64,000 bases of DNA from Frankiaceae bacterium. Lineage in GTDB: Bacteria > Actinomycetota > Actinomycetes > BP-191. How positions within the stretch are numbered: the first letter of the stretch is position 1; every line of letters begins with the position of its first letter. Below are positions 1 to 64,000 of this stretch, in pieces. The notes under the pieces are model-generated. The model had not been told where the DNA came from. It saw only the letters and a list, made by a program, of their open reading frames with translations, and did no database searches. Position numbers and translations under genes: made by a program. The stretch is taken from assembly GCA_035536815.1 (NCBI GenBank), contig DATLNJ010000033.1, positions 11,315 to 75,314 on the forward strand, in the 5' to 3' direction.

Positions 1-358
1 CGTACGGGTCGAGCGAGAACACGTGCGTGCTCGCGACGCCCTTCACGCCGGGGGACACGTTCTGCCAGGTGACGCCGCGGTCGGCGGAGGACATGATCGC
101 CCGGCCGTCCGGCGTGAACGTGTCCACGGTCTCGGTCGAGCCGAGGCACGACGTGACGCAGCCCGAGGACGCCGCGACGTACATCGTGCCGTTCCGGTCG
201 AAGCCGAGCGTCGGCTCGCCGGCCTCGTGACCGATGCGGAACGACGCCCCGGTCGGGGTGTAGGAGCCGGCCGCCGTGCCCGGCACGGCGGCGATGGTGA
301 GCGGTACGACCGTGGCGGCCGCGGCGAGCGCGGCCGTCACGAGGTGACGACGGGACAA
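1..358 (-). CDS. secreted BNR/Asp-box repeat protein (5' part; gene runs off window start)
   Basis: TTG at 358 preceded by GGAGGA. Own translation gives LSRRHLVTAALAAAATVVPLTIAAVPG (signal peptide) and SSADRGVTWQNV (SxDxGxTW Asp-box). Absent from the ORF track because it leaves the window. Confidence 0.5.
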   Translation of the reverse strand, partial: MSRRHLVTAALAAAATVVPLTIAAVPGTAAGSYTPTGASFRIGHEAGEPTLGFDRNGTMYVAASSGCVTSCLGSTETVDTFTPDGRAIMSSADRGVTWQNVSPGVKGVASTHVFSLDPY

Positions 359-419
359 GGGGTCCTCCGTGGCGTAGGGGTGTCCGTTGGGAGCCGCGGG
401 ACAACCTCTCGGTTCGCCG

Positions 420-2081
420 TCAGGACCAGGTCGGCCTTCCTGCCCGCCCGGAGACCTGCCGCAGCGTGCCGTCCACGTAGGTGTACGCCGCGTCGTCGGC
501 GGTCCCGATGACCAGCAGGTCGCCGGCGAAGTCGAGGTACGCGGGCGCCGGCACCGCGACCGTCGCGACGGTCCGGCGGTTCAGGCCGTCCGCGTCGAAC
601 CGGTACAGGCGTGTCTGCGGCTCGTCGGTGGTGCTCGGCGCGCACGTCGCCGCCGCGAACAGCTGCTCGCGGCCGTTCGCGTCGCGCGGACCCCACGCCG
701 CCGCCGTCCACGTGCAGCCCTCGGGGGCCGGCGTCTCGGAGTCCGCGAGCTCGCCGAGCACGTCCACGGTGCGCAGCCGGCGGCCGCCGGCGTCCGTCGT
801 CACGTACGCCGCGAACCGTTCGCCGAGCACCGGCCCGACCGGCTCGCTCGTGTCCTCCCGGCGCGTCTCGCCGCCCGTGCGGACGACGACCTGCCACCGC
901 GCGTTGCCGGCGGCGCAGTCGAGCCGCGCGTACGCGAGCACGTCGCGGCGCCTGCTCGGGTGCGACAACCGGCCGTCGCCGGACGGCACCAGCGTCGTCG
1001 GCTCCCCGCCGCCGACCGGAACGCTGCGGATCTCGGACGCGCAGGTGCCCGCGGACTGCACGTACACCACGGACTTGCCGTCGTCGGACAGCTCCGGGTC
1101 GGAGGCGCCGGCGCCGGGCTCCGCGGCGGTCAGCCAGCGCACGACCGCGCCGTTGTCCACGGACAGCAGCGCGATGCGCCCGTCGCGCGCCGCGACGAAC
1201 ACCTTCGGCTCGACCGGCTGACCGAACCGCACCGGCACCGCGGCCGCCGCGGCGACGCTGCCGTCCAGGCCGCTCGGGGCGGTCACGAGCAGTGAGCCGG
1301 TCCCGGTGCGGCCGGCCGCCGAGACGCGTGCCGTCCAGCCGTTCGCCGAGGACTCGGCCCGCACCGTCGCCCCGGAGATCGTTGGCGAGTCGCCGCGCAG
1401 GTGCACGTCGATCGCGGGCTCCACGCCCTCGAACGTCCCTGACGCGTCGAACACACCGGAGACGTACGCGCCCACCTTCGGCGTCGCGATGAGGAGCGCG
1501 TCGTGGTGCGCGCGGACGACGACGTACGGCGCGTCGCCGTCGGTGCCGAAGCCGCGCACGGTGAGCTGCGACGCGGCCAGCGTGCCGTTGCGCGCCTCCC
1601 ACACGCTCTCGCCAGGCTGCTCCTTCCCGAGCACCTCCGCCTCGGGGATGCCGAGGTAGGTGCGCGCGAACGCCAGTGCCGCGCCCTTCGCCGTCTTCAG
1701 CGCCGGGTACGTCTCCGGGTCCGCCTCCCAGACCGTGACGTCGCTGCGCGTCGTCAGCGGCCAGATCGCGTCGAGCGGCGCGTCGGTCACCGGCTGCACC
1801 AGGGCGGACGGCGCGGGCGTGGGGACGCCGCTCACGGACGCCGCGGGCGGCGAGGCGGGGCCCACGCCGGCCTCGCGCTGCGGGCGGTCGGTGACGGCGA
1901 CGTACGTGGTGACGCCGAGGAACACGGCGGCGGCGCCGGCCAGCGCCGCGCCGAACGTCCACCACGGTCGCGCGCGGCGGCTCGCGACGCCCTGCTGGAT
2001 CGCGTCCCACCCGGCGGGGGACGGCTCCACGGCGTCTGCCTCCATCCGGAGGATCGCGCGGATCTTGTCGTCGGCGTTCAT
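420..2081 (-). CDS. membrane protein co-transcribed with ECF sigma (putative anti-sigma/regulatory protein with extracytoplasmic beta-propeller-like domain)
   Basis: Internal start MNADDKIRAIL overlaps the sigma stop (ATGA, 2078-2081). Single TM WWTFGAALAGAAAVFLGVTTYVAV. Long C-terminal domain with TolB-like repeat feel. The upstream part of ORF 420..2432 overlaps the sigma gene and is discarded. Confidence 0.6.
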   Translation of the reverse strand: MNADDKIRAILRMEADAVEPSPAGWDAIQQGVASRRARPWWTFGAALAGAAAVFLGVTTYVAVTDRPQREAGVGPASPPAASVSGVPTPAPSALVQPVTDAPLDAIWPLTTRSDVTVWEADPETYPALKTAKGAALAFARTYLGIPEAEVLGKEQPGESVWEARNGTLAASQLTVRGFGTDGDAPYVVVRAHHDALLIATPKVGAYVSGVFDASGTFEGVEPAIDVHLRGDSPTISGATVRAESSANGWTARVSAAGRTGTGSLLVTAPSGLDGSVAAAAAVPVRFGQPVEPKVFVAARDGRIALLSVDNGAVVRWLTAAEPGAGASDPELSDDGKSVVYVQSAGTCASEIRSVPVGGGEPTTLVPSGDGRLSHPSRRRDVLAYARLDCAAGNARWQVVVRTGGETRREDTSEPVGPVLGERFAAYVTTDAGGRRLRTVDVLGELADSETPAPEGCTWTAAAWGPRDANGREQLFAAATCAPSTTDEPQTRLYRFDADGLNRRTVATVAVPAPAYLDFAGDLLVIGTADDAAYTYVDGTLRQVSGRAGRPTWS

Positions 2082-2605
2082 GACTGCGGCTCCAGGTGAC
2101 GCGCCAGCGCGGCCTTGCCGCGGTGCAGGTGGGACTTCACGGCGCCTCGGCTGACGCCCATGGCGGCGGCGATCTCCGCCTCGCTGAGGTCGCCGTAGTA
2201 GCGGAGGACGATCGCCTCCCGCTGCTTGTCCGGCAGCTCGCGCAGCGCCGCGATGACGGCGTCCCGCTCGGCGAGCGTGATGGCGCCGTACTCGGCGCTC
2301 GGCATGTCCGGCATCGGCCGCGGCGCGTGCTTCTCGGCCACCTGCCGGTGCCGCATGCGTGACCGCGCGAGGTTGACGACGGTGGTGCGCAGGTACGGCA
2401 GCGCCTTCTCCGGGTCCTTGATCCGCCCCCACGCGCCGTGCATCCGGATGTAGGCGTCCTGCACGACCTCCTCGCTGGTGCCCACGTCGTCGAGCAGCAG
2501 CGCGGCGAGGCGGACGAGCGACCGGTAGTGCGTCCGGTACAGCTCGACGAGGGGTACCTCGCCGGCCCCGGCGACCGCCTCGCTCCGCGCCATGGTTGCG
2601 ATCAT
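2078..2605 (-). CDS. ECF-type RNA polymerase sigma-70 factor
   Basis: 175 aa. Region 2 (EEVVQDAYIRMHGAW) and region 4 HTH (LPDKQREAIVLRYYGDLSEAEIAAAMGVSRGAVKSHLHRGKAAL). Confidence 0.9.
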   Translation of the reverse strand: MIATMARSEAVAGAGEVPLVELYRTHYRSLVRLAALLLDDVGTSEEVVQDAYIRMHGAWGRIKDPEKALPYLRTTVVNLARSRMRHRQVAEKHAPRPMPDMPSAEYGAITLAERDAVIAALRELPDKQREAIVLRYYGDLSEAEIAAAMGVSRGAVKSHLHRGKAALARHLEPQS

Positions 2606-2690
2606 GCCGAGAACGACGCGAAGTGCACCCCGTTGGTTTACCGGTGCCCTACGATCCGGAGGTCACTTCTCGTCGGGTGGGGAGCCTTCG

Positions 2691-3227
2691 TTGCGGTCTG
2701 GCGTCGTCGTCGCGTGCGCGCTCGCGTACGGCGTGCTGCTCGCTGCGCCCGCGGCCGCGCAGGAGCCGAGCGAGTCGCCGTCGTCGTCGCCGACGAGCAG
2801 CCCGAGCTCGGAGCCGACCACGCCGCCGCCGTCCTGCCCGCCGCCCGGGGTGCCGCCGCTGTGCCGGACGCCCTCGCCCACGCGGACCCCGGTGCCGCCG
2901 ACCTGGTCCCCGACCGCGGCGCCCACGACCATGACGCCGACCCCGACGCGGACGCGCTTCCGGACGTACCAGCCGCCGCCGCCGACGTTCGCGCCGCCCG
3001 TCACGCGCACCCCGACGCCGGCCAGCACGCTTCCGCCGTTGCGCACGCTGAGCCTCGAGCCGACACCCGAACCGGTGCCCACGACGCAGGCCCCTCCGGT
3101 CGAGAACGCCGCCTCCGGCGGCACCAGCACCACGTCGCTCGCGGTCGGCGGCCTCGTGCTCGTCGTCCTGCTCGGCGCGGGCGGTGTGGTCGGCCTCTAC
3201 CTGACGCGGGAGACCGAGGCGATGTAG
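2691..3227 (+). CDS. Pro/Ser/Thr-rich secreted protein with C-terminal membrane anchor
   Basis: ORF 2592..3227. TTG at 2691 follows GGGGAG. Signal peptide VVVACALAYGVLLAAPAAAQEP, long P/T/S low-complexity stretch, C-terminal TM LAVGGLVLVVLLGAGGVVGLYL. Start uncertain. Confidence 0.5.
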   Translation: MRSGVVVACALAYGVLLAAPAAAQEPSESPSSSPTSSPSSEPTTPPPSCPPPGVPPLCRTPSPTRTPVPPTWSPTAAPTTMTPTPTRTRFRTYQPPPPTFAPPVTRTPTPASTLPPLRTLSLEPTPEPVPTTQAPPVENAASGGTSTTSLAVGGLVLVVLLGAGGVVGLYLTRETEAM

Positions 3228-3237
3228 GAAGTCGTCC

Positions 3238-3576
3238 ATGGCCGACGACTGCTTGTTCTGCCGACTGGTCGCGGGGGAGATCCCGGCGACCGTCGTGCGC
3301 GAGACCGACGACACGCTCGCGTTCCGCGACATCAGCCCCAGGGCGCCGGTGCACGTGCTCGTCGTGCCCAAGGCGCACCACGCGAACGTCGGCGACCTCG
3401 CCGCCGCCGACCCGTCGCTCGCGGCGCGGCTGGTGGCCGAGGCCGCGACCGTCGCCGCCGCGGAGGGCGTAGGGGACGCGTGGCGGCTGGTGTTCAACAC
3501 CGGCGCCGGCGTCGGGCAGACCGTCTTCCACGTGCACGCGCACGTGCTTGGCGGCGGCGCGATCGAGGCGATGTGA
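3238..3576 (+). CDS. histidine triad (HIT) family nucleotide hydrolase
   Basis: 112 aa with HIT motif VFHVHAHVLGG and typical N-terminus CLFCRLVAGEIPA. Confidence 0.9.
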   Translation: MADDCLFCRLVAGEIPATVVRETDDTLAFRDISPRAPVHVLVVPKAHHANVGDLAAADPSLAARLVAEAATVAAAEGVGDAWRLVFNTGAGVGQTVFHVHAHVLGGGAIEAM

Positions 3577-4895
3577 GCGCCGCCGACGCGTGCCAGAAGC
3601 TCGTCCGGGAGAAGCAGGCCGACCGGCGGCTGCCGAGCGTCAGCGCGGTGGTGTTCCGCGGCGGTGACCAGCTCTGGTACGGCGCCGCCGGGTCGGCGGC
3701 GCTCGACCCGCCGGCGCCGCCCATCGCCGACACGCAGTACCGGCTCGGCTCGATCACGAAGACGTTCACCGCGGTCCTCGTCATGCAGCTGCGCGACGAG
3801 GGGCGGCTCGACCTCGACGACCGGATCGGGCAGCACCTGCCCGACGCGCCGCACGGCGCGCCGACGATCCGCCGCCTGCTCTGCCACCTGTCCGGCCTGC
3901 AACGCGAGCCGGTCGGCGAGGTCTGGGAGACGCTCGTCCCGCCGGCCCGCGAGGAGCTGCTCGGCAACTACGCGGGGGCCGAGTTCGTCCTCCCGCCGAA
4001 CCGCCGCTGGCACTACTCCAACCTCGCCTACGCCCTCCTCGGCGAGGTCGTCGCGCGGCTCACCGGCGGCGCGTGGGAGGAGGCGTTGCGCGACCGCCTG
4101 CTCACGCCGCTCGGGCTGGCGCGCACGACGCTGGAGCCCGAGGCGCCGTACGCGCAGGGGTACTTCGTGCACCCGTACGCCGACCGCGCGGCGGAGGAGC
4201 CGTACCTGCGGATGGCCGGCACCGCGAGCGCCGCGCAGCTCTGGGCGTCGGCCTCGGACCTCGCGAAGTGGGGCGCGTTCGTCCTCGCGCCGGACCCGGC
4301 GGTGCTCGCGCCCGAGACCCTGGCAGAGATGACGCACCTGCACGCGATGGCCGACCAGGAAGGGTGGGCGCTCGCGTGGGGGCTCGGCTGGATGCTGTTC
4401 CGGCACGACGGGCGCATCCTCACCGGCCACACCGGCGGCATGCCGGGCCATCTCGCGGGGCTCGCCGTCTCGCGCAAGGACGGCGTCGGCGCGGCCGTGT
4501 TCTGCAACGGCTCGGCGTCGTTCGAGCCGGGTCCGTTCGCGTGCGAGCTGGTCTCCACGTGGCTCGCGCAGGACCCCGCGCCGCCGGCGGAGTGGGCGCC
4601 CGGCGCGCCGGTGCCGGCGGCGTACGAGACAGCGCTCGGCCGCTGGTGGACCGAGGGCAGCGAGTTCGTGTTCTCGTGGCGCGAGGGCCGGCTCCAGGCG
4701 CTGCCGGTCGGGGCGCCGAAGACGCTGCCGCCGGCGGTGTTCGAGCCGGCCGGCAAGGACGCGTTCCGCGGCGTGTCGGGGCGCGAGCAGGGCGAGTGGC
4801 TGCGGCTGGTCCGCGACGACGGGGGCAACGTCACCAAGATGTACTGGGCGACGTACCCGCTGACCCGCGAGCCGGTGACGTTCGGCGCGACGTAG
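3573..4895 (+). CDS. serine hydrolase, beta-lactamase/transpeptidase-like family
   Basis: SxxK motif SITKTFTAVLVMQLRDEGRLDLDD. GTG at 3573 overlaps the HIT stop (ATGTGA). The part of the ORF upstream of 3573 overlaps the HIT gene. Confidence 0.8.
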   Translation: MSAADACQKLVREKQADRRLPSVSAVVFRGGDQLWYGAAGSAALDPPAPPIADTQYRLGSITKTFTAVLVMQLRDEGRLDLDDRIGQHLPDAPHGAPTIRRLLCHLSGLQREPVGEVWETLVPPAREELLGNYAGAEFVLPPNRRWHYSNLAYALLGEVVARLTGGAWEEALRDRLLTPLGLARTTLEPEAPYAQGYFVHPYADRAAEEPYLRMAGTASAAQLWASASDLAKWGAFVLAPDPAVLAPETLAEMTHLHAMADQEGWALAWGLGWMLFRHDGRILTGHTGGMPGHLAGLAVSRKDGVGAAVFCNGSASFEPGPFACELVSTWLAQDPAPPAEWAPGAPVPAAYETALGRWWTEGSEFVFSWREGRLQALPVGAPKTLPPAVFEPAGKDAFRGVSGREQGEWLRLVRDDGGNVTKMYWATYPLTREPVTFGAT

Positions 4896-4905
4896 GATCA
4901 CGGCA

Positions 4906-6996
4906 ATGGCCGACATCGTGAAGACGAAGATCGTCGTCCCCGGCGCCCACTCCATGGTCAGCCTGCTCGGCCAGCGCGACGAGCTCCTGACGATCGTCGA
5001 GCGCGCGTTCCGCGCGGACATCATGGTCCGCGGCAACGAGATCACCGTCACCGGCGACGCCGGCGAGGTGCCGCTCGCCGTGAAGCTTTTCGAGGAGCTC
5101 ATCACGCTGCTCGACAAGGGCGACGAGCTGACCGGCGAGACCGTGGAGCGTTCGCTGCACATGCTGCGGCGGTCCGAGACGGCGAGCCCGGCCGAGGTGC
5201 TTTCGCTCAACATCCTGTCGTCGCGCGGCCGCACCATCCGGCCCAAGACGCTCAACCAGAAGCGCTACGTCGACGCCATCGACAAGCACACGATCGTCTT
5301 CGCGATCGGGCCGGCCGGTACCGGCAAGACGTACCTCGCGATGGCCAAGGCCGTGCAGGCGCTGCAGGCCAAGCAGGTCAACCGGATCATCCTGACCCGC
5401 CCGGCCGTTGAGGCGGGGGAGCGGCTCGGGTTCCTGCCAGGGACGCTGTTCGACAAGATCGACCCGTACCTGCGCCCGCTCGTCGACGCGCTGCACGACA
5501 TGGTCGACCCCGAGTCGATCCCGCGGCTGATGGCGGCCGGCACCATCGAGGTCGCGCCGCTCGCCTTCATGCGTGGCCGCGCGCAGCCGGTGGAGACGCC
5601 CGTCCTCACGCCGGACGGCTGGCGGCGCATCGGCAGCCTGCGCGTCGGCGACCTCGTCGTCGGCTCCGACGGCCGCCCGACACCGGTGCTCGGGGTCTAC
5701 CCGCAGGGGCGCAAGAAGGTCTACCGGGTCGCGGCACAGGACGGCGCGGCGACGTACGCGTGCGGCGAGCACCTCTGGGCCGTGACGACGCGGGACGACC
5801 GCAGGCGCGGCAAGCCGGCCCGCGTCGTGACGACCGGGGACATGCGCGGGCGGCTGCGGGCGTGGCACACGCACCGGTACGAGCTGCCGCTCGTCCGCCC
5901 CGTGGAGCTCGTTACGCGCGACGTCCCGCTCGACCCGTACGCGCTCGGCCTGCTGCTCGGCGACGGCTGCCTCACGACGAGCACGACGCCGTCGTTCGCG
6001 ACGGCTGACCCGGAGCTCGCCGTCGCGCTGGACGCCGCGTTGCCGGGCATCGAGGTCCGGCACAAGGCCGGCGTCGACTACGTCCTGCGCCACGCCGGAG
6101 CTGGCCGCGGCGGTCTCCGGGTCGCCAACCCGGTCACCGAGGTGCTCAGGGACCTCGGGCTGGCGGGCACGCGCTCCGCGACCAAGTTCGTGCCAGTCTG
6201 CTACCTGCTCAACTCCGCCGAAGTCCGGCTGGCCGTCCTGCAGGGACTGCTCGACAGCGACGGCGGTCCGGTCCGGCAGCGCGGGCGCACCTGCCGGGTG
6301 CAGTACACGACCTGCTCCGACCGGCTGCGCGACGACGTCGTGTTCCTCGTCCGTTCGCTGGGCGGCGTCGCGTACACCCGTACCCGTCGCGCGGCCGGAC
6401 GCGCTCCCGGCGGCACCGCCGAGCGGCCGATCGTGCACCGCCACGACGCGCACGTCGTGGACGTCCGGCTGCCGGCCGGCATGGCGCCGTTCCGGCTGCG
6501 CCGCAAGGCCGACGCGTACGCCGCGGCCGACGGTGGCGGGCAGCCGAAGCGGTTCGTGGACTCGATCGAGCCGGCGGGCGAGACCGAGTGCGTGTGCATC
6601 GCGGTCGGCGCCGCGGACTCGCTCTACGTCACCAGCGACTTCCTCGTCACGCACAACACGCTCAACGATGCGTTCATCATCCTGGACGAGGCGCAGAACA
6701 CCTCGCCCGAGCAGATGAAGATGTTCCTCACCCGGCTCGGCTTCGGGTCGCGGATCGTTGTCACCGGCGACGTCACGCAGGTGGACCTGCCGAGCGGCAC
6801 GCAGAGCGGCCTGCGCGTCGTCAGCGAGATCCTCGACGGCATCGAGGACGTGTTCTTCACCAAGCTCGGCAGCGCCGACGTCGTACGCCACAAGCTGGTC
6901 AGCGAGATCGTGGATGCGTACGCGAAGTTCGACGCGGAGAACAACGCCTCCCGCGCCGCCACCGACCGCGGCACCCGCCGGTCGCCGCGCCGATGA
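4906..6996 (+). CDS. phoH: PhoH-like ATPase interrupted by an in-frame intein
   Basis: Walker [12 protein letters not shown], then LAFMRGR | 359-aa insert | [28 protein letters not shown]. With the insert removed the exteins give 337 aa, a normal PhoH length. Confidence 0.9.
5581..6657 (+). mobile_element. intein (359 aa) with LAGLIDADG homing-endonuclease domain inside phoH
   Basis: Starts [28 protein letters not shown] (block A-like, Ala1). Block B is GEHLW. Two LAGLIDADG motifs ([24 protein letters not shown]). Block F is TECVCIAV. Ends FLVTHN followed by Thr+1. Confidence 0.85.
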
Positions 6997-7469
6997 GCGT
7001 CTTCGTCGCCAACGAGAGCGGCACCGCGGTCGACGAGGAGTCGCTCGTCGCGGTCGCGCGGCACGTCCTCGACGAGATGGGCGTCGCGCCGATGGCCGAG
7101 CTGTCCATCCTGCTGGTCGACGCCGACGCGATGGAGCAGCTGCACGTCCGCTGGATGAACGAGCCGGGCCCGACCGACGTCATGGCGTTCCCGATGGACG
7201 AGCTCGAAGGCACGCGGATGTCCGCGCACCCCGGCGACGACGAGCCGCCGGAGCCGGCGCTGCTCGGCGACGTGGTGCTCTGCCCGGCGGTCGCCGCGAA
7301 GCAGGCAGAGACGGCCGGTCACACGATGGCCGACGAGCTGCACCTGCTCTGCACGCACGGCGTCCTGCACCTGCTCGGCTTCGACCACGCGGAGCCCGAG
7401 GAGGAGCAGGCGATGTTCCGCGAGCAGGCCAGGCTGCTCGCGTCCTGGCGCGCGCGCACCGCGGGCTGA
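6993..7469 (+). CDS. ybeY: rRNA maturation endoribonuclease YbeY
   Basis: ATG at 6993 overlaps the phoH stop (ATGA). Metal site [11 protein letters not shown]. Conserved phoH-ybeY synteny. Confidence 0.9.
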
Positions 7470-7473
7470 CGCG

Positions 7474-8751
7474 ATGCCACAGGACACGCCGCTGCTCGTG
7501 CTGGCCTTCGTGCTGGTCGTGCTGGCCGGGCTGTTCGCGATGGTCGAGGCGGCGATCGCGCGCACGTCGCGGGTCCGCGCCGACGCGCTCGTCCGCGACG
7601 GGCGGCGCGGCGCCGAACGCCTCCACACGATCACCGACGACGCCCCGCGCTACCTGAACCTCGTTCTCCTGCTGCGGCTGCTCGCCGAGCTCACCGCCGT
7701 GTCGATCGTGACCGCGATCATCATCGGCGCGCGTGGCGGCGGCCGGCTGTCGATCCTCATCTCGGCCGGGCTGATGGTCGTGGTGTCGTACGTCCTCGTC
7801 GGGGTCGCGCCGCGCACGATCGGCGTCCAGCACTCCGACACCGTCGCCCTCAACTCGGCGGGCGCCGTCATCTGGCTCACCCGGCTGTTCGGCCCGCTGC
7901 CCAAGCTGCTGATCCTCGTCGGCAACGCCGTCACGCCCGGTCGCGGCCTGGCCAGCGGCCCGTTCGCCTCCGAGGCGGAGCTGCGCGACCTCGTCGACCT
8001 CGCCCAGGCGGGGCAGGTCATCGAGCAGGGCGAGCGCGACATGATCCACTCGGTCTTCGAGCTCGGCGACACGCTGGTCCGCGAGGTGATGGTGCCGCGG
8101 CCGGACATCGTGTTCATCGAGCACGGCAAGACCGTCCGCCAGGCGCTCAACCTCGCGCTGCGTTCCGGCTTCTCCCGGCTGCCGGTCATCCGCGAGAACG
8201 CCGACGACGTGATCGGGGTCGCGTACCTCAAGGACCTGGTCCGCCGGTCGCAGGAGGGCAAGGACGACGCGAAGGTCGAGGAGTTCGCGCGCACGCCGGC
8301 GTTCGTCCCCGACTCCAAGCCGATCGACGAGCTGCTCCGTGAGATGCAGAAGGACCAGACGCACATGGCCGTCGTCGTGGACGAGTACGGCGGCACCGCC
8401 GGCATCGTCACGATCGAGGACATCCTCGAGGAGATCGTCGGCGAGATCGCGGACGAGTACGACAAGGAGACGCCGGCCGTCGAGCAGGTGGACGAGCGGA
8501 CCGTCCGCGTCACCGCGCGGATGCCGATCGACGAGATCAACGACCTGTTCGATGTGGAGCTGCCGTCCGACGACGTCGAGACGATCGGCGGCCTGATGGC
8601 CCGCGAGCTGGGCCGGGTACCGATCCCCGGTGCGACGGTGACGGTGGCCGGGCTGACGTTCGTGGCGGAGTCGGCGAAGGGCCGCCGCAACCGGATCGGC
8701 ACCGTGTTGATCACCCGGAACACGCCGGACCGGTCACCCGCCGGCTCCTGA
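7474..8751 (+). CDS. hemolysin-family membrane protein (DUF21-CBS pair-CorC/HlyC)
   Basis: 425 aa. N-terminal TM helices, CBS region (VREVMVPRPDIVFIE ... VIGVAYLKDL), C-terminal transporter-associated domain. Synteny after ybeY. Confidence 0.85.
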   Translation: MPQDTPLLVLAFVLVVLAGLFAMVEAAIARTSRVRADALVRDGRRGAERLHTITDDAPRYLNLVLLLRLLAELTAVSIVTAIIIGARGGGRLSILISAGLMVVVSYVLVGVAPRTIGVQHSDTVALNSAGAVIWLTRLFGPLPKLLILVGNAVTPGRGLASGPFASEAELRDLVDLAQAGQVIEQGERDMIHSVFELGDTLVREVMVPRPDIVFIEHGKTVRQALNLALRSGFSRLPVIRENADDVIGVAYLKDLVRRSQEGKDDAKVEEFARTPAFVPDSKPIDELLREMQKDQTHMAVVVDEYGGTAGIVTIEDILEEIVGEIADEYDKETPAVEQVDERTVRVTARMPIDEINDLFDVELPSDDVETIGGLMARELGRVPIPGATVTVAGLTFVAESAKGRRNRIGTVLITRNTPDRSPAGS

Positions 8752-8889
8752 CGCCGTCCCGCCTGACCGCCCGGGCCGCTCAGGCAGGGCGCGCCGGTAC
8801 CCGGCCGGAAGGGGGACGTCACCGCCGCGGCGGCGGAAACGGGGAACTGCCCTTGTGGGGGGTGCGGAGGCGTCCTTACAGTCGCGTCC

Positions 8890-9711
8890 ATGCATTCGCC
8901 CTCGCGGTCGCGCGTCGTGCTCGCCGCCGCGCTCTGCGCGGTGGTGGCGGCGGCGACCGCGGGTGCCGCCGGGCCGCGGCGGGCACCGCGGCCGGTCTCC
9001 GCGACGTTCGACGACCCGCAGGCGTGCCTGGAGGCGGCTCCGGCCGCCGCGTCGTTGCCGGGCGTCACCGACGACGGCGGCACCGTCTCGCTCGACGTGC
9101 TCGCGGTGGTCGACGGGCTGTCCCGTCGGCAGGCCGCGGCTGTCCTGGCGACGGCCGCGCGCGCCTTCGAGCCGTTCCGGGTGCGGCTGACGCCGCGGTA
9201 CCGGACGGTCTCGTTCGCGGCCGACGGACAGCACGTGCCGCCAGGGATGAAGGCGGAGGTGCCCACGGCGGACGAGCGGCGGCTGTTCACGGAGCTCATC
9301 GAGCACGTCGGCGGCGCGCGTCCCGAGGGGATCGACGTCGTCGTACTGCTCACGAACAAGGACATCTGGTATCCCGAGAACAACGGCGAGCGGCAGTACT
9401 CCTCCGGCGGCGTCGCGTTCTGCATCGGCGGCGTGCGGTTCGCCGACAAGGCGTTCGCCATCGCGGAGGCGTGGCGCACCTTCCCCGAGGACCCCGTGTA
9501 CGCCGGCAAGGTCGCCGCCCATGAGATCGGCCACCTGATGGGCGCGCACCACCACTACTCGAACTGCGTCGAGGGCGACGGCAAGGAGCAGCGCGGCGTA
9601 CCCGGCGTCTGCACGGTGATGGAGGGCAGCCTGACCCGGTTCTTCTCGCTGCGGTTCGGGACGGTCGAGAGTGCCGTGATCCGCGGGCACGCGGTCCGGT
9701 TCGCGCGGTAA
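8890..9711 (+). CDS. secreted zinc metalloprotease (metzincin-type HExxHxxGxxH)
   Basis: Signal peptide VVLAAALCAVVAAATAGAAGP. Motif AHEIGHLMGAHHHY. Confidence 0.65.
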   Translation: MHSPSRSRVVLAAALCAVVAAATAGAAGPRRAPRPVSATFDDPQACLEAAPAAASLPGVTDDGGTVSLDVLAVVDGLSRRQAAAVLATAARAFEPFRVRLTPRYRTVSFAADGQHVPPGMKAEVPTADERRLFTELIEHVGGARPEGIDVVVLLTNKDIWYPENNGERQYSSGGVAFCIGGVRFADKAFAIAEAWRTFPEDPVYAGKVAAHEIGHLMGAHHHYSNCVEGDGKEQRGVPGVCTVMEGSLTRFFSLRFGTVESAVIRGHAVRFAR

Positions 9712-9757
9712 CGGCCCGGCTGTAGGAGATCGCGCGCCGCCCGGCGAACACACTCTG

Positions 9758-11662
9758 GTGAGCCGCCGTACCCGTCCCCGCCCGCTGCGCCTGCTGCTCG
9801 TCGCCGGTACCGCCCTCGCGGTCGCGGCAGGCTCGGTGCACGCCGCGCCCGCCCGGCAGCCGGCGCGCGTGTTCGACCCGCGCCCGCGGTCGGCCGAGCG
9901 CTACGACACCGCGGACCCGTCCGCCGACCCGCGGCGGCAGCGCACGTACGTGAAGGCAGCCGACGGCGTGCGGCTGTTCGTCGAGACGTGGCTCCCGGCG
10001 CCGCTCGGCGGGCGCGTGCCGCCGAAGCGCATCCCGACGGTGCTGATCATGACGCCGTACGTGAAGATGGGCGTGAAGCGGTACACCGGCACCCGCACCG
10101 ACATTGCGGAGTACTTCACCAGCCGCGGCTACGCCGTCGCGCAGGCGCACGTGCGCGGCACCGGCGAGTCCGGCGGGTGCCTGGAGCAGACCGCGCGCAA
10201 GCAGATCGACGACGGCGCGCGGATCGTCGAGTACCTCGGCCGCGACGCGCCGTGGTCGAACGGCCGGGTCGGCATGTACGGCATCTCGTACGACGGCGAG
10301 ACGCAGATCTCCGTCGCCGGTCTCGGCGACCCGCGCCGGACGAAGTACCTGAAGGCGATCGTGCCGGTCGCGTCGGTGTCCGGGCAGTACGAGTACTCGG
10401 CGTTCGACGGCGTCCCGTACGCCGGCCAGGCGCTCGGCTCCAACGCCACCTACCTCGGCGGGGTGAGCGCCCGCCCCGGGGACACGTCGTCGGCGGAGCA
10501 GTACGCGGCGAAGGCGACGTGCCAGCCGGAGATCGTCGCGGGCTCCGCCGACCAGAGCGGTGACATGACGCCGTACTGGATGGCGCGGGAGTACCGCGCC
10601 GGGGCGAGCCGCATCAAGGCGGCGACGCTGTACGTCCACGGCCTCACCGACTTCAACGTCCAGCCCATCGCGATGGCGGGGATGCTCGACCGGATCCCCG
10701 CGAGCACGCCCCGCGCGGGCCTCGTCGGGGTGTGGCCGCACGCGTTCCCCGACCACCACCCGGGCGTCCGCCCGGAGTGGGAGCGCGGCGACTGGCTCGA
10801 CATGGTGACCGCCTGGTACGACCGCTACCTCAAGGGCCTGCCGACCGGCGTCGAGAGCTGGCCGCGGGTACAGGTGCAGAGCAGCGACGGCCGGTGGCGC
10901 GCCGAGCGCGACTTCCCCGGCACCGGCGGACCGGTCGGGCAGCTCGCGCTGTCGGCCGGCGGCACGCTCGGCTCCCGCGATCCCAGCGGCTCGTCGTCGT
11001 TCGTCGAGAGCGACCCGCTCCGGGAGCCGCCCACCGCGGTGCGGTTCGAGACGCCGAAGGTCCGCGCGCCGTTGCACCTCACCGGCCAGCCGGTGCTCGA
11101 CCTGTGGGTCTCGACCGACCGCCCCGACGGGCACCTCGCCGCGGAGCTCACCGTCTACGGCGCCGACGGCGTCGTGCTCCGCCACACCGGCTCCGATGCG
11201 CAGGCGCTGTCGACGTACGGCTTCCGCTCGCTGCGGCACACCCAGCCGATCCGCGAGAACTGGTTCCGCCAGACGACCCCCAACGACGTGCCGTTGGTCA
11301 CCCCGGTCCGGGTCCAGGTCCGGTTCCACCCGACGGACCTCGTGGTGCCGGTCGGCGGCCGCCTGCGGCTGACCATCTCAGGGGTGCTGAGGTACTCCCG
11401 CACGTCGTCACCGTCAGGCACGGCCGCGCGGATCACGGTGTCGCACGACTGCGATGCGCCGAGCGTGCTGCGGTTCGTGACGCCGCGGCCCGACGCGACG
11501 TTGCTGGGCGTGCGGCTCAAGCACCAGGGGGGCGCGCCGCGCGCGCCGCGCGTCGCCCGGCGGTCCGTCGACGGCGGAGGCCTGGCGAGCGGGAAGGTGT
11601 GCGGGCGCCCGCCGCTCCGGCTGGACGCCTTCCGCCCCAGCAGGGACCTCGTCGGCCGCTGA
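9758..11662 (+). CDS. CocE/NonD (X-Pro dipeptidyl-peptidase S15) family hydrolase, secreted
   Basis: 634 aa. Signal peptide, then GTGESGGC and nucleophile-elbow-like MYGISYDG. Typical length and C-terminal beta-sandwich. Confidence 0.75.
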   Translation: MSRRTRPRPLRLLLVAGTALAVAAGSVHAAPARQPARVFDPRPRSAERYDTADPSADPRRQRTYVKAADGVRLFVETWLPAPLGGRVPPKRIPTVLIMTPYVKMGVKRYTGTRTDIAEYFTSRGYAVAQAHVRGTGESGGCLEQTARKQIDDGARIVEYLGRDAPWSNGRVGMYGISYDGETQISVAGLGDPRRTKYLKAIVPVASVSGQYEYSAFDGVPYAGQALGSNATYLGGVSARPGDTSSAEQYAAKATCQPEIVAGSADQSGDMTPYWMAREYRAGASRIKAATLYVHGLTDFNVQPIAMAGMLDRIPASTPRAGLVGVWPHAFPDHHPGVRPEWERGDWLDMVTAWYDRYLKGLPTGVESWPRVQVQSSDGRWRAERDFPGTGGPVGQLALSAGGTLGSRDPSGSSSFVESDPLREPPTAVRFETPKVRAPLHLTGQPVLDLWVSTDRPDGHLAAELTVYGADGVVLRHTGSDAQALSTYGFRSLRHTQPIRENWFRQTTPNDVPLVTPVRVQVRFHPTDLVVPVGGRLRLTISGVLRYSRTSSPSGTAARITVSHDCDAPSVLRFVTPRPDATLLGVRLKHQGGAPRAPRVARRSVDGGGLASGKVCGRPPLRLDAFRPSRDLVGR

Positions 11663-11700
11663 CCCCAGCCGTACGCCGCCTGACGGGTAGGTTCGCAGGC

Positions 11701-12030
11701 GTGGACGCCGAGGACAGCAAGCTCGTGACGCTCGCGCGCGCCGCGCTCGGCCGCGCGCTGGTCCGGACGATGGTGCCGGCCGGCGCCGCGGTGCGTGACG
11801 ACATGGGCCGCACCTACGCCGCCGCGTCCGTCGAGGTCGACGGCGCCAGCGTCACGGCGTTGCAGCTCGCGGTCGCCTCCGCGATCAGCAGCGGGGCGCG
11901 CGCGTTCGAGGCGGCCGCGATCGTGAGCGAGGACACCGCGCCGGACGAGGAGGGCAGCACCGCGCTCAACGCGTTCGGCCCCGTCCCCACCGTCATCCGC
12001 GCGCTGCCCGACGGGACGATCGTTGAGTGA
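11701..12030 (+). CDS. small conserved protein upstream of era (cytidine-deaminase-like fold)
   Basis: GTG at 11701 in frame with ORF 10732..12030. VDAEDSKLVTLARAALGRA ... AAIVSED. Position directly before era with an 8-nt overlap, as in other actinobacteria. Confidence 0.5.
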   Translation: MDAEDSKLVTLARAALGRALVRTMVPAGAAVRDDMGRTYAAASVEVDGASVTALQLAVASAISSGARAFEAAAIVSEDTAPDEEGSTALNAFGPVPTVIRALPDGTIVE

Positions 12031-12913
12031 GTTCCGGTCGGGCTTCGCCTGCTTCGTCGGCCGCCCGAACGCCGGGAAGTCCACCCTCACGAACGCGCTC
12101 GTCGGCACGAAGGTCGCCATCGCGAGCAGCAAGCCGCAGACGACCAGGCACGCCGTCCGCGGCGTCGTGAACCGCGACGACGCGCAGCTCGTCCTCGTGG
12201 ACACGCCCGGCCTGCACAAGCCGAAGACCCTGCTCGGCGAACGCCTCAACGACATCGTGCGCACGACGTGGTCCGAGGTGGACGTGGTGGCGTTCTGCGT
12301 ACCGGCCGACCAGCCGGTCGGGCGGGGCGACGAGTTCATCGCGAACGAGCTCAAGGCGTTGCGGACACCGGTCGTCGCGGTCGTGACGAAGGGCGACCTC
12401 GTCACCGACAAGCAGCGGATGGGGGAGCAGCTGCTCGCCGTGGCGCGCCTCGGCGACTGGGCCGACGTCGTGCCGTGCAGCGCCGTGACGCAGTGGCAGG
12501 TGGACCTGCTCGCCGACCTGCTCGTCGCGCGGCTGCCGGAGGGGCCGGTCCTCTACCCCGAGGGCGAGATCACCGACGAGCCGGAGATGGTGATGGCCGG
12601 TGAGCTGATCCGCGAGGCCGCGCTGGAGGGCGTGCGCGACGAGCTGCCGCACTCGCTCGCCGTCGTGGTCGAGGAGATGACGCCGCGCGAGAACGGCGAC
12701 CTCGTCGACGTGTACGCGGTGCTGTTCGTGGAGCGCGACAGCCAGAAGGCGATCGTCATCGGGAAGGGCGGCGAACGGCTGCGCGACGTCGGCACCCGCG
12801 CGCGGACGCAGATCGAGAAGCTGCTCGGCAGCCGGGTCTACCTGGACCTTCGGGTCAAGGTCGCGAAGGACTGGCAGCGCGACCCGAAGCAGCTGCGCCG
12901 CCTCGGGTTCTGA
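12023..12913 (+). CDS. era: GTPase Era
   Basis: G1 GRPNAGKSTL, G3 DTPG, TKGD, and a KH domain at the C-terminus. Confidence 0.95.
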   Translation: MSEFRSGFACFVGRPNAGKSTLTNALVGTKVAIASSKPQTTRHAVRGVVNRDDAQLVLVDTPGLHKPKTLLGERLNDIVRTTWSEVDVVAFCVPADQPVGRGDEFIANELKALRTPVVAVVTKGDLVTDKQRMGEQLLAVARLGDWADVVPCSAVTQWQVDLLADLLVARLPEGPVLYPEGEITDEPEMVMAGELIREAALEGVRDELPHSLAVVVEEMTPRENGDLVDVYAVLFVERDSQKAIVIGKGGERLRDVGTRARTQIEKLLGSRVYLDLRVKVAKDWQRDPKQLRRLGF

Positions 12914-12979
12914 GTACGGCACCGATCCCGCGATCCGTGCCCGGCCGAGGCGACCCGGCCGGGCACGGCGACGGGTGAC

Positions 12980-13531
12980 TCAGTCGGGCAGCAGGTCGTC
13001 GACGAGGACCTTCACCCGCGGGTCGACCTTGTGGCAGATGTCGCCGGCGACGTCCTCGCAGTCAGCCGCCCCCACCTTGAGCACGTACCACTGGCCCTGC
13101 GCGACGGTCTCCGGACCGCCCACGAAGCCGCAGCAGCCCCACTTCATGCCGAGCCGGGCGGTCACCGAGTGCAGGCCGGGCGACAGGTTGACCGTGCTGC
13201 GCACGGCCACACCGCACGGCGGCGCCGATGGGCAGACGGTCGGGTCCGGCGGGTAGTACGTCGGGCAGCTGGCCGGGACCTCGGTGTCACCGACCCACAG
13301 CCGGCAGGTCGTGACCCAGCCGAGGTCGCAGTGTGCCGGGGTGAAGCCGGGCCCCCGCGTGTCGAACGTCCCCACCACCTCGACCGGGTTGGTGACGGCG
13401 AAGACCGGGGCGCCGCCGACGAACTGGACGGTGCCTGTGCAGTGCGACGCCGCCGCCGGAACTGTTGCCGGCAGCGTGACCGCGCTCCCCGCGACGAGCG
13501 CCCCGACGATGGCCTTTCGGACGATGTGCAT
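12980..13531 (-). CDS. Cys-rich secreted hypothetical protein
   Basis: Start MHIVRKAIVGALVAGSAVTLPATVPAAAS (signal peptide). About 11 Cys in the mature part. No family recognised. Confidence 0.5.
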   Translation of the reverse strand: MHIVRKAIVGALVAGSAVTLPATVPAAASHCTGTVQFVGGAPVFAVTNPVEVVGTFDTRGPGFTPAHCDLGWVTTCRLWVGDTEVPASCPTYYPPDPTVCPSAPPCGVAVRSTVNLSPGLHSVTARLGMKWGCCGFVGGPETVAQGQWYVLKVGAADCEDVAGDICHKVDPRVKVLVDDLLPD

Positions 13532-13663
13532 GTGTCCCCCTCTGGGTGAATGAACGAGCGGGCGCATGCTGGCCCGCCCGAACGGACCCGGACAAGGGGG
13601 GTCGCGCCGTCTGGCGGAAACCCGTCAGGGAAACGTTCCCGCCGCGGACTGCGCGGTCAGCGC

Positions 13664-13699
13664 GTGGTCAGCGTGGTCAGCGTGGTCAGCGTGGTCAGC
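13664..13699. repeat. 4 x 9-bp perfect tandem repeat GTGGTCAGC
   Basis: Read directly. The last copy contains the stop codon of the GNAT gene. On the minus strand each unit carries an in-frame TGA. Confidence 0.9.
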
Positions 13700-14690
13700 G
13701 GACCTTCGCGACGTCGAGCTCCCAGCTCTCCCACGTGTGCTCGCACACGAAGCCGAGCCGGCGGTTGACCCGCAGCATGTGCTCGTTGGAGGCGGCGTTC
13801 CACGTCAGCACCGCCCGCGCGCCCGGCCGCTCCATCGCGCGCTGGAGGTTCGCCGCCTTCACCCAGAGGCCGAGGCCGTGGCCGCGGTGCTTCGCGGTCA
13901 CCGCGGTGTCCTCGTTCTCGATGACCTCCGGCCACTCCGGGTACCCGACGAGCTGGTTGAACGCCGCGAACTCGCCGCTCTCGCGATGCCGCGCGACGAC
14001 CGTCCAGAACTCGTGGCCGCGCCTGGCGATGCAGTCCTCGTACCGGCGTAGCCGCTCCGGCGTGAACGTCCAGTCCTCCATCGTGAGGTCGTCGCGCGGG
14101 GCGTCGTTCATCGACTGGTTGAGCCGCACGAACTCCTCCACCAGCTCGTCCGGCACCCGGCCGTCGAAGCGGACCAGCTCGTACCCCTCGGGCGCGGTCG
14201 CGGCCAGCGCGGCGACGTCGGCGCGGTCCACGGCGTCGAACCGCACGACGTTGACCTGCTCGACCGAGCCGAGCGTCCCGCCGCGCGAGGCGACCCACTC
14301 GCCGGCCGGTGACCCCTGCGGCGTCTCGACGTTGAGCAACGTGCGCCCGGCCGGCTCGGCGACGTCGGCCGCCGCGGCGGCGAGCGCGCCCAGGACGTCG
14401 GGCGTGCAGCGCTCCGGCGGCGCGTCGAAGTGCAGCCAGAGCCGGTTGCGGTTGTCGGGCGCCTCGTTCCACGAGATCTCGATGCCGGCGACCATCGCGT
14501 CGCCGTCGTACGCGACCCAGTAGTAGTTGCGCCGGTCCTCGGGGATGTGCCGCGCATCCGTGAGGATCGCCTCGCGAGTCGGCGGCAGCCCCGCCGGTGT
14601 CCAGGCAGGGGCGAGCTCCAGGCAGAGGTCCGCCCACGCGGTGGCGGTGGCCTCGTCGGCGGTAAGGGGGTCGAACGGCTCGATACGCAC
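13695..14690 (-). CDS. GNAT family N-acetyltransferase (two-domain)
   Basis: GTG at 14690 (VRIEPFDPLTADE). C-terminal acetyl-CoA motif TAVTAKHRGHGLGLWVKAANL. The longer ORF start would overlap the recO promoter and start. Confidence 0.75.
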   Translation of the reverse strand: MRIEPFDPLTADEATATAWADLCLELAPAWTPAGLPPTREAILTDARHIPEDRRNYYWVAYDGDAMVAGIEISWNEAPDNRNRLWLHFDAPPERCTPDVLGALAAAAADVAEPAGRTLLNVETPQGSPAGEWVASRGGTLGSVEQVNVVRFDAVDRADVAALAATAPEGYELVRFDGRVPDELVEEFVRLNQSMNDAPRDDLTMEDWTFTPERLRRYEDCIARRGHEFWTVVARHRESGEFAAFNQLVGYPEWPEVIENEDTAVTAKHRGHGLGLWVKAANLQRAMERPGARAVLTWNAASNEHMLRVNRRLGFVCEHTWESWELDVAKVR

Positions 14691-14751
14691 GCCTGCTTCG
14701 TACTGCGTGCGCCGCCGCCACGCCAGCGGGTTTCCGGAGGAGAATGAGCCG

Positions 14752-15474
14752 GTGACGCTGTACCGCGACCAGGCCGTCGTCCTGCGTACGCAGAAGCTCG
14801 GCGAGGCCGACCGCATCGTCACCATGCTCTCCCGGAGGCACGGCAAGGTCCGGGCGGTCGCGAAGGGCGTGCGCCGCACCAAGAGCCGGTGGGGCGGGCG
14901 GCTGGAGCCGTTCGTGCACGTGGACGTGCAGAACTACGCCGGGCGCGAGCTCGACATCGTCACGCAGGCGGAGATCGTGGACCCGTTCGCCGCGATGATG
15001 AACGACTACGAGCGCTACACCGCGGGCACCGCGATCCTCGAGACGGCCGACCGGCTCACCGAGGAGCGCGAGCCGTCGCTGAAGCTCTACCTGCTGCTCG
15101 TCGCCGCGCTCCGCGCGCTCGACTCTGGGGAGCACACGCCGGGGCTGGTGCTCGACGCGTTCCTGCTGCGCGCGCTCGCGGTCAGCGGCTACGAGCCCGC
15201 CCTCGACGACTGCGCCCGCTGCGGCGCCGACGGCCCGCACCGCTGGTTCGCCGTGTCGGCCGGCGGCGTGGTCTGCACCGCCTGCCACCCACCCGGGTCG
15301 GTGACGCCCGGGCCGGCCGCGATCGAGCTCCTGGCCGCGCTGCTCAACAGCGACTGGCCGGCCGCCGACGCCGCCGAGCCGCGGGTGCGCCGCGAGGCGA
15401 GCGGCCTGGTGTCGGCGTTCACGGAGTACCACCTCGACCGCCGGCTGCGTTCGCTCCCTATGGTGCAGCGATGA
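14752..15474 (+). CDS. recO: DNA repair protein RecO
   Basis: GTG at 14752 after [48 protein letters not shown]. Zinc motif CARCG...CTAC. Confidence 0.9.
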
Positions 15475-16259
15475 AGCCACAGCGGCCGGCGCCGCACCCG
15501 TCCGGCGCGCGGCCGCCGGCGTTGCCGAAGGGTGCCGTACCGCGGCACGTCGCGCTCGTCATGGACGGCAACGGCCGCTGGGCCAAGCAGCGCGGCCTGC
15601 CCCGCACCAAGGGCCACGAGGCAGGCGAGCACTCGCTGTTCGACTGCGTCGAGGGCGCCATCGAGGCGGGCGTCGAGTGGCTGTCGGCGTACGCGTTCTC
15701 GACCGAGAACTGGAAGCGCTCGCCGGAGGAGGTGCGCTTCCTCATGGGCTTCAACGAGAACGTGCTCGTCCGTCGCCGCGACGAGATGCACGCGCTCGGC
15801 GTCCGCGTCCGCTGGGCCGGCCGGCGCGAACGGCTCTGGCCGCGCGTGATCCGGCGGCTGGAGGAGGCCGAGGAGCTCACCAAGCGCAACAAGGTGCTGA
15901 CGCTGACCATGTGCGTCAACTACGGCGGCCGCGCGGAGATCGTGGCCGCCGTCCGCCAGATCGCCGCCGCCGCTTCGGAAGGGCGGCTGAACCCGGAGCG
16001 CGTGTCCGAGAAGACGCTCGCCCGCTACCTCGACGAGCCGGACATGCCGGACGTGGACCTGTTCATCAGGACGTCGGGGGAGCAGCGGGTCAGCAACTTC
16101 CTGCTGTGGCAGAGCGCGTACGCGGAGCTGGCGTTCGTGGACACGCTCTGGCCCGACTTCGACCGCCGCCACCTGTGGCGGGCGATCGAGGAGTACGCGC
16201 GCCGCGACCGCCGCTACGGCGCCGCCGAGCCCAGCGCTGCCGACGAGACCCCAGCATGA
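15471..16259 (+). CDS. uppS: isoprenyl (undecaprenyl/decaprenyl) diphosphate synthase
   Basis: ATGA overlap with rec[21 protein letters not shown] ... FSTENWKRS ... [16 protein letters not shown]. Confidence 0.95.
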
Positions 16260-16621
16260 GGCTCCAGCACGCGAACGTCGTCGTCCCGCGCGGCCTGACC
16301 GAGGAGGTCGCCGCGTTCTACGAGAACGTGCTCGGCCTGCGCCGCATCCCGAAGCCCGAGGTGCTGGCCGGGCGCGGCGGCGCGTGGTTCGACGTGGACG
16401 GCTACGCGCAGGTCCACCTCTCGGAGCGCGACGGCGCGGTGCACCGCGACAGCCACTTCGCGCTCGTCGTCGACGCGTACGACGAGACGCTGGCCGCGCT
16501 CGCTCAGAACGGCGCGCAGTGGACCGAGCAGGAGGACGTCTTCGGCGGCCGCCGCGGCTTCACCCGCGACCCGGCGGGCAACCGGATCGAGATCCTGGAA
16601 CGCGCCGGCACGCTCGAGTAA
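16256..16621 (+). CDS. VOC/glyoxalase family protein
   Basis: ATGA overlap with uppS. 121 aa. FYENVLGL ... HFALVV ... [10 protein letters not shown] pattern. Confidence 0.7.
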
Positions 16622-16736
16622 CGGCGCGCCGACCCGCCCCGACGTGGCCGTGGCGTGCCCCGGCGCGCCCCGACCCCAACCGACAGTGCGTGGGCACCCC
16701 TGCGCGTGCTCACGAGCACTGGCAGTTGGCGGAGGC

Positions 16737-17153
16737 TCAGGCGGCGAGCCGCGACAGGGCGTAGCCGATCACCAGCGCGATGACGACGACCCGGACCAGC
16801 TTGCCCGGCGTCGGGATCGCCGGCCAGGCGAGGAACGCCAGCCAGCCCAGCAGCGACGCGACGACCAGCAGCACCAACGGGCTGACCGGCGGCGCCGCGA
16901 GCAGGCCGGCGGCGACGAGGCCGAGCACGATCAGCCCCGGCACCGGCCGCGGCAGCCCGCGGAGGAACAACGCGACGACCGCGCTGCGCCGCTCCACCGC
17001 GTGCCGGAACGGCGACCCGCCCGGCGTCAGGAACGGCTTCGGGGTGGCGTTCTGCTGCGGCTCCCTGGGCCGCTGCGCGGACGCGCGCGGCGTGGGTCCC
17101 GACGGACGCGTCTTCTGCCGCCCGCGAGCCGGCGGGCGCTTGCGCTGAGCCAC
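16737..17153 (-). CDS. small membrane protein with basic N-terminus
   Basis: GTG at 17153 (VAQRKRPPARGRQK). Hydrophobic helices GLIVLGLVAAGLLAA, LVLLVVASLLGWLAFLAW, VVVIALVIGYAL. The upstream part of the ORF would collide with the divergent gene. Confidence 0.5.
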   Translation of the reverse strand: MAQRKRPPARGRQKTRPSGPTPRASAQRPREPQQNATPKPFLTPGGSPFRHAVERRSAVVALFLRGLPRPVPGLIVLGLVAAGLLAAPPVSPLVLLVVASLLGWLAFLAWPAIPTPGKLVRVVVIALVIGYALSRLAA

Positions 17154-17172
17154 GGGCGGTAGCGTTCCACAC

Positions 17173-17526
17173 ATGCTCGTCGTGACGCGCTTCGTGGTGC
17201 CGGTCGCCGACGACGCGTCGTTCCGTGCCGACGCGGCGGCCGCGCTGCGGGCGTTGGGCGAACGCCCCGGCTGGGTCGGCGGCCGCGTCGCGCGGTCCAC
17301 CGACGACCCCACCGCCTGGCTGCTGCTCACGGAGTGGGAGAGCGTGGGGGCGTACCGGCGGGCGCTGTCGGGGTTCGACGTGAAGATGCACGCGACGCCG
17401 CTGCTCGCGCGCGCGGTCGCCGAGCCGAGCGCGTACGAGGTCCTCGGCGAGGGCACCGAGAGCGACCGCGCGGCGGACGCGGACAGTGCCGGGCCCGGCC
17501 GGTACGCCGAGTCGCCGCGCGGATGA
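17173..17526 (+). CDS. ABM (antibiotic biosynthesis monooxygenase-like) domain protein
   Basis: 117 aa. MLVVTRFVV ... WLLLTEWESVGAYRRAL, typical ferredoxin-like ABM pattern. Confidence 0.6.
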   Translation: MLVVTRFVVPVADDASFRADAAAALRALGERPGWVGGRVARSTDDPTAWLLLTEWESVGAYRRALSGFDVKMHATPLLARAVAEPSAYEVLGEGTESDRAADADSAGPGRYAESPRG

Positions 17527-17963
17527 CGGCGACGACCGGCCGTACGCTGCCTGCCGTGTACCGCGCCGTCGCGCTCGCGCTGCTGCTCAGCGCCTGCGCC
17601 GGCGGCGACCCGGCGGGCGATGCCGCGAAGCCGTGCGACGGGCTGCTCGAACCGGCCGACCCGTCCGTCACGCTGCCCCCCCGCCTGCCGGCCGGCGTGG
17701 CCGACCCGGTCTTCTACAAGACGCAGCGGGCGGGCGCGACGACGCTGTGGTTCGCGCACGCATCGGGCGACGACGTCGTCGTCGTGCGCGACGCGATCGC
17801 CGGGACGTTCGAGAGCGCCGGCTTCACCATCGAGTCGCGCGACGAGGAGCCGCCCGCGGAGGCGGAGTTCCAGTTCACGGCGGCGAAGGACGAGGGCAGC
17901 GTGCAGGTGACGCCGCTGTGCGCCGGCCGCGTGACGGTCCGCTGGCGCCTCGGTCCTCGCTGA
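17523..17963 (+). CDS. putative lipoprotein
   Basis: ATGA overlap with the previous gene. Lipobox-like ALLLSAC after a basic/hydrophobic leader. Confidence 0.55.
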   Translation: MTATTGRTLPAVYRAVALALLLSACAGGDPAGDAAKPCDGLLEPADPSVTLPPRLPAGVADPVFYKTQRAGATTLWFAHASGDDVVVVRDAIAGTFESAGFTIESRDEEPPAEAEFQFTAAKDEGSVQVTPLCAGRVTVRWRLGPR

Positions 17964-17975
17964 CCCTGGCGAAAG

Positions 17976-18440
17976 CTACGCCGCCAACTCGCGCAACACG
18001 GCGGCGATCGTTCCGGCGTCCTTGAACGTGAGGCCGAGCGTCGCGACGTGCTTCCACCGCACGACGCCCGCCGCGTCGACGACGAACACCGCGCGGCGCA
18101 GGCCGAGCGGACCCATGACGCCGTACCGGCGGGCCACCGCCTTGTCGGTGTCCGCCAGCAGCGGGAACGTCAGCCCGCGCCGGGCGGCGAACCGCTCGTG
18201 CGACTCGACCCCCTGCGGCGAGATGCCGAGCACGGCCGCGTCCACCTCGTCGAACAGCGCGAGGTCGTCCTGGTACGAGCAGAGCTGCGTCGTGCACACG
18301 GGCGTGTCGTCGCCCGGGTAGAACGCGAGCACCACCGGCCGGCCGCGTAGCTCGGACAGCGCGTACCGCCGCGGCCCGTCCGGCGACGTGCCGTCCAGCA
18401 CGAAGTCGGGGGCCGGGTCGCCGAGGGCCGGTCCGGCCAT
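17976..18440 (-). CDS. bcp: thiol peroxidase / peroxiredoxin (Bcp type)
   Basis: GDPAPDFVL ... [19 protein letters not shown] active-site motif. Confidence 0.9.
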
Positions 18441-18533
18441 GTGGGTGCCTCCAAGTCGTTGTCACGCGGGTCCTGGCAGGGGATACCCTGCTGGTTCGCC
18501 GCCGACCGCCAGCCGGATTGGAACCTGCGCATC

Positions 18534-19916
18534 ATGCCTGCCGACCGCATGGACAACCTCGTCAGCCTCGCCAAGCGCCGCGGGTTCGCGTACCCGGGCT
18601 CGGAGATCTACGGCGGCCTGCGCGCGTCGTGGGACTACGGGCCCCTCGGCGTCGAGCTGAAGAACAACATCAAGCGCCACTGGTGGCGGACGATGGTGCA
18701 GAAGCGCGACGACGTCGTCGGCCTCGACTCCTGCATCATCCTGGCGCCCCAGGTGTGGGAGACCTCAGGTCACGTCACCGGGTTCTCCGACCCGCTGACC
18801 GAGTGCACGTCGTGCCACACGCGGCACCGCGCCGACCAGCTCGAGGAGCAGTACGAGGCCAAGCACGGCCGCCCGCCCGCCAACGGCCTGCGCGACGTCA
18901 ACTGCCCGAACTGCGGCACCAAGGGCCAGTTCACCGAGCCCCGCCAGTTCAACGGGATGATGAAGTCGTTCATCGGCGCCGTCGAGGACTCCTCCGCGCA
19001 GGTGTACCTGCGCCCGGAGACCGCGCAGGGCATCTTCGTGAACTACCTCAACGTCCAGCAGTCGGCGCGCCGCAAGCCACCGTTCGGCATCGCGCAGATC
19101 GGCAAGTCGTTCCGCAACGAGATCACCCCCGGCAACTTCATCTTCCGCACCCGCGAGTTCGAGCAGATGGAGATGGAGTTCTTCGTGCCGCCGGCCGAGG
19201 GCGACCGGTGGTTCGAGTACTGGAAGGCCGAGCGGATCGCGTGGTTCCGCGACCTCGGCATCCGCGAGGAGAACCTGCGCTTCTACGAGCACCCGAAGGA
19301 GAAGCTCGCGCACTACTCGCGCGGGACGTTCGACATCGAGTACCGCTTCGACTTCCCGCGCACCGAGTGGGCCGAGCTGGAGGGCGTCGCGTACCGCGGC
19401 GACTTCGACCTCGCGTCGCACGCGAAGGCGAGCGGCGTCGACCTGTCGTACTTCGACCAGGAGACGAACGAGCGCTACGTGCCGCACGTCGTCGAGCCGG
19501 CGCTCGGCGTGGACCGTACGGCGCTCGTCGTCCTGCTGGACGGCCTCACCGAGGACGAGGCGCCGACCGGCAAGGGCGGCGTCGAGAAGCGCACGCTGCT
19601 GCGCATCGACAAGCGCCTCGCGCCGGTGAAGGTGGCGGTGCTGCCGCTGTCGCGCAACGAGCGGCTGTCCCCGATGGCGAAGGAGCTGGCGCAGACGCTG
19701 CGCGAGCGGTGGAACGTCGACTTCGACGACGCCGGCGCGATCGGCCGCCGCTACCGCAGGCAGGACGAGATCGGCACGCCGTTCTGCGTGACCGTGGACT
19801 TCGAGTCGCTCGACGACAACGCCGTGACCGTCCGCGAGCGGGACACGATGACGCAGGAACGCGTCCCGCTCGCCGAGGTCGAGCGTTACCTGTCCGACCA
19901 GCTGCCGCTCTGCTGA
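18534..19916 (+). CDS. glyQS: glycine--tRNA ligase (alpha2 type)
   Basis: Start [39 protein letters not shown]. Class II motifs. 460 aa. Confidence 0.95.
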
Positions 19917-19941
19917 CGCACCGGGCCGGTCGGGTCAGGGC

Positions 19942-20112
19942 TCAGCAGTAGAGCAGGTCGGTGCCGTAGAGCTCGCGGTACGCGTCGTTCACCGGCCCGC
20001 AGGGCAGGCAGATGTCGGCGACCCACACGCAGACGATCGCCGACGCGGGGACCGGGGCGACCGACACGGTGGCCGCCGCGGTCAGCGCGGCGGCGGCGAG
20101 CAGCCGCCGCAT
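19942..20112 (-). CDS. small secreted 4-Cys peptide, paralog A (56 aa; below ORF-track cutoff)
   Basis: Own translation MRRLLAAAALTAAATVSVAPVPASA|IVCVWVADICLPCGPVNDAYRELYGTDLLYC. Its start overlaps the stop of paralog B (TGATG). Confidence 0.65.
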   Translation of the reverse strand: MRRLLAAAALTAAATVSVAPVPASAIVCVWVADICLPCGPVNDAYRELYGTDLLYC

Positions 20113-20282
20113 CAGGCGCAGGCCAGGTGCTCGCCGGTCGCCGCGTGGTACACGACGTCCGCGGTGAGGCAGACGCTGACACAGATCTTTTTGTACTCGA
20201 CCTCGCAGTGCGTGGCGGACGCGGGCGTGGTCGTCGCGAAGCCGGCCGCGACGAGCGTGGCGGCGAGCAGCAGACGGCGCAT
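20112..20282 (-). CDS. small secreted 4-Cys peptide, paralog B (56 aa; below ORF-track cutoff)
   Basis: Own translation MRRLLLAATLVAAGFATTTPASA|THCEVEYKKICVSVCLTADVVYHAATGEHLACA. GAAGGAG lies 6 nt upstream of the ATG. Confidence 0.65.
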   Translation of the reverse strand: MRRLLLAATLVAAGFATTTPASATHCEVEYKKICVSVCLTADVVYHAATGEHLACA

Positions 20283-20304
20283 GGGGTGCTCCTTCGGGTA
20301 GGGG

Positions 20305-20520
20305 TTACGGGCAGCCGGCCACGCCGGTGCGCGGCCAGGGAGGTAGCGGCCGGTCGGTCATGCCCGACAGCTCGCGGTAACGCCAGGCGACCCAGCCGCA
20401 GTACGTGTGGCAGTTCGGGAACCGGTTGGGGTCGCACGCTTCCGCCGGGGACAGCGGCAGCGAGAGCGAGGCCGTGACTACGGCGGCGGCGGCCAGCCCG
20501 ACGAGGCGACGGGTGCCCAC
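20305..20520 (-). CDS. small secreted 4-Cys peptide, paralog C (71 aa)
   Basis: Signal peptide ...SLPLSPAEA|CDPNRFPNCHTYCGW...GCP. GTG start lies 1 nt after the stop of paralog D. Confidence 0.65.
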   Translation of the reverse strand: MGTRRLVGLAAAAVVTASLSLPLSPAEACDPNRFPNCHTYCGWVAWRYRELSGMTDRPLPPWPRTGVAGCP

Positions 20521-20521
20521 G

Positions 20522-20728
20522 TCAGCAGACCGGCAGCTCGGACCAGTGCGGCAGCAGGATGTCCTGCCGGTACGCCTGGTACCAGACGGTGCGGTACACG
20601 TCCTCGCTGACCGAGCACACGGTCATGCAGTACGGCGGGCGGTTCGGGTCGCACGCCGACGCGGTGGTCGGCGTGAGGAACAGGCCGCCGGCCACTGACA
20701 GGCCGGCGATCGCGATCAGGCGACGCAT
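20522..20728 (-). CDS. small secreted 4-Cys peptide, paralog D (68 aa)
   Basis: MRRLIAIAGLSVAGGLFLTPTTASA|CDPNRPPYCMTVCSVSEDVYRTVWYQAYRQDILLPHWSELPVC. GGAAGGA RBS. Confidence 0.7.
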   Translation of the reverse strand: MRRLIAIAGLSVAGGLFLTPTTASACDPNRPPYCMTVCSVSEDVYRTVWYQAYRQDILLPHWSELPVC

Positions 20729-20781
20729 GGGCGGGTCCTTCCGGTAGGGGCACGGCGCGGTGTCGCGCCGGTCAGAGCGGT

Positions 20782-20820
20782 CGCCTCGCGGGCGCGTGCA
20801 GGGGCAGCGCCCGCGAGGCG
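20782..20820 (-). terminator. GC-rich hairpin (14-bp perfect stem) downstream of paralog E
   Basis: CGCCTCGCGGGCGC-N11-GCGCCCGCGAGGCG, between the stop of E (20849) and the start of D (20728). Confidence 0.45.
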
Positions 20821-20848
20821 GGTCAGCGGCCGGGCGGACCGCCCCTGG

Positions 20849-21046
20849 TCAGAGCGTGCACTCGACGGTCAGCGGTAACGGCGGCAGCTCGCCGCCGAGC
20901 GCCCGGTCGGCGTCGCGGTAGATCGCCGCGGGACAGGTCTCCACGCAGCCCACGCCCTCGACGTACAGGCACTGCGCGGCCGCGGGCGCGACCGGCAGGA
21001 CGGCGACGCCGGCGAGCAGGCCGGCGAGGACGAGCTTCGTACGCAT
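20849..21046 (-). CDS. small secreted 4-Cys peptide, paralog E (65 aa)
   Basis: Internal start of ORF 20849..21583: MRTKLVLAGLLAGVAVLPVAPAAA|QCLYVEGVGCVETCPAAIYRDADRALGGELPPLPLTVECTL. AGAGGAG RBS. Confidence 0.65.
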   Translation of the reverse strand: MRTKLVLAGLLAGVAVLPVAPAAAQCLYVEGVGCVETCPAAIYRDADRALGGELPPLPLTVECTL

Positions 21047-21126
21047 GGTGCTCCTCTGCGGTAGGGGGCGGCCCGGCCCGGGCAGCGCGCGACACGCCGG
21101 GTGCGGGCGACGGGTCGTCGAGCGCT

Positions 21127-21147
21127 CCTTCGGTAGGGGGCCGAAGG
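21127..21147 (-). terminator. short hairpin downstream of paralog F
   Basis: CCTTCGG-TAGGGGG-CCGAAGG, 15 nt after the F stop codon. No U-tract. Confidence 0.3.
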
Positions 21148-21161
21148 GCGGTCGGCGGGCG

Positions 21162-21374
21162 TTACGCCAGGCAGTGGAGGTCGGTGAGCCCGAGGCCGAA
21201 CTTCTCGGCGAGCCGGTCGACGCGGTTGTAGCCGTAGGCGACGGTGTTGCAGGGGCTGCACTGGCCGGTGAGCTCGTAGTACCAGTCGATGCAGACGGCG
21301 TTGGCGGGGGCGGCCGGGCCGAACGACGCGACGAGGGCGGCGCCGGCGGCGGCGAGGGCGAGCTTCTTGCGCAT
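21162..21374 (-). CDS. small secreted 4-Cys peptide, paralog F (70 aa)
   Basis: MRKKLALAAAGAALVASFGPAAPANA|VCIDWYYELTGQCSPCNTVAYGYNRVDRLAEKFGLGLTDLHCLA. AAGGAG RBS. Confidence 0.7.
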   Translation of the reverse strand: MRKKLALAAAGAALVASFGPAAPANAVCIDWYYELTGQCSPCNTVAYGYNRVDRLAEKFGLGLTDLHCLA

Positions 21375-21722
21375 CGCGCTCCTTGAGGGGGTGGTGGTGC
21401 GAAGGAGGTTGCCCGGCAGAGTAGGCCAATCGGCGGCACCTGCCTAGAGAGCGCGGCCACCCTCGTCCGCGGCGAGAACGACGTCAACGGCACGGTCGGC
21501 GTAGCGCGGGACGGCACGAGCTCGCCCTCGCGGCCGGCGGCCCCGCGGCACGGATCCGACCGGCGTACGCGGCGCCGAGGCACTCCGGACCGAGCCGGAG
21601 CGAAACGCTGTGCCCGGCAGCCGGTTGTCTTCTTTGTCCGCTATTGACCTATTTCTCCCCCAGGCCTACCGTCGGGCGCCCTCGGCGCCCCCTACGCGCC
21701 GCTACGCAACAGAGGAACCGCC

Positions 21723-22304
21723 ATGAGAAGGACCGCGCTGCTCTCGCTCGCCGCGATCGCCTGCACGCTCGCCGCGCCACCCGCCTCGGCGGCTCCGCCC
21801 AACGACGCCCAGTACGCCGGCGGTTGCCACGCGTACGCGTACGACGACGCGGGCCCCGGCCTCAACCTCGTCGTGGGGGCGCTGGCGGTCGCCTACTCGC
21901 CGACGCCCGGCCACAACGACGTGACCATCACGAGCCTGACGTGCACGATCAAGATCAACAGCGTCGTCCTGCCCCCACCGTACGTCGCGACCACAGTCGG
22001 ACCGGTTGCGGTGCTGCCGCCGACGACGAAGCCGATTCCGGCCACGATGACCGACATCATCGAGGTCTGCGAGGCCGCGACGACGGTGGACGCGCACTTC
22101 CAGTCGAAGTCGTTCCAGGTGTGCCGCTACGCCTCGACGCTTTCCGTACCTCCGCAGGAGGTGAAGCACCTGGTCGACCCGCCGCTCTGCGCTTTCCTCG
22201 CGATGTTCGCGCCGATCCAGTTCGGGACGTACCTCCTGATCGACACCCAGGGTGATGTCTACGTCAACGGCACGCTGGTCTACGACTGCCCGCCGTACGT
22301 GTAG
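21723..22304 (+). CDS. secreted hypothetical protein (6 Cys), divergent from the peptide cluster
   Basis: Signal peptide MRRTALLSLAAIACTLAAPPASA. No recognised family. Confidence 0.55.
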   Translation: MRRTALLSLAAIACTLAAPPASAAPPNDAQYAGGCHAYAYDDAGPGLNLVVGALAVAYSPTPGHNDVTITSLTCTIKINSVVLPPPYVATTVGPVAVLPPTTKPIPATMTDIIEVCEAATTVDAHFQSKSFQVCRYASTLSVPPQEVKHLVDPPLCAFLAMFAPIQFGTYLLIDTQGDVYVNGTLVYDCPPYV

Positions 22305-22502
22305 AGGGTCCGGACGGCTCCTCGCGCGCGGGCCGGTGGGCGTCGCTCGCGGTCGCCGCTCCGTCGCGGGGCACCCGGCACGGCGGGTTCGACGTCGCCG
22401 CGAGCTGCCGGGCGCGCCCCCGTCGGACAGGGCGCGCGTTACCAGTGCCCGGCTCGGAGGTAGGTTCGGGGGGACTGGACCGAGCGCGGCGAGGAGACCT
22501 CA

Positions 22503-25175
22503 GTGCCGAAGTACGTCTACGCCTTCTCGGAAGGCAACAAGGACCTCAAGGACCTGCTCGGCGGAAAGGGCGCGAATCTCGCCGAGATGACGAAGCTCGG
22601 CCTGCCGGTGCCCCCCGGGTTCACGATCACGACCGAGGCCTGCAAGGTCTACCTCAACAGCGGGGCGGAGCCGGCCGAGCTCGCCGCCGAGGTCACGGAG
22701 CACCTGGCCGCGCTCGAGCAGGCGATGGGCCGCGGCCTCGGCGACCCGGAGAACCCGCTCCTCGTCTCGGTCCGGTCGGGAGCGAAGTTCTCGATGCCGG
22801 GGATGATGGACACCGTTCTCAACATCGGCCTCAACGACGAGTCGGTCGACGGGCTCCAGAAGCAGACCGGCAACGAGCGATTCGCGTGGGACTCGTACCG
22901 CCGGCTCGTGCAGATGTTCGGCAAGACCGTGCTGGACGTCGAGGGCGAGCTGTTCGAGCACGAGATCGACCGCATCAAGGCCGACCGCGGCGTCACCAAC
23001 GACCTGGAGCTCGACGCGGGCGACTTGCGGCAGCTCGTCGCGACGTTCAAGGGCATCGTCCGCTCTGCCACAGGGCGTGAGTTCCCCACCGACCCGCGCG
23101 AGCAGATGGACCTCGCGATCCGCGCGGTCTTCGACTCGTGGAACGGCGAGCGCGCCCGCCTGTACCGCCGGCAGGAACGCATCCCGGCCGACCTCGGCAC
23201 GGCGGTCAACGTGCAGACGATGGTGTTCGGCAACCTCGGGATGGACTCCGGCACCGGCGTGGCGTTCACCCGCGACCCCGGCACCGGCGCGACCGGCGTC
23301 TACGGCGACTACCTGGAGAACGCGCAGGGCGAGGACGTCGTCGCGGGCATCCGCAACACCCGCCCGCTGGAGGAGCTGGAGCAGATCGACCCGCCGGCGT
23401 TCCAGGCGCTGATGGCGAACATGACGGCGCTGGAGAACCATTACCGCGACCTGTGCGACATCGAGTTCACCATCGAGCGCAACAAGCTCTGGATGCTCCA
23501 GACGCGGGTCGGGAAGCGCACGGCGGCGGCGGCGTTCATCATCGCCAGCCAGCTCGTGGACGAGGGGATGATCGACCTCGACGAGGCGCTGACCCGGGTG
23601 TCCGGCGCGCAGCTCGCGCAGCTGATGTTCCCGCGCTTCGGGTCGGCTCGGGCGCAGAACCGGATCGGCAAGGGCATGAACGCCTCGCCCGGCGCGGCCG
23701 TCGGCGTCGCGGTGTTCGACTCCGACCGTGCCGAGGAGCGGGCCAAGACCGAGCCGGTCATCCTCGTCCGCCGCGAGACCAACCCCGACGACCTCAACGG
23801 CATGATCGCCGCGCAGGGCATCCTCACCTCGCGCGGCGGCAAGACCTCGCACGCCGCCGTCGTCGCCCGCGGCATGGGCAAGACCTGCGTCTGCGGCGCC
23901 GAGGAGCTGGAGATGGACCTCGAGGGCCGGCGCTTCACCGCGCCCGGCGGCGTCGTCGTCAACGAGGGCGACGTCGTCTCGATCGACGGGACCTCCGGCG
24001 CCGTGTACCTCGGCGAGGTCGAGGTCGTCCCGTCGCCGGTCGTGGAGTACTTCGAGGGCAACCTCGCGCCCGACGCCGACCCGCTCGTCACGGCCGTGCA
24101 CCGGCTGCTCGGGCACGCGGACTCGCTGCGCCGGATGGCGGTGCGCGCCAACGCCGACACGCCGGAGGACGCCGAGCGCGGCCGGCGGTTCGGCGCGCAG
24201 GGCATCGGGCTGTGCCGGACCGAGCACATGTTCCTCGGCGACCGGCGCCAGCTCGTCGAGGACCTGATCCTCGCGGGTGACGACGACGCCGCGCGCGAGG
24301 CTGCGCTACAGGCGCTGCTGCCGATGCAGCGCGAGGACTTCGTCGGCATCTTCGCCGCGATGGACGGGCTGCCGGTGACGGTGCGGCTGCTCGACCCGCC
24401 GTTGCACGAGTTCCTCCCGTCGCTGGAGGAGCTGGCTGTCCGCGTCGCCGTCGGCGACGCCACGGGCCAGGACGTGACGAAGGAGCGCACGCTGCTCGAC
24501 GCCGTACGCCGGCTGCACGAGCAGAACCCGATGCTCGGCCTGCGCGGCGTCCGGCTCGGCCTCGTGATCCCCGGCCTGTTCGCGCTGCAGGTGCGCGCGA
24601 TCGCCGAGGCGGCGAAGATCCGGCGCGAGGCGGGCGGCGACCCGCGGGTCGAGATCATGGTGCCGCTGGTGGGCGCCGTCCAGGAGCTGGAGGTCATCCG
24701 CGAGGAGACCGAACGCGTGCTCGCCGAGGTCGGCGTCTCCGACATGCTGATCGGCACGATGATCGAGGTGCCGCGCGCGGCGCTGACCGCCGGCCAGATC
24801 GCGGAGGCCGCGGACTTCTTCTCGTTCGGCACCAACGACCTCACGCAGATGGGCTGGGGCTTCTCGCGCGACGACGTGGAGGCGGCGTTCTTCTCGCGCT
24901 ACCTCGACCTCGGCATCTTCGGGGTGTCGCCGTTCGAGACCCTCGACCGCGACGGCATCGGCCGGCTGGTACGGATCGCCTGCGAGGAGGGCCGCGCGGT
25001 GAAGCCGGACCTCAAGCTCGGCATCTGCGGCGAGCACGGCGGCGACCCCGACTCCGTCCACTTCTGCCACGAGGTCGGCCTCGACTACGTCTCCTGCTCG
25101 CCGTTCCGCGTGCCGGTCGCGCGGCTGGAGGCCGGGCGGGCGTCGGTCGAGACGAGCGGCAGCGACACGCGGTGA
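22503..25175 (+). CDS. ppdK: pyruvate, phosphate dikinase
   Basis: 890 aa. MPKYVYAFSEGNKDLKDLLGGKGANLAEM. Phospho-His region GGKTSHAAVVARGMGK. PEP-utilising C-terminus FFSFGTNDLTQ. Confidence 0.95.
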   Translation: MPKYVYAFSEGNKDLKDLLGGKGANLAEMTKLGLPVPPGFTITTEACKVYLNSGAEPAELAAEVTEHLAALEQAMGRGLGDPENPLLVSVRSGAKFSMPGMMDTVLNIGLNDESVDGLQKQTGNERFAWDSYRRLVQMFGKTVLDVEGELFEHEIDRIKADRGVTNDLELDAGDLRQLVATFKGIVRSATGREFPTDPREQMDLAIRAVFDSWNGERARLYRRQERIPADLGTAVNVQTMVFGNLGMDSGTGVAFTRDPGTGATGVYGDYLENAQGEDVVAGIRNTRPLEELEQIDPPAFQALMANMTALENHYRDLCDIEFTIERNKLWMLQTRVGKRTAAAAFIIASQLVDEGMIDLDEALTRVSGAQLAQLMFPRFGSARAQNRIGKGMNASPGAAVGVAVFDSDRAEERAKTEPVILVRRETNPDDLNGMIAAQGILTSRGGKTSHAAVVARGMGKTCVCGAEELEMDLEGRRFTAPGGVVVNEGDVVSIDGTSGAVYLGEVEVVPSPVVEYFEGNLAPDADPLVTAVHRLLGHADSLRRMAVRANADTPEDAERGRRFGAQGIGLCRTEHMFLGDRRQLVEDLILAGDDDAAREAALQALLPMQREDFVGIFAAMDGLPVTVRLLDPPLHEFLPSLEELAVRVAVGDATGQDVTKERTLLDAVRRLHEQNPMLGLRGVRLGLVIPGLFALQVRAIAEAAKIRREAGGDPRVEIMVPLVGAVQELEVIREETERVLAEVGVSDMLIGTMIEVPRAALTAGQIAEAADFFSFGTNDLTQMGWGFSRDDVEAAFFSRYLDLGIFGVSPFETLDRDGIGRLVRIACEEGRAVKPDLKLGICGEHGGDPDSVHFCHEVGLDYVSCSPFRVPVARLEAGRASVETSGSDTR

Positions 25176-25215
25176 CGTACGCCACCCGGGTCCCGGGCCG
25201 CGCCCGGCGGTCCGG

Positions 25216-25842
25216 GTGAGACGGCCGTTCCGGTTTCTGGTGCGGGCCGTGACGGCGCTGGTCGTCGTCGCGCTGCTGGTGGCCGGGTTCGTCGCGGTGC
25301 GGGTCTGGCAGGTCGCCCGGCTGGACACGCGCGAGCGGGTCGACGCGATCGTGGTGCTCGGGGCCGCGCAGTTCGACGGGCGGCCGTCGGAGATCTTCGA
25401 GGCACGGCTGCGGCACGCCCGCTCGCTCTACGCCGACGGCGTCGCGCCCGTCGTCGTGACTGTCGGCGGCAACCAGGAGGGCGACCGGTTCACCGAGGCG
25501 TCGGCCGGTGGCCGGTACCTGCGCGGCCAGGGGGTGCCGGGGGAGGCCGTCGTCGAGGTCGGCGAGGGCGGCGACACGTACACCAGCCTGGCCGCGGTGG
25601 CGACGCTCGCGGAGCGGCGTTCGTGGGACCGGGTGGTGCTCGTCACCGACCCGTGGCACTCGTACCGCGCCCGCGCGATGGCCGGCGACGTCGGGCTGGC
25701 CGCCCGCACCTCACCGGCCCGCAGCGGGCCGGTGGTGCAGGGGCGGGCGCGCCAGGTCCGCTACATCCTGCGCGAGACCGCGGCGTACCTGTACTGGCGG
25801 CTCGGCCTGACGTCCGACCGCCGCGCGCCCAACGCGGTCTGA
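25216..25842 (+). CDS. YdcF/DUF218 family membrane-anchored protein
   Basis: N-terminal TM, then IVVLGAAQFDGRPS ... VLVTDPWHSYRA, the characteristic DUF218 pattern. Confidence 0.7.
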   Translation: MRRPFRFLVRAVTALVVVALLVAGFVAVRVWQVARLDTRERVDAIVVLGAAQFDGRPSEIFEARLRHARSLYADGVAPVVVTVGGNQEGDRFTEASAGGRYLRGQGVPGEAVVEVGEGGDTYTSLAAVATLAERRSWDRVVLVTDPWHSYRARAMAGDVGLAARTSPARSGPVVQGRARQVRYILRETAAYLYWRLGLTSDRRAPNAV

Positions 25843-25866
25843 CCGCGTCGGGCGGCGGTCAGCGGG

Positions 25867-26157
25867 TCAGACGATGCACGTGACGAGGGTGACCACCTGG
25901 CCGGCCTCCTGACCCGCGATGAACGCGGCCAGGCCGACCGGCGTCCACGGGTTCACGGTGATCGAGCCGTCCGGGTTGACGTGGACCGTGTAGTAGATGA
26001 ACGCGTCGAGGTCGATGGCGTAGCCGCCGCCGCCGTTGAGGTAGTCGGTGACGCAGCCGTCGGGCGCGGCTGCGTCGGCGCTCGCCGGGGCGGCCAGCGC
26101 GGCGACGGCGAGCGATGTCGCGGCCATGAGGGTGGCCGCGCGCGTGATGGTGCGCAT
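25867..26157 (-). CDS. small secreted protein (96 aa, 2 Cys)
   Basis: Signal peptide MRTITRAATLMAATSLAVAALAAPASA. Its leader shares the CCCCTAC..AGGAG motif with the 4-Cys peptide genes. Confidence 0.55.
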   Translation of the reverse strand: MRTITRAATLMAATSLAVAALAAPASADAAAPDGCVTDYLNGGGGYAIDLDAFIYYTVHVNPDGSITVNPWTPVGLAAFIAGQEAGQVVTLVTCIV

Positions 26158-26264
26158 GAGGGGCTCCTGTCGTAGGGGTGCGACCCCGGGGGTGGGGCCA
26201 TCGGTCCCCTATGCCCCGCGGACGCGCGTTGGAACTTGTCACACCCCCCGTCGAGGATGGCGCC

Positions 26265-27413
26265 ATGTCCACCGAACGAGCGCTCGCCTGGGTCGCCACC
26301 ACACACCGCGTGGCCGGCCCGGGTGGCGTCGTGACCCCGCACGCCGCCGGCGGGCCGACGATCGGGCCGGGGTGGCCGGCGTTCGACCGGGCGGCGCGCG
26401 AGGAGCTGGCGGACCGCCTGCTGGCTCCCGGCGCGACCCGCGCGCACGGTGCCGGTGCGCGCGCCCGGCCGGAGGAGCCCGACCCGGAGCGCACCTGCTT
26501 CGAGCGCGACCGCGACCGCATCCTGCACTGCAGCGCGTTCCGGCGGCTGGCAGGCAAGACGCAGGTGTTCGTGTTCCCGGCCGACCACCAGCGGACCCGG
26601 CTGACCCACGCGCTGGAGGTCGCGCAGGTCGCCACCAGCGTCGCGCGGGCCGTCGGGCTCAACGTCGCGCTCACCGAGGCCATCGCGCTCGGCCACGACT
26701 GCGGCCACGGGCCGGGCGGGCACGCGAGCGAGGACGCGTTCGCGGCGTTCCTGCCCGAGGGGTACGACCACGCGCCGTGGGGCGCCGACGTGACGCTCGC
26801 GCCCTTGAACCTCTGCGCCGAGACGCTCGACGGCATCCGCAACCACTCCTGGTCCCGGCCGCCGCCCGCCACGCCGGAGGCGGCGGTGGTGTCGTGGGCG
26901 GACCGCTGCGCGTACACCGCGCACGACTTGGAGGACGCGGTGCGCGCGGGCATCGTGACCGCGGACGACGTGCCGGCGGAGGTCGCCGCGGTGGCCGGGC
27001 GGACCCGGCGGGATCAGCTGCGGGTGTGGATCGCGGCGCTGGTGGACTGCATCCGCGAGACCGGCGTCGTGGGCATGCGGCCGGAGCCGGCGGCGGCGCT
27101 GGCCGCGCTGCGGGCGTTCGACTACGAGCGCATCTACACCAGGCCGGCGTCGGTGCGGCAGGCCGAGCAGGTGGTGTCTGTGCTGCGCGCGCTGGTGGAG
27201 CACTTCGCCGAGCAGTTCGCCGGGCACCCGCCGTCGGGAGCACCCGGCCCCGGAGCGGACGGGCCCGGCCAGGCCGGCCCCGGCGCGCCTCCGGAGGACC
27301 CCGTGCGGGCGGCGGTGGCGTACGTGGGCGGGATGACCGACCGGTTCGCGTTCGACACGGCGGTGGCCGTGCTGGGCTGGGACCGCGACCGGCTGCCGAG
27401 GGGGGTGTCTTGA
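26265..27413 (+). CDS. dgt: dGTP triphosphohydrolase-like HD-domain protein
   Basis: ERDRDRILHCSAFRRLAGKTQVF ... RLTHALEVAQV ... LGHDCGHGPGGH. ATG at 26265 chosen (MSTERALAW). Confidence 0.9.
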   Translation: MSTERALAWVATTHRVAGPGGVVTPHAAGGPTIGPGWPAFDRAAREELADRLLAPGATRAHGAGARARPEEPDPERTCFERDRDRILHCSAFRRLAGKTQVFVFPADHQRTRLTHALEVAQVATSVARAVGLNVALTEAIALGHDCGHGPGGHASEDAFAAFLPEGYDHAPWGADVTLAPLNLCAETLDGIRNHSWSRPPPATPEAAVVSWADRCAYTAHDLEDAVRAGIVTADDVPAEVAAVAGRTRRDQLRVWIAALVDCIRETGVVGMRPEPAAALAALRAFDYERIYTRPASVRQAEQVVSVLRALVEHFAEQFAGHPPSGAPGPGADGPGQAGPGAPPEDPVRAAVAYVGGMTDRFAFDTAVAVLGWDRDRLPRGVS

Positions 27414-27437
27414 CAGGGTAGGGGTCGTCGTTACAAT
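27410..27437 (+). promoter_or_regulatory. near-consensus sigma-70-type promoter upstream of dnaG
   Basis: TTGACA (27410-27415), 16-nt spacer, TACAAT (27432-27437). The -35 overlaps the dgt stop codon. A hairpin GGCCCGCC-N6-GGCGGGCC follows. Confidence 0.5.
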
Positions 27438-27537
27438 TGTAAGGACGGCCCGCCCGAGTAGGCGGGCCTCGCCGTGTCACCCCGTCCCCCGCGGCGCGGT
27501 CTGCGCGCACGGGATCGAGGGAGGTGCACCCCACCGC

Positions 27538-29484
27538 ATGGCCAGGATTCCCGACGAGGACGTCGCGCGGGTGCGCGAGGCGTCCCCGATCGAGTCCGTG
27601 GTCGGCGACTACGTGCAGCTCCGCTCCGCCGGTGGTGGCGAGTTGAAGGGCCTCTGCCCGTTCCACGAGGAGAAGAGCCCTTCGTTCCACCTCACGCCGG
27701 CCCGCGGGCTGTACCACTGCTTCGGCTGCGGCGTGGGCGGCGACACCATCGACTTCGTCATGCGGATCGAGCACCTGTCGTTCGCCGAGGCCGTCGAACG
27801 CCTCGCCCAGCGGGCCGGCATCGAGATCCGCTACGAGCAGGGCGGCGCGACCGCCCGCGGCGCGCAGGGCGGGCAGCGCACCCGGTTGGTCGGGGCGCAC
27901 CGCGCGGCGGTCGAGTTCTTCACGGCGCGGCTCGCCGAGGACCCGGCGGCGAAGCCGGCGCGGGCGTTCCTGGCCGAGCGCGGCTTCGACGACGCGGCGG
28001 CGGCGGCGTACGGCGTCGGCTACTCGCCCGACTCGTGGGACGTGCTGACCAAGCACCTCGCGGCGAAGGGCTTCAGCCGCGAGGAGTGCCTCGCCGCCGG
28101 CCTGGTGTCGCAGGGCCAGCGCGGGGTCGTGGACCGGTTCCGCGGGCGGCTGATGTTCCCGATCCGCGACAACACCGGCGACCCGATCGGCTTCGGCGCG
28201 CGCGCCCTCAAGGAAGGCGACCAGCCGAAGTACCTCAACACGCCGGAGACGCCGATCTACAAGAAGAGCCACGTCCTCTACGGCCTCGACAAGGCCCGGC
28301 TGGAGATCGGCCGGCGCGCCCAGGCCGTCGTCGTCGAGGGCTACACCGACGTCATGGCCTGCCACCTGGCCGGCGTGCCCACCGCGGTCGCCACCTGCGG
28401 CACCAGCCTGACCGCCGACCACATCTCGATGCTGCGCCGGCTGCTCATGGACCAGGACGAGTTCCGCGGCGAGGTCGTGTTCACGTTCGACGGCGACAAC
28501 GCCGGGCAGCGCGCCGCGCTCAAGGTGTTCGAGGAGGACGCGCGGTTCGTCACGCAGACGTTCGTCGCGGTCGAGCCGACCGGGATGGACCCCTGCGAGC
28601 TGCGGCTGGCCAAGGGCGACGCCGCCGTCCGCGACCTCGTCGCGCGCCGCATCCCGCTGTTCGAGTTCAAGCTGCGGGCCGAGCTCGACAAGTACGACCT
28701 GGAGACCGCCGAGGGACGCGTGCGCGGGCTGGCGGCGTGCGCGCCGATCGTCGCCTCCATCCGCGACCGCTCGCTGCGCCCCGAGTACGCCCGGCGGCTG
28801 GCCGGCTGGCTCGGCCTGCCCGTGGACGACGTCCTGGCGCGGGTCGCCGAGGCGGCCGCCGCGCCGCCTGCGCGCACCGGCTCCGCCACCGCGCGTTCCG
28901 CCGGCGCGCCGGGGGACACTTCGACGGCGCCGCCGCAGGCGGCCGCCGGTTCCGCGGACGCGCCGTCGCAGGCGGTGCGTCCGGCGCCGAACGACGCGGA
29001 GCTGCGGGCCGAGCGGGAGTCGTTGAAGTCGGTCGTCCAGAGCCCCGGGCTGGTCGGCCCGGTGTGGGACACGCTGGACCCCGACCTGTTCACGCACCCC
29101 GCCTACCGCGCCTGCCACGAGGCCGTGAAGGACGCCGGAGGGGTGCGCTCGTTCGGTGTCGGCAGTGGAGGTGTGCAAGGCTTCGTCGGTCGCGTCCGCG
29201 ACGCCGCCCGCGACGACGACGTCCGCTCCCTGCTCACCGAGCTGGCCGTCGAGTCCCTCAAGACGGACGACGCCAGCCGCCCCGCGTACGTACGGCAGCA
29301 GGTGGCGCGCCTACAGGAGATGGGCCTGACGCGCCGAATCACGGAAACGAAATCGCGGCTCCAACGGTTGAACCCTGTGGAGCAGCCGGAGAAGTACAAC
29401 GCGCTGTTCAGCGAACTGGTCGACATGCAGGCGCGGCAGCGTGCCCTGCGCGAGCAGGCCATGAACCCGGGACCCGGGACGTAG
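27538..29484 (+). CDS. dnaG: DNA primase
   Basis: Zinc finger CPFHEEKSPSFHLTPARGLYHCFGCGVGGD. TOPRIM EGYTDVMA. Confidence 0.95.
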   Translation: MARIPDEDVARVREASPIESVVGDYVQLRSAGGGELKGLCPFHEEKSPSFHLTPARGLYHCFGCGVGGDTIDFVMRIEHLSFAEAVERLAQRAGIEIRYEQGGATARGAQGGQRTRLVGAHRAAVEFFTARLAEDPAAKPARAFLAERGFDDAAAAAYGVGYSPDSWDVLTKHLAAKGFSREECLAAGLVSQGQRGVVDRFRGRLMFPIRDNTGDPIGFGARALKEGDQPKYLNTPETPIYKKSHVLYGLDKARLEIGRRAQAVVVEGYTDVMACHLAGVPTAVATCGTSLTADHISMLRRLLMDQDEFRGEVVFTFDGDNAGQRAALKVFEEDARFVTQTFVAVEPTGMDPCELRLAKGDAAVRDLVARRIPLFEFKLRAELDKYDLETAEGRVRGLAACAPIVASIRDRSLRPEYARRLAGWLGLPVDDVLARVAEAAAAPPARTGSATARSAGAPGDTSTAPPQAAAGSADAPSQAVRPAPNDAELRAERESLKSVVQSPGLVGPVWDTLDPDLFTHPAYRACHEAVKDAGGVRSFGVGSGGVQGFVGRVRDAARDDDVRSLLTELAVESLKTDDASRPAYVRQQVARLQEMGLTRRITETKSRLQRLNPVEQPEKYNALFSELVDMQARQRALREQAMNPGPGT

Positions 29485-29526
29485 GCAGGCGATCCCCCGC
29501 CCGCCGACACACGACAGAAGGACACG

Positions 29527-30696
29527 ATGAGCCCCACCGCATTGCCCAAGGAAGCCCAGATCGACGAGGTCAAGGACCTCATCACGCGTGGCAAGGAACA
29601 GGGCTTCCTCACGAGCGAGGAGATCGGTGCCGCGCTCGTCCAGGCCGAGCTGCCTCCCGAGTCGATGGACGCCGTCCTCCAGGTCTTCAACGACGAGGGC
29701 ATCGAGATCGTCGAGCCCTCCGAGGAGGACGAGGACCCGAACCGCGCCGCCCTGCTGCGCCGCGAGGAGGAGCTGGCGCTCAAGGCGCCGACCAACGACC
29801 CCGTCCGGATGTACCTCAAGGAGATCGGCAAGGTCCCGCTCCTCACCGCCGAGGAGGAGGTCGACCTCGCCAAGCGGATCGAGGCCGGCCTGTTCGCGTC
29901 GGAGAAGCTGGCGACCGGCCGCAAGCTGGCCGACCGCACCCGCAAGGACCTCGAGGCCATCGAGCGCGACGGCCAGCTCGCGAAGAAGAAGCTGGTCGAG
30001 GCCAACCTTCGCCTGGTCGTCTCGATCGCCAAGCGCTACGTCGGCCGCGGCATGCTCTTCCTCGACCTGATCCAGGAGGGCAACCTCGGCCTGATCCGCG
30101 CGGTCGAGAAGTTCGACTACACCAAGGGCTACAAGTTCTCGACGTACGCCACCTGGTGGATCCGGCAGGCCATCACGCGCGCCATCGCCGACCAGGCGCG
30201 CACCATCCGCATCCCGGTGCACATGGTCGAGACGATCAACAAGCTGATCCGCATCCAGCGCCAGCTGCTCCAGGACCTGGGCCGCGAGCCCACCCCGGAG
30301 GAGATCGCCAAGGAGATGGACCTCACGCCCGACAAGGTGCGCGAGATCCTCAAGGTGTCGCAGGAGCCGGTGTCGCTGGAGACGCCGATCGGTGAGGAGG
30401 AGGACTCCCACCTCGGCGACTTCATCGAGGACTCCGACGCGGTCGTGCCGGTGGACGCGGCGTCGTTCATCCTGCTGCAGGAGCAGCTCGACTCGGTCCT
30501 GCACACGCTCTCCGAGCGCGAGAAGAAGGTCATCCAGCTCCGCTTCGGCCTCACCGACGGCCACCCGCGGACGCTGGAGGAGGTCGGCCGCGAGTTCGGG
30601 GTCACCCGCGAGCGGATCCGCCAGATCGAGTCGAAGACGCTGTCCAAGCTGCGCCACCCCAGCCGGTCGCAGAAGCTGCGCGACTACCTCGAGTAG
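29527..30696 (+). CDS. RNA polymerase sigma factor, RpoD/HrdB-type (group 1/2)
   Basis: Regions 1.2 to 4.2: [80 protein letters not shown]. Confidence 0.9.
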
Positions 30697-30750
30697 GCCG
30701 CCCGCAAAACGCGGTGCGGTGCGTTCCGCGCGGTGGGAGAGTGGCGCCTC

Positions 30751-31524
30751 GTGAGCACTGACGCACTCCGCGCCGAGGGCCTGGTCAAGGACTACCGGCG
30801 CTCCCGCGCCGTGGACGGGGTCAGCCTCCGCGTCCGCCCCGGCGAGCGGGTCGCGCTGCTCGGCCCGAACGGCGCCGGCAAGACCACGACCCTGCTCATG
30901 CTGCTCGGCGTCGTGACGCCGGACCAGGGCCGGGTCGAGATCATGGGCCACCCGCTCCCCAAGCAGCGCCGGCAGGCGCTGGCGCACGTCGGCTTCGCGG
31001 CCGGTTACCTGCCACTGCCGGAGAAGCTCCGGGTGCGCGAGTTCCTCACCATGTACGGCGACCTCTACGGCCTGCGCGACTCGCTCGGCGCGGCGCGGGC
31101 GGCGCTGGCGCGGTTCCGCATCCCCGAGCTGGAGGCGGCGATGGGCACCGAGCTGTCCAGCGGCCAGAAGACGCTCGTCGGCATCGCGAAGGCGACCATG
31201 CACGTCCCGAAGCTGCTCGTCCTGGACGAGCCGACCGCCTCGCTCGATCCGGACGTGGCGCTGCGGGTGCGCACCGGCTTGCAGTCACTGTCCGACGAGC
31301 ACGGCACCGCGCTGCTGGTCACCAGCCACAACATGGTCGAGGTCGAACGCCTCTGCGAGCGCGTCGTGTTCCTCGCCTCCGGCCGGATCGTCGCGGACGG
31401 CTCCGCGGCCGAGGTCGCCGCGCGGTTCGGGCAGGGCGACCTCGAGGAGGTCTTCATCCACCTCGCCGCCGAACGCGCCGCCGGGCGGCTCGTCGACGCG
31501 GCGGAGACGGGAGCGCAGTCGTGA
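30751..31524 (+). CDS. ABC transporter ATP-binding protein
   Basis: Walker A GPNGAGKTT, signature LSSGQK, Walker B LLVLDEPT. GTG at 30751 sits 10 nt after GGGAGAG (alternative start 30733). Confidence 0.85.
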   Translation: MSTDALRAEGLVKDYRRSRAVDGVSLRVRPGERVALLGPNGAGKTTTLLMLLGVVTPDQGRVEIMGHPLPKQRRQALAHVGFAAGYLPLPEKLRVREFLTMYGDLYGLRDSLGAARAALARFRIPELEAAMGTELSSGQKTLVGIAKATMHVPKLLVLDEPTASLDPDVALRVRTGLQSLSDEHGTALLVTSHNMVEVERLCERVVFLASGRIVADGSAAEVAARFGQGDLEEVFIHLAAERAAGRLVDAAETGAQS

Positions 31525-32312
31525 GGTGGCGGGCCATCCGCGCGGTCGGCGTGCGCCAGGCGATCGTCCTCAGGCGCAGCCCGCAGCGGTTCTTCGACAT
31601 CACTATCTGGCCGATCGTGGACACGCTGCTGTTCGGGTCGATCGCGGTCTTCTTCGAGCAGGCGGGCGGCAGTGCGGGCGCGACCGGGGCGGCGTACCTC
31701 ATCTGCGGCGTGCTGCTCTGGCACGTCGTCTACCAGTCGCAGATCGCGCTCGCCACGGGCTTCCTCGAGGAGACCTGGTCCCGCAACCTGCTCTCGCTCA
31801 TGTGCACCCCGATGTCCGAGGCCGAGTGGGTCGCGGGAGTGGTGGCGTTCGGGCTGGTGAAGCTGGTCATGGGCGTCGGCGCGGTGGCCGTCATGGTGGC
31901 CGTGCTGTACCCGTTCGACCTCACGTCGCTCGGGTTCGCGCTGCTGCCGATCGTCGCGGTGCTGCTCGCGTCGGGGCTGGCGGTGGCGATGTTCGTCATC
32001 GCGATGGTGCTGCGGTTCGGCAGCGGGGCCGAGGCGCTGGCGTGGGGCATCCTCTTCGTCGTCATGCCGCTGTCGGGCACGTTCTACCCGGTCGAGGCGC
32101 TGCCGGGGGCGCTGCAGCCGGTGGCGCTCGCGTTGCCGACCACGCACGCGTTCGCGGCCGCGCGCACCGTCATCGACGGCAACGGCATCCCGTGGGGCAC
32201 GCTCGGCTGGGCCGGGCTGACGACGGTGCTGGCGCTGGCCGCGTCGGTGGCGTTCGTGCGGTACATGCTCGCGACGTTCCGCCGCCGCGGCTACATCACC
32301 CGCTACTCCTAG
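31521..32312 (+). CDS. ABC-2 type transporter permease
   Basis: 4-nt overlap with the ATPase gene. Six hydrophobic segments. Confidence 0.8.
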   Translation: MRWRAIRAVGVRQAIVLRRSPQRFFDITIWPIVDTLLFGSIAVFFEQAGGSAGATGAAYLICGVLLWHVVYQSQIALATGFLEETWSRNLLSLMCTPMSEAEWVAGVVAFGLVKLVMGVGAVAVMVAVLYPFDLTSLGFALLPIVAVLLASGLAVAMFVIAMVLRFGSGAEALAWGILFVVMPLSGTFYPVEALPGALQPVALALPTTHAFAAARTVIDGNGIPWGTLGWAGLTTVLALAASVAFVRYMLATFRRRGYITRYS

Positions 32313-33352
32313 ACCGCCAGCGGTAGCGCCGCCTCCGGCGCCTCCTCCAGCAGGTCGAGGACGGCCCACTCGATCTCGCCCTGCGTGCCGAGGTGGCCCT
32401 CCTGCGCGTCGGCGCCGAGCCGCTCCAGCGCGGGGGCGACGGTGACGCCGGCGAGGTAGCGGTCCACGATCCGCGGGTCCACGTACGACGACCGGCAGAC
32501 CGCGGGCGTGTTGCCCAGGTAGTGCGCGACCTCCTGGTACATGCGGGCGACGGCGCGCTTGCGCGCGGTCGGGCTGGCGGCCTCCGCGGACACCGCGACG
32601 GCCACCGCGGCGAGCACGGTGGCGGACCAGGTGCGGAAGTCCTTCGCGCTGTAGTCACCGCCGGTGACGTCCTTGATGTAGGCGTTGATGTCGGCGGACT
32701 TCACGTCGCACCACACGCCGTCGCGCTGGTACGCGAGCAGCTCGGGCCCGCCCGAACGGCGCCGCTTCAGCGTGCTGACGACCTCGACGACGTCGGGGTC
32801 CACGATCGACTGGATGCGCTGCTTGCCCGACTTGGCGACGTAGTCGAACTCCAGCACGGTGCCGTTGATCCGCACGTGCGCCTTGCGGATCGTGGCGAGG
32901 CCGTAGGTCTGGTTCTGCTCGGCGTAGCCCTCGGTGCCGATACGGAAGAAGCCGAGGTCGAGCAGGCGGGTCGCGCAGGCGAGCACCCGCTCGCGGCCGA
33001 GGCCGTCGGCGCCGAGGTCGGCGGCGATGCGTTCGCGCAGCGTGGGGAGCGCGCGGCCGAACTCGACCATGTGGTCGAACTTCTCCCGGTCCCGCCGCTG
33101 CCGCCACACGTCGTGGTAGCGGTACTGGCGGCGGCCGGCGGCGTCGACGCCGGTGGCCTGGATGTGGCCGTTCGGGAGCGGGCAGATCCACACGTCCTGC
33201 CAGGCCGGCGGCAGCACCAGCGCCTCGATGCGGCGCAACGTCTCGGGGTCGGTGATGCGGTTGCCGTTCTGGTCCACGTAGCCGAAGCCGCGGCCCGCCC
33301 GGCGGCGGCGGTAGCCCGGTGCCGAGCAGTCGACGCGGCGCAGGCGTGGCAT
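32309..33352 (-). CDS. DNA topoisomerase IB (poxvirus-like bacterial type)
   Basis: GFGYVDQNGNRITDPETLRRIEALVLPPAWQDVWICPLPNGHIQATGVDAAGRRQYRYH. C-terminal catalytic SSYV region. Confidence 0.85.
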   Translation of the reverse strand: MPRLRRVDCSAPGYRRRRAGRGFGYVDQNGNRITDPETLRRIEALVLPPAWQDVWICPLPNGHIQATGVDAAGRRQYRYHDVWRQRRDREKFDHMVEFGRALPTLRERIAADLGADGLGRERVLACATRLLDLGFFRIGTEGYAEQNQTYGLATIRKAHVRINGTVLEFDYVAKSGKQRIQSIVDPDVVEVVSTLKRRRSGGPELLAYQRDGVWCDVKSADINAYIKDVTGGDYSAKDFRTWSATVLAAVAVAVSAEAASPTARKRAVARMYQEVAHYLGNTPAVCRSSYVDPRIVDRYLAGVTVAPALERLGADAQEGHLGTQGEIEWAVLDLLEEAPEAALPLAV

Positions 33353-33359
33353 GGCGGCG

Positions 33360-33767
33360 TTACGCCTCGAAGGTGTGCATCGCCGCTTCCTCGGCGCTGC
33401 GCAGTCCCTCGTCCCGGCCGACGTCCGTCGCGATGTTCTCCTTGACGTCGTCGGTCCGCGCGCCCTCGTCGGGCTCGACCAGCCGGCCGGCGGGGGCGTC
33501 GCCGATCCCCTCGGCCTCGGACAGGTAAGGCACGTCCACCTCGAGCGCCGGGTCCGGCACCTCGCGCTGGAGGCGGCCCTCGAGCGACTCGCCGTCGCGC
33601 TGCTCGTTCGCGGTCGTACCGAAGTCGTCGACCGCGACGGGGCGGTCCATGGGGCTGTGCTCGCGGTCGAGGATCTCGCCCGCGGTCATCGACTCGTCCA
33701 CGGTCACGTCGATGCCGCTGACCCCGGCGTCGGCCTGGGTCGCCACCGGCGTCTGGTCCTCACGCAT
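33360..33767 (-). CDS. acidic DUF5709-like protein
   Basis: Start MREDQTP after GAGGAGA. DDFGTTANEQRDGESLEGRLQREVPDP pattern. The upstream remainder of ORF 33360..34448 overlaps the SRPBCC gene in another frame. Confidence 0.55.
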   Translation of the reverse strand: MREDQTPVATQADAGVSGIDVTVDESMTAGEILDREHSPMDRPVAVDDFGTTANEQRDGESLEGRLQREVPDPALEVDVPYLSEAEGIGDAPAGRLVEPDEGARTDDVKENIATDVGRDEGLRSAEEAAMHTFEA

Positions 33768-33832
33768 CGGGGTCTCCTCTGCTGGGGCGGCGGAGCGCTC
33801 CGTTCCCGGAGGCCCCGCCGCGTCAGGTTCAG

Positions 33833-34285
33833 CTACGCGCCGGTGGACGCGCCCTGCTCGATCGTCTGCTTGAACGCCGCGAGCGCGCGCTCGACCTTGT
33901 CCTGCGGGTCGGCGAACATCTTGGCGACGGCCTCGCCGACGGCGCCCGCCGGCGGGTCGTACTCGAGGCTCACCTCGACACCCGTGGTGCCGCCGTGGTC
34001 GTCGAACCGGACGGCGCCCGAGGTCGTGACGTCGTTGTCCTCGCCGGGGACGCTGGTCCAGGCGATCTTGCTGTTCGGGACGTCCTCGATGATCCGGGCG
34101 TCCCACTCGACGGTCTTGCCCAGCGGGCCGTGCACCTTCCAGTGCGTCAGCGCGGTCCCGCCGGAGACGGGCTCGACGCTCTCGACGTCGGGCATGATCG
34201 TCGGCAGGTTCGTCAGCCCGCGCCACCAGGCGTACGCCTGCTCGGCGGGGACATCGACCTCTACGTAGTGCGACACAGTGCCCAT
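33833..34285 (-). CDS. SRPBCC (cyclase/dehydrase-like) family protein
   Basis: 150 aa. HYVEVDVPAEQAYAWWRGLTNLPTIMPDVESVE ... KIAWTS. Confidence 0.75.
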   Translation of the reverse strand: MGTVSHYVEVDVPAEQAYAWWRGLTNLPTIMPDVESVEPVSGGTALTHWKVHGPLGKTVEWDARIIEDVPNSKIAWTSVPGEDNDVTTSGAVRFDDHGGTTGVEVSLEYDPPAGAVGEAVAKMFADPQDKVERALAAFKQTIEQGASTGA

Positions 34286-34338
34286 GCGGTGGTTCCCTTC
34301 GGGTCAGGCGGGAGGGGCCGGCATGGGATACCTGCCCG

Positions 34339-34605
34339 TCAGACCCGGACCGACACGTCGGGGCTGGTGCCGTTGTGCTGCTTGTCGGCCATGTCCTTGC
34401 CGGCGAACGTGTCGGTGACGACGCGCTTCGCGGTGCCGAGCAGGTCACTCGTCTCCTGCTTCACGGTCTCCGCGGCCTGCTGCACCTCGGGCTTGCCGAT
34501 CATCGTCCGCCACGACTTCATGATCGCCTCGTAGCGGGCGCGGCCGGCCTTGGCGCCGAGCACGTAGCCGGCGGCGAAGCCGGTGAGGAACGTCGTCTTG
34601 CGCAT
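34339..34605 (-). CDS. small YtxH-like membrane-associated protein
   Basis: MRKTTFLTGFAAGYVLGAKAGRARYE N-terminal helix typical of the family. Confidence 0.5.
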   Translation of the reverse strand: MRKTTFLTGFAAGYVLGAKAGRARYEAIMKSWRTMIGKPEVQQAAETVKQETSDLLGTAKRVVTDTFAGKDMADKQHNGTSPDVSVRV

Positions 34606-34738
34606 CGGATGCCTCCACGTCGGTCCCGGCCGGGGCCGGGGTCGGGTCGCGTTCTCTGCCGCCCGGCGTACCCGGTGGCACCCCCCGACAACCGCGTCGA
34701 GCGGGTGCCCGGCGGCTGGTAGGCTCGGCCCTCGCCGA

Positions 34739-34811
34739 TCCCGCGTAGCTCAATTGGCAGAGCATGCGACTGTTAATCGCAGGGTTGCTGGTTCAAGTCC
34801 AGCCGCGGGAG
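34739..34811 (+). tRNA. tRNA-Asn (GTT)
   Basis: Cloverleaf folded by hand: acceptor TCCCGCG/CGCGGGA, anticodon loop CTGTTAA, T-loop TTCAAGT. 73 nt. Confidence 0.9.
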
Positions 34812-34828
34812 CCCCGTTCGTCCTCCCG

Positions 34829-34902
34829 GGGGCAGTAGCTCAGCTGGTCAGAGCAGGGGACTCATAATCCCTGGGTCGCAGGTTCGAGCCCTGCCTGCCC
34901 CA
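34829..34902 (+). tRNA. tRNA-Met (CAT), elongator type
   Basis: Acceptor GGGGCAG/CTGCCCC (G1-C72 paired), anticodon loop CTCATAA, T-arm GCAGG-TTCGAGC-CCTGC. 74 nt. Confidence 0.9.
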
Positions 34903-34903
34903 C
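34864..34903 (+). repeat. attL-like copy: 3' half of tRNA-Met (direct repeat with 42765-42804)
   Basis: ATAATCCCTGGGTCGCAGGTTCGAGCCCTGCCTGCCCCAC matches 38/40 with the distal copy. Confidence 0.8.
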
Positions 34904-35062
34904 TGGCATGTCTCAACTCGAACCGACTCGTGAGAGTCAGGCTGGGTGGAGCCGATCCACCCGAACTTGGTCCTGTGGCGTCGCGGGTCGGTCGGTCCGA
35001 ACCAGCGAGTTGAGGGAACCTTGCAACGCAGCGTCGTGGCCGTGAGCCGCGTCGCCCGGTCG

Positions 35063-35527
35063 CTACTTTCCGAGACCGGTGCCGGGGTCATACGGGCCGC
35101 TGCATCCCATGTCGCGCGACTGCGGCGTGCCGTCCGGATCGGTCCACGTGATCGAGGTGCACTGGTAGAGGTCGTCGGCCATGCCGGCGGCGAAGCTCAC
35201 CGAAGTCGGGGCCACGAACGCGACGCCTGTCCCGGGCTCGCTGGCCAAAGTGACGACCTGCGTGCTGTTCACCCTCCAGGCACAGTGGATGATGATGTCC
35301 GTCCCCGGCACTCCCGCGTAGAATCCGGTGCCGACGACGGCGTGCGGGTCCGACCACGCGACCGCAAAGATCTTGTTCGGGTTCGGGTCCACGAGAACGT
35401 GCGGGTTGCGGATCGGCTGGATCGCACATCCGCCTTCCGCCACCTGCGAGTCGCCTGCGGTCGCCGCGGGTCCGGCGAACAACGAGATCGCGGCGATGCC
35501 CGCGACAAGCCAACGCATCGGTGCCAT
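35063..35527 (-). CDS. secreted hypothetical protein
   Basis: Start MAPMRWLVAGIAAISLFAGPAATAGDS after GAAGGAG. No recognised family. Confidence 0.5.
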   Translation of the reverse strand: MAPMRWLVAGIAAISLFAGPAATAGDSQVAEGGCAIQPIRNPHVLVDPNPNKIFAVAWSDPHAVVGTGFYAGVPGTDIIIHCAWRVNSTQVVTLASEPGTGVAFVAPTSVSFAAGMADDLYQCTSITWTDPDGTPQSRDMGCSGPYDPGTGLGK

Positions 35528-36126
35528 CTGTCTCGACGCTCCTTCAGGTGGTGGCGATTCCATCTCCACCTACACGTCTGGGAGCGATCCGTGATTACAC
35601 CGCGACGGCGAATCGGCACATCGAGCCGCCAGGTTGCCGGGTTCGCCGTTGTCAAGTCACTCCGTAGTTAGTGCTTCGGGTCTTACGGGTAAGGACGACA
35701 TCCGCGGGCTCGGGTCGGTGTAAGGCACCTGTTTGGCCGGCACGGAGGCCGCGATTGCCTTCGCCCGAGTGAGGTCGATCGGCGTTCCTTCCACAAGCGT
35801 GACCCGGTTCGGGTTGTCACCTTCCAGGCCCACTGGCAACGTCGCAGAGCTGCCGAGCGACGGCTCCGAGGCCGACATCCGACCGCGACGCGAGCAGGCC
35901 CGCGACGCCGGTGTCGAGGAGCCTTCGCGACGACAAGGGCCGTCCGGCGGAGTGGATCGGACGCGGCGATCCATCGGGAGCGGGGGATGCGACCGCGTAC
36001 TCGTTCGCGGTGGCGACCGCCAGCGCCTTCGCGTCAGCGGCCCGTGCGCTGCCCAACGACGACGATGCGTCGGCGCGCACCCGGGGCGGCGCCCAACCGG
36101 AACCGCCCCGCGCGCGGGGACTGCGA

Positions 36127-36321
36127 TTACTTGCAGACGAGGATGACCTCACGGCCGTAGACGTAGACGACGAGGTACGGCCTGGTCGGGTAGGGGCATT
36201 GCGTGATGGCGATTGAGTCGATGATGTCCTCGATCGGGTCGGCGTGCGCCGTACCTGCCGGGACGAACACCATCGCCGCGGTCGCGACGGCCAAGCCGAG
36301 GCCGGTGATCCTGCGCTTCAT
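36127..36321 (-). CDS. small secreted peptide (64 aa, 2 Cys)
   Basis: MKRRITGLGLAVATAAMVFVPAGTAHA|DPIEDIIDSIAITQCPYPTRPYLVVYVYGREVILVCK. GGAGGA RBS. Confidence 0.55.
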   Translation of the reverse strand: MKRRITGLGLAVATAAMVFVPAGTAHADPIEDIIDSIAITQCPYPTRPYLVVYVYGREVILVCK

Positions 36322-36439
36322 GGTTCCTCCTTGCGGTCGCGCCGGGACATTCCCGGCGTCACCGACTACACGCGGGGAAAGTCCAGTCCTTACATGGAAA
36401 CCGAAACCCTCCGCCGCTCCAAGCCTTCGTCCTCCAGAC

Positions 36440-36685
36440 GCCGGACGTGTGGGCGGCATGCGTCGCGGAGCACCCGGATGTTGGTTACGTCGACCTCGGT
36501 TCGGCGACATCCGCGCGTACCCGCCGGCAACGCACTCCGGTGTCGTCGTCCTGCGCCTCGCCGACCAGCGACCGGATGTGGTGGCTGACGTACTGCGCCG
36601 GTTCGTAGCCGACTACGACCTCGACACGCTTTCTGGTCACCTGATCGTGGTCACCGACAGCCAGGTGCGGCTGCGCCGCGCGTAG
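36440..36685 (+). pseudogene. possible frameshifted PIN-like (DUF5615-type) toxin remnant
   Basis: C-terminal FGDIRAYPPATHSGVVVLRLADQRPDVVADVLRRFV...GHLIVVTDSQVRLRR resembles that family. The preceding RMLVTS segment lies in another frame. No intact N-terminus or antitoxin. Confidence 0.3.
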
Positions 36686-36896
36686 ACGGAGGAGCGGCGT
36701 GTGGCCGGAGATTCCCGTCAACCGTCGAGAGCGCGTGCTGGCGGAGGTCACGATTGGACGCGGCGGAGCGGCACGTACCTGACAAGTAGCCGCTTGGTGC
36801 CTACCTGCGGGAAGTCGACGGTTACTTCCGCGCCGTGCCCGGTGCCACCGGCGACTCCACTTGAGGAGCGGCGACTTCCCTCGCATCGGAGACACG

Positions 36897-36930
36897 GTGC
36901 GCGGGCGGGATGACTGTCCCGCCCGCACAC
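36897..36930 (-). terminator. hairpin downstream of the Gly-rich protein gene
   Basis: GCGGGCGGGA-TGACTG-TCCCGCCCGC with flanking pairs. Confidence 0.4.
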
Positions 36931-36980
36931 CATGTCTCACGGCTTACCTGGCCGAACGCACCCAGCACCGTGGCATCGAC

Positions 36981-38486
36981 TCAGCACAGCAGCGACGAGG
37001 GGCCTGGCGAACCGTCGGTCCCGCGCGTGCCCGCACCACCGGCCGCGCCCACCGATCCGGGGGTCCTGGAGGACGGAGCGCCGGGTTGAGTAATCGTCCC
37101 CGTGACGCCGACGAACCCGCCGGCGCCGCCGTTGCGACCGATACCGCCCGCGCCACCCAAACCTGGCGTCAGGCCGCAACCGCCATTCCCACCGCGACCG
37201 CCATTGCCGCCGTTACCGCCGTTGCCGCCATTGCCGCCCAGGGCGTGCGCAGCGCCACCTGCCGCCTTCGCGCCTCCGCAGAGGCTGTTGCCGCCCGAGC
37301 CGCCGTTAGCCCAAGCGTCGCCTCCGTCACCTCCGCTGCCGCCGGCTTCGCCCCAGCCGCCGTTGCCGCCGCGACCGCCGTTGAGCAGCCCGCTGCCGCC
37401 GATCCCACCCCGGCCGCCGGCGCCACCGCTGCCGCCGCGGCCGCCGTCGCCGGACCACGAAGTGGCGGACCCGCCGGCACCGGGTGGGCAGCCGTTGCCG
37501 CCGTTGCCGCCGGTTGCGGTCGCCGTGCCGGCATGCCCACCGTCGCCGCCCGTGCACCCGTCACCACCATTGGCGCCACTACCGCCTGCGAGAGCGTCGT
37601 CTCCGCCGTCTCCGCCGTTGAAGCCGGATGAGCCCGATCCGCCCGCGCCGCCGAACCCGCCGCTGCCGAGGTTGCTCGCGCTGCTACCGGCGCCCCCGGC
37701 GGAGGTCGAACTTCCCGGCGATCCATTGCTACCGGTCACCGTGGGGTTGCCACCGTTCGTGCCGGTTGCGCCGCCGCAGTGCGAATACGGCGCTGCCGTG
37801 GTCACGGACCGACCTGCTTCCCCGTACGCCTCGGCAGCGCCGCCGGCGCCTCCACGTGCGGGAAGAGTGCCGATGACGGCCATGATGTCCGGTGCGATCA
37901 CCCGACCGGCGTCGCCTCCTGCGCCGCCGATGGCAAACGCCGAGCGACCCTGGGGCGCCGAACCGACCGGCGGTCGCGATACCGCGATGCCACCGGCCCC
38001 TCCATCGCCTGGTCGAAGCGAGCCCGCGATCTCGTAGGCGTGGGCCTGCAAGACGATGTTGCCGCCGTTGCCGCCGATCCCGCCAACGGCGCGGGGGAAG
38101 GCGGTCGCCGCCAGACCTGCGCCACCGTCACCAGCCCGAATCGTGGCGCCCTTGGCGACGACGATGCGCGCGGCCGTCAAGGCGATCGGAATGCCAGGGA
38201 GCCCTGCTCGCGCAGGTTCCGCGACCACGGCTCCGGTGACTGTGATCGTCCCGCTGCTCCGAATGGTGAGCGACGCGCCGTCCGACAGCCGCAACATCCC
38301 CCGAATCACGACGTCCGTTGCGGCGTCGATCACCATGGGCGCATCGACGTACCTGACGTCCCCCGCGGGGACGACGACCTGTGCGCTGAGCGCGTGCGAC
38401 GAGGCCCCTGGCCACACTGCCATGGCCGTCGCGACGAGCGTTACAATCCGAAACGTCGGTCTCGTGGGCTGACGGACGGTCTTCAT
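36981..38486 (-). CDS. secreted glycine-rich repeat protein (PGRS-like GGxGG arrays)
   Basis: Start MKTVRQPTRPTFRIVTLVATAMAVWPGASSHA. About 150 aa beta-helix-like N-domain, then roughly 300 aa of GGAGG/GGNGG/GGDGG repeats. Ends in Cys. Confidence 0.7.
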   Translation of the reverse strand: MKTVRQPTRPTFRIVTLVATAMAVWPGASSHALSAQVVVPAGDVRYVDAPMVIDAATDVVIRGMLRLSDGASLTIRSSGTITVTGAVVAEPARAGLPGIPIALTAARIVVAKGATIRAGDGGAGLAATAFPRAVGGIGGNGGNIVLQAHAYEIAGSLRPGDGGAGGIAVSRPPVGSAPQGRSAFAIGGAGGDAGRVIAPDIMAVIGTLPARGGAGGAAEAYGEAGRSVTTAAPYSHCGGATGTNGGNPTVTGSNGSPGSSTSAGGAGSSASNLGSGGFGGAGGSGSSGFNGGDGGDDALAGGSGANGGDGCTGGDGGHAGTATATGGNGGNGCPPGAGGSATSWSGDGGRGGSGGAGGRGGIGGSGLLNGGRGGNGGWGEAGGSGGDGGDAWANGGSGGNSLCGGAKAAGGAAHALGGNGGNGGNGGNGGRGGNGGCGLTPGLGGAGGIGRNGGAGGFVGVTGTITQPGAPSSRTPGSVGAAGGAGTRGTDGSPGPSSLLC

Positions 38487-38839
38487 CGGTTCCCTTCTCC
38501 CTAGCTGGTAGTCGTTGCCTCGGCGGGTGGTGTTCCGGCGCGGCACGCGCCGGGGGTCGCCGGGTCTAGGTGGGACGGTGGGTCGCCGGCGTCGGCAGAG
38601 CATCGTTCGCAAAGGCCGCTTCGCGGCTCTTCGCGGTGCCATTGCCAGAAGGCCTAGAAGTCGTGTTCGGGGCTGCCGTTTCGACAGTGCGGGATCGCGT
38701 TGTACGAGCTCGACCTCTGGGCCGCCATCCCACGCAGTGACACTCGGGCCGTTAGACCGGACGGGCTCGACGGCCGGCAGATCACGCGGGTGCGCGTGAC
38801 GCCGTTGAGAGGTCGTTCTGCCGGCCGACGACCCCTGTG

Positions 38840-39382
38840 CTAAGGCTGCGGCGTGCAGACGAGACCGGGAGCGTCAAGGGTCCAGATCAACTCGCCCGGG
38901 ACGTACGTGCCGTTCGCGTAGATCGTCGAGCGGCCCCAGGTCGAGTTCGTGTCGACCTCGAGGTAGATCCCGGTGTTCCAGGTCTGGTCGAGGTCCACGA
39001 GGGCGAAGGTGTTCGTCGCCGTGCCGGGCTGCAGCAGCGCGTACTCGAAGTGGAACTCCGCCTCGAACCAGCCGAACGCGCTGCAGTTGAACCTCGAAAT
39101 GGTGGCGCCGTTGAGGGTGAGCGCGAACGTCGCGCCGGTGCCCGTGCAGCCGTAGGCGCTGCCTTCGATTGTCAGCGTCGCCTTCTTGGCCAGCGGGTCC
39201 TTCACGAGCGGACCGTCGAGAGTCTTCCGCGCGATGTCGTCGACGTAGTCGAAGTCGGCGCTTTGGTTCGACCGGTTGTCGTGGTAGCGGCTGACGCAGG
39301 CGTCGGCCGCACCGGCGAGCAGCATGAGGAATGCACCGGCGAGCGGCACGACGACCGTGCGTCGGATGGCCTGGGCGAGCAT
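38840..39382 (-). CDS. secreted hypothetical protein
   Basis: Signal peptide VVVPLAGAFLMLLAGAADA. Beta-rich. No family recognised. Confidence 0.5.
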   Translation of the reverse strand: MLAQAIRRTVVVPLAGAFLMLLAGAADACVSRYHDNRSNQSADFDYVDDIARKTLDGPLVKDPLAKKATLTIEGSAYGCTGTGATFALTLNGATISRFNCSAFGWFEAEFHFEYALLQPGTATNTFALVDLDQTWNTGIYLEVDTNSTWGRSTIYANGTYVPGELIWTLDAPGLVCTPQP

Positions 39383-39574
39383 GGAGTCTCTCCTGACGTC
39401 GATGGCCCGCGGCGCGGGCCGTTGTCAGGTACACGGACGGGAGCACGAGAGTGTTATGCGGTCTCGCGGCCGGCGTCCGGTCGGTGTCGACGTGCTCCCC
39501 GGGTCCGCAGAGCGCAGACTGGGCATGCGCGCCGCGCGTGAACGTCGCACGCCGGTTCGGGTAATGGCGGCGAG

Positions 39575-40219
39575 CTACTTCCCGACGGGGATGCAGGCCT
39601 TCTTGCCGAGTGTGTAGCGGATCTCACCGCGGCCGGTGTCGACGATCTGGGTCAAGCCCATCACGACGTCGGTGGGGACGTGCCGACCGGCCTCGCCCCA
39701 CAGCCGGCGCACCCGCATGCCGCTGCGAATCTCGATCTCGCGGGGCGCGAATGCCTTGTAGGGCACCCACACGCGGATCGACGCGCCCGCGACCTTGCCC
39801 TTGGCGGGCACCGCCCAGAGCATCGCGGCGTTGTCCGACTCCGGATTGCGGAACTCCCCGGCAAAGAACGTGGCGTTGCCGAGCGGGTCAAGGGTGGCGA
39901 CGAACCCGACGAACGGCCCCTCGACCAGGGAACCGGTTCCGATGTCGGCGATGACCGAGTAGCCGCGGCCGGTCGGCGCCAGCGGGTCGGTGTTCGCCAG
40001 CGACGTGAGCGTGATCTGAGCCGTGAGCGTTGTCTTGTTGCCGGCGATGTCACCCCGCCGTACGTCGAGCTGGTCGTCCGGGATGCCGGCGTATGGCCAC
40101 AGGTCGTAGACGTCCCCCGCCCGATCCGCGAACGCCGGGCATACCACCGCCGCCGCGTGCGCCCCGGCGCACGGAACCACCAGCAGCGCGGTCGCGACGG
40201 CCGCGCGCGCTGCCCTCAT
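39575..40219 (-). CDS. secreted hypothetical protein
   Basis: Start MRAARAAVATALLVVPCAGAHA. The remainder of ORF 39575..40570 upstream is discarded. Confidence 0.5.
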   Translation of the reverse strand: MRAARAAVATALLVVPCAGAHAAAVVCPAFADRAGDVYDLWPYAGIPDDQLDVRRGDIAGNKTTLTAQITLTSLANTDPLAPTGRGYSVIADIGTGSLVEGPFVGFVATLDPLGNATFFAGEFRNPESDNAAMLWAVPAKGKVAGASIRVWVPYKAFAPREIEIRSGMRVRRLWGEAGRHVPTDVVMGLTQIVDTGRGEIRYTLGKKACIPVGK

Positions 40220-40351
40220 ATCTCCCTCGCTTCCCCCTCGGATCCTTGGGTGTGTACCTTTCGAGACCGCGCGTCGCGGCCCTGCGTAACAGGTGAAGGT
40301 CCTCTCCGTGTTACGGAACGAAGGCTCGACGCGAAGGACGGAGGCGGGGGC

Positions 40352-42394
40352 ATGGGGGAATTGTGCCGCGGCGGTGATTACGCCGCGTTCGACCGGACGT
40401 ACCGGACGCGGGTACGCGGCCTCGCCGTGCGTCTCGTCGGCGACGCGGAGGCCGACGACCTCACGCAGGAGGTGATGCTGCGGGCCGCGCGGCAGCTCGC
40501 GGAGAACGGGTACGACAGCGAGCCGTGGTCGTGGCTCGCGATCGTCTGCCGCCGGTTGGCGATCGACCACGTCCGGCGAACGGCGCGGACGATGGTCGTC
40601 GCGGACGAGGAGCTGGCGGACGCGGTCGGCGCCGCCCCCGACGACCCGTCGGACGCCGCCATCCGGGCCGATGCCCGGCGCCGTCTCTCCGGCGCGTTGC
40701 AGCGGCTACCGGCGACTGACCGGACCATCCTCGTCCGGCACGAGGTCGACGGCGCGACCGCGGCATCGCTCGCCGCGTCGCTCGGCGTCTCCGGGAACGC
40801 GATGCGGCAACGGCTCTTTCGCGCCCGCCGCTCGCTCGCCGCGCACTACCAGCAGCTCGGCGGCCACAGCCTCGGGGTCGTCGTGGGCCGGATGCGGTCC
40901 GCGGTCGTGGAACGGGTGCCGCGGCGGCTGCTCGACGGACCGGTGCTGGAGGGTCGCGGTCGCGGTGTCATCGCCACGCTGGCCGTCGTCGGCTCGATGT
41001 CGATCGGCGTCGCGCCGTCCGCACCGTCCGCACCGGACACCCCTGCGCCCCGGCCCGCCGCGAGCCGGCCCTCCCCACCGCCGCGTGAGCGGCCGCTACG
41101 CGCGGCCGAGCAGGCGCTCGCCGGCGTGACCAGGTTGGTGCCGGTGCCGTCGGCGGTGCCCGCTCCGACCGTGCCGGCCGAACCGCTGCGCTGGACCCGG
41201 CACTCCGGCCCGGCGCCCGAGCCCCGGTACTGGGCGGCCGCTGCCAACGACGCCGGCCAGCAGGAGACCGTGCTGTTCGGCGGCCGGGACGACGCCGGCG
41301 TGTTCGGCGACACCTGGGTCTGGGACGGCGCGAGGTGGACCAGGCGAACGCCCGAACGTAGCCCGTCGGCGCGGCACGGGGCCACGATGGCGTACGACCG
41401 GGCGCGCGGGGAGATCGTGCTGTTCGGTGGACGCGCGGCCGCCGGTCAGTTCCTCAACGACACGTGGGTGTGGGATGGCGAGACGTGGACGCAACGGCTG
41501 CCGATCGTCGCGCCGCGGCCCCGCGCGCGGGCCACGATGGGTTACGACCCAGTCGCCGGGACAGTGCTGCTGTTCGGCGGTGAGGACAACGGTGCCTTCT
41601 CCGACACCTGGACCTGGAACGGCACGACGTGGTCCCAAGTCACCACCGCCACCGGACCGCTGGGCCGGTTCGGCGCCATGCTCGCGTACGACCCCGCCGC
41701 GGGACAGCTCCTGCTCAGTGGCGGTCAAGATGCCTGGCAGTACTACGACGCCTGGTCGTGGACCGGGACCGGATGGCGGCCGCTGCTTCCGAACGTCCCG
41801 CCGGACGATCTCCGCCCGCACCTGCACGTCGCGCCACTCGCCGATGCCGTGGTCACGTTCGACGGGCCGCGGGCTTGGGTGTGGACCGGCGCGCTGTGGC
41901 GGCCCGCGCCGGCCAGTGGCGGGCCGCAGCCCCGCCCGTACGCCGTTGCCGCCTACGACGTCGCCCGGTCCGAGATCGTGTTCTTCGGCGGCTGGGGTGG
42001 AAACGGCGCTCACGGCGACACGTGGACGGCGACGTTCGGCCGCCGGATCTCCCGCGAGCGCGACGACCGCAGCGTTCCGGTGTCCGTCTTCACGACGGAA
42101 GGCGGGGCGCGACTGTCACCGGGCGAGGTGCTGCGCGGCCGGACCAACGACGCCGGCCGCGGCGTCGCCGTGGTGTACGTCGTGTTCACCCCGATCCTCG
42201 GTAACTCGGCGGTGGCGGGCGGCGCGGTCACGGTCATGGCAACGCTGACCTGCGCCCGTCCCACGACGTGTACGTGGACCGTCGCCCCGCCGGACCGCGT
42301 GGGTACCTACCTCGCGACCGCGAGGGCGACCGACCGGGCGGGCCACACCGAGGCGCACGGCCCGGCCATCCGCTTCACCCGCAACGCGATCTGA
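40352..42394 (+). CDS. ECF sigma factor fused to a TM segment and Kelch beta-propeller plus Ig-like C-terminus
   Basis: Region 2 DLTQEVMLRAA, region 4 LPATDRTILVRHEVDGATAASLAASLGVSGNAMRQRLFRARRSL, TM VIATLAVVGSMSIGVAP, Pro-rich linker, then 5-6 repeats of the form VLFGG...DTWVWDG..W. Confidence 0.75.
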   Translation: MGELCRGGDYAAFDRTYRTRVRGLAVRLVGDAEADDLTQEVMLRAARQLAENGYDSEPWSWLAIVCRRLAIDHVRRTARTMVVADEELADAVGAAPDDPSDAAIRADARRRLSGALQRLPATDRTILVRHEVDGATAASLAASLGVSGNAMRQRLFRARRSLAAHYQQLGGHSLGVVVGRMRSAVVERVPRRLLDGPVLEGRGRGVIATLAVVGSMSIGVAPSAPSAPDTPAPRPAASRPSPPPRERPLRAAEQALAGVTRLVPVPSAVPAPTVPAEPLRWTRHSGPAPEPRYWAAAANDAGQQETVLFGGRDDAGVFGDTWVWDGARWTRRTPERSPSARHGATMAYDRARGEIVLFGGRAAAGQFLNDTWVWDGETWTQRLPIVAPRPRARATMGYDPVAGTVLLFGGEDNGAFSDTWTWNGTTWSQVTTATGPLGRFGAMLAYDPAAGQLLLSGGQDAWQYYDAWSWTGTGWRPLLPNVPPDDLRPHLHVAPLADAVVTFDGPRAWVWTGALWRPAPASGGPQPRPYAVAAYDVARSEIVFFGGWGGNGAHGDTWTATFGRRISRERDDRSVPVSVFTTEGGARLSPGEVLRGRTNDAGRGVAVVYVVFTPILGNSAVAGGAVTVMATLTCARPTTCTWTVAPPDRVGTYLATARATDRAGHTEAHGPAIRFTRNAI

Positions 42395-42764
42395 CCGTGT
42401 GACACCGGGTCGCGTCGACTCGCGTTCCGTGCCGCCGCACATCACGGGAGAGAGCAACTCTTCCTGCGTCTGTGGTCGGTGTGCGCGCTCGCGCGTGCAG
42501 CAGTCTCGTGGCAGGCCGCGGCCGGACATGCCGCCGGTGGCGTGGGCGCCGGGTGGCCCGACCCTGGAACCTGCTCTTCCGTCGCTACGACCTCGCACCG
42601 GCTGCGCCGCAAGTAGCGACACTGCTCGCGGAGATCGACCGATCCGACTTGTATCTTCTGGGGGTAACGGGCCGGGGGTGCCCCACAACCCGTCGGCGCG
42701 TACTTCCGATGACCCGCGGAGACGCGACTCGACGTCAGCAGCCGGCATCGGCTCGGCCGGGTTG

Positions 42765-42804
42765 ATAAGCCCTGGGTCGCAGGTTCGTGCCCTGCCTGCC
42801 CCAC
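42765..42804 (+). repeat. attR-like tRNA-Met 3'-half fragment
   Basis: ATAAGCCCTGGGTCGCAGGTTCGTGCCCTGCCTGCCCCAC. No 5' half of a tRNA precedes it. Confidence 0.8.
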
Positions 42805-43040
42805 CGCCCGCTGGACCGCTCTGGTGGAGCGCCGCGCGGGCGAGGGCAGACAGGCGGCGCGGCGGCCTGCTAGGGTCAGCGACGTTGCTTACCAGTGTCC
42901 TCGCACGTTCTTGAACGCCCGCGGAATTGGTCGCGGGCGTTTCTCGTTTTCCGGCACCAGGCCGGGGGCGAGGTGCGACCACGGCGGCAACATCCGGCCC
43001 GCACAGTGCGGCGCCGGACCCGTCCTTAGGAGGACGCAGC

Positions 43041-43244
43041 ATGGCGCAAGGCTCTGTCAAGTGGTTCAACGCCGAGAAGGGCTTCGGTTTCATCGCGCAG
43101 GATGGCGGCGGTCCCGACGTCTTCGTGCACTTCTCGGCCATCGCGGCTGACGGCTACCGCTCGCTGGACGAGAACCAGCGCGTGGAGTTCGACGTCACGC
43201 AGGGCCAGAAGGGCCCGCAGGCGGAGAACGTCCGCCCGATCTGA
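43041..43244 (+). CDS. cspA: cold-shock protein
   Basis: [34 protein letters not shown] (RNP1/RNP2). 67 aa. Confidence 0.95.
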
Positions 43245-43260
43245 ACCCTCACGACCTGGA

Positions 43261-43286
43261 AGGCCCCGGCGATCTCGCCGGGGCCT
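43261..43286 (+). terminator. hairpin after csp
   Basis: AGGCCCCGGCGA/TCGCCGGGGCCT inverted repeat, 17 nt after the stop. Confidence 0.5.
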
Positions 43287-43380
43287 TCGTCGTGTCCGCC
43301 CTGCCGGCCGAAGGGGCGCTGCGTGTCCATGGCCGGGTAATCCCCCGACACCGCGCGCGGCCCGCTGCGAGACTGGCGGA

Positions 43381-45192
43381 ATGACCGAGATGCGGGTGAC
43401 GGGCGTCGACGTCGACGGCCTGCTCGAGCTGCTCGGCCGCCACCTCTACACGACGCCCGCCGTGGCCCTGCGCGAGCTGGTGCAGAACGCGCACGACTCG
43501 ATCGTCCGTCGCCGGCTGGCGGACCCGGCGTTTCCCTGCGGGCGCATCGACATCGAGACCGACGTTGCACGCGGCACGCTGACGGTCACCGACGACGGCG
43601 CGGGGATGACCGACGCTGAGGTCGTCGACCTGCTCGCCACGATAGGCGCCGGGGCCACCCGCCTCGCGCGCGAGGAGAGCGGCGACGAGGACCTGATCGG
43701 CCTGTTCGGCGTCGGGTTCCTGTCGGCGTTCGTCATCGGCCGGCGGGTGCTGGTCCACACCACGCCGATGAGCGACCCCGTGACCGGCTGGCTCTACGCG
43801 AGCGCGGGCGGGCGGCAGTACACGCTGACCGCAACGGAGCCGCGACCGGTCGGCGCGCGGGTGACGGTGGAGCTGCAGCCGGACGCGCGCCGGCTCGGCG
43901 ACGCCGAGGTCGTGTCCGGCCTCGCCACGCGGTACTTCGCGCTGCTCGGCGTACCCGTCCACCTCAACGGCGCCCCGGAACCGGTCAACGACCTGGCGCC
44001 GCCGTGGCGCACGGAGCCGGGTGCGCCGGTCGAGCACCCGGTCGCGGCGACGCGGCGCCGGCTGGAGTTCGCGGCGCGTTTCGAGCGGCGGTTCGAGCCG
44101 CTGTGCACGGTGGACGTCGAGCCGGACGAGGACAGCGACGTGACGGGCCTGCTGTGGGTGCAGAGCGGCGCGACGTACGGCTCGTCGGACAACCGCAACG
44201 TCGCCGTCTTCGTCCGCGGCATGCTGCTCGACGACGACGCGCGCGAGCTGCTGCCGCGCTGGGCCGGGTTCTGCGGCGGCGTGCTGGAGTCGCGCCGGCT
44301 GACGCCGACCGCGAGCCGCGAGGACCTGCAGCGCGACGACCACTGGTACGCCGCGCAGCGTGCGCTGAGCGTGCGGCTCGTCTCCGGCCTCGCCGCGATC
44401 GCGAAGGAGCAGCCGGATGTCTGGCGCACGGTGCTGCGCCGGCACAACGAGGCGTTGCTCGGCGCCGCACTGGCCGACCCGGTGCTGTTCGACCTGCTCG
44501 CCGACTCGCTGCAGGTGCCGACGTCGGAGGGCGACCTGACCGCGCGCGAGGTGGCGCGCCGCGGCGGCGGGCGCGTGCACGTCTCCCTCGGGGAGGGCGG
44601 CGGCTTCGAGGAGACGGTGTTCCGCGCGATGAAGGTGCCGATCGCGATCGGGACGCGGTACGGCGTCGCGCCGTTCCTGCGCGAGTGGGGGCAGCGAGCC
44701 GGCGCCGCTGTCGTGGAGCTCGGCACCGCGGCCGGCGACCGGCAGGTGTTCGTTCGCGCCGGGCTACCGCCGGACGACCGCGCGTGGCTGGTATCGGTGC
44801 TCGGCGACCCCGGCGAAGAGGTGGTGCCCGCGCGGTTCGCGCCGGGCAGCATCCCGCTCGTCGTCGTGCCCGACAGGGACGTGGCGTTGAAGCGGCGGAT
44901 CGAGGCGGACGAGGCCGACCGGCGGATCGGCCGGGCCGCGCTCGCGCTCGCCCGCGCGCACACCGCGACGATCGACGGCCGGGTCGAACGCCGCGTCTAC
45001 GTGAACCTCGACAGCCCGGTCATGCAGCGGCTGCTAGCCGACCCCGACAGGGACGCGCGCCCGGCGGTGCTCGCGCTGCTGCGCGCGTTGAAGGGGCTCA
45101 CCGCCGGCACGCGCGGCGGCGCGGGCGTGGATCTCGACGCGTCGCTGTCGCTGTTCTCCGACACGTTGCTGACGCTGCTGGACGGGAGCTGA
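43381..45192 (+). CDS. HSP90/HtpG-like GHKL ATPase
   Basis: N-box ELVQNAHDS, G1 DDGAGMT, G2 GLFGVGFLSAF. 603 aa. Confidence 0.75.
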   Translation: MTEMRVTGVDVDGLLELLGRHLYTTPAVALRELVQNAHDSIVRRRLADPAFPCGRIDIETDVARGTLTVTDDGAGMTDAEVVDLLATIGAGATRLAREESGDEDLIGLFGVGFLSAFVIGRRVLVHTTPMSDPVTGWLYASAGGRQYTLTATEPRPVGARVTVELQPDARRLGDAEVVSGLATRYFALLGVPVHLNGAPEPVNDLAPPWRTEPGAPVEHPVAATRRRLEFAARFERRFEPLCTVDVEPDEDSDVTGLLWVQSGATYGSSDNRNVAVFVRGMLLDDDARELLPRWAGFCGGVLESRRLTPTASREDLQRDDHWYAAQRALSVRLVSGLAAIAKEQPDVWRTVLRRHNEALLGAALADPVLFDLLADSLQVPTSEGDLTAREVARRGGGRVHVSLGEGGGFEETVFRAMKVPIAIGTRYGVAPFLREWGQRAGAAVVELGTAAGDRQVFVRAGLPPDDRAWLVSVLGDPGEEVVPARFAPGSIPLVVVPDRDVALKRRIEADEADRRIGRAALALARAHTATIDGRVERRVYVNLDSPVMQRLLADPDRDARPAVLALLRALKGLTAGTRGGAGVDLDASLSLFSDTLLTLLDGS

Positions 45193-45193
45193 C

Positions 45194-47413
45194 ATGGACG
45201 TCTGGGCGTGGGTGTACGACGCGTACCACCAGCTGCGCGAGGACGGGCACGACCGGCTCGCGGACGTGATCAGGGACATCCCGGGCGCCGCGCTCTCCGG
45301 CGACTCCGCGCGGACCGAGGCGCTGTGCGCCGACGCGCTCGCGCTCTCCGCCGGGCTCGACGTGCCGTGGCTGCCGGTGTTCGTGCGCCACTGGCGGCTG
45401 CAGCACCGGACGGCGGTCCGCGGCGAGGGCGCGGTCGTGCTGACCGAGGCTGTCGAGGCGCTGGAGGCGGCGCACGCGCCGGAGACGGCCGGCTGCCCGC
45501 AGGCGGTCTGCACGGTGCAGGACCTGTCGATCTGCTACGGCCGCACGGACGGCCCGGGGTGGGCGGACGAACGGATCGACGTCGTCGTGGAGACGCTCGG
45601 CCGGATCGACCCGTCGTGGCCGTGCTGGCGCTGCCTGCACGACGAGTGGGCGCTCGCGCTGGTACACCAGGGGCGGCCGGAGGAGGCGTTGACGAAGGTC
45701 GTGGCGGACCCGGACCAGGACAACATCGCGGTGCTGCTGACCGCGCTGGTCGCGGCGGGCCGCGACATCGACGCCGCCGAGGCGGGCGAGCGCTACCTCA
45801 CGCGCACCGACGTCAACGTGACCGCGCCGCGCCGCGCGGAGGTCGCGACACTGGTGGCGCTGGCGTACGCGCGGGCGGGGCAGCACGAGGCCGCGGTGGC
45901 GGCGTTGCCGGCCGCGGCGGAGACGAACCTCGACGACCACGCGTCGTGGGTGCGCGCGGTGGAGTCGCTGGTCGCCGCGGGCGCCGCTCCCAACACCCAC
46001 CACCTCGGCGCCGCGGTGTGGCGGATGGTGGAGGCGCAGCGCGCGGCGGGCTGCTGGTTCGACACGGTGCTCTGCGCGCTGGCGTACGTGCGGCTCGCGG
46101 TCGCGCGCGGCCGGACGTGGCCGGCCCGGCGCGGCGTCGAGGTGCTGCAGGAGGTGCTGCCGTCGCTGCGCGACCCGCGGCCGGTGGCCGACGAGGTCGC
46201 CGAGCTGGCGGCCGCGGTCACGTCGGCGCCGCCGGCGCCGGTCGCGCTGCCGGACGACCCGGAGGAGCTGCTCGCGGTGCCGGACGAGCCCGCCGATGGC
46301 GAGCCCGACCCGGAGGAGGCGCTGGACCGGTGGGAGGCGGCGCACCGGCGCTGGCCGGACCACGGCGGCGTAGTCAGGGCGTACGCCGGCGCGCTGCTCG
46401 CGTCGGGGCACCGCGAGGTGGCCAGGGCGGCGCTCGACGAGCACGTCCGGCGGCACCCTGAGGACGACCGCGCGGTGTCGTTGCTGGTCGAGGTGCTGCT
46501 CGAACCGGTCACGCCGGACGCGGCCGCGGTCACCGCGCTGGCCGAGGCCGTGCGTCCGGCGTCGCCCGCGGTGGCGGCGTGGGCGCTGGCCCGGCTGGCC
46601 CACCGCACCGGCGACTGGGCCGGCTGCGTCGACCACTGCAGGCAGGTCGTTGCCGCGATCCCCGAGGCGATGAACGCGCGCCGTCTGCTCGCCGACGCCG
46701 CGACCCGGGTCGGCGAGCACGACGCCGCTGTCAGCGCGCTGGACGAGGTGCGGCAGTCCGGCCGCTGGTCGCCCTCCGACGAGTGGGACTTCATGGTCGC
46801 CGCGACGCTGGCCGAGCGGTGGGACCGGGTGCGGGAGTCGGCCGCCCGGCTGGAGTTCATGATCGAGCCAGGGGAGGGGCCGATCGACGAGGAGTGGCAC
46901 CACCTCGCGATCCGCTACGACGACGGGCGCGAGCTCCTCGCGTTGCGCACCGGCCCGGTGACGGCGCGGGTCGTGGGGATCGACGACGAGGAGCCGCTGC
47001 GCTACGGCGACCGGGTCGTCTTCACGCCGACACCGATCGAGGTGCCGGGCGAGGACGACGACCGGCTGCTGGTGTTCCCGCACCTCGCCACCGTGCGAGC
47101 CGGCGGCTGCCGCGGCTACGAGGTCGCCGGGCGCGACCTCGACCCCGAGGCCGTACGCGACCTCGTCGCCGCGGTGGCCGAGCTGGGCGGCCGGCTGCGG
47201 GTGTTCGACCCGATGGAGCCGGACGAGCCGACGATGTTCGGGGTGCTCGCGGTGCCGCCGGACGTCGCGCCCGCCGACGTGCACCGGCTGCTGTTGGAGC
47301 GGACCGCGGGGTGGCCGGGGCCGGTGTCGTGGGCCGCACTCGCCGCGGCGGCGGGCGACCCCGAGACGGCGGCGCGGCACGAGGCGTTGCAGCCGGAGGT
47401 CTGGGACGACTGA
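45194..47413 (+). CDS. large helical-repeat (TPR-like) protein coupled to the HtpG-like gene
   Basis: Starts 1 nt after the previous stop. 739 aa, Ala/Leu/Arg-rich helical repeats. CxxC-type Cys pairs near the N-terminus (CPQAVC, CWRC). Confidence 0.55.
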   Translation: MDVWAWVYDAYHQLREDGHDRLADVIRDIPGAALSGDSARTEALCADALALSAGLDVPWLPVFVRHWRLQHRTAVRGEGAVVLTEAVEALEAAHAPETAGCPQAVCTVQDLSICYGRTDGPGWADERIDVVVETLGRIDPSWPCWRCLHDEWALALVHQGRPEEALTKVVADPDQDNIAVLLTALVAAGRDIDAAEAGERYLTRTDVNVTAPRRAEVATLVALAYARAGQHEAAVAALPAAAETNLDDHASWVRAVESLVAAGAAPNTHHLGAAVWRMVEAQRAAGCWFDTVLCALAYVRLAVARGRTWPARRGVEVLQEVLPSLRDPRPVADEVAELAAAVTSAPPAPVALPDDPEELLAVPDEPADGEPDPEEALDRWEAAHRRWPDHGGVVRAYAGALLASGHREVARAALDEHVRRHPEDDRAVSLLVEVLLEPVTPDAAAVTALAEAVRPASPAVAAWALARLAHRTGDWAGCVDHCRQVVAAIPEAMNARRLLADAATRVGEHDAAVSALDEVRQSGRWSPSDEWDFMVAATLAERWDRVRESAARLEFMIEPGEGPIDEEWHHLAIRYDDGRELLALRTGPVTARVVGIDDEEPLRYGDRVVFTPTPIEVPGEDDDRLLVFPHLATVRAGGCRGYEVAGRDLDPEAVRDLVAAVAELGGRLRVFDPMEPDEPTMFGVLAVPPDVAPADVHRLLLERTAGWPGPVSWAALAAAAGDPETAARHEALQPEVWDD

Positions 47414-47439
47414 CGCGTGGCCGTCGCGGGGGGGCGCGG

Positions 47440-48702
47440 TCACTTCGCGTTGGTCGTGCTCCCGCTGCTCGTCGACCCCCCTGGTCGCTGCGTCGCGTCG
47501 TCGTCGGGTTTCGCGGAGCGTGCGGCGCGGCTGCGAGTTTGCGTCCGTTCCGGTAGCGAGCGACGTTCGGCGCCTGTGCGGCCGCTGGTCGGCGCCGGCT
47601 GGTAGAAGTCGAGGACCGCGTCGTCGCCGCCGTAGTGGTCTGTCCTGCGGTACGGCTCGTTTCCCGGATCCTCCAGCTCGGTCGACGTCTGGACGTATCT
47701 GCGGACCTTGGTCTTGTACGGCGTGCCGGTGTGGGTCTGGTTGCGGCGCGTCTCGACTTCGTATGGCTCGCGCACTGCGTCGAACACCATCTCCCCGACG
47801 AGCGGAAACAGCGCGAGCGTCGCGTCGCGGATCCTTTTCGCCGACTCCGTGATGTGCCCGCGGTGCGTCGGCAGGTCCATACCGTGTTTCGCATCCGTGT
47901 TGGCCGGGCTGTCGCCGAACCGCATGATGTTCGGCGACTTGGCAAGTATGTCCTCGAGCGCTTTGGACGAGCCGCGTCGCTTTGCGCGAGCGAGCGCTTT
48001 CGGCAGCTCGGCGAGCGCGGGGGCCGCGGCGTCGTCGCTGCCCATCAGCGCGATGATCCAGGCGCGCAGAGGCTCGATCCGCTCAGGCTCCTTCCCGGAC
48101 TCCGGGACGCTCGTGATCCCCTCGCGGGACAGCGTGAGCAGCGCCTCCTTCAGCAGGATCGAGATCCACGAGTTCGCTAGAACGTGGTTGCGGCTGACGT
48201 CGAGCGGCTTGAGCTTGACCTGTTCCGGCGCCTTCCGCTTTCCCTTCCTCTTCCCCTTCTCGACGTCGGCGGTGGCCTCCGCGCTCGACTCCGCCGCTTT
48301 CCGCTCGGCCAGCCCCGCCGCGAACGCGACCTCCATGGCCTCGCGCGTGTTACTGCCGACCTGTTTCGTGCGCGCGTCGAGTAGCTGCCGGGTTACGTCC
48401 GGCCCCATGTTCGCGTGCTTGTAGTTGCCGCGGTCCGGCTGAGGGGCCGTGTGAACCTTCGCGGAACCGTGCGGCCGCTGCTTGTTCGACGCGCGCTTCG
48501 TCGTCATGGCGGTCATCGCCTTGACCGCCTCGTCTTTCGCCTGCCGCGGCCGGAGCTCCCGACTGTCAGTCGCGGCATCGGCCACCGGCGGCCGGAACGT
48601 CGCCGGCTGCGGTGTCGGGCCGAGCGTGGCGCCGGTCATCGGGTCGCGCGCCGGCTGCACATCGCTGGCCGTCTTCTTCTTCTTCTTCTTCTCCGGCATC
48701 AT
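47440..48702 (-). CDS. hypothetical Lys/Arg-rich protein with disordered N-terminus, downstream of the AAA+ ATPase
   Basis: Start MMPEKKKKKKT after GGGGGAGG. Visibly lower GC than its neighbours. No family recognised. The upstream part of ORF 47440..49821 is an antisense shadow of the ATPase gene. Confidence 0.6.
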   Translation of the reverse strand: MMPEKKKKKKTASDVQPARDPMTGATLGPTPQPATFRPPVADAATDSRELRPRQAKDEAVKAMTAMTTKRASNKQRPHGSAKVHTAPQPDRGNYKHANMGPDVTRQLLDARTKQVGSNTREAMEVAFAAGLAERKAAESSAEATADVEKGKRKGKRKAPEQVKLKPLDVSRNHVLANSWISILLKEALLTLSREGITSVPESGKEPERIEPLRAWIIALMGSDDAAAPALAELPKALARAKRRGSSKALEDILAKSPNIMRFGDSPANTDAKHGMDLPTHRGHITESAKRIRDATLALFPLVGEMVFDAVREPYEVETRRNQTHTGTPYKTKVRRYVQTSTELEDPGNEPYRRTDHYGGDDAVLDFYQPAPTSGRTGAERRSLPERTQTRSRAARSAKPDDDATQRPGGSTSSGSTTNAK

Positions 48703-48773
48703 CGCTGCCTCCCCCGTGTTGCGGCCGAGGATAGGGGGACACCGGAGAGCCCGCGGGCGTTCGCGGAAAGTCG

Positions 48774-50672
48774 TCAGCCGGCGGAGAGCAGCCCGGGCAC
48801 CGGGAGCCGGCGGCCGAGCTTGCGGTACTCGCGGACGACCCCGCGCACGACGTGCCGCATCCCCAACGGGACGCCCTCGGCGACGGCGGCGTGCGCCGCG
48901 GCCAGCACGGCGTTGCGGATGTCTCCGCCGGAGACCTCGACGGTCTCGGCGAGCCGGTCGAGGTCGACCGGGTCCGCGGGGTCGAGGTCGCCGAACGGCG
49001 CGAGGTGCGTCTCCCACAGCCGGCGCCTGGTCGGCGCGTCCGGGTCGGGGAAGTGCACGACGAAGTGCAGGCGGCGGGTGAACGCCGCGTCGAGGTTGCC
49101 GCGCAGGTTCGTCGCGAGCACGGCGATGCCGTCGAACTGCTCCATCCGCTGGAGCAGGTACGCGATCTCCTGGTTGGCGTAGCGGTCGCGCGCGTCGCGC
49201 ACCTCCGACCGGTTGCCGAACAGCGCGTCGGCCTCGTCGAAGAACAGCAGGACGTTGTGGCGCTCGGCCTCGGCGAAGGCCCGTTCGAGGTTCTTCTCGG
49301 TCTCGCCGATGTACTTGTCCACGACGGCGGACAGGTCGACGGTGCGCAGGTCCAGGCCGAGCTCGGCCGCGACCACCTCGGCGGCCAGGGTCTTGCCGGT
49401 GCCGGGGTTGCCGGTGAACAGCGCCGTGACACCGCGCGCGTTGCCGGAGGGGACGAGGTCGCGGTGGGCCGCCCAGCCGACCAGCTCGCGCACGGCCTCC
49501 AGCGTGGCCGGCGGGAGGACGAGGTCGGCGAACGTCCGCACCGCGGCGCGTGGCCGCGCGGTGTCCGCGACGAGCCGGCGGGCCGCCTCCCGCGCCCCGG
49601 CGACCGACACGTCCTCCTGCCGCGTCGCGGCGACCACCCCGGCGTACGCCGCCGTCCGCACGATGTCCTCGGGCGTCAGCCGCAGGCTCACCAGCTCGGC
49701 CCAGCCGGGCTGGTCCGCCGCGTCGCCGAGCAGCTCCCGCCACAGCTCGTCGCGGACGCTCGCGGTGACGGGCGGCGCGTCCACCGCGAACGGCAGCGCG
49801 CGCAGCCAGGCCGGGCCCCACGGGCGGTCGGCCACGGCGACGACGGGGACCGGTGCCTGGTCGAGCAGCTCAAGCAGCCAGACGTTGGCGGGCTCGGCGA
49901 GCACCGCGGCCCCGGTCACGACGAGACCGGACCGCAGCAGCGCGCTCTCCCGCGTGGCCGCGCGCACGGCGTTCTCCACCGGCTCGCCCCCGGGGCAGCG
50001 GCCGAGGTCCACGGCGAGGTGCGCGATGCCGACGGTGTCGAACGCCGCCGCCGCCAGCCCCAGCGCGACCGAGCCAGGGGCGGCGCGCACCCAGACGAGC
50101 GGCACGCCGGCCTCGATCGCGCGCGCGGCGGCGACCGCTTCGGGCACGGGGACCGCGACCGGGTCCACGGTCATGGTCGCCACCAGCGGGTCGGGGGTGT
50201 CGTCGCCCGCGAGGTGCGCGACCAGGCGGTCCGGCACGCGCAGCGTCCGGTGCGGGAACGGCTCGTCGCCCGGCAGCGTGAGCAGGTCGTGCTGCCGCAA
50301 GGGCGCGCCGGCGGCGAGCCGCGACCGCTCGGGCGCCAGCCAGGGCACGTCGCAGAGCTCCAGCGCGAGCGCGGCACCCGGGCGGACCCGCGCGGGGTCG
50401 CCCTGCAGCAGCGCGTAGGCGAGCCCGAAGTTCGCGTCGAGCTCCGGCGCGCAGGCGGCGACGAGCAGGTCGACGTCGAGGGCGTCCAAGCCGTACACGT
50501 CGCGGATGCCGGCCAGCCGGTCGTCGAACGCGTCCGGCGCGGCGTGCGCGTCGTAGGGGTGGTCGGCCTCGAGCACGGCGAGGACGGCGACCAGCGCGTC
50601 GTTCGCCGGGCGGCGGTCGCGCGCGGCGCGGACCTGCCGGACGAGGGTGGCGAGCCGTTGCACGCGGGCCAT
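48774..50672 (-). CDS. AAA+ ATPase, eCIS Afp15/Pvc15-like architecture
   Basis: C-terminal AAA module with Walker A GNPGTGKT, Walker B LLFFDEADALF and ATNLRGNLDAAFTRR. Long degenerate N-terminal domain. Confidence 0.85.
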   Translation of the reverse strand: MARVQRLATLVRQVRAARDRRPANDALVAVLAVLEADHPYDAHAAPDAFDDRLAGIRDVYGLDALDVDLLVAACAPELDANFGLAYALLQGDPARVRPGAALALELCDVPWLAPERSRLAAGAPLRQHDLLTLPGDEPFPHRTLRVPDRLVAHLAGDDTPDPLVATMTVDPVAVPVPEAVAAARAIEAGVPLVWVRAAPGSVALGLAAAAFDTVGIAHLAVDLGRCPGGEPVENAVRAATRESALLRSGLVVTGAAVLAEPANVWLLELLDQAPVPVVAVADRPWGPAWLRALPFAVDAPPVTASVRDELWRELLGDAADQPGWAELVSLRLTPEDIVRTAAYAGVVAATRQEDVSVAGAREAARRLVADTARPRAAVRTFADLVLPPATLEAVRELVGWAAHRDLVPSGNARGVTALFTGNPGTGKTLAAEVVAAELGLDLRTVDLSAVVDKYIGETEKNLERAFAEAERHNVLLFFDEADALFGNRSEVRDARDRYANQEIAYLLQRMEQFDGIAVLATNLRGNLDAAFTRRLHFVVHFPDPDAPTRRRLWETHLAPFGDLDPADPVDLDRLAETVEVSGGDIRNAVLAAAHAAVAEGVPLGMRHVVRGVVREYRKLGRRLPVPGLLSAG

Positions 50673-50815
50673 TGTGGGGACGCGGGCGGCGGGGCGGACC
50701 GATATCGGGGAATTTTCGTGATTTCGCCGCGCGCGGGTGATTCCGCGCCTATGGTCGCCCCCACGGCGGCGCGGGCGGGAGCCCGCGGCCGCTACGGGGG
50801 AGGGGGTTCGCTGTC

Positions 50816-51487
50816 GTGATCGGCGTGATCGACCGCGCCCTGGAAGCGCTGCTACGCGCGCGGCTGCCGTTGCCGGACGACGTCGGGGACGTGTCGTTCG
50901 ACGTGCCGGACCGCGAGTGGGGCGCCCGGCTGAGCCGGGTCACCGTCAACGTGTACTTGTTCGACGTCGCACCGAGCGCGCGGCCTCCGGGGCCGGCCGA
51001 CAAGCGGGTGCGGCCGGACGGGCGCGTCGAGGTGCGGGCCCAGCTCCCCGTCGTGCGGCTCGGCTACCTGGTGTCCGCGTGGGCAGGCACGACGCGCGAC
51101 GAGCACGAGCTGCTCAGCGAGGTGCTCACGACGGTCGTGAGCCATCAGACGATCCCCGAGGAGCACCTGCCCGCGTCGTCGCACGGCGCCGTCCAGCTCG
51201 CCCTGGCGCAACGCGACGGCCGGCAGCCCGGCGACCTCTGGAGCGGGCTCGACGGGCGGATGAAGCCGGCGCTCGAGGTCGAGGTGACGGTCCCCCTCGG
51301 CCCGCAGCCGTGGCTGGTCGCCGCGCCGTCGGTCGAACGCATCGCCGCGCTCGTAGCGCCGCGGCCCGCCCCCACGCCGGCGCCGCGGCCGGCGCCGGTC
51401 CCGGACGCTCCGACCAGCGTCCGGCGGCTGCCGGACGGGCGCCTGGAACGCGTCGTCATCGCGGTCGACCGGCCGGTGCGGGAGTAG
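50816..51487 (+). CDS. DUF4255 (Pvc16/Afp16 N-terminal-like) protein
   Basis: IDRALEALLRARLPL ... VSFDVPDREW ... VNVYLFDV ... LGYLVSAWAGTTRDEHELLSEVL is the characteristic family pattern. Confidence 0.75.
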   Translation: MIGVIDRALEALLRARLPLPDDVGDVSFDVPDREWGARLSRVTVNVYLFDVAPSARPPGPADKRVRPDGRVEVRAQLPVVRLGYLVSAWAGTTRDEHELLSEVLTTVVSHQTIPEEHLPASSHGAVQLALAQRDGRQPGDLWSGLDGRMKPALEVEVTVPLGPQPWLVAAPSVERIAALVAPRPAPTPAPRPAPVPDAPTSVRRLPDGRLERVVIAVDRPVRE

Positions 51488-51490
51488 GCC

Positions 51491-53686
51491 GTGCGGGTCC
51501 ACAGCGAGACCACGACGCTGGCCGCCGCGCCGGGCGACGACGTCCACGTGGACGTCGTCGTCACGAACACCGGCGACGTCATCGACGGCGTCACCGTCGT
51601 GGTCCACGGCATCGACGCGGCGCACGTCACCAGCACCCCGGCGGTGCTGCCGCTGTTCCCCGGCGAGTCCGGCCGGGTCGCGCTGCGGGTCGCGGTGCCC
51701 GCGTCGTTCCCGGCCGGCCGGCACGTGCTCGACGCGGAGGTGCGGTCGAGCGCACCCAATGCCCGCGCGGAGCACCTCGACGTCGAGCTCGCGGTCGCCG
51801 CGCGGCCGCGGCTGGCGCTCACCGTGCACCCGCCGGTGCAGCGGCGGCGCGGCCACTCGCGGCACCGGGTCGAGTGCCACAACGGCGGCAACGTCCCGCT
51901 GTCCGTGGTCCTCGGTGCGAACGACCCCGACAGCGCCGTGCAGGCGGCGGTGGACCGGCCGGCGCTGACCGTCGCGCCGGGGCGCACGGCGACGGCGATG
52001 CTGACGATCCGCGCCGCGCGGCGGCTGCTCGGCAACGACGTCGACAGGCCGGTGAACGTGCACGCGACGGCGACCGCGACGGGGTACGCCGGCGGCGGGC
52101 TCGTGTCCGGCCGCGGCCCGGCGGTGGTCGAGGAGGACGCGCCGGCCGTGCTGCGGCACCGCCCGGTCGTCGCGCGCGGGGTGCTCACGGCGGGCGTGCT
52201 GCTGCTCATCGTCGGGCTGTGGGCGGCGGCGTTCCTCGTCGGGCTTGAAACGGTGTTCGCCCGGGACCGGCTGACGAAGACGGCGCCGCCGTCGTTCTTC
52301 CTCGCCGCGGCCGGGGAGGCCGCCCCGCGGGACGCGCGGGCTCGCATCGCGGCGGTGCCGGCCGGGCTGCGCGGCGAGATCGCGGGCACCGTACGGGCGC
52401 GCAGAAGCCGCGCGCCGGTCGGGCGGGTCGTGGTGACGGCACGGCTGCGGCACGGCGCGGGCTTCGCCGCGACCGCCGCCACGCAGGCGGACGGCTCGTA
52501 CGTCGTCACCGCGCTGCCGCTCGGGACGTACTGCGTCGACTTCGCCGCGCCCGGCTTCGCACCGAAGGCGGCGTCCTGCGTGGCCGTCGCGCCGCAGCAG
52601 GCGACCCGGCTCGACGCGGAGGTGGACGGGCGGGCGGCGACCGTCAGCGGCTCCGTCGACACCGGCGGGCCGGCGCCGTTCCCCGTGACGACCGTCGAGG
52701 TGCGCGCGGCGGCCGGCGGCGCGCCGGTCGCGACGGTGCGGACCGACCGGCGCGGGCGGTACCGGCTCACGGGGCTGCCGGCGCCGGCGCGGTACCTGCT
52801 GCGGTTCCGCGCGCCGGGGTACCGCCCGGCGACGCTGGCGGTGACCGCCGAGGCGGGGGGGCGGCACACCGAGCCCGCTGTCCGGCTGTCCGCGGGCGAG
52901 GGCACGATCGCCGGGACGGTCGTCGACGCGACGGCCGGCACGCCGCTCGGCGGCGTCACGGTGTCGACGTCGCGGACCGGCGAGGTGCTCGCGACGGAGA
53001 CACCGACGCTCGGCCGCCCCGGCCGGTTCGCGCTGCGCGGGCTCGCGACGCCGGGCACGTACCTCGTGACGTTCACCAAGCCCGGCTACGGCGCGGGCAC
53101 GCTGGTCGTCCGGCTCGGTCCAGGCGGGTCGGCGACGCGGACGGTACGGCTGCGCAGCGGCGCGGGCGCGGTGACCGGGATGGTCACCGACGCCGCGGGC
53201 GCCCCGCTCGGCGGCGTCACCGTGACGGCTGGCGGGAGCGCCGTTCCGGCGCGGACCACGACGCTGACGGACGGCGACGGCAAGGGCGGCTACGCCCTCG
53301 CCGGGCTGCCGGTGCCGGGGTCGTACACGGTGACGTTCCGGCTGCCCGGCTACGCGGACCGGACGGTCCCCGTCGTGCTCGACCGCGCGACGCCGAGCGC
53401 GACGGTCTCCGCGGTGCTCGCGCCGGACGTCGGCGGCATCGACGGCACCGTCGAGGAGTGCTCGGGCAAGGCGGTGGCCGGAGCGACGGTGTCGGTCACG
53501 GACGGGCGCACGGCGCGGACGGCGGTGTCGGCCGCGGACGGGACGTTCGGCGTGGGCGGCCTGCGGCCGGCGACGTACACGGTGACGGTGTCGCGTGAGG
53601 GGCGGGGCTCGCGGACGACGCTGGTCGAGGTGCGGGCCGGGCGGCGGACGCCGGTCACCGTCGGGTGGGGGTCCCGGTGCGGGTAG
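51491..53686 (+). CDS. membrane protein: 2 N-terminal Ig-like modules - TM - about 5 carboxypeptidase-regulatory-like repeats
   Basis: VVVTNTGDVIDGVTVVV, TM GVLTAGVLLLIVGLWAAAFLVGL, and repeats of the form G.V.D..G.PL.GV.V......T..T...G.Y.L.GL.PG.Y.V.F..PGY. Confidence 0.75.
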   Translation: MRVHSETTTLAAAPGDDVHVDVVVTNTGDVIDGVTVVVHGIDAAHVTSTPAVLPLFPGESGRVALRVAVPASFPAGRHVLDAEVRSSAPNARAEHLDVELAVAARPRLALTVHPPVQRRRGHSRHRVECHNGGNVPLSVVLGANDPDSAVQAAVDRPALTVAPGRTATAMLTIRAARRLLGNDVDRPVNVHATATATGYAGGGLVSGRGPAVVEEDAPAVLRHRPVVARGVLTAGVLLLIVGLWAAAFLVGLETVFARDRLTKTAPPSFFLAAAGEAAPRDARARIAAVPAGLRGEIAGTVRARRSRAPVGRVVVTARLRHGAGFAATAATQADGSYVVTALPLGTYCVDFAAPGFAPKAASCVAVAPQQATRLDAEVDGRAATVSGSVDTGGPAPFPVTTVEVRAAAGGAPVATVRTDRRGRYRLTGLPAPARYLLRFRAPGYRPATLAVTAEAGGRHTEPAVRLSAGEGTIAGTVVDATAGTPLGGVTVSTSRTGEVLATETPTLGRPGRFALRGLATPGTYLVTFTKPGYGAGTLVVRLGPGGSATRTVRLRSGAGAVTGMVTDAAGAPLGGVTVTAGGSAVPARTTTLTDGDGKGGYALAGLPVPGSYTVTFRLPGYADRTVPVVLDRATPSATVSAVLAPDVGGIDGTVEECSGKAVAGATVSVTDGRTARTAVSAADGTFGVGGLRPATYTVTVSREGRGSRTTLVEVRAGRRTPVTVGWGSRCG

Positions 53687-61629: not shown

Positions 61630-61709
61630 GGCAGCAGTGTCACACGAACGCCGAAGGCGCCCCCGGCCTGGTGGCCGGGGGCGCCTTCGGGGTCGTGCTC
61701 AGCTGCTGG

Positions 61710-64000
61710 CTAGCGGGTCGAGTCCCAGCCGGCCGGCCGCGGGTCGATCGTGCCGATGCCGAAGAGCCCGCCGTACGCCGGGAGCACCGTTGCCGTGGTG
61801 GCGGCACCGACCTTGTTCGTCACCGTGATGACGACCGAGTCGATCTTGTAGCGGTCGATCGCCGTACCCGTGCGGTACGTCTCGCCGCTCACCCGCGGGA
61901 TCGCCGCGGTGTTCGCCAGGATGGCGTTCGCCGCGTTGAACCCGAGGCTGTTGAACGTCTGCGTGTTCGCGAACATCCGCAGCGAGCCACGGGCGATCAC
62001 GCCGAACGTCGGGTTCGTCGTGCCGAACCGCAGCATGACGCCATCGCGGTAGCCGATCAGCCAGTTGTTGTCGATCGGCACGTGGTTGTCGGCGAGGTTC
62101 GCGGCGTACACGTGCGTCGACGGGACCCGGGTGCGCAGCGCGGAGTAGCTCGCCAGCTTGCGGCGGACCGAGACACCCTGCGCGTTCTTGACGATCTGGT
62201 AGATCCGGCCGTCGTTGTACTTGATCCACGTGCCGTCGGCGTGCCGGGTGCTGCCGATCAGCTTGCCGGTCGGGATGGACCTGAGCTCCGTTGCCGACAC
62301 CGCGTACGCGGTGGTCGTCGAGATCCGCCAGTACTTCAGGCGGGCCGCGCTGACCGGCCGCTTCACGCCACGCTCGACGTAGTAGAGCGCGCCGGTCGAC
62401 GCCTTGAGGATGGCGCCGTCGCGGTAGCCGAGGTTCGCCTGTCGCGGCAGGGCCGAGACGAGCGCCCGCGGCACCGTGACCACGGAGGCGTCGGAGATCA
62501 TCCAGCTCCGCCGCGCGGCGTTCGAGATGAAGTGCCGGCGCGCGACGGTGCCGTTGGGGCCGTCCACGATGAGCGCTCCGGGGTCGGTGCTCGTGAACTT
62601 GACGACCGAGCCGACCGGGTACCGCGTGGTGCGCCGCACCGAGGCCGACGGGAACACCATCTGCCGGCCCGGCGTCTCCGTGGCGATCGTCGAGTCGCAA
62701 CGGATCGGCGCGCGCTTGGTGTCGGCCGGGTTGGCGGTCACGCCCCGCAGGTTGATCGCCATGTGGTCGGCGAGGCAGCCACCGCCGGTGGCGGCACTGC
62801 CCTCGGCCCACTCGGCCGCGTCCGCACCGAACGCGTCGGCCGTGATCTTGAGCACGTCACCGTCGCGGACCGTGTTGATGCGCGACCACTGGTTCGACTT
62901 CGTGGCGGCGCTGTTGCTGTTCGCCATCTTCACGCTGCCGGTCGGGATCCGCGGCGGGGTGAGGACCGTCATCTTGTCGGTCGCCTCGGGGTTGCTGAGG
63001 CGGCCGAACTTGTCGATGCCGGACAGGAACAGCGTGTGCGTGCCCTCGACCAGCGTGATCACGCCGGGCTTCGTCGAGACGTAGTCCGACGGCTCGACCA
63101 GCGCACCGCGGGCGGTGTTCTTGAGCCGCCAGCCGATGACCGACGCCGAGCTCTCGATGCCGGTGTTGACCGTCGTGCTGGAGCAGAACTCCGGGTCGTC
63201 GGTCTCGACGGAGCACTCGAGCTCCATCGTGGCCACCGGGCCACCGAGGCCGGTCACCGTGCCGGTCTGCTTGTTCTTGACCGCCGGCGTCGCCATGTCG
63301 TCGACCTTGTCCGCACCCGAGAACTTCACGACGAAGTCCTCGGTGGCGTTGATCGCGTTCAGGGCGAACGAGAGCGTGAACGAGCTGGCCGCGCTGTTGA
63401 CCGCGCCGATCGGGGTGACGCCGGTCACCGGCTTCGCGACGCTCTGCTCGACCGCGAAGTCACCGGACTCCACCGTCGTGGTCGCGACCGGCTCGGACAG
63501 GAAGACGTTGATCTTCGTGCCGTCGTCGGTGGCCGCCGCGTCGTCGACCGGGCAGCTGCCGTTGATGCCGGTCGCCCACTGGGCGCAGGCACCGACGATC
63601 GCGGGGCCGGCACCATCGGTCGTCTGGACCGGCGCGGTTTCCGGGGCGAGCGGGTTGTTGACGAGGTCGGTCACGCCGCCCAGGTACTGGACGGTGGGCC
63701 GGCTCGACGTGTCACCCGTGGTGTCGGTCGCCTCGGCGATGACCAGGCGGACACCGGTGGTACCCAGGTCCTCCTGGCGCACGATGTTCCGGCCGGTGAC
63801 CGTGAACTGCGCACCGACGGCCCGGGTGGGCAGCGACTCACTGAACACGATGTCCACCGCGTCGACGAGACCGTTGAGGTTCGCGTCCGCCGTGGTCCGG
63901 CTGACGATGAACGGCGCGGCGCCGTCCGCCGGCGTGACATGGAAGCGCTCGAGGCCGTCGACCACAGTCGTCAACCAGACGTTACCCGCGGCGTCCTTCG
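61710..64000 (-). CDS. large secreted/surface protein (3' part; frame open to window end)
   Basis: The frame stays open past the TTG listed at 63974. Ig-like/beta-rich N-part. C-terminal repeats of the form YRDG.(I/M)L...... . No family recognised. Confidence 0.5.
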   Translation of the reverse strand, partial: KDAAGNVWLTTVVDGLERFHVTPADGAAPFIVSRTTADANLNGLVDAVDIVFSESLPTRAVGAQFTVTGRNIVRQEDLGTTGVRLVIAEATDTTGDTSSRPTVQYLGGVTDLVNNPLAPETAPVQTTDGAGPAIVGACAQWATGINGSCPVDDAAATDDGTKINVFLSEPVATTTVESGDFAVEQSVAKPVTGVTPIGAVNSAASSFTLSFALNAINATEDFVVKFSGADKVDDMATPAVKNKQTGTVTGLGGPVATMELECSVETDDPEFCSSTTVNTGIESSASVIGWRLKNTARGALVEPSDYVSTKPGVITLVEGTHTLFLSGIDKFGRLSNPEATDKMTVLTPPRIPTGSVKMANSNSAATKSNQWSRINTVRDGDVLKITADAFGADAAEWAEGSAATGGGCLADHMAINLRGVTANPADTKRAPIRCDSTIATETPGRQMVFPSASVRRTTRYPVGSVVKFTSTDPGALIVDGPNGTVARRHFISNAARRSWMISDASVVTVPRALVSALPRQANLGYRDGAILKASTGALYYVERGVKRPVSAARLKYWRISTTTAYAVSATELRSIPTGKLIGSTRHADGTWIKYNDGRIYQIVKNAQGVSVRRKLASYSALRTRVPSTHVYAANLADNHVPIDNNWLIGYRDGVMLRFGTTNPTFGVIARGSLRMFANTQTFNSLGFNAANAILANTAAIPRVSGETYRTGTAIDRYKIDSVVITVTNKVGAATTATVLPAYGGLFGIGTIDPRPAGWDSTR

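Follow-up and report, generated by a model that had tools for sequence, protein, structure and literature searches.

A probable class 3 intein of full length, carrying a LAGLIDADG homing endonuclease, in the phoH gene of a Frankiaceae bacterium

Class 3 inteins and the closest described systems

The prototype of class 3 is the 'DnaB' intein of mycobacteriophage Bethlehem, now called TerL1-c, from a terminase large subunit (Tori et al., 2010, PMC2807308). It sits in a 904-aa protein annotated as gp11, which corresponds to gp10 (TerL1-c) of Kelley et al. (2016). Bethlehem gp52, a 'phosphoesterase', was considered as the prototype's host and rejected; the intein in it is another one, described as the RDF intein by Kelley et al. 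(2016). A TBLASTN search for the prototype ('MP-Be DnaB') intein in positions 25-52 kb of Bethlehem gave no match. The intein described here interrupts the phoH gene of a Frankiaceae bacterium and is homologous to the prototype over its full length. Both have the same architecture, a double-LAGLIDADG endonuclease between two Hint segments, both have the residues H/W/C/T/H/N/T+1 in register, and in both 10 residues separate the F:4 Cys from the F-block aromatic residue. The Bethlehem intein differs in its host (a terminase, not PhoH), its insertion site, its residue 1 (Pro), its B:7 residue (Ser), and its length (341 vs. 359 aa).

Class 3 inteins have been described in the PhoH proteins of mycobacteria, namely M. 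fortuitum (OBK00716) and M. xenopi (EID13626) (Fig. 6a of Kelley et al., 2018, Nat Commun, PMC6195587). A PhoH intein of M. smegmatis is also mentioned in the literature (PMC7360933), and splicing has been reported for no PhoH intein (PMC13347336). The mycobacterial inteins share their host protein and class 3 signature with the present copy, which comes from a different actinobacterium. Comparison by way of other mycobacterial loci suggests that it is orthologous to the OBK00716 and EID13626 inteins. It is a further member of an already published group (Kelley et al., 2018), at most 78% identical to any intein in the databases.

Among inteins of solved structure, the splicing domain is best matched by Msm DnaBi1 (6bs8) and Mch DnaB1 (6rix/6riy), with E values of 4e-8 to 6e-8, together with gp41-1. 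These are the nearest mini-inteins by fold as well, gp41-1 being class 1 and the DnaB1 inteins class 3. No other mini-intein was matched significantly by sequence: E values ran from 1e-12 to 6e-8 for these and exceeded 0.05 for the inteins that came next, and the fold ranking was identical. Msm DnaBi1 and Mch DnaB1 have the class 3 triad and Ala1 in common with the PhoH intein, but are mini-inteins without an endonuclease, reside in DnaB, and carry Asp at B:7. Cys48, a partner in the redox switch of DnaBi1, has no evident counterpart in the PhoH intein.

The closest phage relatives are class-3-type inteins of terminases and helicases. The nearest is the intein of the gp2 terminase of Mycobacterium phage Phrappuccino, with 40.8% identity at 100% coverage of the intein. 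Like the PhoH intein, it starts with Ala-Gln-Pro and has an endonuclease of the same family, along with THEW, VQCITV, and THN, but it is inserted after a GK (P-loop-like) motif of the terminase and is followed by Cys, rather than Thr, at +1. A 'PhoH' intein of phage GX15bay was considered as a phage copy of the same allele and rejected, since it lies away from the PhoH MRGR/T site. The WCT triad is present in both phage relatives inspected (Phrappuccino gp2 and GX15bay). The two-domain architecture is also that of PI-SceI (the VMA1 intein) and the Tli and Pho VMA inteins; LAGLIDADG motif 2 lines up with D227 of the PhoH intein, and PI-SceI Lys301 with K202. These, however, are class 1 inteins (Cys1, Cys+1) of archaeal or eukaryotic origin and only 16-18% identical.

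The interrupted phoH gene and an empty counterpart

The window, that is, the whole stretch of 64,000 nucleotides that was analysed, holds a phoH gene with the following features:

4906-6996, forward strand: phoH precursor open reading frame from the ORF list, 696 aa plus stop, in the order N-extein, intein, C-extein
4906-5580, forward strand: N-extein, 225 aa, ending APLAFMRGR
5308-5331, forward strand: Walker A motif GPAGTGKT of the N-extein
5581-6657, forward strand: probable intein, 359 aa (Ala1 to Asn359), absent from the syntenic relative L083 and homologous end to end to the class 3 prototype
6658-6996, forward strand: C-extein, 112 aa plus stop
6679-6699, forward strand: Walker B motif ILDEAQN of the C-extein

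The Pfam PhoH family (PF02562) matches the precursor with an E value of 1.6e-88, the match being split into two stretches, while the spliced sequence aligns to the C. glutamicum PhoH structure 3b85 (E 9e-103) with no gap at the junction. The order of genes at the locus (beta-lactamase-like, phoH, ybeY, CNNM/CBS) is that of the syntenic contig L083. The host protein is identified as PhoH by its PhoH domain, its Walker A and Walker B motifs, the phoH-ybeY context, and synteny with the PhoH, YbeY, CNNM/CBS, and Era genes of L083. Its closest exteins come from metagenome bins of Frankiaceae and Mycobacteriales. Gene callers name intein-bearing phoH genes merely 'PhoH family protein', NCBIfam has no model for an intein-containing PhoH, and an exact look-up in a collection of 15 billion proteins returned no identical 696-aa precursor.

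The insert is an in-frame open stretch of 359 codons running from AQPVETP to DFLVTHN, with Thr (ACG, 6658-6660) as the next codon. It lies between Arg225 and a conserved Thr, and this T+1 precedes the Asp of Walker B (D594, in ILDEAQN) by nine residues. Excision of the 359 codons regenerates a gapless PhoH of 337 aa (696 - 359), and the boundaries are unambiguous because a shift of one residue would fail to regenerate MRGRT. A preliminary description of this DNA, made from the sequence and its reading frames, had proposed a 359-residue insert at 5581-6657 beside the Walker B region, a PhoH sequence contiguous once the insert was removed, and a 337-aa spliced product. The insert and the contiguity are borne out by the translation, the gapless 3b85 alignment, and the empty site of L083, and the predicted length and the position beside Walker B hold as given above.

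BLASTN joins window positions 3082-5579 and 6658-8717 to contiguous sequence in L083, with 84-86% nucleotide identity on both sides. Within the 60 nt around the junction, 51 positions are identical and the encoded peptide differs by one residue (Phe for Tyr); the intein-less site in L083 reads GTGGCGCCGCTGGCGTACATGCGCGGCCGT followed directly by ACGCTTAACGACGCGTTCATCATCCTCGAC. The window exteins are 93% identical to their intein-free orthologue. The best 120 matches to the spliced PhoH have identities of 76-93% where identity was returned. RGR-T/S is contiguous in at least 112 of them, and an intein junction of the form MRGR-[AS][QHM]P occurs in none of the 120. A profile scan of the whole window in six frames detected the phoH copy only and no second intein of this family.

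Splicing blocks, endonuclease, and predicted reaction

The splicing motifs of the insert are as follows:

5581-5619, forward strand: block A, residue 1 being Ala (GCG, 5581-5583)
5758-5778, forward strand: block B core ACGEHLW, with Cys61 (B:7), His64 (B:10, 5770-5772), and Trp66 (B:12, 5776-5778)
6586-6633, forward strand: block F, with Cys339 (F:4, 6595-6597), proposed to start splicing as the nucleophile and to serve as branch point
6637-6660, forward strand: block G, DFLVTHN/T, with Thr357 (G:5), His358, Asn359 (THN at 6649-6657), and Thr+1

Since residue 1 is Ala, the intein has no N-terminal nucleophile. Block F contains two cysteines in ECVCIAV, Cys337 and Cys339, the second of which occupies F:4. 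BLASTP aligned the insert end to end with the 341-aa Bethlehem intein (E 2e-25, 28% identity), pairing His64 with His65, Trp66 with Trp67, Cys339 with Cys320, and Thr357 with Thr339, and at the C-terminus His358 with His340, Asn359 with Asn341, and Thr+1 with Thr+1. The Bethlehem residues in these pairs are those mutated by Tori et al. (2010) (PMC2807308). Against the engineered gp41-1_WCT structure (6riz), HMMER aligned EHLW and C-I...THN, placing His64 opposite His63, Trp66 opposite Trp65, and Cys339 opposite Cys107. Pfam Hint models alone scored under their gathering cut-offs; all four splicing blocks (A, B, F, and G) and the Hint fold are recognised when the insert is aligned to the inteins Bethlehem, gp41-1, MchDnaB1, and Msm DnaBi1 and by AF2 and Foldseek. 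The insert ends in Asn with a penultimate His and is followed by a Thr (His358-Asn359/Thr+1), as expected of an intein. It has the sequence marks of class 3, namely a non-nucleophilic residue 1, Trp at B:12, Cys at F:4, and Thr at G:5, and its Thr+1 agrees with the usual, though not absolute, preference of this class for Ser or Thr rather than Cys.

The features of the central domain are as follows:

5896-6540, forward strand: predicted homing endonuclease domain, approximately residues 106-320 (limits approximate), from Pfam LAGLIDADG_3, HMMER to PI-SceI, and Foldseek
5944-5970, forward strand: LAGLIDADG motif 1, LGLLLGDGC, with putative catalytic Asp128 at 5962-5964; aligns to Bethlehem LGLWLGDG
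6184-6186, forward strand: Lys202, equivalent to PI-SceI Lys301 (K202 opposite K301 in the HMMER alignment)
6238-6267, forward strand: LAGLIDADG motif 2, with putative catalytic Asp227 at 6259-6261; aligns to PI-SceI D326 and Bethlehem LRGLIDSDGG

Pfam LAGLIDADG_3 matches inside the insert with an E value of 2.4e-8, above the cut-off. An AF2 model of the intein (pLDDT 79.7, pTM 0.80) was matched by Foldseek to PI-SceI with an E value of 1e-17 and a TM of 0.66. Matches to PI-SceI, the Tli and Pho VMA inteins, and PI-PfuI ranged in E value from 1e-17 to 5e-9, with TM up to 0.67, and I-DmoI was matched as well. The fold is inserted between blocks B and F, and each of its two LAGLIDADG motifs has a metal-binding acidic residue. 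Judging from motif conservation only, the endonuclease of the phoH intein may be active.

The features named in the preliminary description, Ala1, GEHLW, a block-F Cys in ECVCIAV, and Thr-His-Asn followed by Thr+1, were all found in the translation. Its class 3 reading required Trp at B:12, Cys at F:4, and Thr at G:5, and the BLASTP alignment puts all three in register with the Bethlehem prototype. Both of the LAGLIDADG motifs it noted are likewise present, with a PI-SceI-like fold supported by HMMER and Foldseek. Taken as sequence evidence, these data make it very likely that the insert is a class 3 intein of full length into which a LAGLIDADG homing endonuclease of the PI-SceI type is built, and which by homology would splice through the class 3 mechanism. 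A graft of WCT onto gp41-1 did not yield a splicing intein (PMC7664689), and the triad alone is therefore no guarantee of activity.

By homology to the class 3 inteins of Bethlehem, Dra Snf2, and Msm and Mch DnaB, splicing would begin after translation with attack of the Cys339 (F:4) thiol on the Arg225-Ala1 peptide bond, assisted by His64 (B:10), with Trp66 (B:12) and Thr357 (G:5) positioning Cys339. The product would be a block F branched thioester bearing the N-extein. Transesterification would then hand the N-extein to the Thr+1 hydroxyl to form the standard block G branched ester, and cyclisation of Asn359, aided by His358, would release the intein. An O-to-N acyl shift would finally give the 337-aa PhoH with its native MRGR-TLND sequence. 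At the level of DNA, the endonuclease would be expected to cut intein-less phoH alleles at the insertion site and so promote homing.

Distribution, conservation, and possible roles

Homologues of the intein number 1404 in the protein collection and are found in at least 593 species representatives. The top identity is 78% in the protein collection and 76% in the genome collection. The survey of PhoH alleles suggested in the preliminary description turned up both states, intein-free (L083 and, among the best 120 extein matches, no fewer than 112) and occupied (the 80 best loci). In each of these 80 loci the PhoH C-extein comes directly after the intein, and in 79 of them MRGR stands before it; the 80th (L015), which lacks a visible MRGR, is cut by adapter sequence. 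M. kyorinense (L026) and Mycobacterium sp. M26 (L068) carry full-length inteins, 65-68% identical, at the identical MRGR/A...THN/TLND site. Intein identity is flat, at 64-77%, the comparison of intein with extein being qualitative with dS near saturation. This flatness could reflect horizontal spread or saturation, and gives by itself no basis for a claim of horizontal transfer. Recent foreign acquisition of the intein was rejected, since its GC3 of 0.95 is close to the 0.96-0.97 of the exteins.

Conservation was assessed in an alignment of 120 homologues plus the window copy (121 sequences). H64, W66, C339, T357, H358, and N359 are each present in 121 of 121 sequences; the +1 residue is Thr in 120 and Ser in one; and residue 1 is Ala in 97 of 108 homologues and Ser in the other 11. 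The endonuclease residues are similarly kept (D128 in 120/121, D227 in 121/121, K202 in 118/121). Position B:7, usually Thr, Ser, or Asp in other inteins, is Cys in 107 of the 121 sequences. Values of dN/dS are 0.24 for Hint-N, 0.27 for the endonuclease, 0.23 for Hint-C, and 0.22 for the N-extein; partial saturation of dS and the strong GC bias of the genomes make these no more than qualitative, and on that reading both intein domains are under purifying selection. The window copy departs from the consensus at six of 198 highly conserved columns, the family median being seven. R321Q is unique to it (0 of the 119 homologues with a residue there, 116 of which have Arg), and M323K adjoins this change.

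The alternative with the best prospects, although an unlikely one, is that the intein has been domesticated as a conditional-splicing switch. Class 3 splicing would then be kept mainly for the post-translational regulation of PhoH, through inhibition by oxidation or zinc as in Msm DnaBi1, and the endonuclease domain would be retained for structure or DNA binding, not for homing. The intein occurs very widely, is strongly conserved at full length, has a GC3 matching that of the host, and adjoins Walker B, which should leave the precursor inactive as an ATPase. The unusual prevalence of Cys at B:7 and the C337-x-C339 pair in the window's block F point the same way. The class 3 DnaBi1 is itself controlled via its catalytic Cys by disulfide and zinc (PMC6195587; PMC7360933). 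However, the closest PhoH relatives are without the intein, a pattern more like that of a mobile element than that of a fixed regulator, and the endonuclease retains its catalytic Asp, Asp, and Lys. A regulatory role is, in any case, compatible with a class 3 homing intein rather than exclusive of it. A specific version is more doubtful still: that Cys61 (B:7, in CxxH) with Cys339, and perhaps Cys337, forms a disulfide or zinc site reversibly blocking the first class 3 step, making the intein a redox or metal switch of PhoH with an endonuclease kept for more than homing.

It is very improbable that the intein instead uses class 2-like or other non-class-3 chemistry, in which Thr+1 would directly attack the Arg225-Ala1 bond and Cys339 would be purely structural. 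Ala1 rules out class 1, the class 2 (KlbA) inteins likewise begin with Ala (PMC2807308), and the failed gp41-1 graft shows that the triad is insufficient as proof of mechanism. Class 2 inteins, however, do not have the WCT triplet, and KlbA is the only host in which they are known (PMC3196547), whereas Cys339, Trp66, and Thr357 are invariant in the 121 sequences and the full-length homology is to the Bethlehem intein, which depends absolutely on its Cys F:4. The chance is equally slight that the copy is a splicing-dead relic and phoH effectively a pseudogene in this organism: R321Q and M323K do fall in the nearly invariant GGGRPMRF segment, and an inactive class-3-like intein is known (Arsp-FB24 Arth_1007; PMC3196547), but that Arthrobacter relic is without the Cys F:4 present here, the 696-codon frame is unbroken with the catalytic residues of both domains intact, the copy deviates from consensus no more than a typical member, and the exteins stay close to their intein-free orthologue within an intact operon context.

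The class 3 homing intein favoured here adds little by way of discovery, as class 3 inteins, the WCT signature, the links to phages, and the presence of such inteins in actinobacterial PhoH are already documented. The PhoH-intein family is common across Actinobacteria and already described in mycobacteria, and the window copy is real but ordinary. The reading gives the phoH frame a correct annotation in place of the plain 'PhoH family protein' label, and the window and L083 supply one occupied and one empty allele, a clean pairing made by nature and suited to a homing-site assay. Were a regulatory switch to prove true, the output of active PhoH ATPase would vary with how stressed the cell is, phoH lying just upstream of the gene for the RNase YbeY, and hundreds of actinobacterial species would have kept the endonuclease for more than homing. 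As an abundant class 3 intein of full length whose endonuclease appears intact, the PhoH intein would be convenient for studies of class 3 and conditional splicing outside DnaB.

Precise insertion of an intein in PhoH

The phoH precursor and the parts of its insert are as follows, with residues numbered from the first of the intein.

4906-6996, + strand: phoH precursor open reading frame, 696 aa
5581-6657, + strand: intein of 359 residues, AQPVETP…DFLVTHN, followed by Thr
+ strand: intein residue 1, Ala (codon GCG)
+ strand: block B, ACGEHLW, with His64 and Trp66
+ strand: LAGLIDADG motifs, LGLLLGDGC and [10 protein letters not shown]
+ strand: block F, ECVCIAV, with Cys337 and Cys339
+ strand: intein end, Thr357-His358-Asn359, then Thr+1

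In the 696-aa protein, the PhoH domain (Pfam PF02562, E 1.6e-88) falls in two separate stretches, between which lie LAGLIDADG_3 (E 2.4e-8) and weak Hint matches. An intein in PhoH is confirmed, and the residues quoted in the preliminary description (Ala1, GEHLW, the Cys of TECVCIAV, Thr-His-Asn, Thr+1 and two LAGLIDADG motifs) were all found in the translation where it had placed them. PhoH was said to be contiguous once 359 residues are taken out; so joined, it aligns without a gap over the junction (…[24 protein letters not shown]…) to the sequence of the C. glutamicum PhoH crystal structure 3b85 (E 9e-103). The site is indeed beside Walker B, with the intein lying 9 residues ahead of the Asp of that motif.

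When spliced PhoH was used as the query, RGR-(T/S)-L-N was contiguous in at least 112 of the best 120 matches (76-93% identical where identity was returned), and a MRGR-[AS][QHM]P intein junction was present in none of these 120. The closest match (P0122, 93% identity) is encoded on a contig, L083, whose gene order is that of the window (beta-lactamase-like, phoH, ybeY, CNNM/CBS and so on). Window positions 3082-5579 and 6658-8717 align by BLASTN (84-86% identity) to one uninterrupted stretch of L083, which is without exactly the 1077-bp intein segment. Around the junction 51 of 60 nucleotides are identical, and the encoded peptide differs at Phe/Tyr only. The intein boundaries are fixed, since any shift would destroy MRGRT.

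RGRT occurs twice in PhoH, in [10 protein letters not shown] and in MRGRTLND. In two metagenomic PhoH proteins, P0121 (483 aa) and P0132 (440 aa), part of the ATPase core is present a second time in diverged form; in P0121 the extra copy directly follows MRGR, the intein insertion point. Each was probably assembled as a chimera from two strains. A 686-aa antisense frame (4831-6891, - strand) spans almost all of phoH. Such long overlapping frames, many across the window, are expected artefacts rather than genes, given 73% G+C and a GC3 of about 0.96.

Class 3 residues and their conservation

Class 3 inteins have no N-terminal nucleophile and carry Trp at B:12, Cys at F:4 and Thr at G:5; the +1 residue is usually Ser or Thr, and Cys F:4 is the obligate nucleophile (Tori et al., 2010, PMC2807308; PMC3196547). 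The prototype, the 341-aa "MP-Be DnaB" intein of mycobacteriophage Bethlehem, was located in a phage collection in the Bethlehem terminase gene, and is TerL1-c of Kelley et al. (2016). The window intein aligns with it end to end in a single BLASTP alignment (E 2e-25, 28% identity), pairing His64 with His65 and Trp66 with Trp67 in block B, Cys339 with Cys320 in block F, and Thr357, His358, Asn359 and Thr+1 with Thr339, His340, Asn341 and Thr+1 in block G; both LAGLIDADG motifs pair as well. The mutants of Tori et al. (2010, PMC2807308) were made at the paired Bethlehem residues. Among all PDB sequences, HMMER matches at E < 0.05 were only gp41-1 (including the engineered gp41-1_WCT, 6riz, aligned at EHLW and C-I…THN) and two class 3 inteins, MchDnaB1 (6rix/6riy) and Msm DnaBi1 (6bs8), besides 7on7, a repetitive designed protein that was set aside; the remaining PDB inteins had E > 0.05. 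In a fold comparison, an AlphaFold2 model of the intein (pLDDT 79.7, pTM 0.80) matched, over both of its domains, PI-SceI and the VMA inteins of Tli and Pho (TM up to 0.67, E about 1e-17); among mini-inteins MchDnaB1, Msm DnaBi1 and gp41-1 rank first. The preliminary description had made its class 3 reading depend on Trp, Cys and Thr occupying B:12, F:4 and G:5; they do so in register with the Bethlehem intein, and the reading is supported.

An intein-only query, with a cut-off of E <= 1e-5, retrieved 1404 proteins. All of the top 120 were PhoH; those that covered the intein completely were 67-78% identical to it along its length. These 120 were aligned with the window copy (MAFFT, 121 sequences). 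His64, Trp66, Cys339, Thr357, His358 and Asn359 are each present in 121/121; at +1, 120 sequences have Thr and one has Ser. The intein opens with Ala in 97 sequences and with Ser in 11. Ser1 with the full WCT triplet occurs in about 10% of PhoH inteins (loci L003, L013 and L017 and 11 proteins, e.g., P0027, P0090 and P0104); by their residues these are natural WCT inteins whose first residue could act as a nucleophile. Three WCT inteins of this kind were found earlier, their class left open (Tori et al., 2010, PMC2807308).

The alignment has 198 highly conserved columns, and at 6 of them the window copy departs from consensus (family median 7); its sole unique substitution is R321Q. In GGGQPKRF (residues 321-323, window 6541-6549), this Gln occurs in 0 of 119 homologues with a residue there, Arg in 116; the nearby M323K is rare (3/120). 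Both fall in GGGRPMRF, an almost invariant stretch that leads from the endonuclease back into block F.

Published work already includes an alignment of the M. fortuitum and M. xenopi PhoH inteins, both class 3, with DnaB inteins (Kelley et al., 2018, PMC6195587), and a PhoH intein has been stated for M. smegmatis (PMC7360933). The window's copy was absent from the public protein collection, and no relative exceeds 78% identity to it. The copy is new; its family is known and very common.

Endonuclease, distribution and phage relatives

Both LAGLIDADG motifs claimed for the insert are present, and the fold matches PI-SceI. Asp128 is kept in 120/121 sequences, Asp227 in 121/121 and Lys202 in 118/121 (MAFFT). 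HMMER aligned Asp227 and Lys202 with Asp326 and Lys301 of PI-SceI, both catalytic residues of that enzyme. In a codon comparison of 70 loci, with dS near saturation, dN/dS was about 0.24 for Hint-N, 0.27 for the endonuclease and 0.23 for Hint-C vs 0.22 for the N-extein; both intein domains are therefore under purifying selection. Because catalytic residues are kept, selection is purifying and distribution is patchy, the endonuclease probably still cuts empty phoH alleles.

Intein relatives occur in at least 593 species representatives (one genome per species). The best 80 of these span many Actinomycetota orders, including Mycobacterium, plus one Meiothermus and one Myxococcales bin. The PhoH C-extein follows the intein in 80/80 of these loci, and MRGR precedes it in 79/80. 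In the 80th (L015, JBKPDU010000172.1) the start to position 63 translates as …GDVYKRQ directly ahead of Ala1, a Nextera adapter read-through peptide and thus adapter contamination in a public MAG. The Meiothermus sp. (L081) and Myxococcales (L073, binning error possible) MAGs hold the intein at the same site, with 67% identity to the window over the intein and 63-64% over the exteins; this fits the Deinococcus-Thermus members among the 21 PhoH inteins, also from Actinobacteria, counted by Novikova et al. (PMC4760082).

Intein and extein identities are weakly coupled (Spearman 0.24, 70 loci), as in Solirubrobacterales (exteins 65-69%, intein 66-72%), which is suggestive, not proof, of horizontal spread; GC3 is equal in intein and exteins. 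Across these 70 loci the intein identity of pairs stays almost constant, at 64-77%, over extein identities of 63-87%, and dS in the intein (about 1.08) exceeds that of the flanking exteins (about 0.6), a pattern compatible with horizontal spread, differing codon constraints or saturation.

The closest relatives in the phage collection include class-3-type inteins of terminases and other ATPases; that of Phrappuccino gp2 (40.8% identity) likewise begins Ala-Gln-Pro. Intein-bearing phage terminase, helicase and SNF2 genes are named "DarB-like antirestriction" in RefSeq (H1/H2, H6/H7, H13/H14, H29/H30) and terminase, DNA helicase or SNF2 helicase in their GenBank copies; the shared intein or helicase segment may drive this naming. 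A 941-aa protein of Caudovirales GX15bay (MK557849, L084 517-3339), annotated PhoH and adjoining a portal gene, contains a class-3-type intein (Leu1, NHRW, AVCIKV, THN|T). Its insertion point is GGS|…|TNF rather than the MRGR|T site of PhoH. Annotation as PhoH looks doubtful; the protein may instead be a terminase-like ATPase.

Proposed splicing and a possible thiol switch

Splicing of PhoH inteins was described in 2026 as so far unstudied (PMC13347336). In the proposed pathway, Cys339 would attack the Arg225-Ala1 bond to give the block F branched thioester, the N-extein would move to Thr+1, Asn359 would cyclise, and an O-to-N shift would yield the 337-aa PhoH. The unspliced precursor is expected to lack ATPase activity, since the intein interrupts the protein just ahead of the Walker B Asp. 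Cys61 (block B:7, CxxH, window 5761-5763) is Cys in 107 of 121 family members and Ser in the other 14, unlike the Thr of class 1 inteins, the Ser of the Bethlehem intein and the Asp of Msm DnaBi1; block F of the window copy has a CxC, Cys337-Val-Cys339 (window 6589-6597). A disulfide or metal site beside the catalytic Cys is possible, and the Cys at B:7 suggests that splicing may be subject to a thiol-based conditional switch.

What the first reader, a model, noticed from the sequence alone, without database searches (positions are those of the whole stretch)
19942..21374. Six tandem genes for small Sec-signal peptides sharing a C-x(6-10)-C-x(2-3)-C-x(16-29)-C scaffold
Six same-strand genes of 56-71 codons each encode a basic/hydrophobic leader ending in an AxA-type site, followed by a 31-44-aa mature part. 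Each mature part has exactly four Cys: the first at or near the cleavage site and the last at or near the C-terminus. Most also have a Tyr-Arg-containing stretch after the third Cys (AYRELYG, WRYRELSG, VYRTVW, IYRDADR). C and D share CDPNR(F/P)P(N/Y)C. Pairs D-C and B-A are start/stop coupled. Two members (A and B) are absent from the ORF track because they are under 60 aa; I translated them by hand. I do not recognise the family. An expanded array of disulfide-rich secreted peptides suggests bacteriocin-like, signalling or anti-competitor function.
Basis: partly seen in the sequence, partly recalled or inferred. Interest (0 to 1): 0.75.

Follow-up and report, generated by a model that had tools for sequence, protein, structure and literature searches.

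The report
Array of secreted four-cysteine mini-proteins
Six neighbouring small genes in an uncultured soil actinobacterium really do encode exported, disulfide-stapled mini-proteins of a previously undescribed family, found only in that lineage as arrays of 2 to 12 copies at one fixed chromosomal site; their function is still unknown.

Summary
Six minus-strand genes (19942-21374) have GC3 of 0.90-0.99, Shine-Dalgarno sites or stop/start coupling, and PGAP gene calls (HVF04060-65, a "Frankiaceae bacterium" MAG).

Each encodes a Sec-type signal ending in AxA, then a 31-44-aa mature part with exactly four Cys. I collected 98 distinct relatives and 97 keep the four Cys. All are 55-88-aa precursors from metagenomes or MAGs. 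None carries a name or a Pfam/NCBIfam match.

An exhaustive profile search of 1.84 billion proteins found only 26 representatives, so the family is small and lineage-restricted.

Wherever flanking genes are visible, the genes sit between glyS and ppdK, in arrays of 2, 3, 4, 6, 10 or 12 copies. The slot holds the peptides in genomes whose GlyRS is at least 83% identical, but not in the two loci examined at 81% and 78%.

AlphaFold (pLDDT about 76) predicts a central helix starting at the C2-x(2-4)-C3 motif. Foldseek finds no solved-structure match.

The mature peptides are mostly acidic, and no immunity, transporter, receptor or modification gene is linked. This argues against a classical bacteriocin or RiPP.

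My best reading is a birth-and-death family of secreted, two-disulfide binding ligands whose targets are unknown.

The parts
21162..21374 (-). Gene F (70 aa). The signal MRKKLALAAAGAALVASFGPAAPANA is followed by a 44-aa mature peptide, VCIDWYYELTGQCSPCNTV...HCLA. It is the first gene of the array and belongs to the commonest subtype in the family.
   Evidence: GC3 is 0.986 and AAGGAG lies 7 nt upstream of the start. PGAP calls it HVF04065. Orthologues are P0008, P0033, P0036, P0037 and P0041. AF2 gives pLDDT 77.3 with helices at residues 7-13 and 19-35.
20849..21046 (-). Gene E (65 aa). The mature peptide is QCLYVEGVGCVETCPAAIYRDADRALGGELPPLPLTVECTL.
   Evidence: The ATG at 21046 is preceded by AGAGGAG. 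PGAP calls it HVF04064. Orthologues are P0024, P0035 and P0061.
20522..20728 (-). Gene D (68 aa). The mature peptide is CDPNRPPYCMTVC...LPVC. Its stop codon lies 1 nt before the start of C.
   Evidence: GC3 is 0.957. PGAP calls it HVF04063. Relatives are P0021 and the L009 copy. The coupling sequence is TGAcGTG.
20305..20520 (-). Gene C (71 aa, GTG start). The mature peptide is CDPNRFPNCHTYCGWVAWRYRELSGMTDRPLPPWPRTGVAGCP. This is the most conserved subtype.
   Evidence: GC3 is 0.903. PGAP calls it HVF04062. An alignment of 19 orthologues shows 20 invariant positions. AF2 gives pLDDT 75.6 with a helix at residues 12-29. dN/dS of the mature part is 0.18.
20112..20282 (-). Gene B (56 aa). The mature peptide is THCEVEYKKICVSVCLTADVVYHAATGEHLACA. 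Its stop codon overlaps the start of A by one base.
   Evidence: GC3 is 0.93 and AAGGAG lies upstream. PGAP calls it HVF04061. Orthologues are P0028, P0031, P0038 and P0039. dN/dS is 0.20.
19942..20112 (-). Gene A (56 aa). The mature peptide is IVCVWVADICLPCGPVNDAYRELYGTDLLYC. It is the last gene of the array and is translationally coupled to B.
   Evidence: GC3 is 0.982. PGAP calls it HVF04060. Orthologues are P0027 and the L011 copy. dN/dS of the mature part is 1.28, based on few sites.
21418..21447 (-). Putative promoter of the array. The -35-like element CTAGGC (21447-21442; TTGACG in other loci) is separated by an 18-nt spacer from the -10-like element TACTCT (21423-21418). It lies about 45-70 nt upstream of the F start codon.
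   Evidence: This block is conserved in the alignment of regions upstream of the first gene from five of six loci. The simple consensus scan did not call it. It is an inference from conservation only.
20782..20820 (-). Strong G+C-rich hairpin in the E-D spacer, with a stem of about 17 bp. It is probably a terminator, attenuator or RNA-stability element that divides the array into transcription units.
   Evidence: The 120-nt spacer folds at -75.4 kcal/mol, z = -5.4, with 0 of 200 shuffles as stable. Sequence and pairing are conserved in the closest relative L012, with one A-to-G change that gives a G-U pair.
18441..19916 (+). Flanking anchor, not a family member: glyS (class II glycyl-tRNA synthetase). 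It is convergent with gene A.
   Evidence: Pfam matches tRNA-synt_2b and HGTP_anticodon. The same neighbour is seen in every locus whose flank is visible.
22503..25175 (+). Flanking anchor, not a family member: ppdK (pyruvate phosphate dikinase). It marks the other edge of the variable slot.
   Evidence: Pfam matches PPDK_N, PEP-utilizers and PEP-utilizers_C. The same neighbour is seen in the other loci that extend far enough.

Best explanation
The six genes belong to a previously undescribed, lineage-restricted family of exported mini-proteins.

Steps shown or strongly supported:
- Each gene is translated from its own Shine-Dalgarno site or by stop/start coupling.
- The product carries a typical Sec signal: a 2-3-residue basic n-region, an Ala/Leu/Val-rich core, and AxA.
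- The mature part (31-44 aa here, 31-54 aa in the family) keeps exactly four Cys in a fixed order. C1 lies 0-2 residues after the cleavage site. C2 and C3 are 1-4 residues apart. C4 lies 0-3 residues from the C-terminus.
- The family exists only as tandem arrays of 2-12 paralogues in the slot between glyS and ppdK. The host is one uncultured Frankiales-like clade. The arrays grow and shrink by duplication and loss.

Steps inferred:
- After Sec export and signal peptidase I cleavage, the actinobacterial extracytoplasmic oxidative-folding system (MdbA/DsbA plus VKOR) forms two disulfides.
- These pin the N-terminal segment and the C-terminal tail onto a central helix that begins at the C2-x(2-4)-C3 motif. 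The result is a compact, protease-resistant, mostly acidic soluble peptide.
- Each paralogue type then acts outside the cell by specific binding to its own target.

My committed guess for the role:
- Diffusible recognition, signalling or inhibitor-type ligands: about 45%.
- Antimicrobial action: about 25%.
- Surface or structural role: about 15%.
- Something else: the remainder.
For: Real genes:
- GC3 is 0.90-0.99 in the small genes, against 0.64-0.80 in the overlapping ORFs.
- Ribosome-binding sites or coupling precede nearly every family gene in six further loci.
- PGAP calls all six.
- Pooled dN/dS against the closest relative is 0.38, and about 0.2 for B and C.

Scaffold:
- 97 of 98 distinct sequences have exactly four Cys in the mature part.
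- ASA occupies positions -3 to -1 in 80 of 98.
- The median signal is 26 aa and the median mature part 41.5 aa.
- In the window the pattern hits 6 of 693 candidate small ORFs, and those are exactly these six.

Family size and range:
- Word-indexed searches found about 60 homologues, all unnamed and from metagenomes or MAGs.
- The exhaustive hmmsearch of 1.84 billion representatives found only 26 with E <= 1e-3. All are 65-73 aa, with the domain following a signal of about 22 residues.
- Two pattern scans of GTDB species genomes found no member.

Fixed locus with variable copy number:
- 2 copies in L008; 3 in L005/L006 and L013; 4 in L001, L003 and L017; 6 in the window; 9 called plus 1 uncalled in L011; 12 in L016.
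- The slot holds other genes in L014 and L015, where GlyRS identity is 81% and 78%.

Fold: AF2 predicts a helix from C2/C3 onward in both modelled subtypes, with pLDDT 75.6 and 77.3.

Oxidative folding of exported proteins by MdbA/DsbA-VKOR is established in Actinobacteria (PMC9974433, PMC12421883).

Soluble ligand rather than lytic peptide:
- Median pI is 4.7 and most mature peptides carry a net negative charge.
- There is no anchor, transmembrane segment or sortase signal after C4.
- In the C subtype, 20 positions are invariant across 19 orthologues, including many aromatic and charged residues. That is far more than a two-disulfide core needs and suggests a conserved binding surface.
Against: - No expression, peptide or activity data exist, and the host is uncultured.
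- Disulfide formation and connectivity are not shown. I could not inspect the AF2 coordinates, and the models are only moderately confident.
- No receptor, kinase or target gene is linked. Classical Gram-positive pheromone cassettes do have such linked genes.
- In subtypes C and D, and in 24 of 98 sequences overall, C1 directly follows AxA. 'ASAC' fits permissive lipobox patterns, so these members could be lipid-anchored rather than free.
- The mature parts of A and D evolve with dN/dS of about 1.0-1.3 against the closest relative. This rests on few sites, but it fits an arms-race (antagonism) scenario at least as well as signalling.
- No SignalP-type predictor was available. The signal assignment rests on sequence rules.
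Confidence: 0.45

Rival explanations
1. Sec-dependent bacteriocins or antimicrobial peptides. The array would be an arsenal of disulfide-stabilised toxins secreted to inhibit competitors (other bacteria, fungi or protists), diversified by duplication under an arms race.
For: - The genes are small, secreted and disulfide-containing, and they form a multi-copy array whose copy number varies from 2 to 12 between close relatives.
- Paralogues keep the signal better than the mature part (45% against 27% mean identity).
- The mature parts of A and D have dN/dS of about 1.0-1.3. This resembles toxin-family evolution.
- If the targets lie outside the producer's own phylum, no immunity gene would be needed.
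Against: - Most mature peptides are acidic (median pI 4.7; only 9 of 98 carry a net positive charge). Membrane-active bacteriocins are typically cationic.
- There is no Pfam hit to any bacteriocin family, even at E <= 10.
- No immunity-like small membrane protein, ABC exporter or regulator appears in any of the loci examined.
- The locus is fixed among housekeeping genes with a conserved gene order (F-type next to ppdK; C, B and A next to glyS). It looks vertically inherited, not strain-variable or mobile.
- Subtypes B and C are under clear purifying selection (dN/dS about 0.2).
Confidence: 0.25
2. Cell-surface or structural peptides. They would be chaplin-like surface-active or envelope-associated components, or, for subtypes C and D, small lipoproteins retained on the membrane. 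In this reading they serve the producer's own envelope, hyphae or spores rather than acting at a distance.
For: - Streptomyces chaplins are also multi-paralogue, Sec-exported peptides of about 50 aa with conserved Cys (own knowledge).
- The array sits among housekeeping genes behind a conserved sigma-70-like promoter block.
- 'ASAC' in subtypes C and D fits permissive lipobox patterns.
- Subtype A is hydrophobic (GRAVY 0.75).
Against: - There is no match to the chaplin domain or any other Pfam family.
- The family has four Cys, not two, and a helix is predicted rather than beta/amyloid.
- Median GRAVY is about 0 and most members are acidic and soluble-looking.
- In 74 of 98 members C1 is not at +1 of the cleavage site, so lipidation cannot be the family rule.
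- Copy number and subtype content vary too much (2-12) for a core structural function.
Confidence: 0.15
3. Annotation artefact. The small ORFs would be shadow frames of longer genes, or non-coding sequence in a G+C-rich genome.
For: Long ORFs of 183, 244 and 186 aa overlap the region on the same strand, as is usual at 72% G+C.
Against: - The overlapping ORFs have GC3 of 0.64-0.80 and no Pfam match. The small genes have GC3 of 0.90-0.99, like glyS and ppdK.
- About 100 homologues keep the reading frame, the signal and all four Cys.
- dN/dS is below 1 overall.
- Ribosome-binding sites are present.
Confidence: 0.02

Closest known systems
Chaplins of Streptomyces (Pfam PF03777, short chaplins ChpD-H)
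   Same: Both are multi-paralogue families of Sec-exported actinobacterial peptides about 50 aa long with conserved Cys. Both are encoded in clusters without dedicated export or modification genes.
   Different: There is no sequence match. This family has four Cys instead of two. A helix is predicted rather than beta-rich amyloid. The peptides are mostly acidic and not strongly hydrophobic. The family is confined to one uncultured clade and one chromosomal slot.
Sec-dependent class II bacteriocins with disulfides (for example enterocin P and pediocin-like peptides, Pfam PF01721)
   Same: Both are small, unmodified peptides with a Sec or leader signal and a mature part of 30-45 aa stabilised by one or two disulfides. 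Several structural genes can lie together.
   Different: There is no YGNGV or other family signature and no Pfam hit. The peptides are acidic rather than cationic. No immunity or transport genes are linked. The chromosomal site is a fixed housekeeping neighbourhood.
Tendamistat-type alpha-amylase inhibitors and other small secreted Streptomyces inhibitor proteins (Pfam PF01356; SSI family)
   Same: Both are stand-alone genes for Sec-secreted actinomycete proteins with four Cys (two disulfides) and no partner genes. Subtype C carries a Trp-Arg-Tyr triplet, the motif tendamistat uses to bind amylase (own knowledge).
   Different: The mature part is about half the size (31-44 aa against 74). The Cys spacing differs. 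A helix is predicted rather than a beta-sandwich. There is no Pfam match. WRY occurs only in subtype C, and there inside the predicted helix.
Eukaryotic cysteine-rich peptide repertoires (plant NCR/defensin-like peptides, cone-snail toxins, ciliate pheromones)
   Same: All share a signal peptide followed by a short mature part, in which only the Cys framework and a few residues are conserved. All occur as tandem multigene arrays with birth-and-death evolution, and the signal is better conserved than the mature region.
   Different: There is no homology. This family is bacterial and uses a four-Cys framework, C-x(6-14)-C-x(1-4)-C-x(12-33)-C, with a predicted single- or two-helix core. The targets are unknown.

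Membership tests
Sec / signal peptidase I secretory signal | A short basic n-region, a hydrophobic core of 10-16 residues, and small residues at -3 and -1 (AxA). | tested here: met
   All six window genes and 98 of 98 family sequences fit. 95 of 98 have at least one K or R in the first 6 residues (84 of 98 have two or three). The median signal is 26 aa. ASA occupies -3..-1 in 80 of 98 and other AxA forms in the rest. This was judged by sequence rule only, because no SignalP was available.
Tat signal | The twin-arginine motif S/T-R-R-x-F-L-K with a long n-region. | tested here: not met
   RR occurs in the first six residues of only 42 of 98 sequences. Orthologues use RK, KK or TK instead. The n-region is only 2-4 residues and there is no F-L-K context.
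Bacterial lipoproteins (signal peptidase II) | A lipobox [LVI][ASTVI][GAS]C with Cys at +1. | tested here: inconclusive
   Subtypes C and D, and 24 of 98 sequences overall, have A-S-A-C. This fits permissive patterns but lacks Leu/Val/Ile at -3. In 74 of 98 members C1 lies at +2 or +3, so the lipobox is not a family feature. LipoP or mass spectrometry is needed.
Chaplins (PF03777) | A match to the chaplin domain with two conserved Cys. | tested here: not met
   A Pfam scan at E <= 10 gives no hit for any of the six. The family has four Cys.
Class II bacteriocins (for example PF01721 pediocin-like) | A family HMM or motif match. | tested here: not met
   No Pfam or NCBIfam bacteriocin model matched at E <= 10.
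Class II bacteriocins (for example PF01721 pediocin-like) | A linked immunity gene and/or a dedicated exporter. | tested here: not met
   The slot is bounded by glyS and ppdK. Apart from the peptide genes it holds only unrelated secreted proteins or nothing. No small membrane protein or ABC transporter is present.
Class II bacteriocins (for example PF01721 pediocin-like) | A cationic, amphiphilic mature peptide. | tested here: not met
   Median pI is 4.7 and net charge is <= 0 in 89 of 98 sequences.
Tendamistat-type alpha-amylase inhibitors (PF01356) | A family HMM match, a beta-sandwich fold of about 74 aa, and a WRY triad on a beta-turn. | tested here: not met
   There is no Pfam hit. The mature part is 31-44 aa. 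WRY is present only in subtype C and lies inside a predicted helix.
RiPP precursors (lanthipeptide, lasso, sactipeptide and others) | A non-Sec leader peptide together with adjacent modification enzymes or an exporter. | tested here: not met
   The N-terminus is a Sec signal. No LanB/C/M, radical-SAM, lasso cyclase or peptidase-ABC gene lies within 4-10 kb in any locus.
Thioredoxin-like CxxC redox motif | Significant similarity to the thioredoxin fold or active-site region. | tested here: not met
   A family profile searched against PDB sequences returns only thioredoxin residues 29-51, at E = 0.81, which is not significant. About half of the family has CxxxC, not CxxC.
Cysteine-stabilised helical mini-proteins (structural class, not a homologous family) | An alpha-helical core. 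| tested here: met
   AF2 predicts a helix at residues 12-29 in subtype C (pLDDT 75.6). In subtype F it predicts helices at 7-13 and 19-35 (pLDDT 77.3). Confidence is moderate.
Cysteine-stabilised helical mini-proteins (structural class, not a homologous family) | Two intramolecular disulfides with a defined connectivity. | not testable with these tools
This needs mass spectrometry (-4.03 Da, partial reduction mapping) or NMR.

The most novel reading that the evidence does not exclude
The array is a bacterial counterpart of eukaryotic cysteine-rich peptide repertoires such as defensin/NCR-like or conotoxin-like families. It would be a rapidly reshuffled set of 2-12 secreted two-disulfide ligands forming a combinatorial extracellular 'code'. 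An uncultured soil actinobacterial lineage would use it for kin recognition or developmental signalling, or to manipulate other organisms, through receptors encoded elsewhere in the genome.
Probability: 0.2. Interest if true: 0.8.

Novelty: new variant of a known kind. Interest (0 to 1): 0.55.

Why it matters
Bacterial small secreted proteins are under-annotated. Expanded, ribosomally made, unmodified disulfide-rich peptide repertoires are well known in plants, animals and fungi but rarely described in bacteria.

This family has about 100 members and no match in the curated libraries searched. It occupies a fixed chromosomal slot where copy number ranges from 2 to 12 in close relatives. That makes it a clean case for studying how such repertoires arise by gene birth and death.

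The peptides are short enough (31-44 aa) to synthesise. Activity, targets and disulfide topology can therefore be tested even though the host is uncultured.

If they turn out to be signals, inhibitors or antimicrobials, they would also offer a new compact disulfide-stapled helical scaffold.

Tried and rejected
1. Curated libraries. Pfam, NCBIfam and PADLOC scans of all six peptides and the neighbouring 193-aa protein gave only sub-threshold noise: DUF3551, DUF7199, AvrLm4-7 and SecE, with E of 0.03-0.1.

2. GTDB species genomes.
- The C-subtype pattern scan produced 22 pattern matches, none confirmed.
- The F-subtype patterns gave one hit, L004, in a Dehalococcoidia MAG. It is a chance WYYELTGQ inside a 336-aa protein.

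3. JGI metagenome scan with the C-subtype patterns. It returned only one confirmed locus, L003. The protein-level searches were far more productive.

4. Structural comparison.
- Foldseek of both AF2 models against the PDB gave 0 matches.
- Against BFVD it gave only E >= 3.
- The family profile against PDB sequences returned only thioredoxin at E = 0.81.
- I considered a thioredoxin-like redox CxxC reading and dropped it, because half of the family has CxxxC.

5. Neighbouring secreted proteins. The 193-aa protein in the window and the 241-aa protein in L011 are unrelated to each other. They are therefore not a conserved partner.

6. Simple promoter/terminator scan. It found no sigma-70-like site and no terminator on the array strand. 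The candidate promoter and hairpin come from conservation and folding instead.

7. Literature. Three full-text searches for a prior description of such peptides or of the host lineage found nothing relevant. A fourth search supplied the MdbA/VKOR oxidative-folding references cited above.

8. Shadow-ORF artefact. Rejected on GC3, homologues and dN/dS.

9. RiPP precursor. Rejected because the N-terminus is a Sec signal and no modification enzymes are nearby.

10. Mobile element or prophage origin. Rejected because synteny (era-recO-uppS...glyS-[array]-ppdK-DUF218...dgt-dnaG) is conserved.


Full report

Yes. Six ORFs lie head to tail on the minus strand:
- A: 19942-20112
- B: 20112-20282
- C: 20305-20520, GTG start
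- D: 20522-20728
- E: 20849-21046
- F: 21162-21374

Third-position G+C is 0.90-0.99 in the five correctly measured small frames. That equals glyS (0.985) and ppdK (0.976).

AAGGAG-type ribosome-binding sites precede B, E and F, with a weaker GGAAGGA before D. C and A are coupled to the preceding stop codons: TGAcGTG for D-C and TGATG for B-A.

NCBI's pipeline already calls all six as hypothetical proteins HVF04060-HVF04065. They are on a 78.9-kb contig of a MAG labelled 'Frankiaceae bacterium'.

A regular expression for 'signal plus four-Cys scaffold' was run over all 693 start-to-stop ORFs of 45-90 aa in the six frames of the window. It hits these six and nothing else. The pattern is therefore far beyond chance.

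**2. How large is the family?**

No Pfam, NCBIfam or PADLOC model matches.

Two word-indexed profile searches of 5.8 billion proteins recovered about 60 homologues. A word-index-free hmmsearch of 1.84 billion cluster representatives, using a mature-region profile, found only 26 proteins at E <= 1e-3. All are 65-73 aa with the domain directly after a signal of about 22 residues.

There is therefore no larger parent family and no fusion to other domains.

Adding genes read from the fetched loci gave 98 distinct sequences. Later loci (L016, L017) added 16 more copies. Properties of the 98:
- 97 have exactly four Cys in the mature part. The exception, P0015, has Phe at C2.
- ASA occupies positions -3 to -1 in 80 of 98.
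- C1 lies 0-2 residues after the predicted cleavage site.
- C2-C3 spacing is 2 or 3 in 88 of 98.
- C4 lies 0-3 residues from the C-terminus.
- The mature part has a median of 41.5 aa and a median pI of 4.7.

Recognisable subtypes, each with orthologues in several contigs:
- A: CVWVxDICLPCGPVN
- B: THCEVEYKxICVSVCLTAD...TGEHLACA
- C: CDPNRFPNCxTYCGWVAWRYRE...LPxWPxTGVAGCP
- D: CDPNRPPYCMT
- E: QCxxVEGVxCxxTC...LPPLPxTVECTL
- F: CIDWYYELTGQCSPCNTV...NCLA
- Further subtypes absent from the window, for example NCQPPPVD...RPFECTQ and SCWYITEELDCVSPPC

**3. Genomic setting**

In every locus where the flanks are visible, the genes lie between glyS and ppdK. The surrounding housekeeping neighbourhood is conserved: era, recO, uppS, glyoxalase, DUF6703, ABM, AhpC/TSA, glyS, [array], ppdK, DUF218, dgt, dnaG.

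Copy number by locus:

| Copies | Locus |
|---|---|
| 2 | L008 |
| 3 | L005/L006, L013 |
| 4 | L001, L003, L017 |
| 6 | window |
| 9 called + 1 uncalled | L011 |
| 12 | L016 |

Gene order is partly conserved. An F-type gene lies next to ppdK. Where they occur, C, B and A lie next to glyS (window, L009, L011).

A profile scan of all six-frame ORFs of the 64-kb window found no further copy.

A GlyRS search places the host in a tight uncultured clade:
- MAG relatives share 86-93% identity.
- The nearest cultured genera (Thermomonospora, Actinomadura, Cryptosporangium) share only 71-73%.

The slot carries family members down to 83% GlyRS identity (L013). At 81% (L014) it holds an unrelated 314-aa gene. 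At 78% (L015) it holds a beta-lactamase-like gene and others.

Two pattern scans of GTDB species-representative genomes found no member.

Taken together this indicates vertical inheritance in one lineage, with tandem duplication and loss. It does not indicate a mobile element.

**4. Selection**

The comparison is against the closest relative (Logan contigs L009 and L012), using Nei-Gojobori estimates.
- Pooled dN/dS is 0.38.
- B and C are clearly constrained, at about 0.2.
- The mature parts of A and D give 1.28 and 0.98, while their signals are conserved. The counts are small (12 to about 18 non-synonymous changes), so this is only suggestive.

Among the six paralogues, signals are 45% identical on average and mature parts 27%, the Cys included.

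In subtype C, 20 positions are invariant across 19 orthologues, many of them aromatic or charged. That is more than a two-disulfide core needs and points to a conserved interaction surface.

**5. Structure**

AlphaFold2 was run with family alignments.
- Subtype C: mean pLDDT 75.6, one helix from C2 to about residue 29.
- Subtype F: mean pLDDT 77.3, a short helix between C1 and C2, and a long helix starting at C3.

The C2-x(2-4)-C3 motif therefore sits at the N-terminal end of the main helix, often with Pro just before C3. C1 and C4 come from the two termini.

Foldseek found nothing in the PDB and nothing significant in BFVD. The family profile against PDB sequences gave only the thioredoxin CxxC region at E = 0.81, which is not significant.

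I could not read model coordinates, so the disulfide connectivity remains open.

**6. Expression signals (inferred)**

- A block about 45-70 nt upstream of the first gene is conserved across five of six loci. It reads TTGACG or CTAGGC, an 18-19-nt spacer, then TACTCT, and looks like a housekeeping-type promoter. In the window it lies at 21418-21447.
- The E-D spacer folds into a very stable hairpin (z = -5.4). It is conserved in the closest relative.
- The array is therefore probably read as F | E | D-C | B-A units or as an attenuated operon.

**7. Mechanism**

Shown by sequence:
- The genes are translatable.
- They carry Sec/SPase I-type signals.
- They share a strictly conserved four-Cys framework.
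- There is no anchor after C4.
- The mature parts are acidic.
- The array sits at a fixed locus with variable copy number.

Inferred from established knowledge:
- The peptides are exported unfolded by Sec.
- They are oxidised outside the membrane by the MdbA/DsbA-VKOR system, which Actinobacteria use for exported proteins (PMC9974433, PMC12421883).
- The result is compact two-disulfide helical peptides.

Inferred function: specific extracellular binding, with each subtype having its own target.

My ranking of roles:
- Diffusible recognition, signalling or inhibitor-type ligands: about 45%.
- Antimicrobial peptides: about 25%.
- Surface or structural peptides: about 15%.

The ranking rests on four points. 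The peptides are acidic. No immunity or export genes are present. The genomic context is housekeeping-like. Several subtypes are strongly conserved.

The absence of any linked receptor, and the fast-evolving A and D subtypes, keep the antagonism reading alive.

For subtypes C and D, 'ASAC' also fits permissive lipobox patterns. Membrane anchoring of those members cannot be excluded.

**8. Comparison with known systems**

The family resembles chaplins, Sec-dependent disulfide bacteriocins, small Streptomyces inhibitor proteins such as tendamistat, and eukaryotic cysteine-rich peptide repertoires. It meets the defining features of none of them. Details are in the membership table.

It is not a RiPP. 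The leader is a Sec signal and no modification enzymes lie nearby.

Full-text searches found no earlier description. The searched library is incomplete, so this is weak evidence of absence.

**9. Verdict**

- The structural interpretation (secreted disulfide-rich peptide family) is supported.
- The functional interpretation is open.

This is a new, narrow family within the known general kind of 'secreted cysteine-stabilised mini-proteins'. It is notable for its tandem expansion of 2-12 copies at one fixed site and for occurring only in an uncultured lineage.

Interest is 0.55. It is not a new principle, but it is an unusual and directly testable bacterial cysteine-rich peptide repertoire.

Noticed in passing
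window 21723-22304 (+): A 193-aa hypothetical protein (HVF04066) is transcribed divergently from gene F. It has a Sec-type signal and seven further Cys, and no Pfam, NCBIfam or PADLOC match. A near-identical copy, P0010, lies on a 4.2-kb ENA contig; a B-type peptide (P0038) is also reported from a 4191-bp ENA contig, possibly the same one. The glyS-ppdK slot holds unrelated extras in other genomes: a 241-aa secreted protein in L011 (no similarity), an APH-type kinase in L017 and a 314-aa gene in L014.
   Followed up: partly
window 21107-21148 (-), spacer between F and E: An orphan copy of the leader motif CCCCTACCGAAGGAG is present with no start codon behind it. The same motif precedes B, D and E. 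Here it pairs with an upstream CCCTTCGG to form a hairpin right after the F stop codon. It could be a remnant of a lost gene copy or a terminator-like element. The whole spacer does not fold unusually well (z = -1.2).
   Followed up: partly
window 19880-19945: The stop codons of gene A and of the convergent glyS are only 25 nt apart. The shared 3' region forms a hairpin (-33.6 kcal/mol, z = -2.85), possibly a bidirectional terminator.
   Followed up: partly
window 18441-18552 (+): The glyS ORF as listed (491 aa from GTG 18441) is about 30 residues longer than its homologues (455-462 aa). The real start is probably near 18537-18552.
   Followed up: no
L011 2095-2316 (+): A tenth family member in this array was not called as a gene in the source annotation. 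The family profile detects it at E = 7.6e-5. Small members are probably under-counted in public gene calls.
   Followed up: partly
P0015 (ENA contig of 699 bp): This is the only family sequence with three Cys. A C-subtype orthologue has Phe in place of C2 (CDPNRFPNF). It may be a sequencing error, a decaying copy or a natural single-disulfide variant.
   Followed up: no
window 17976-18440 (-): An AhpC/TSA-Redoxin family protein (154 aa) lies next to glyS and is conserved in most related loci examined, though not called in L015. It is probably a cytoplasmic Bcp-type peroxiredoxin. I did not test whether it is exported or relevant to disulfide chemistry of the peptides.
   Followed up: no
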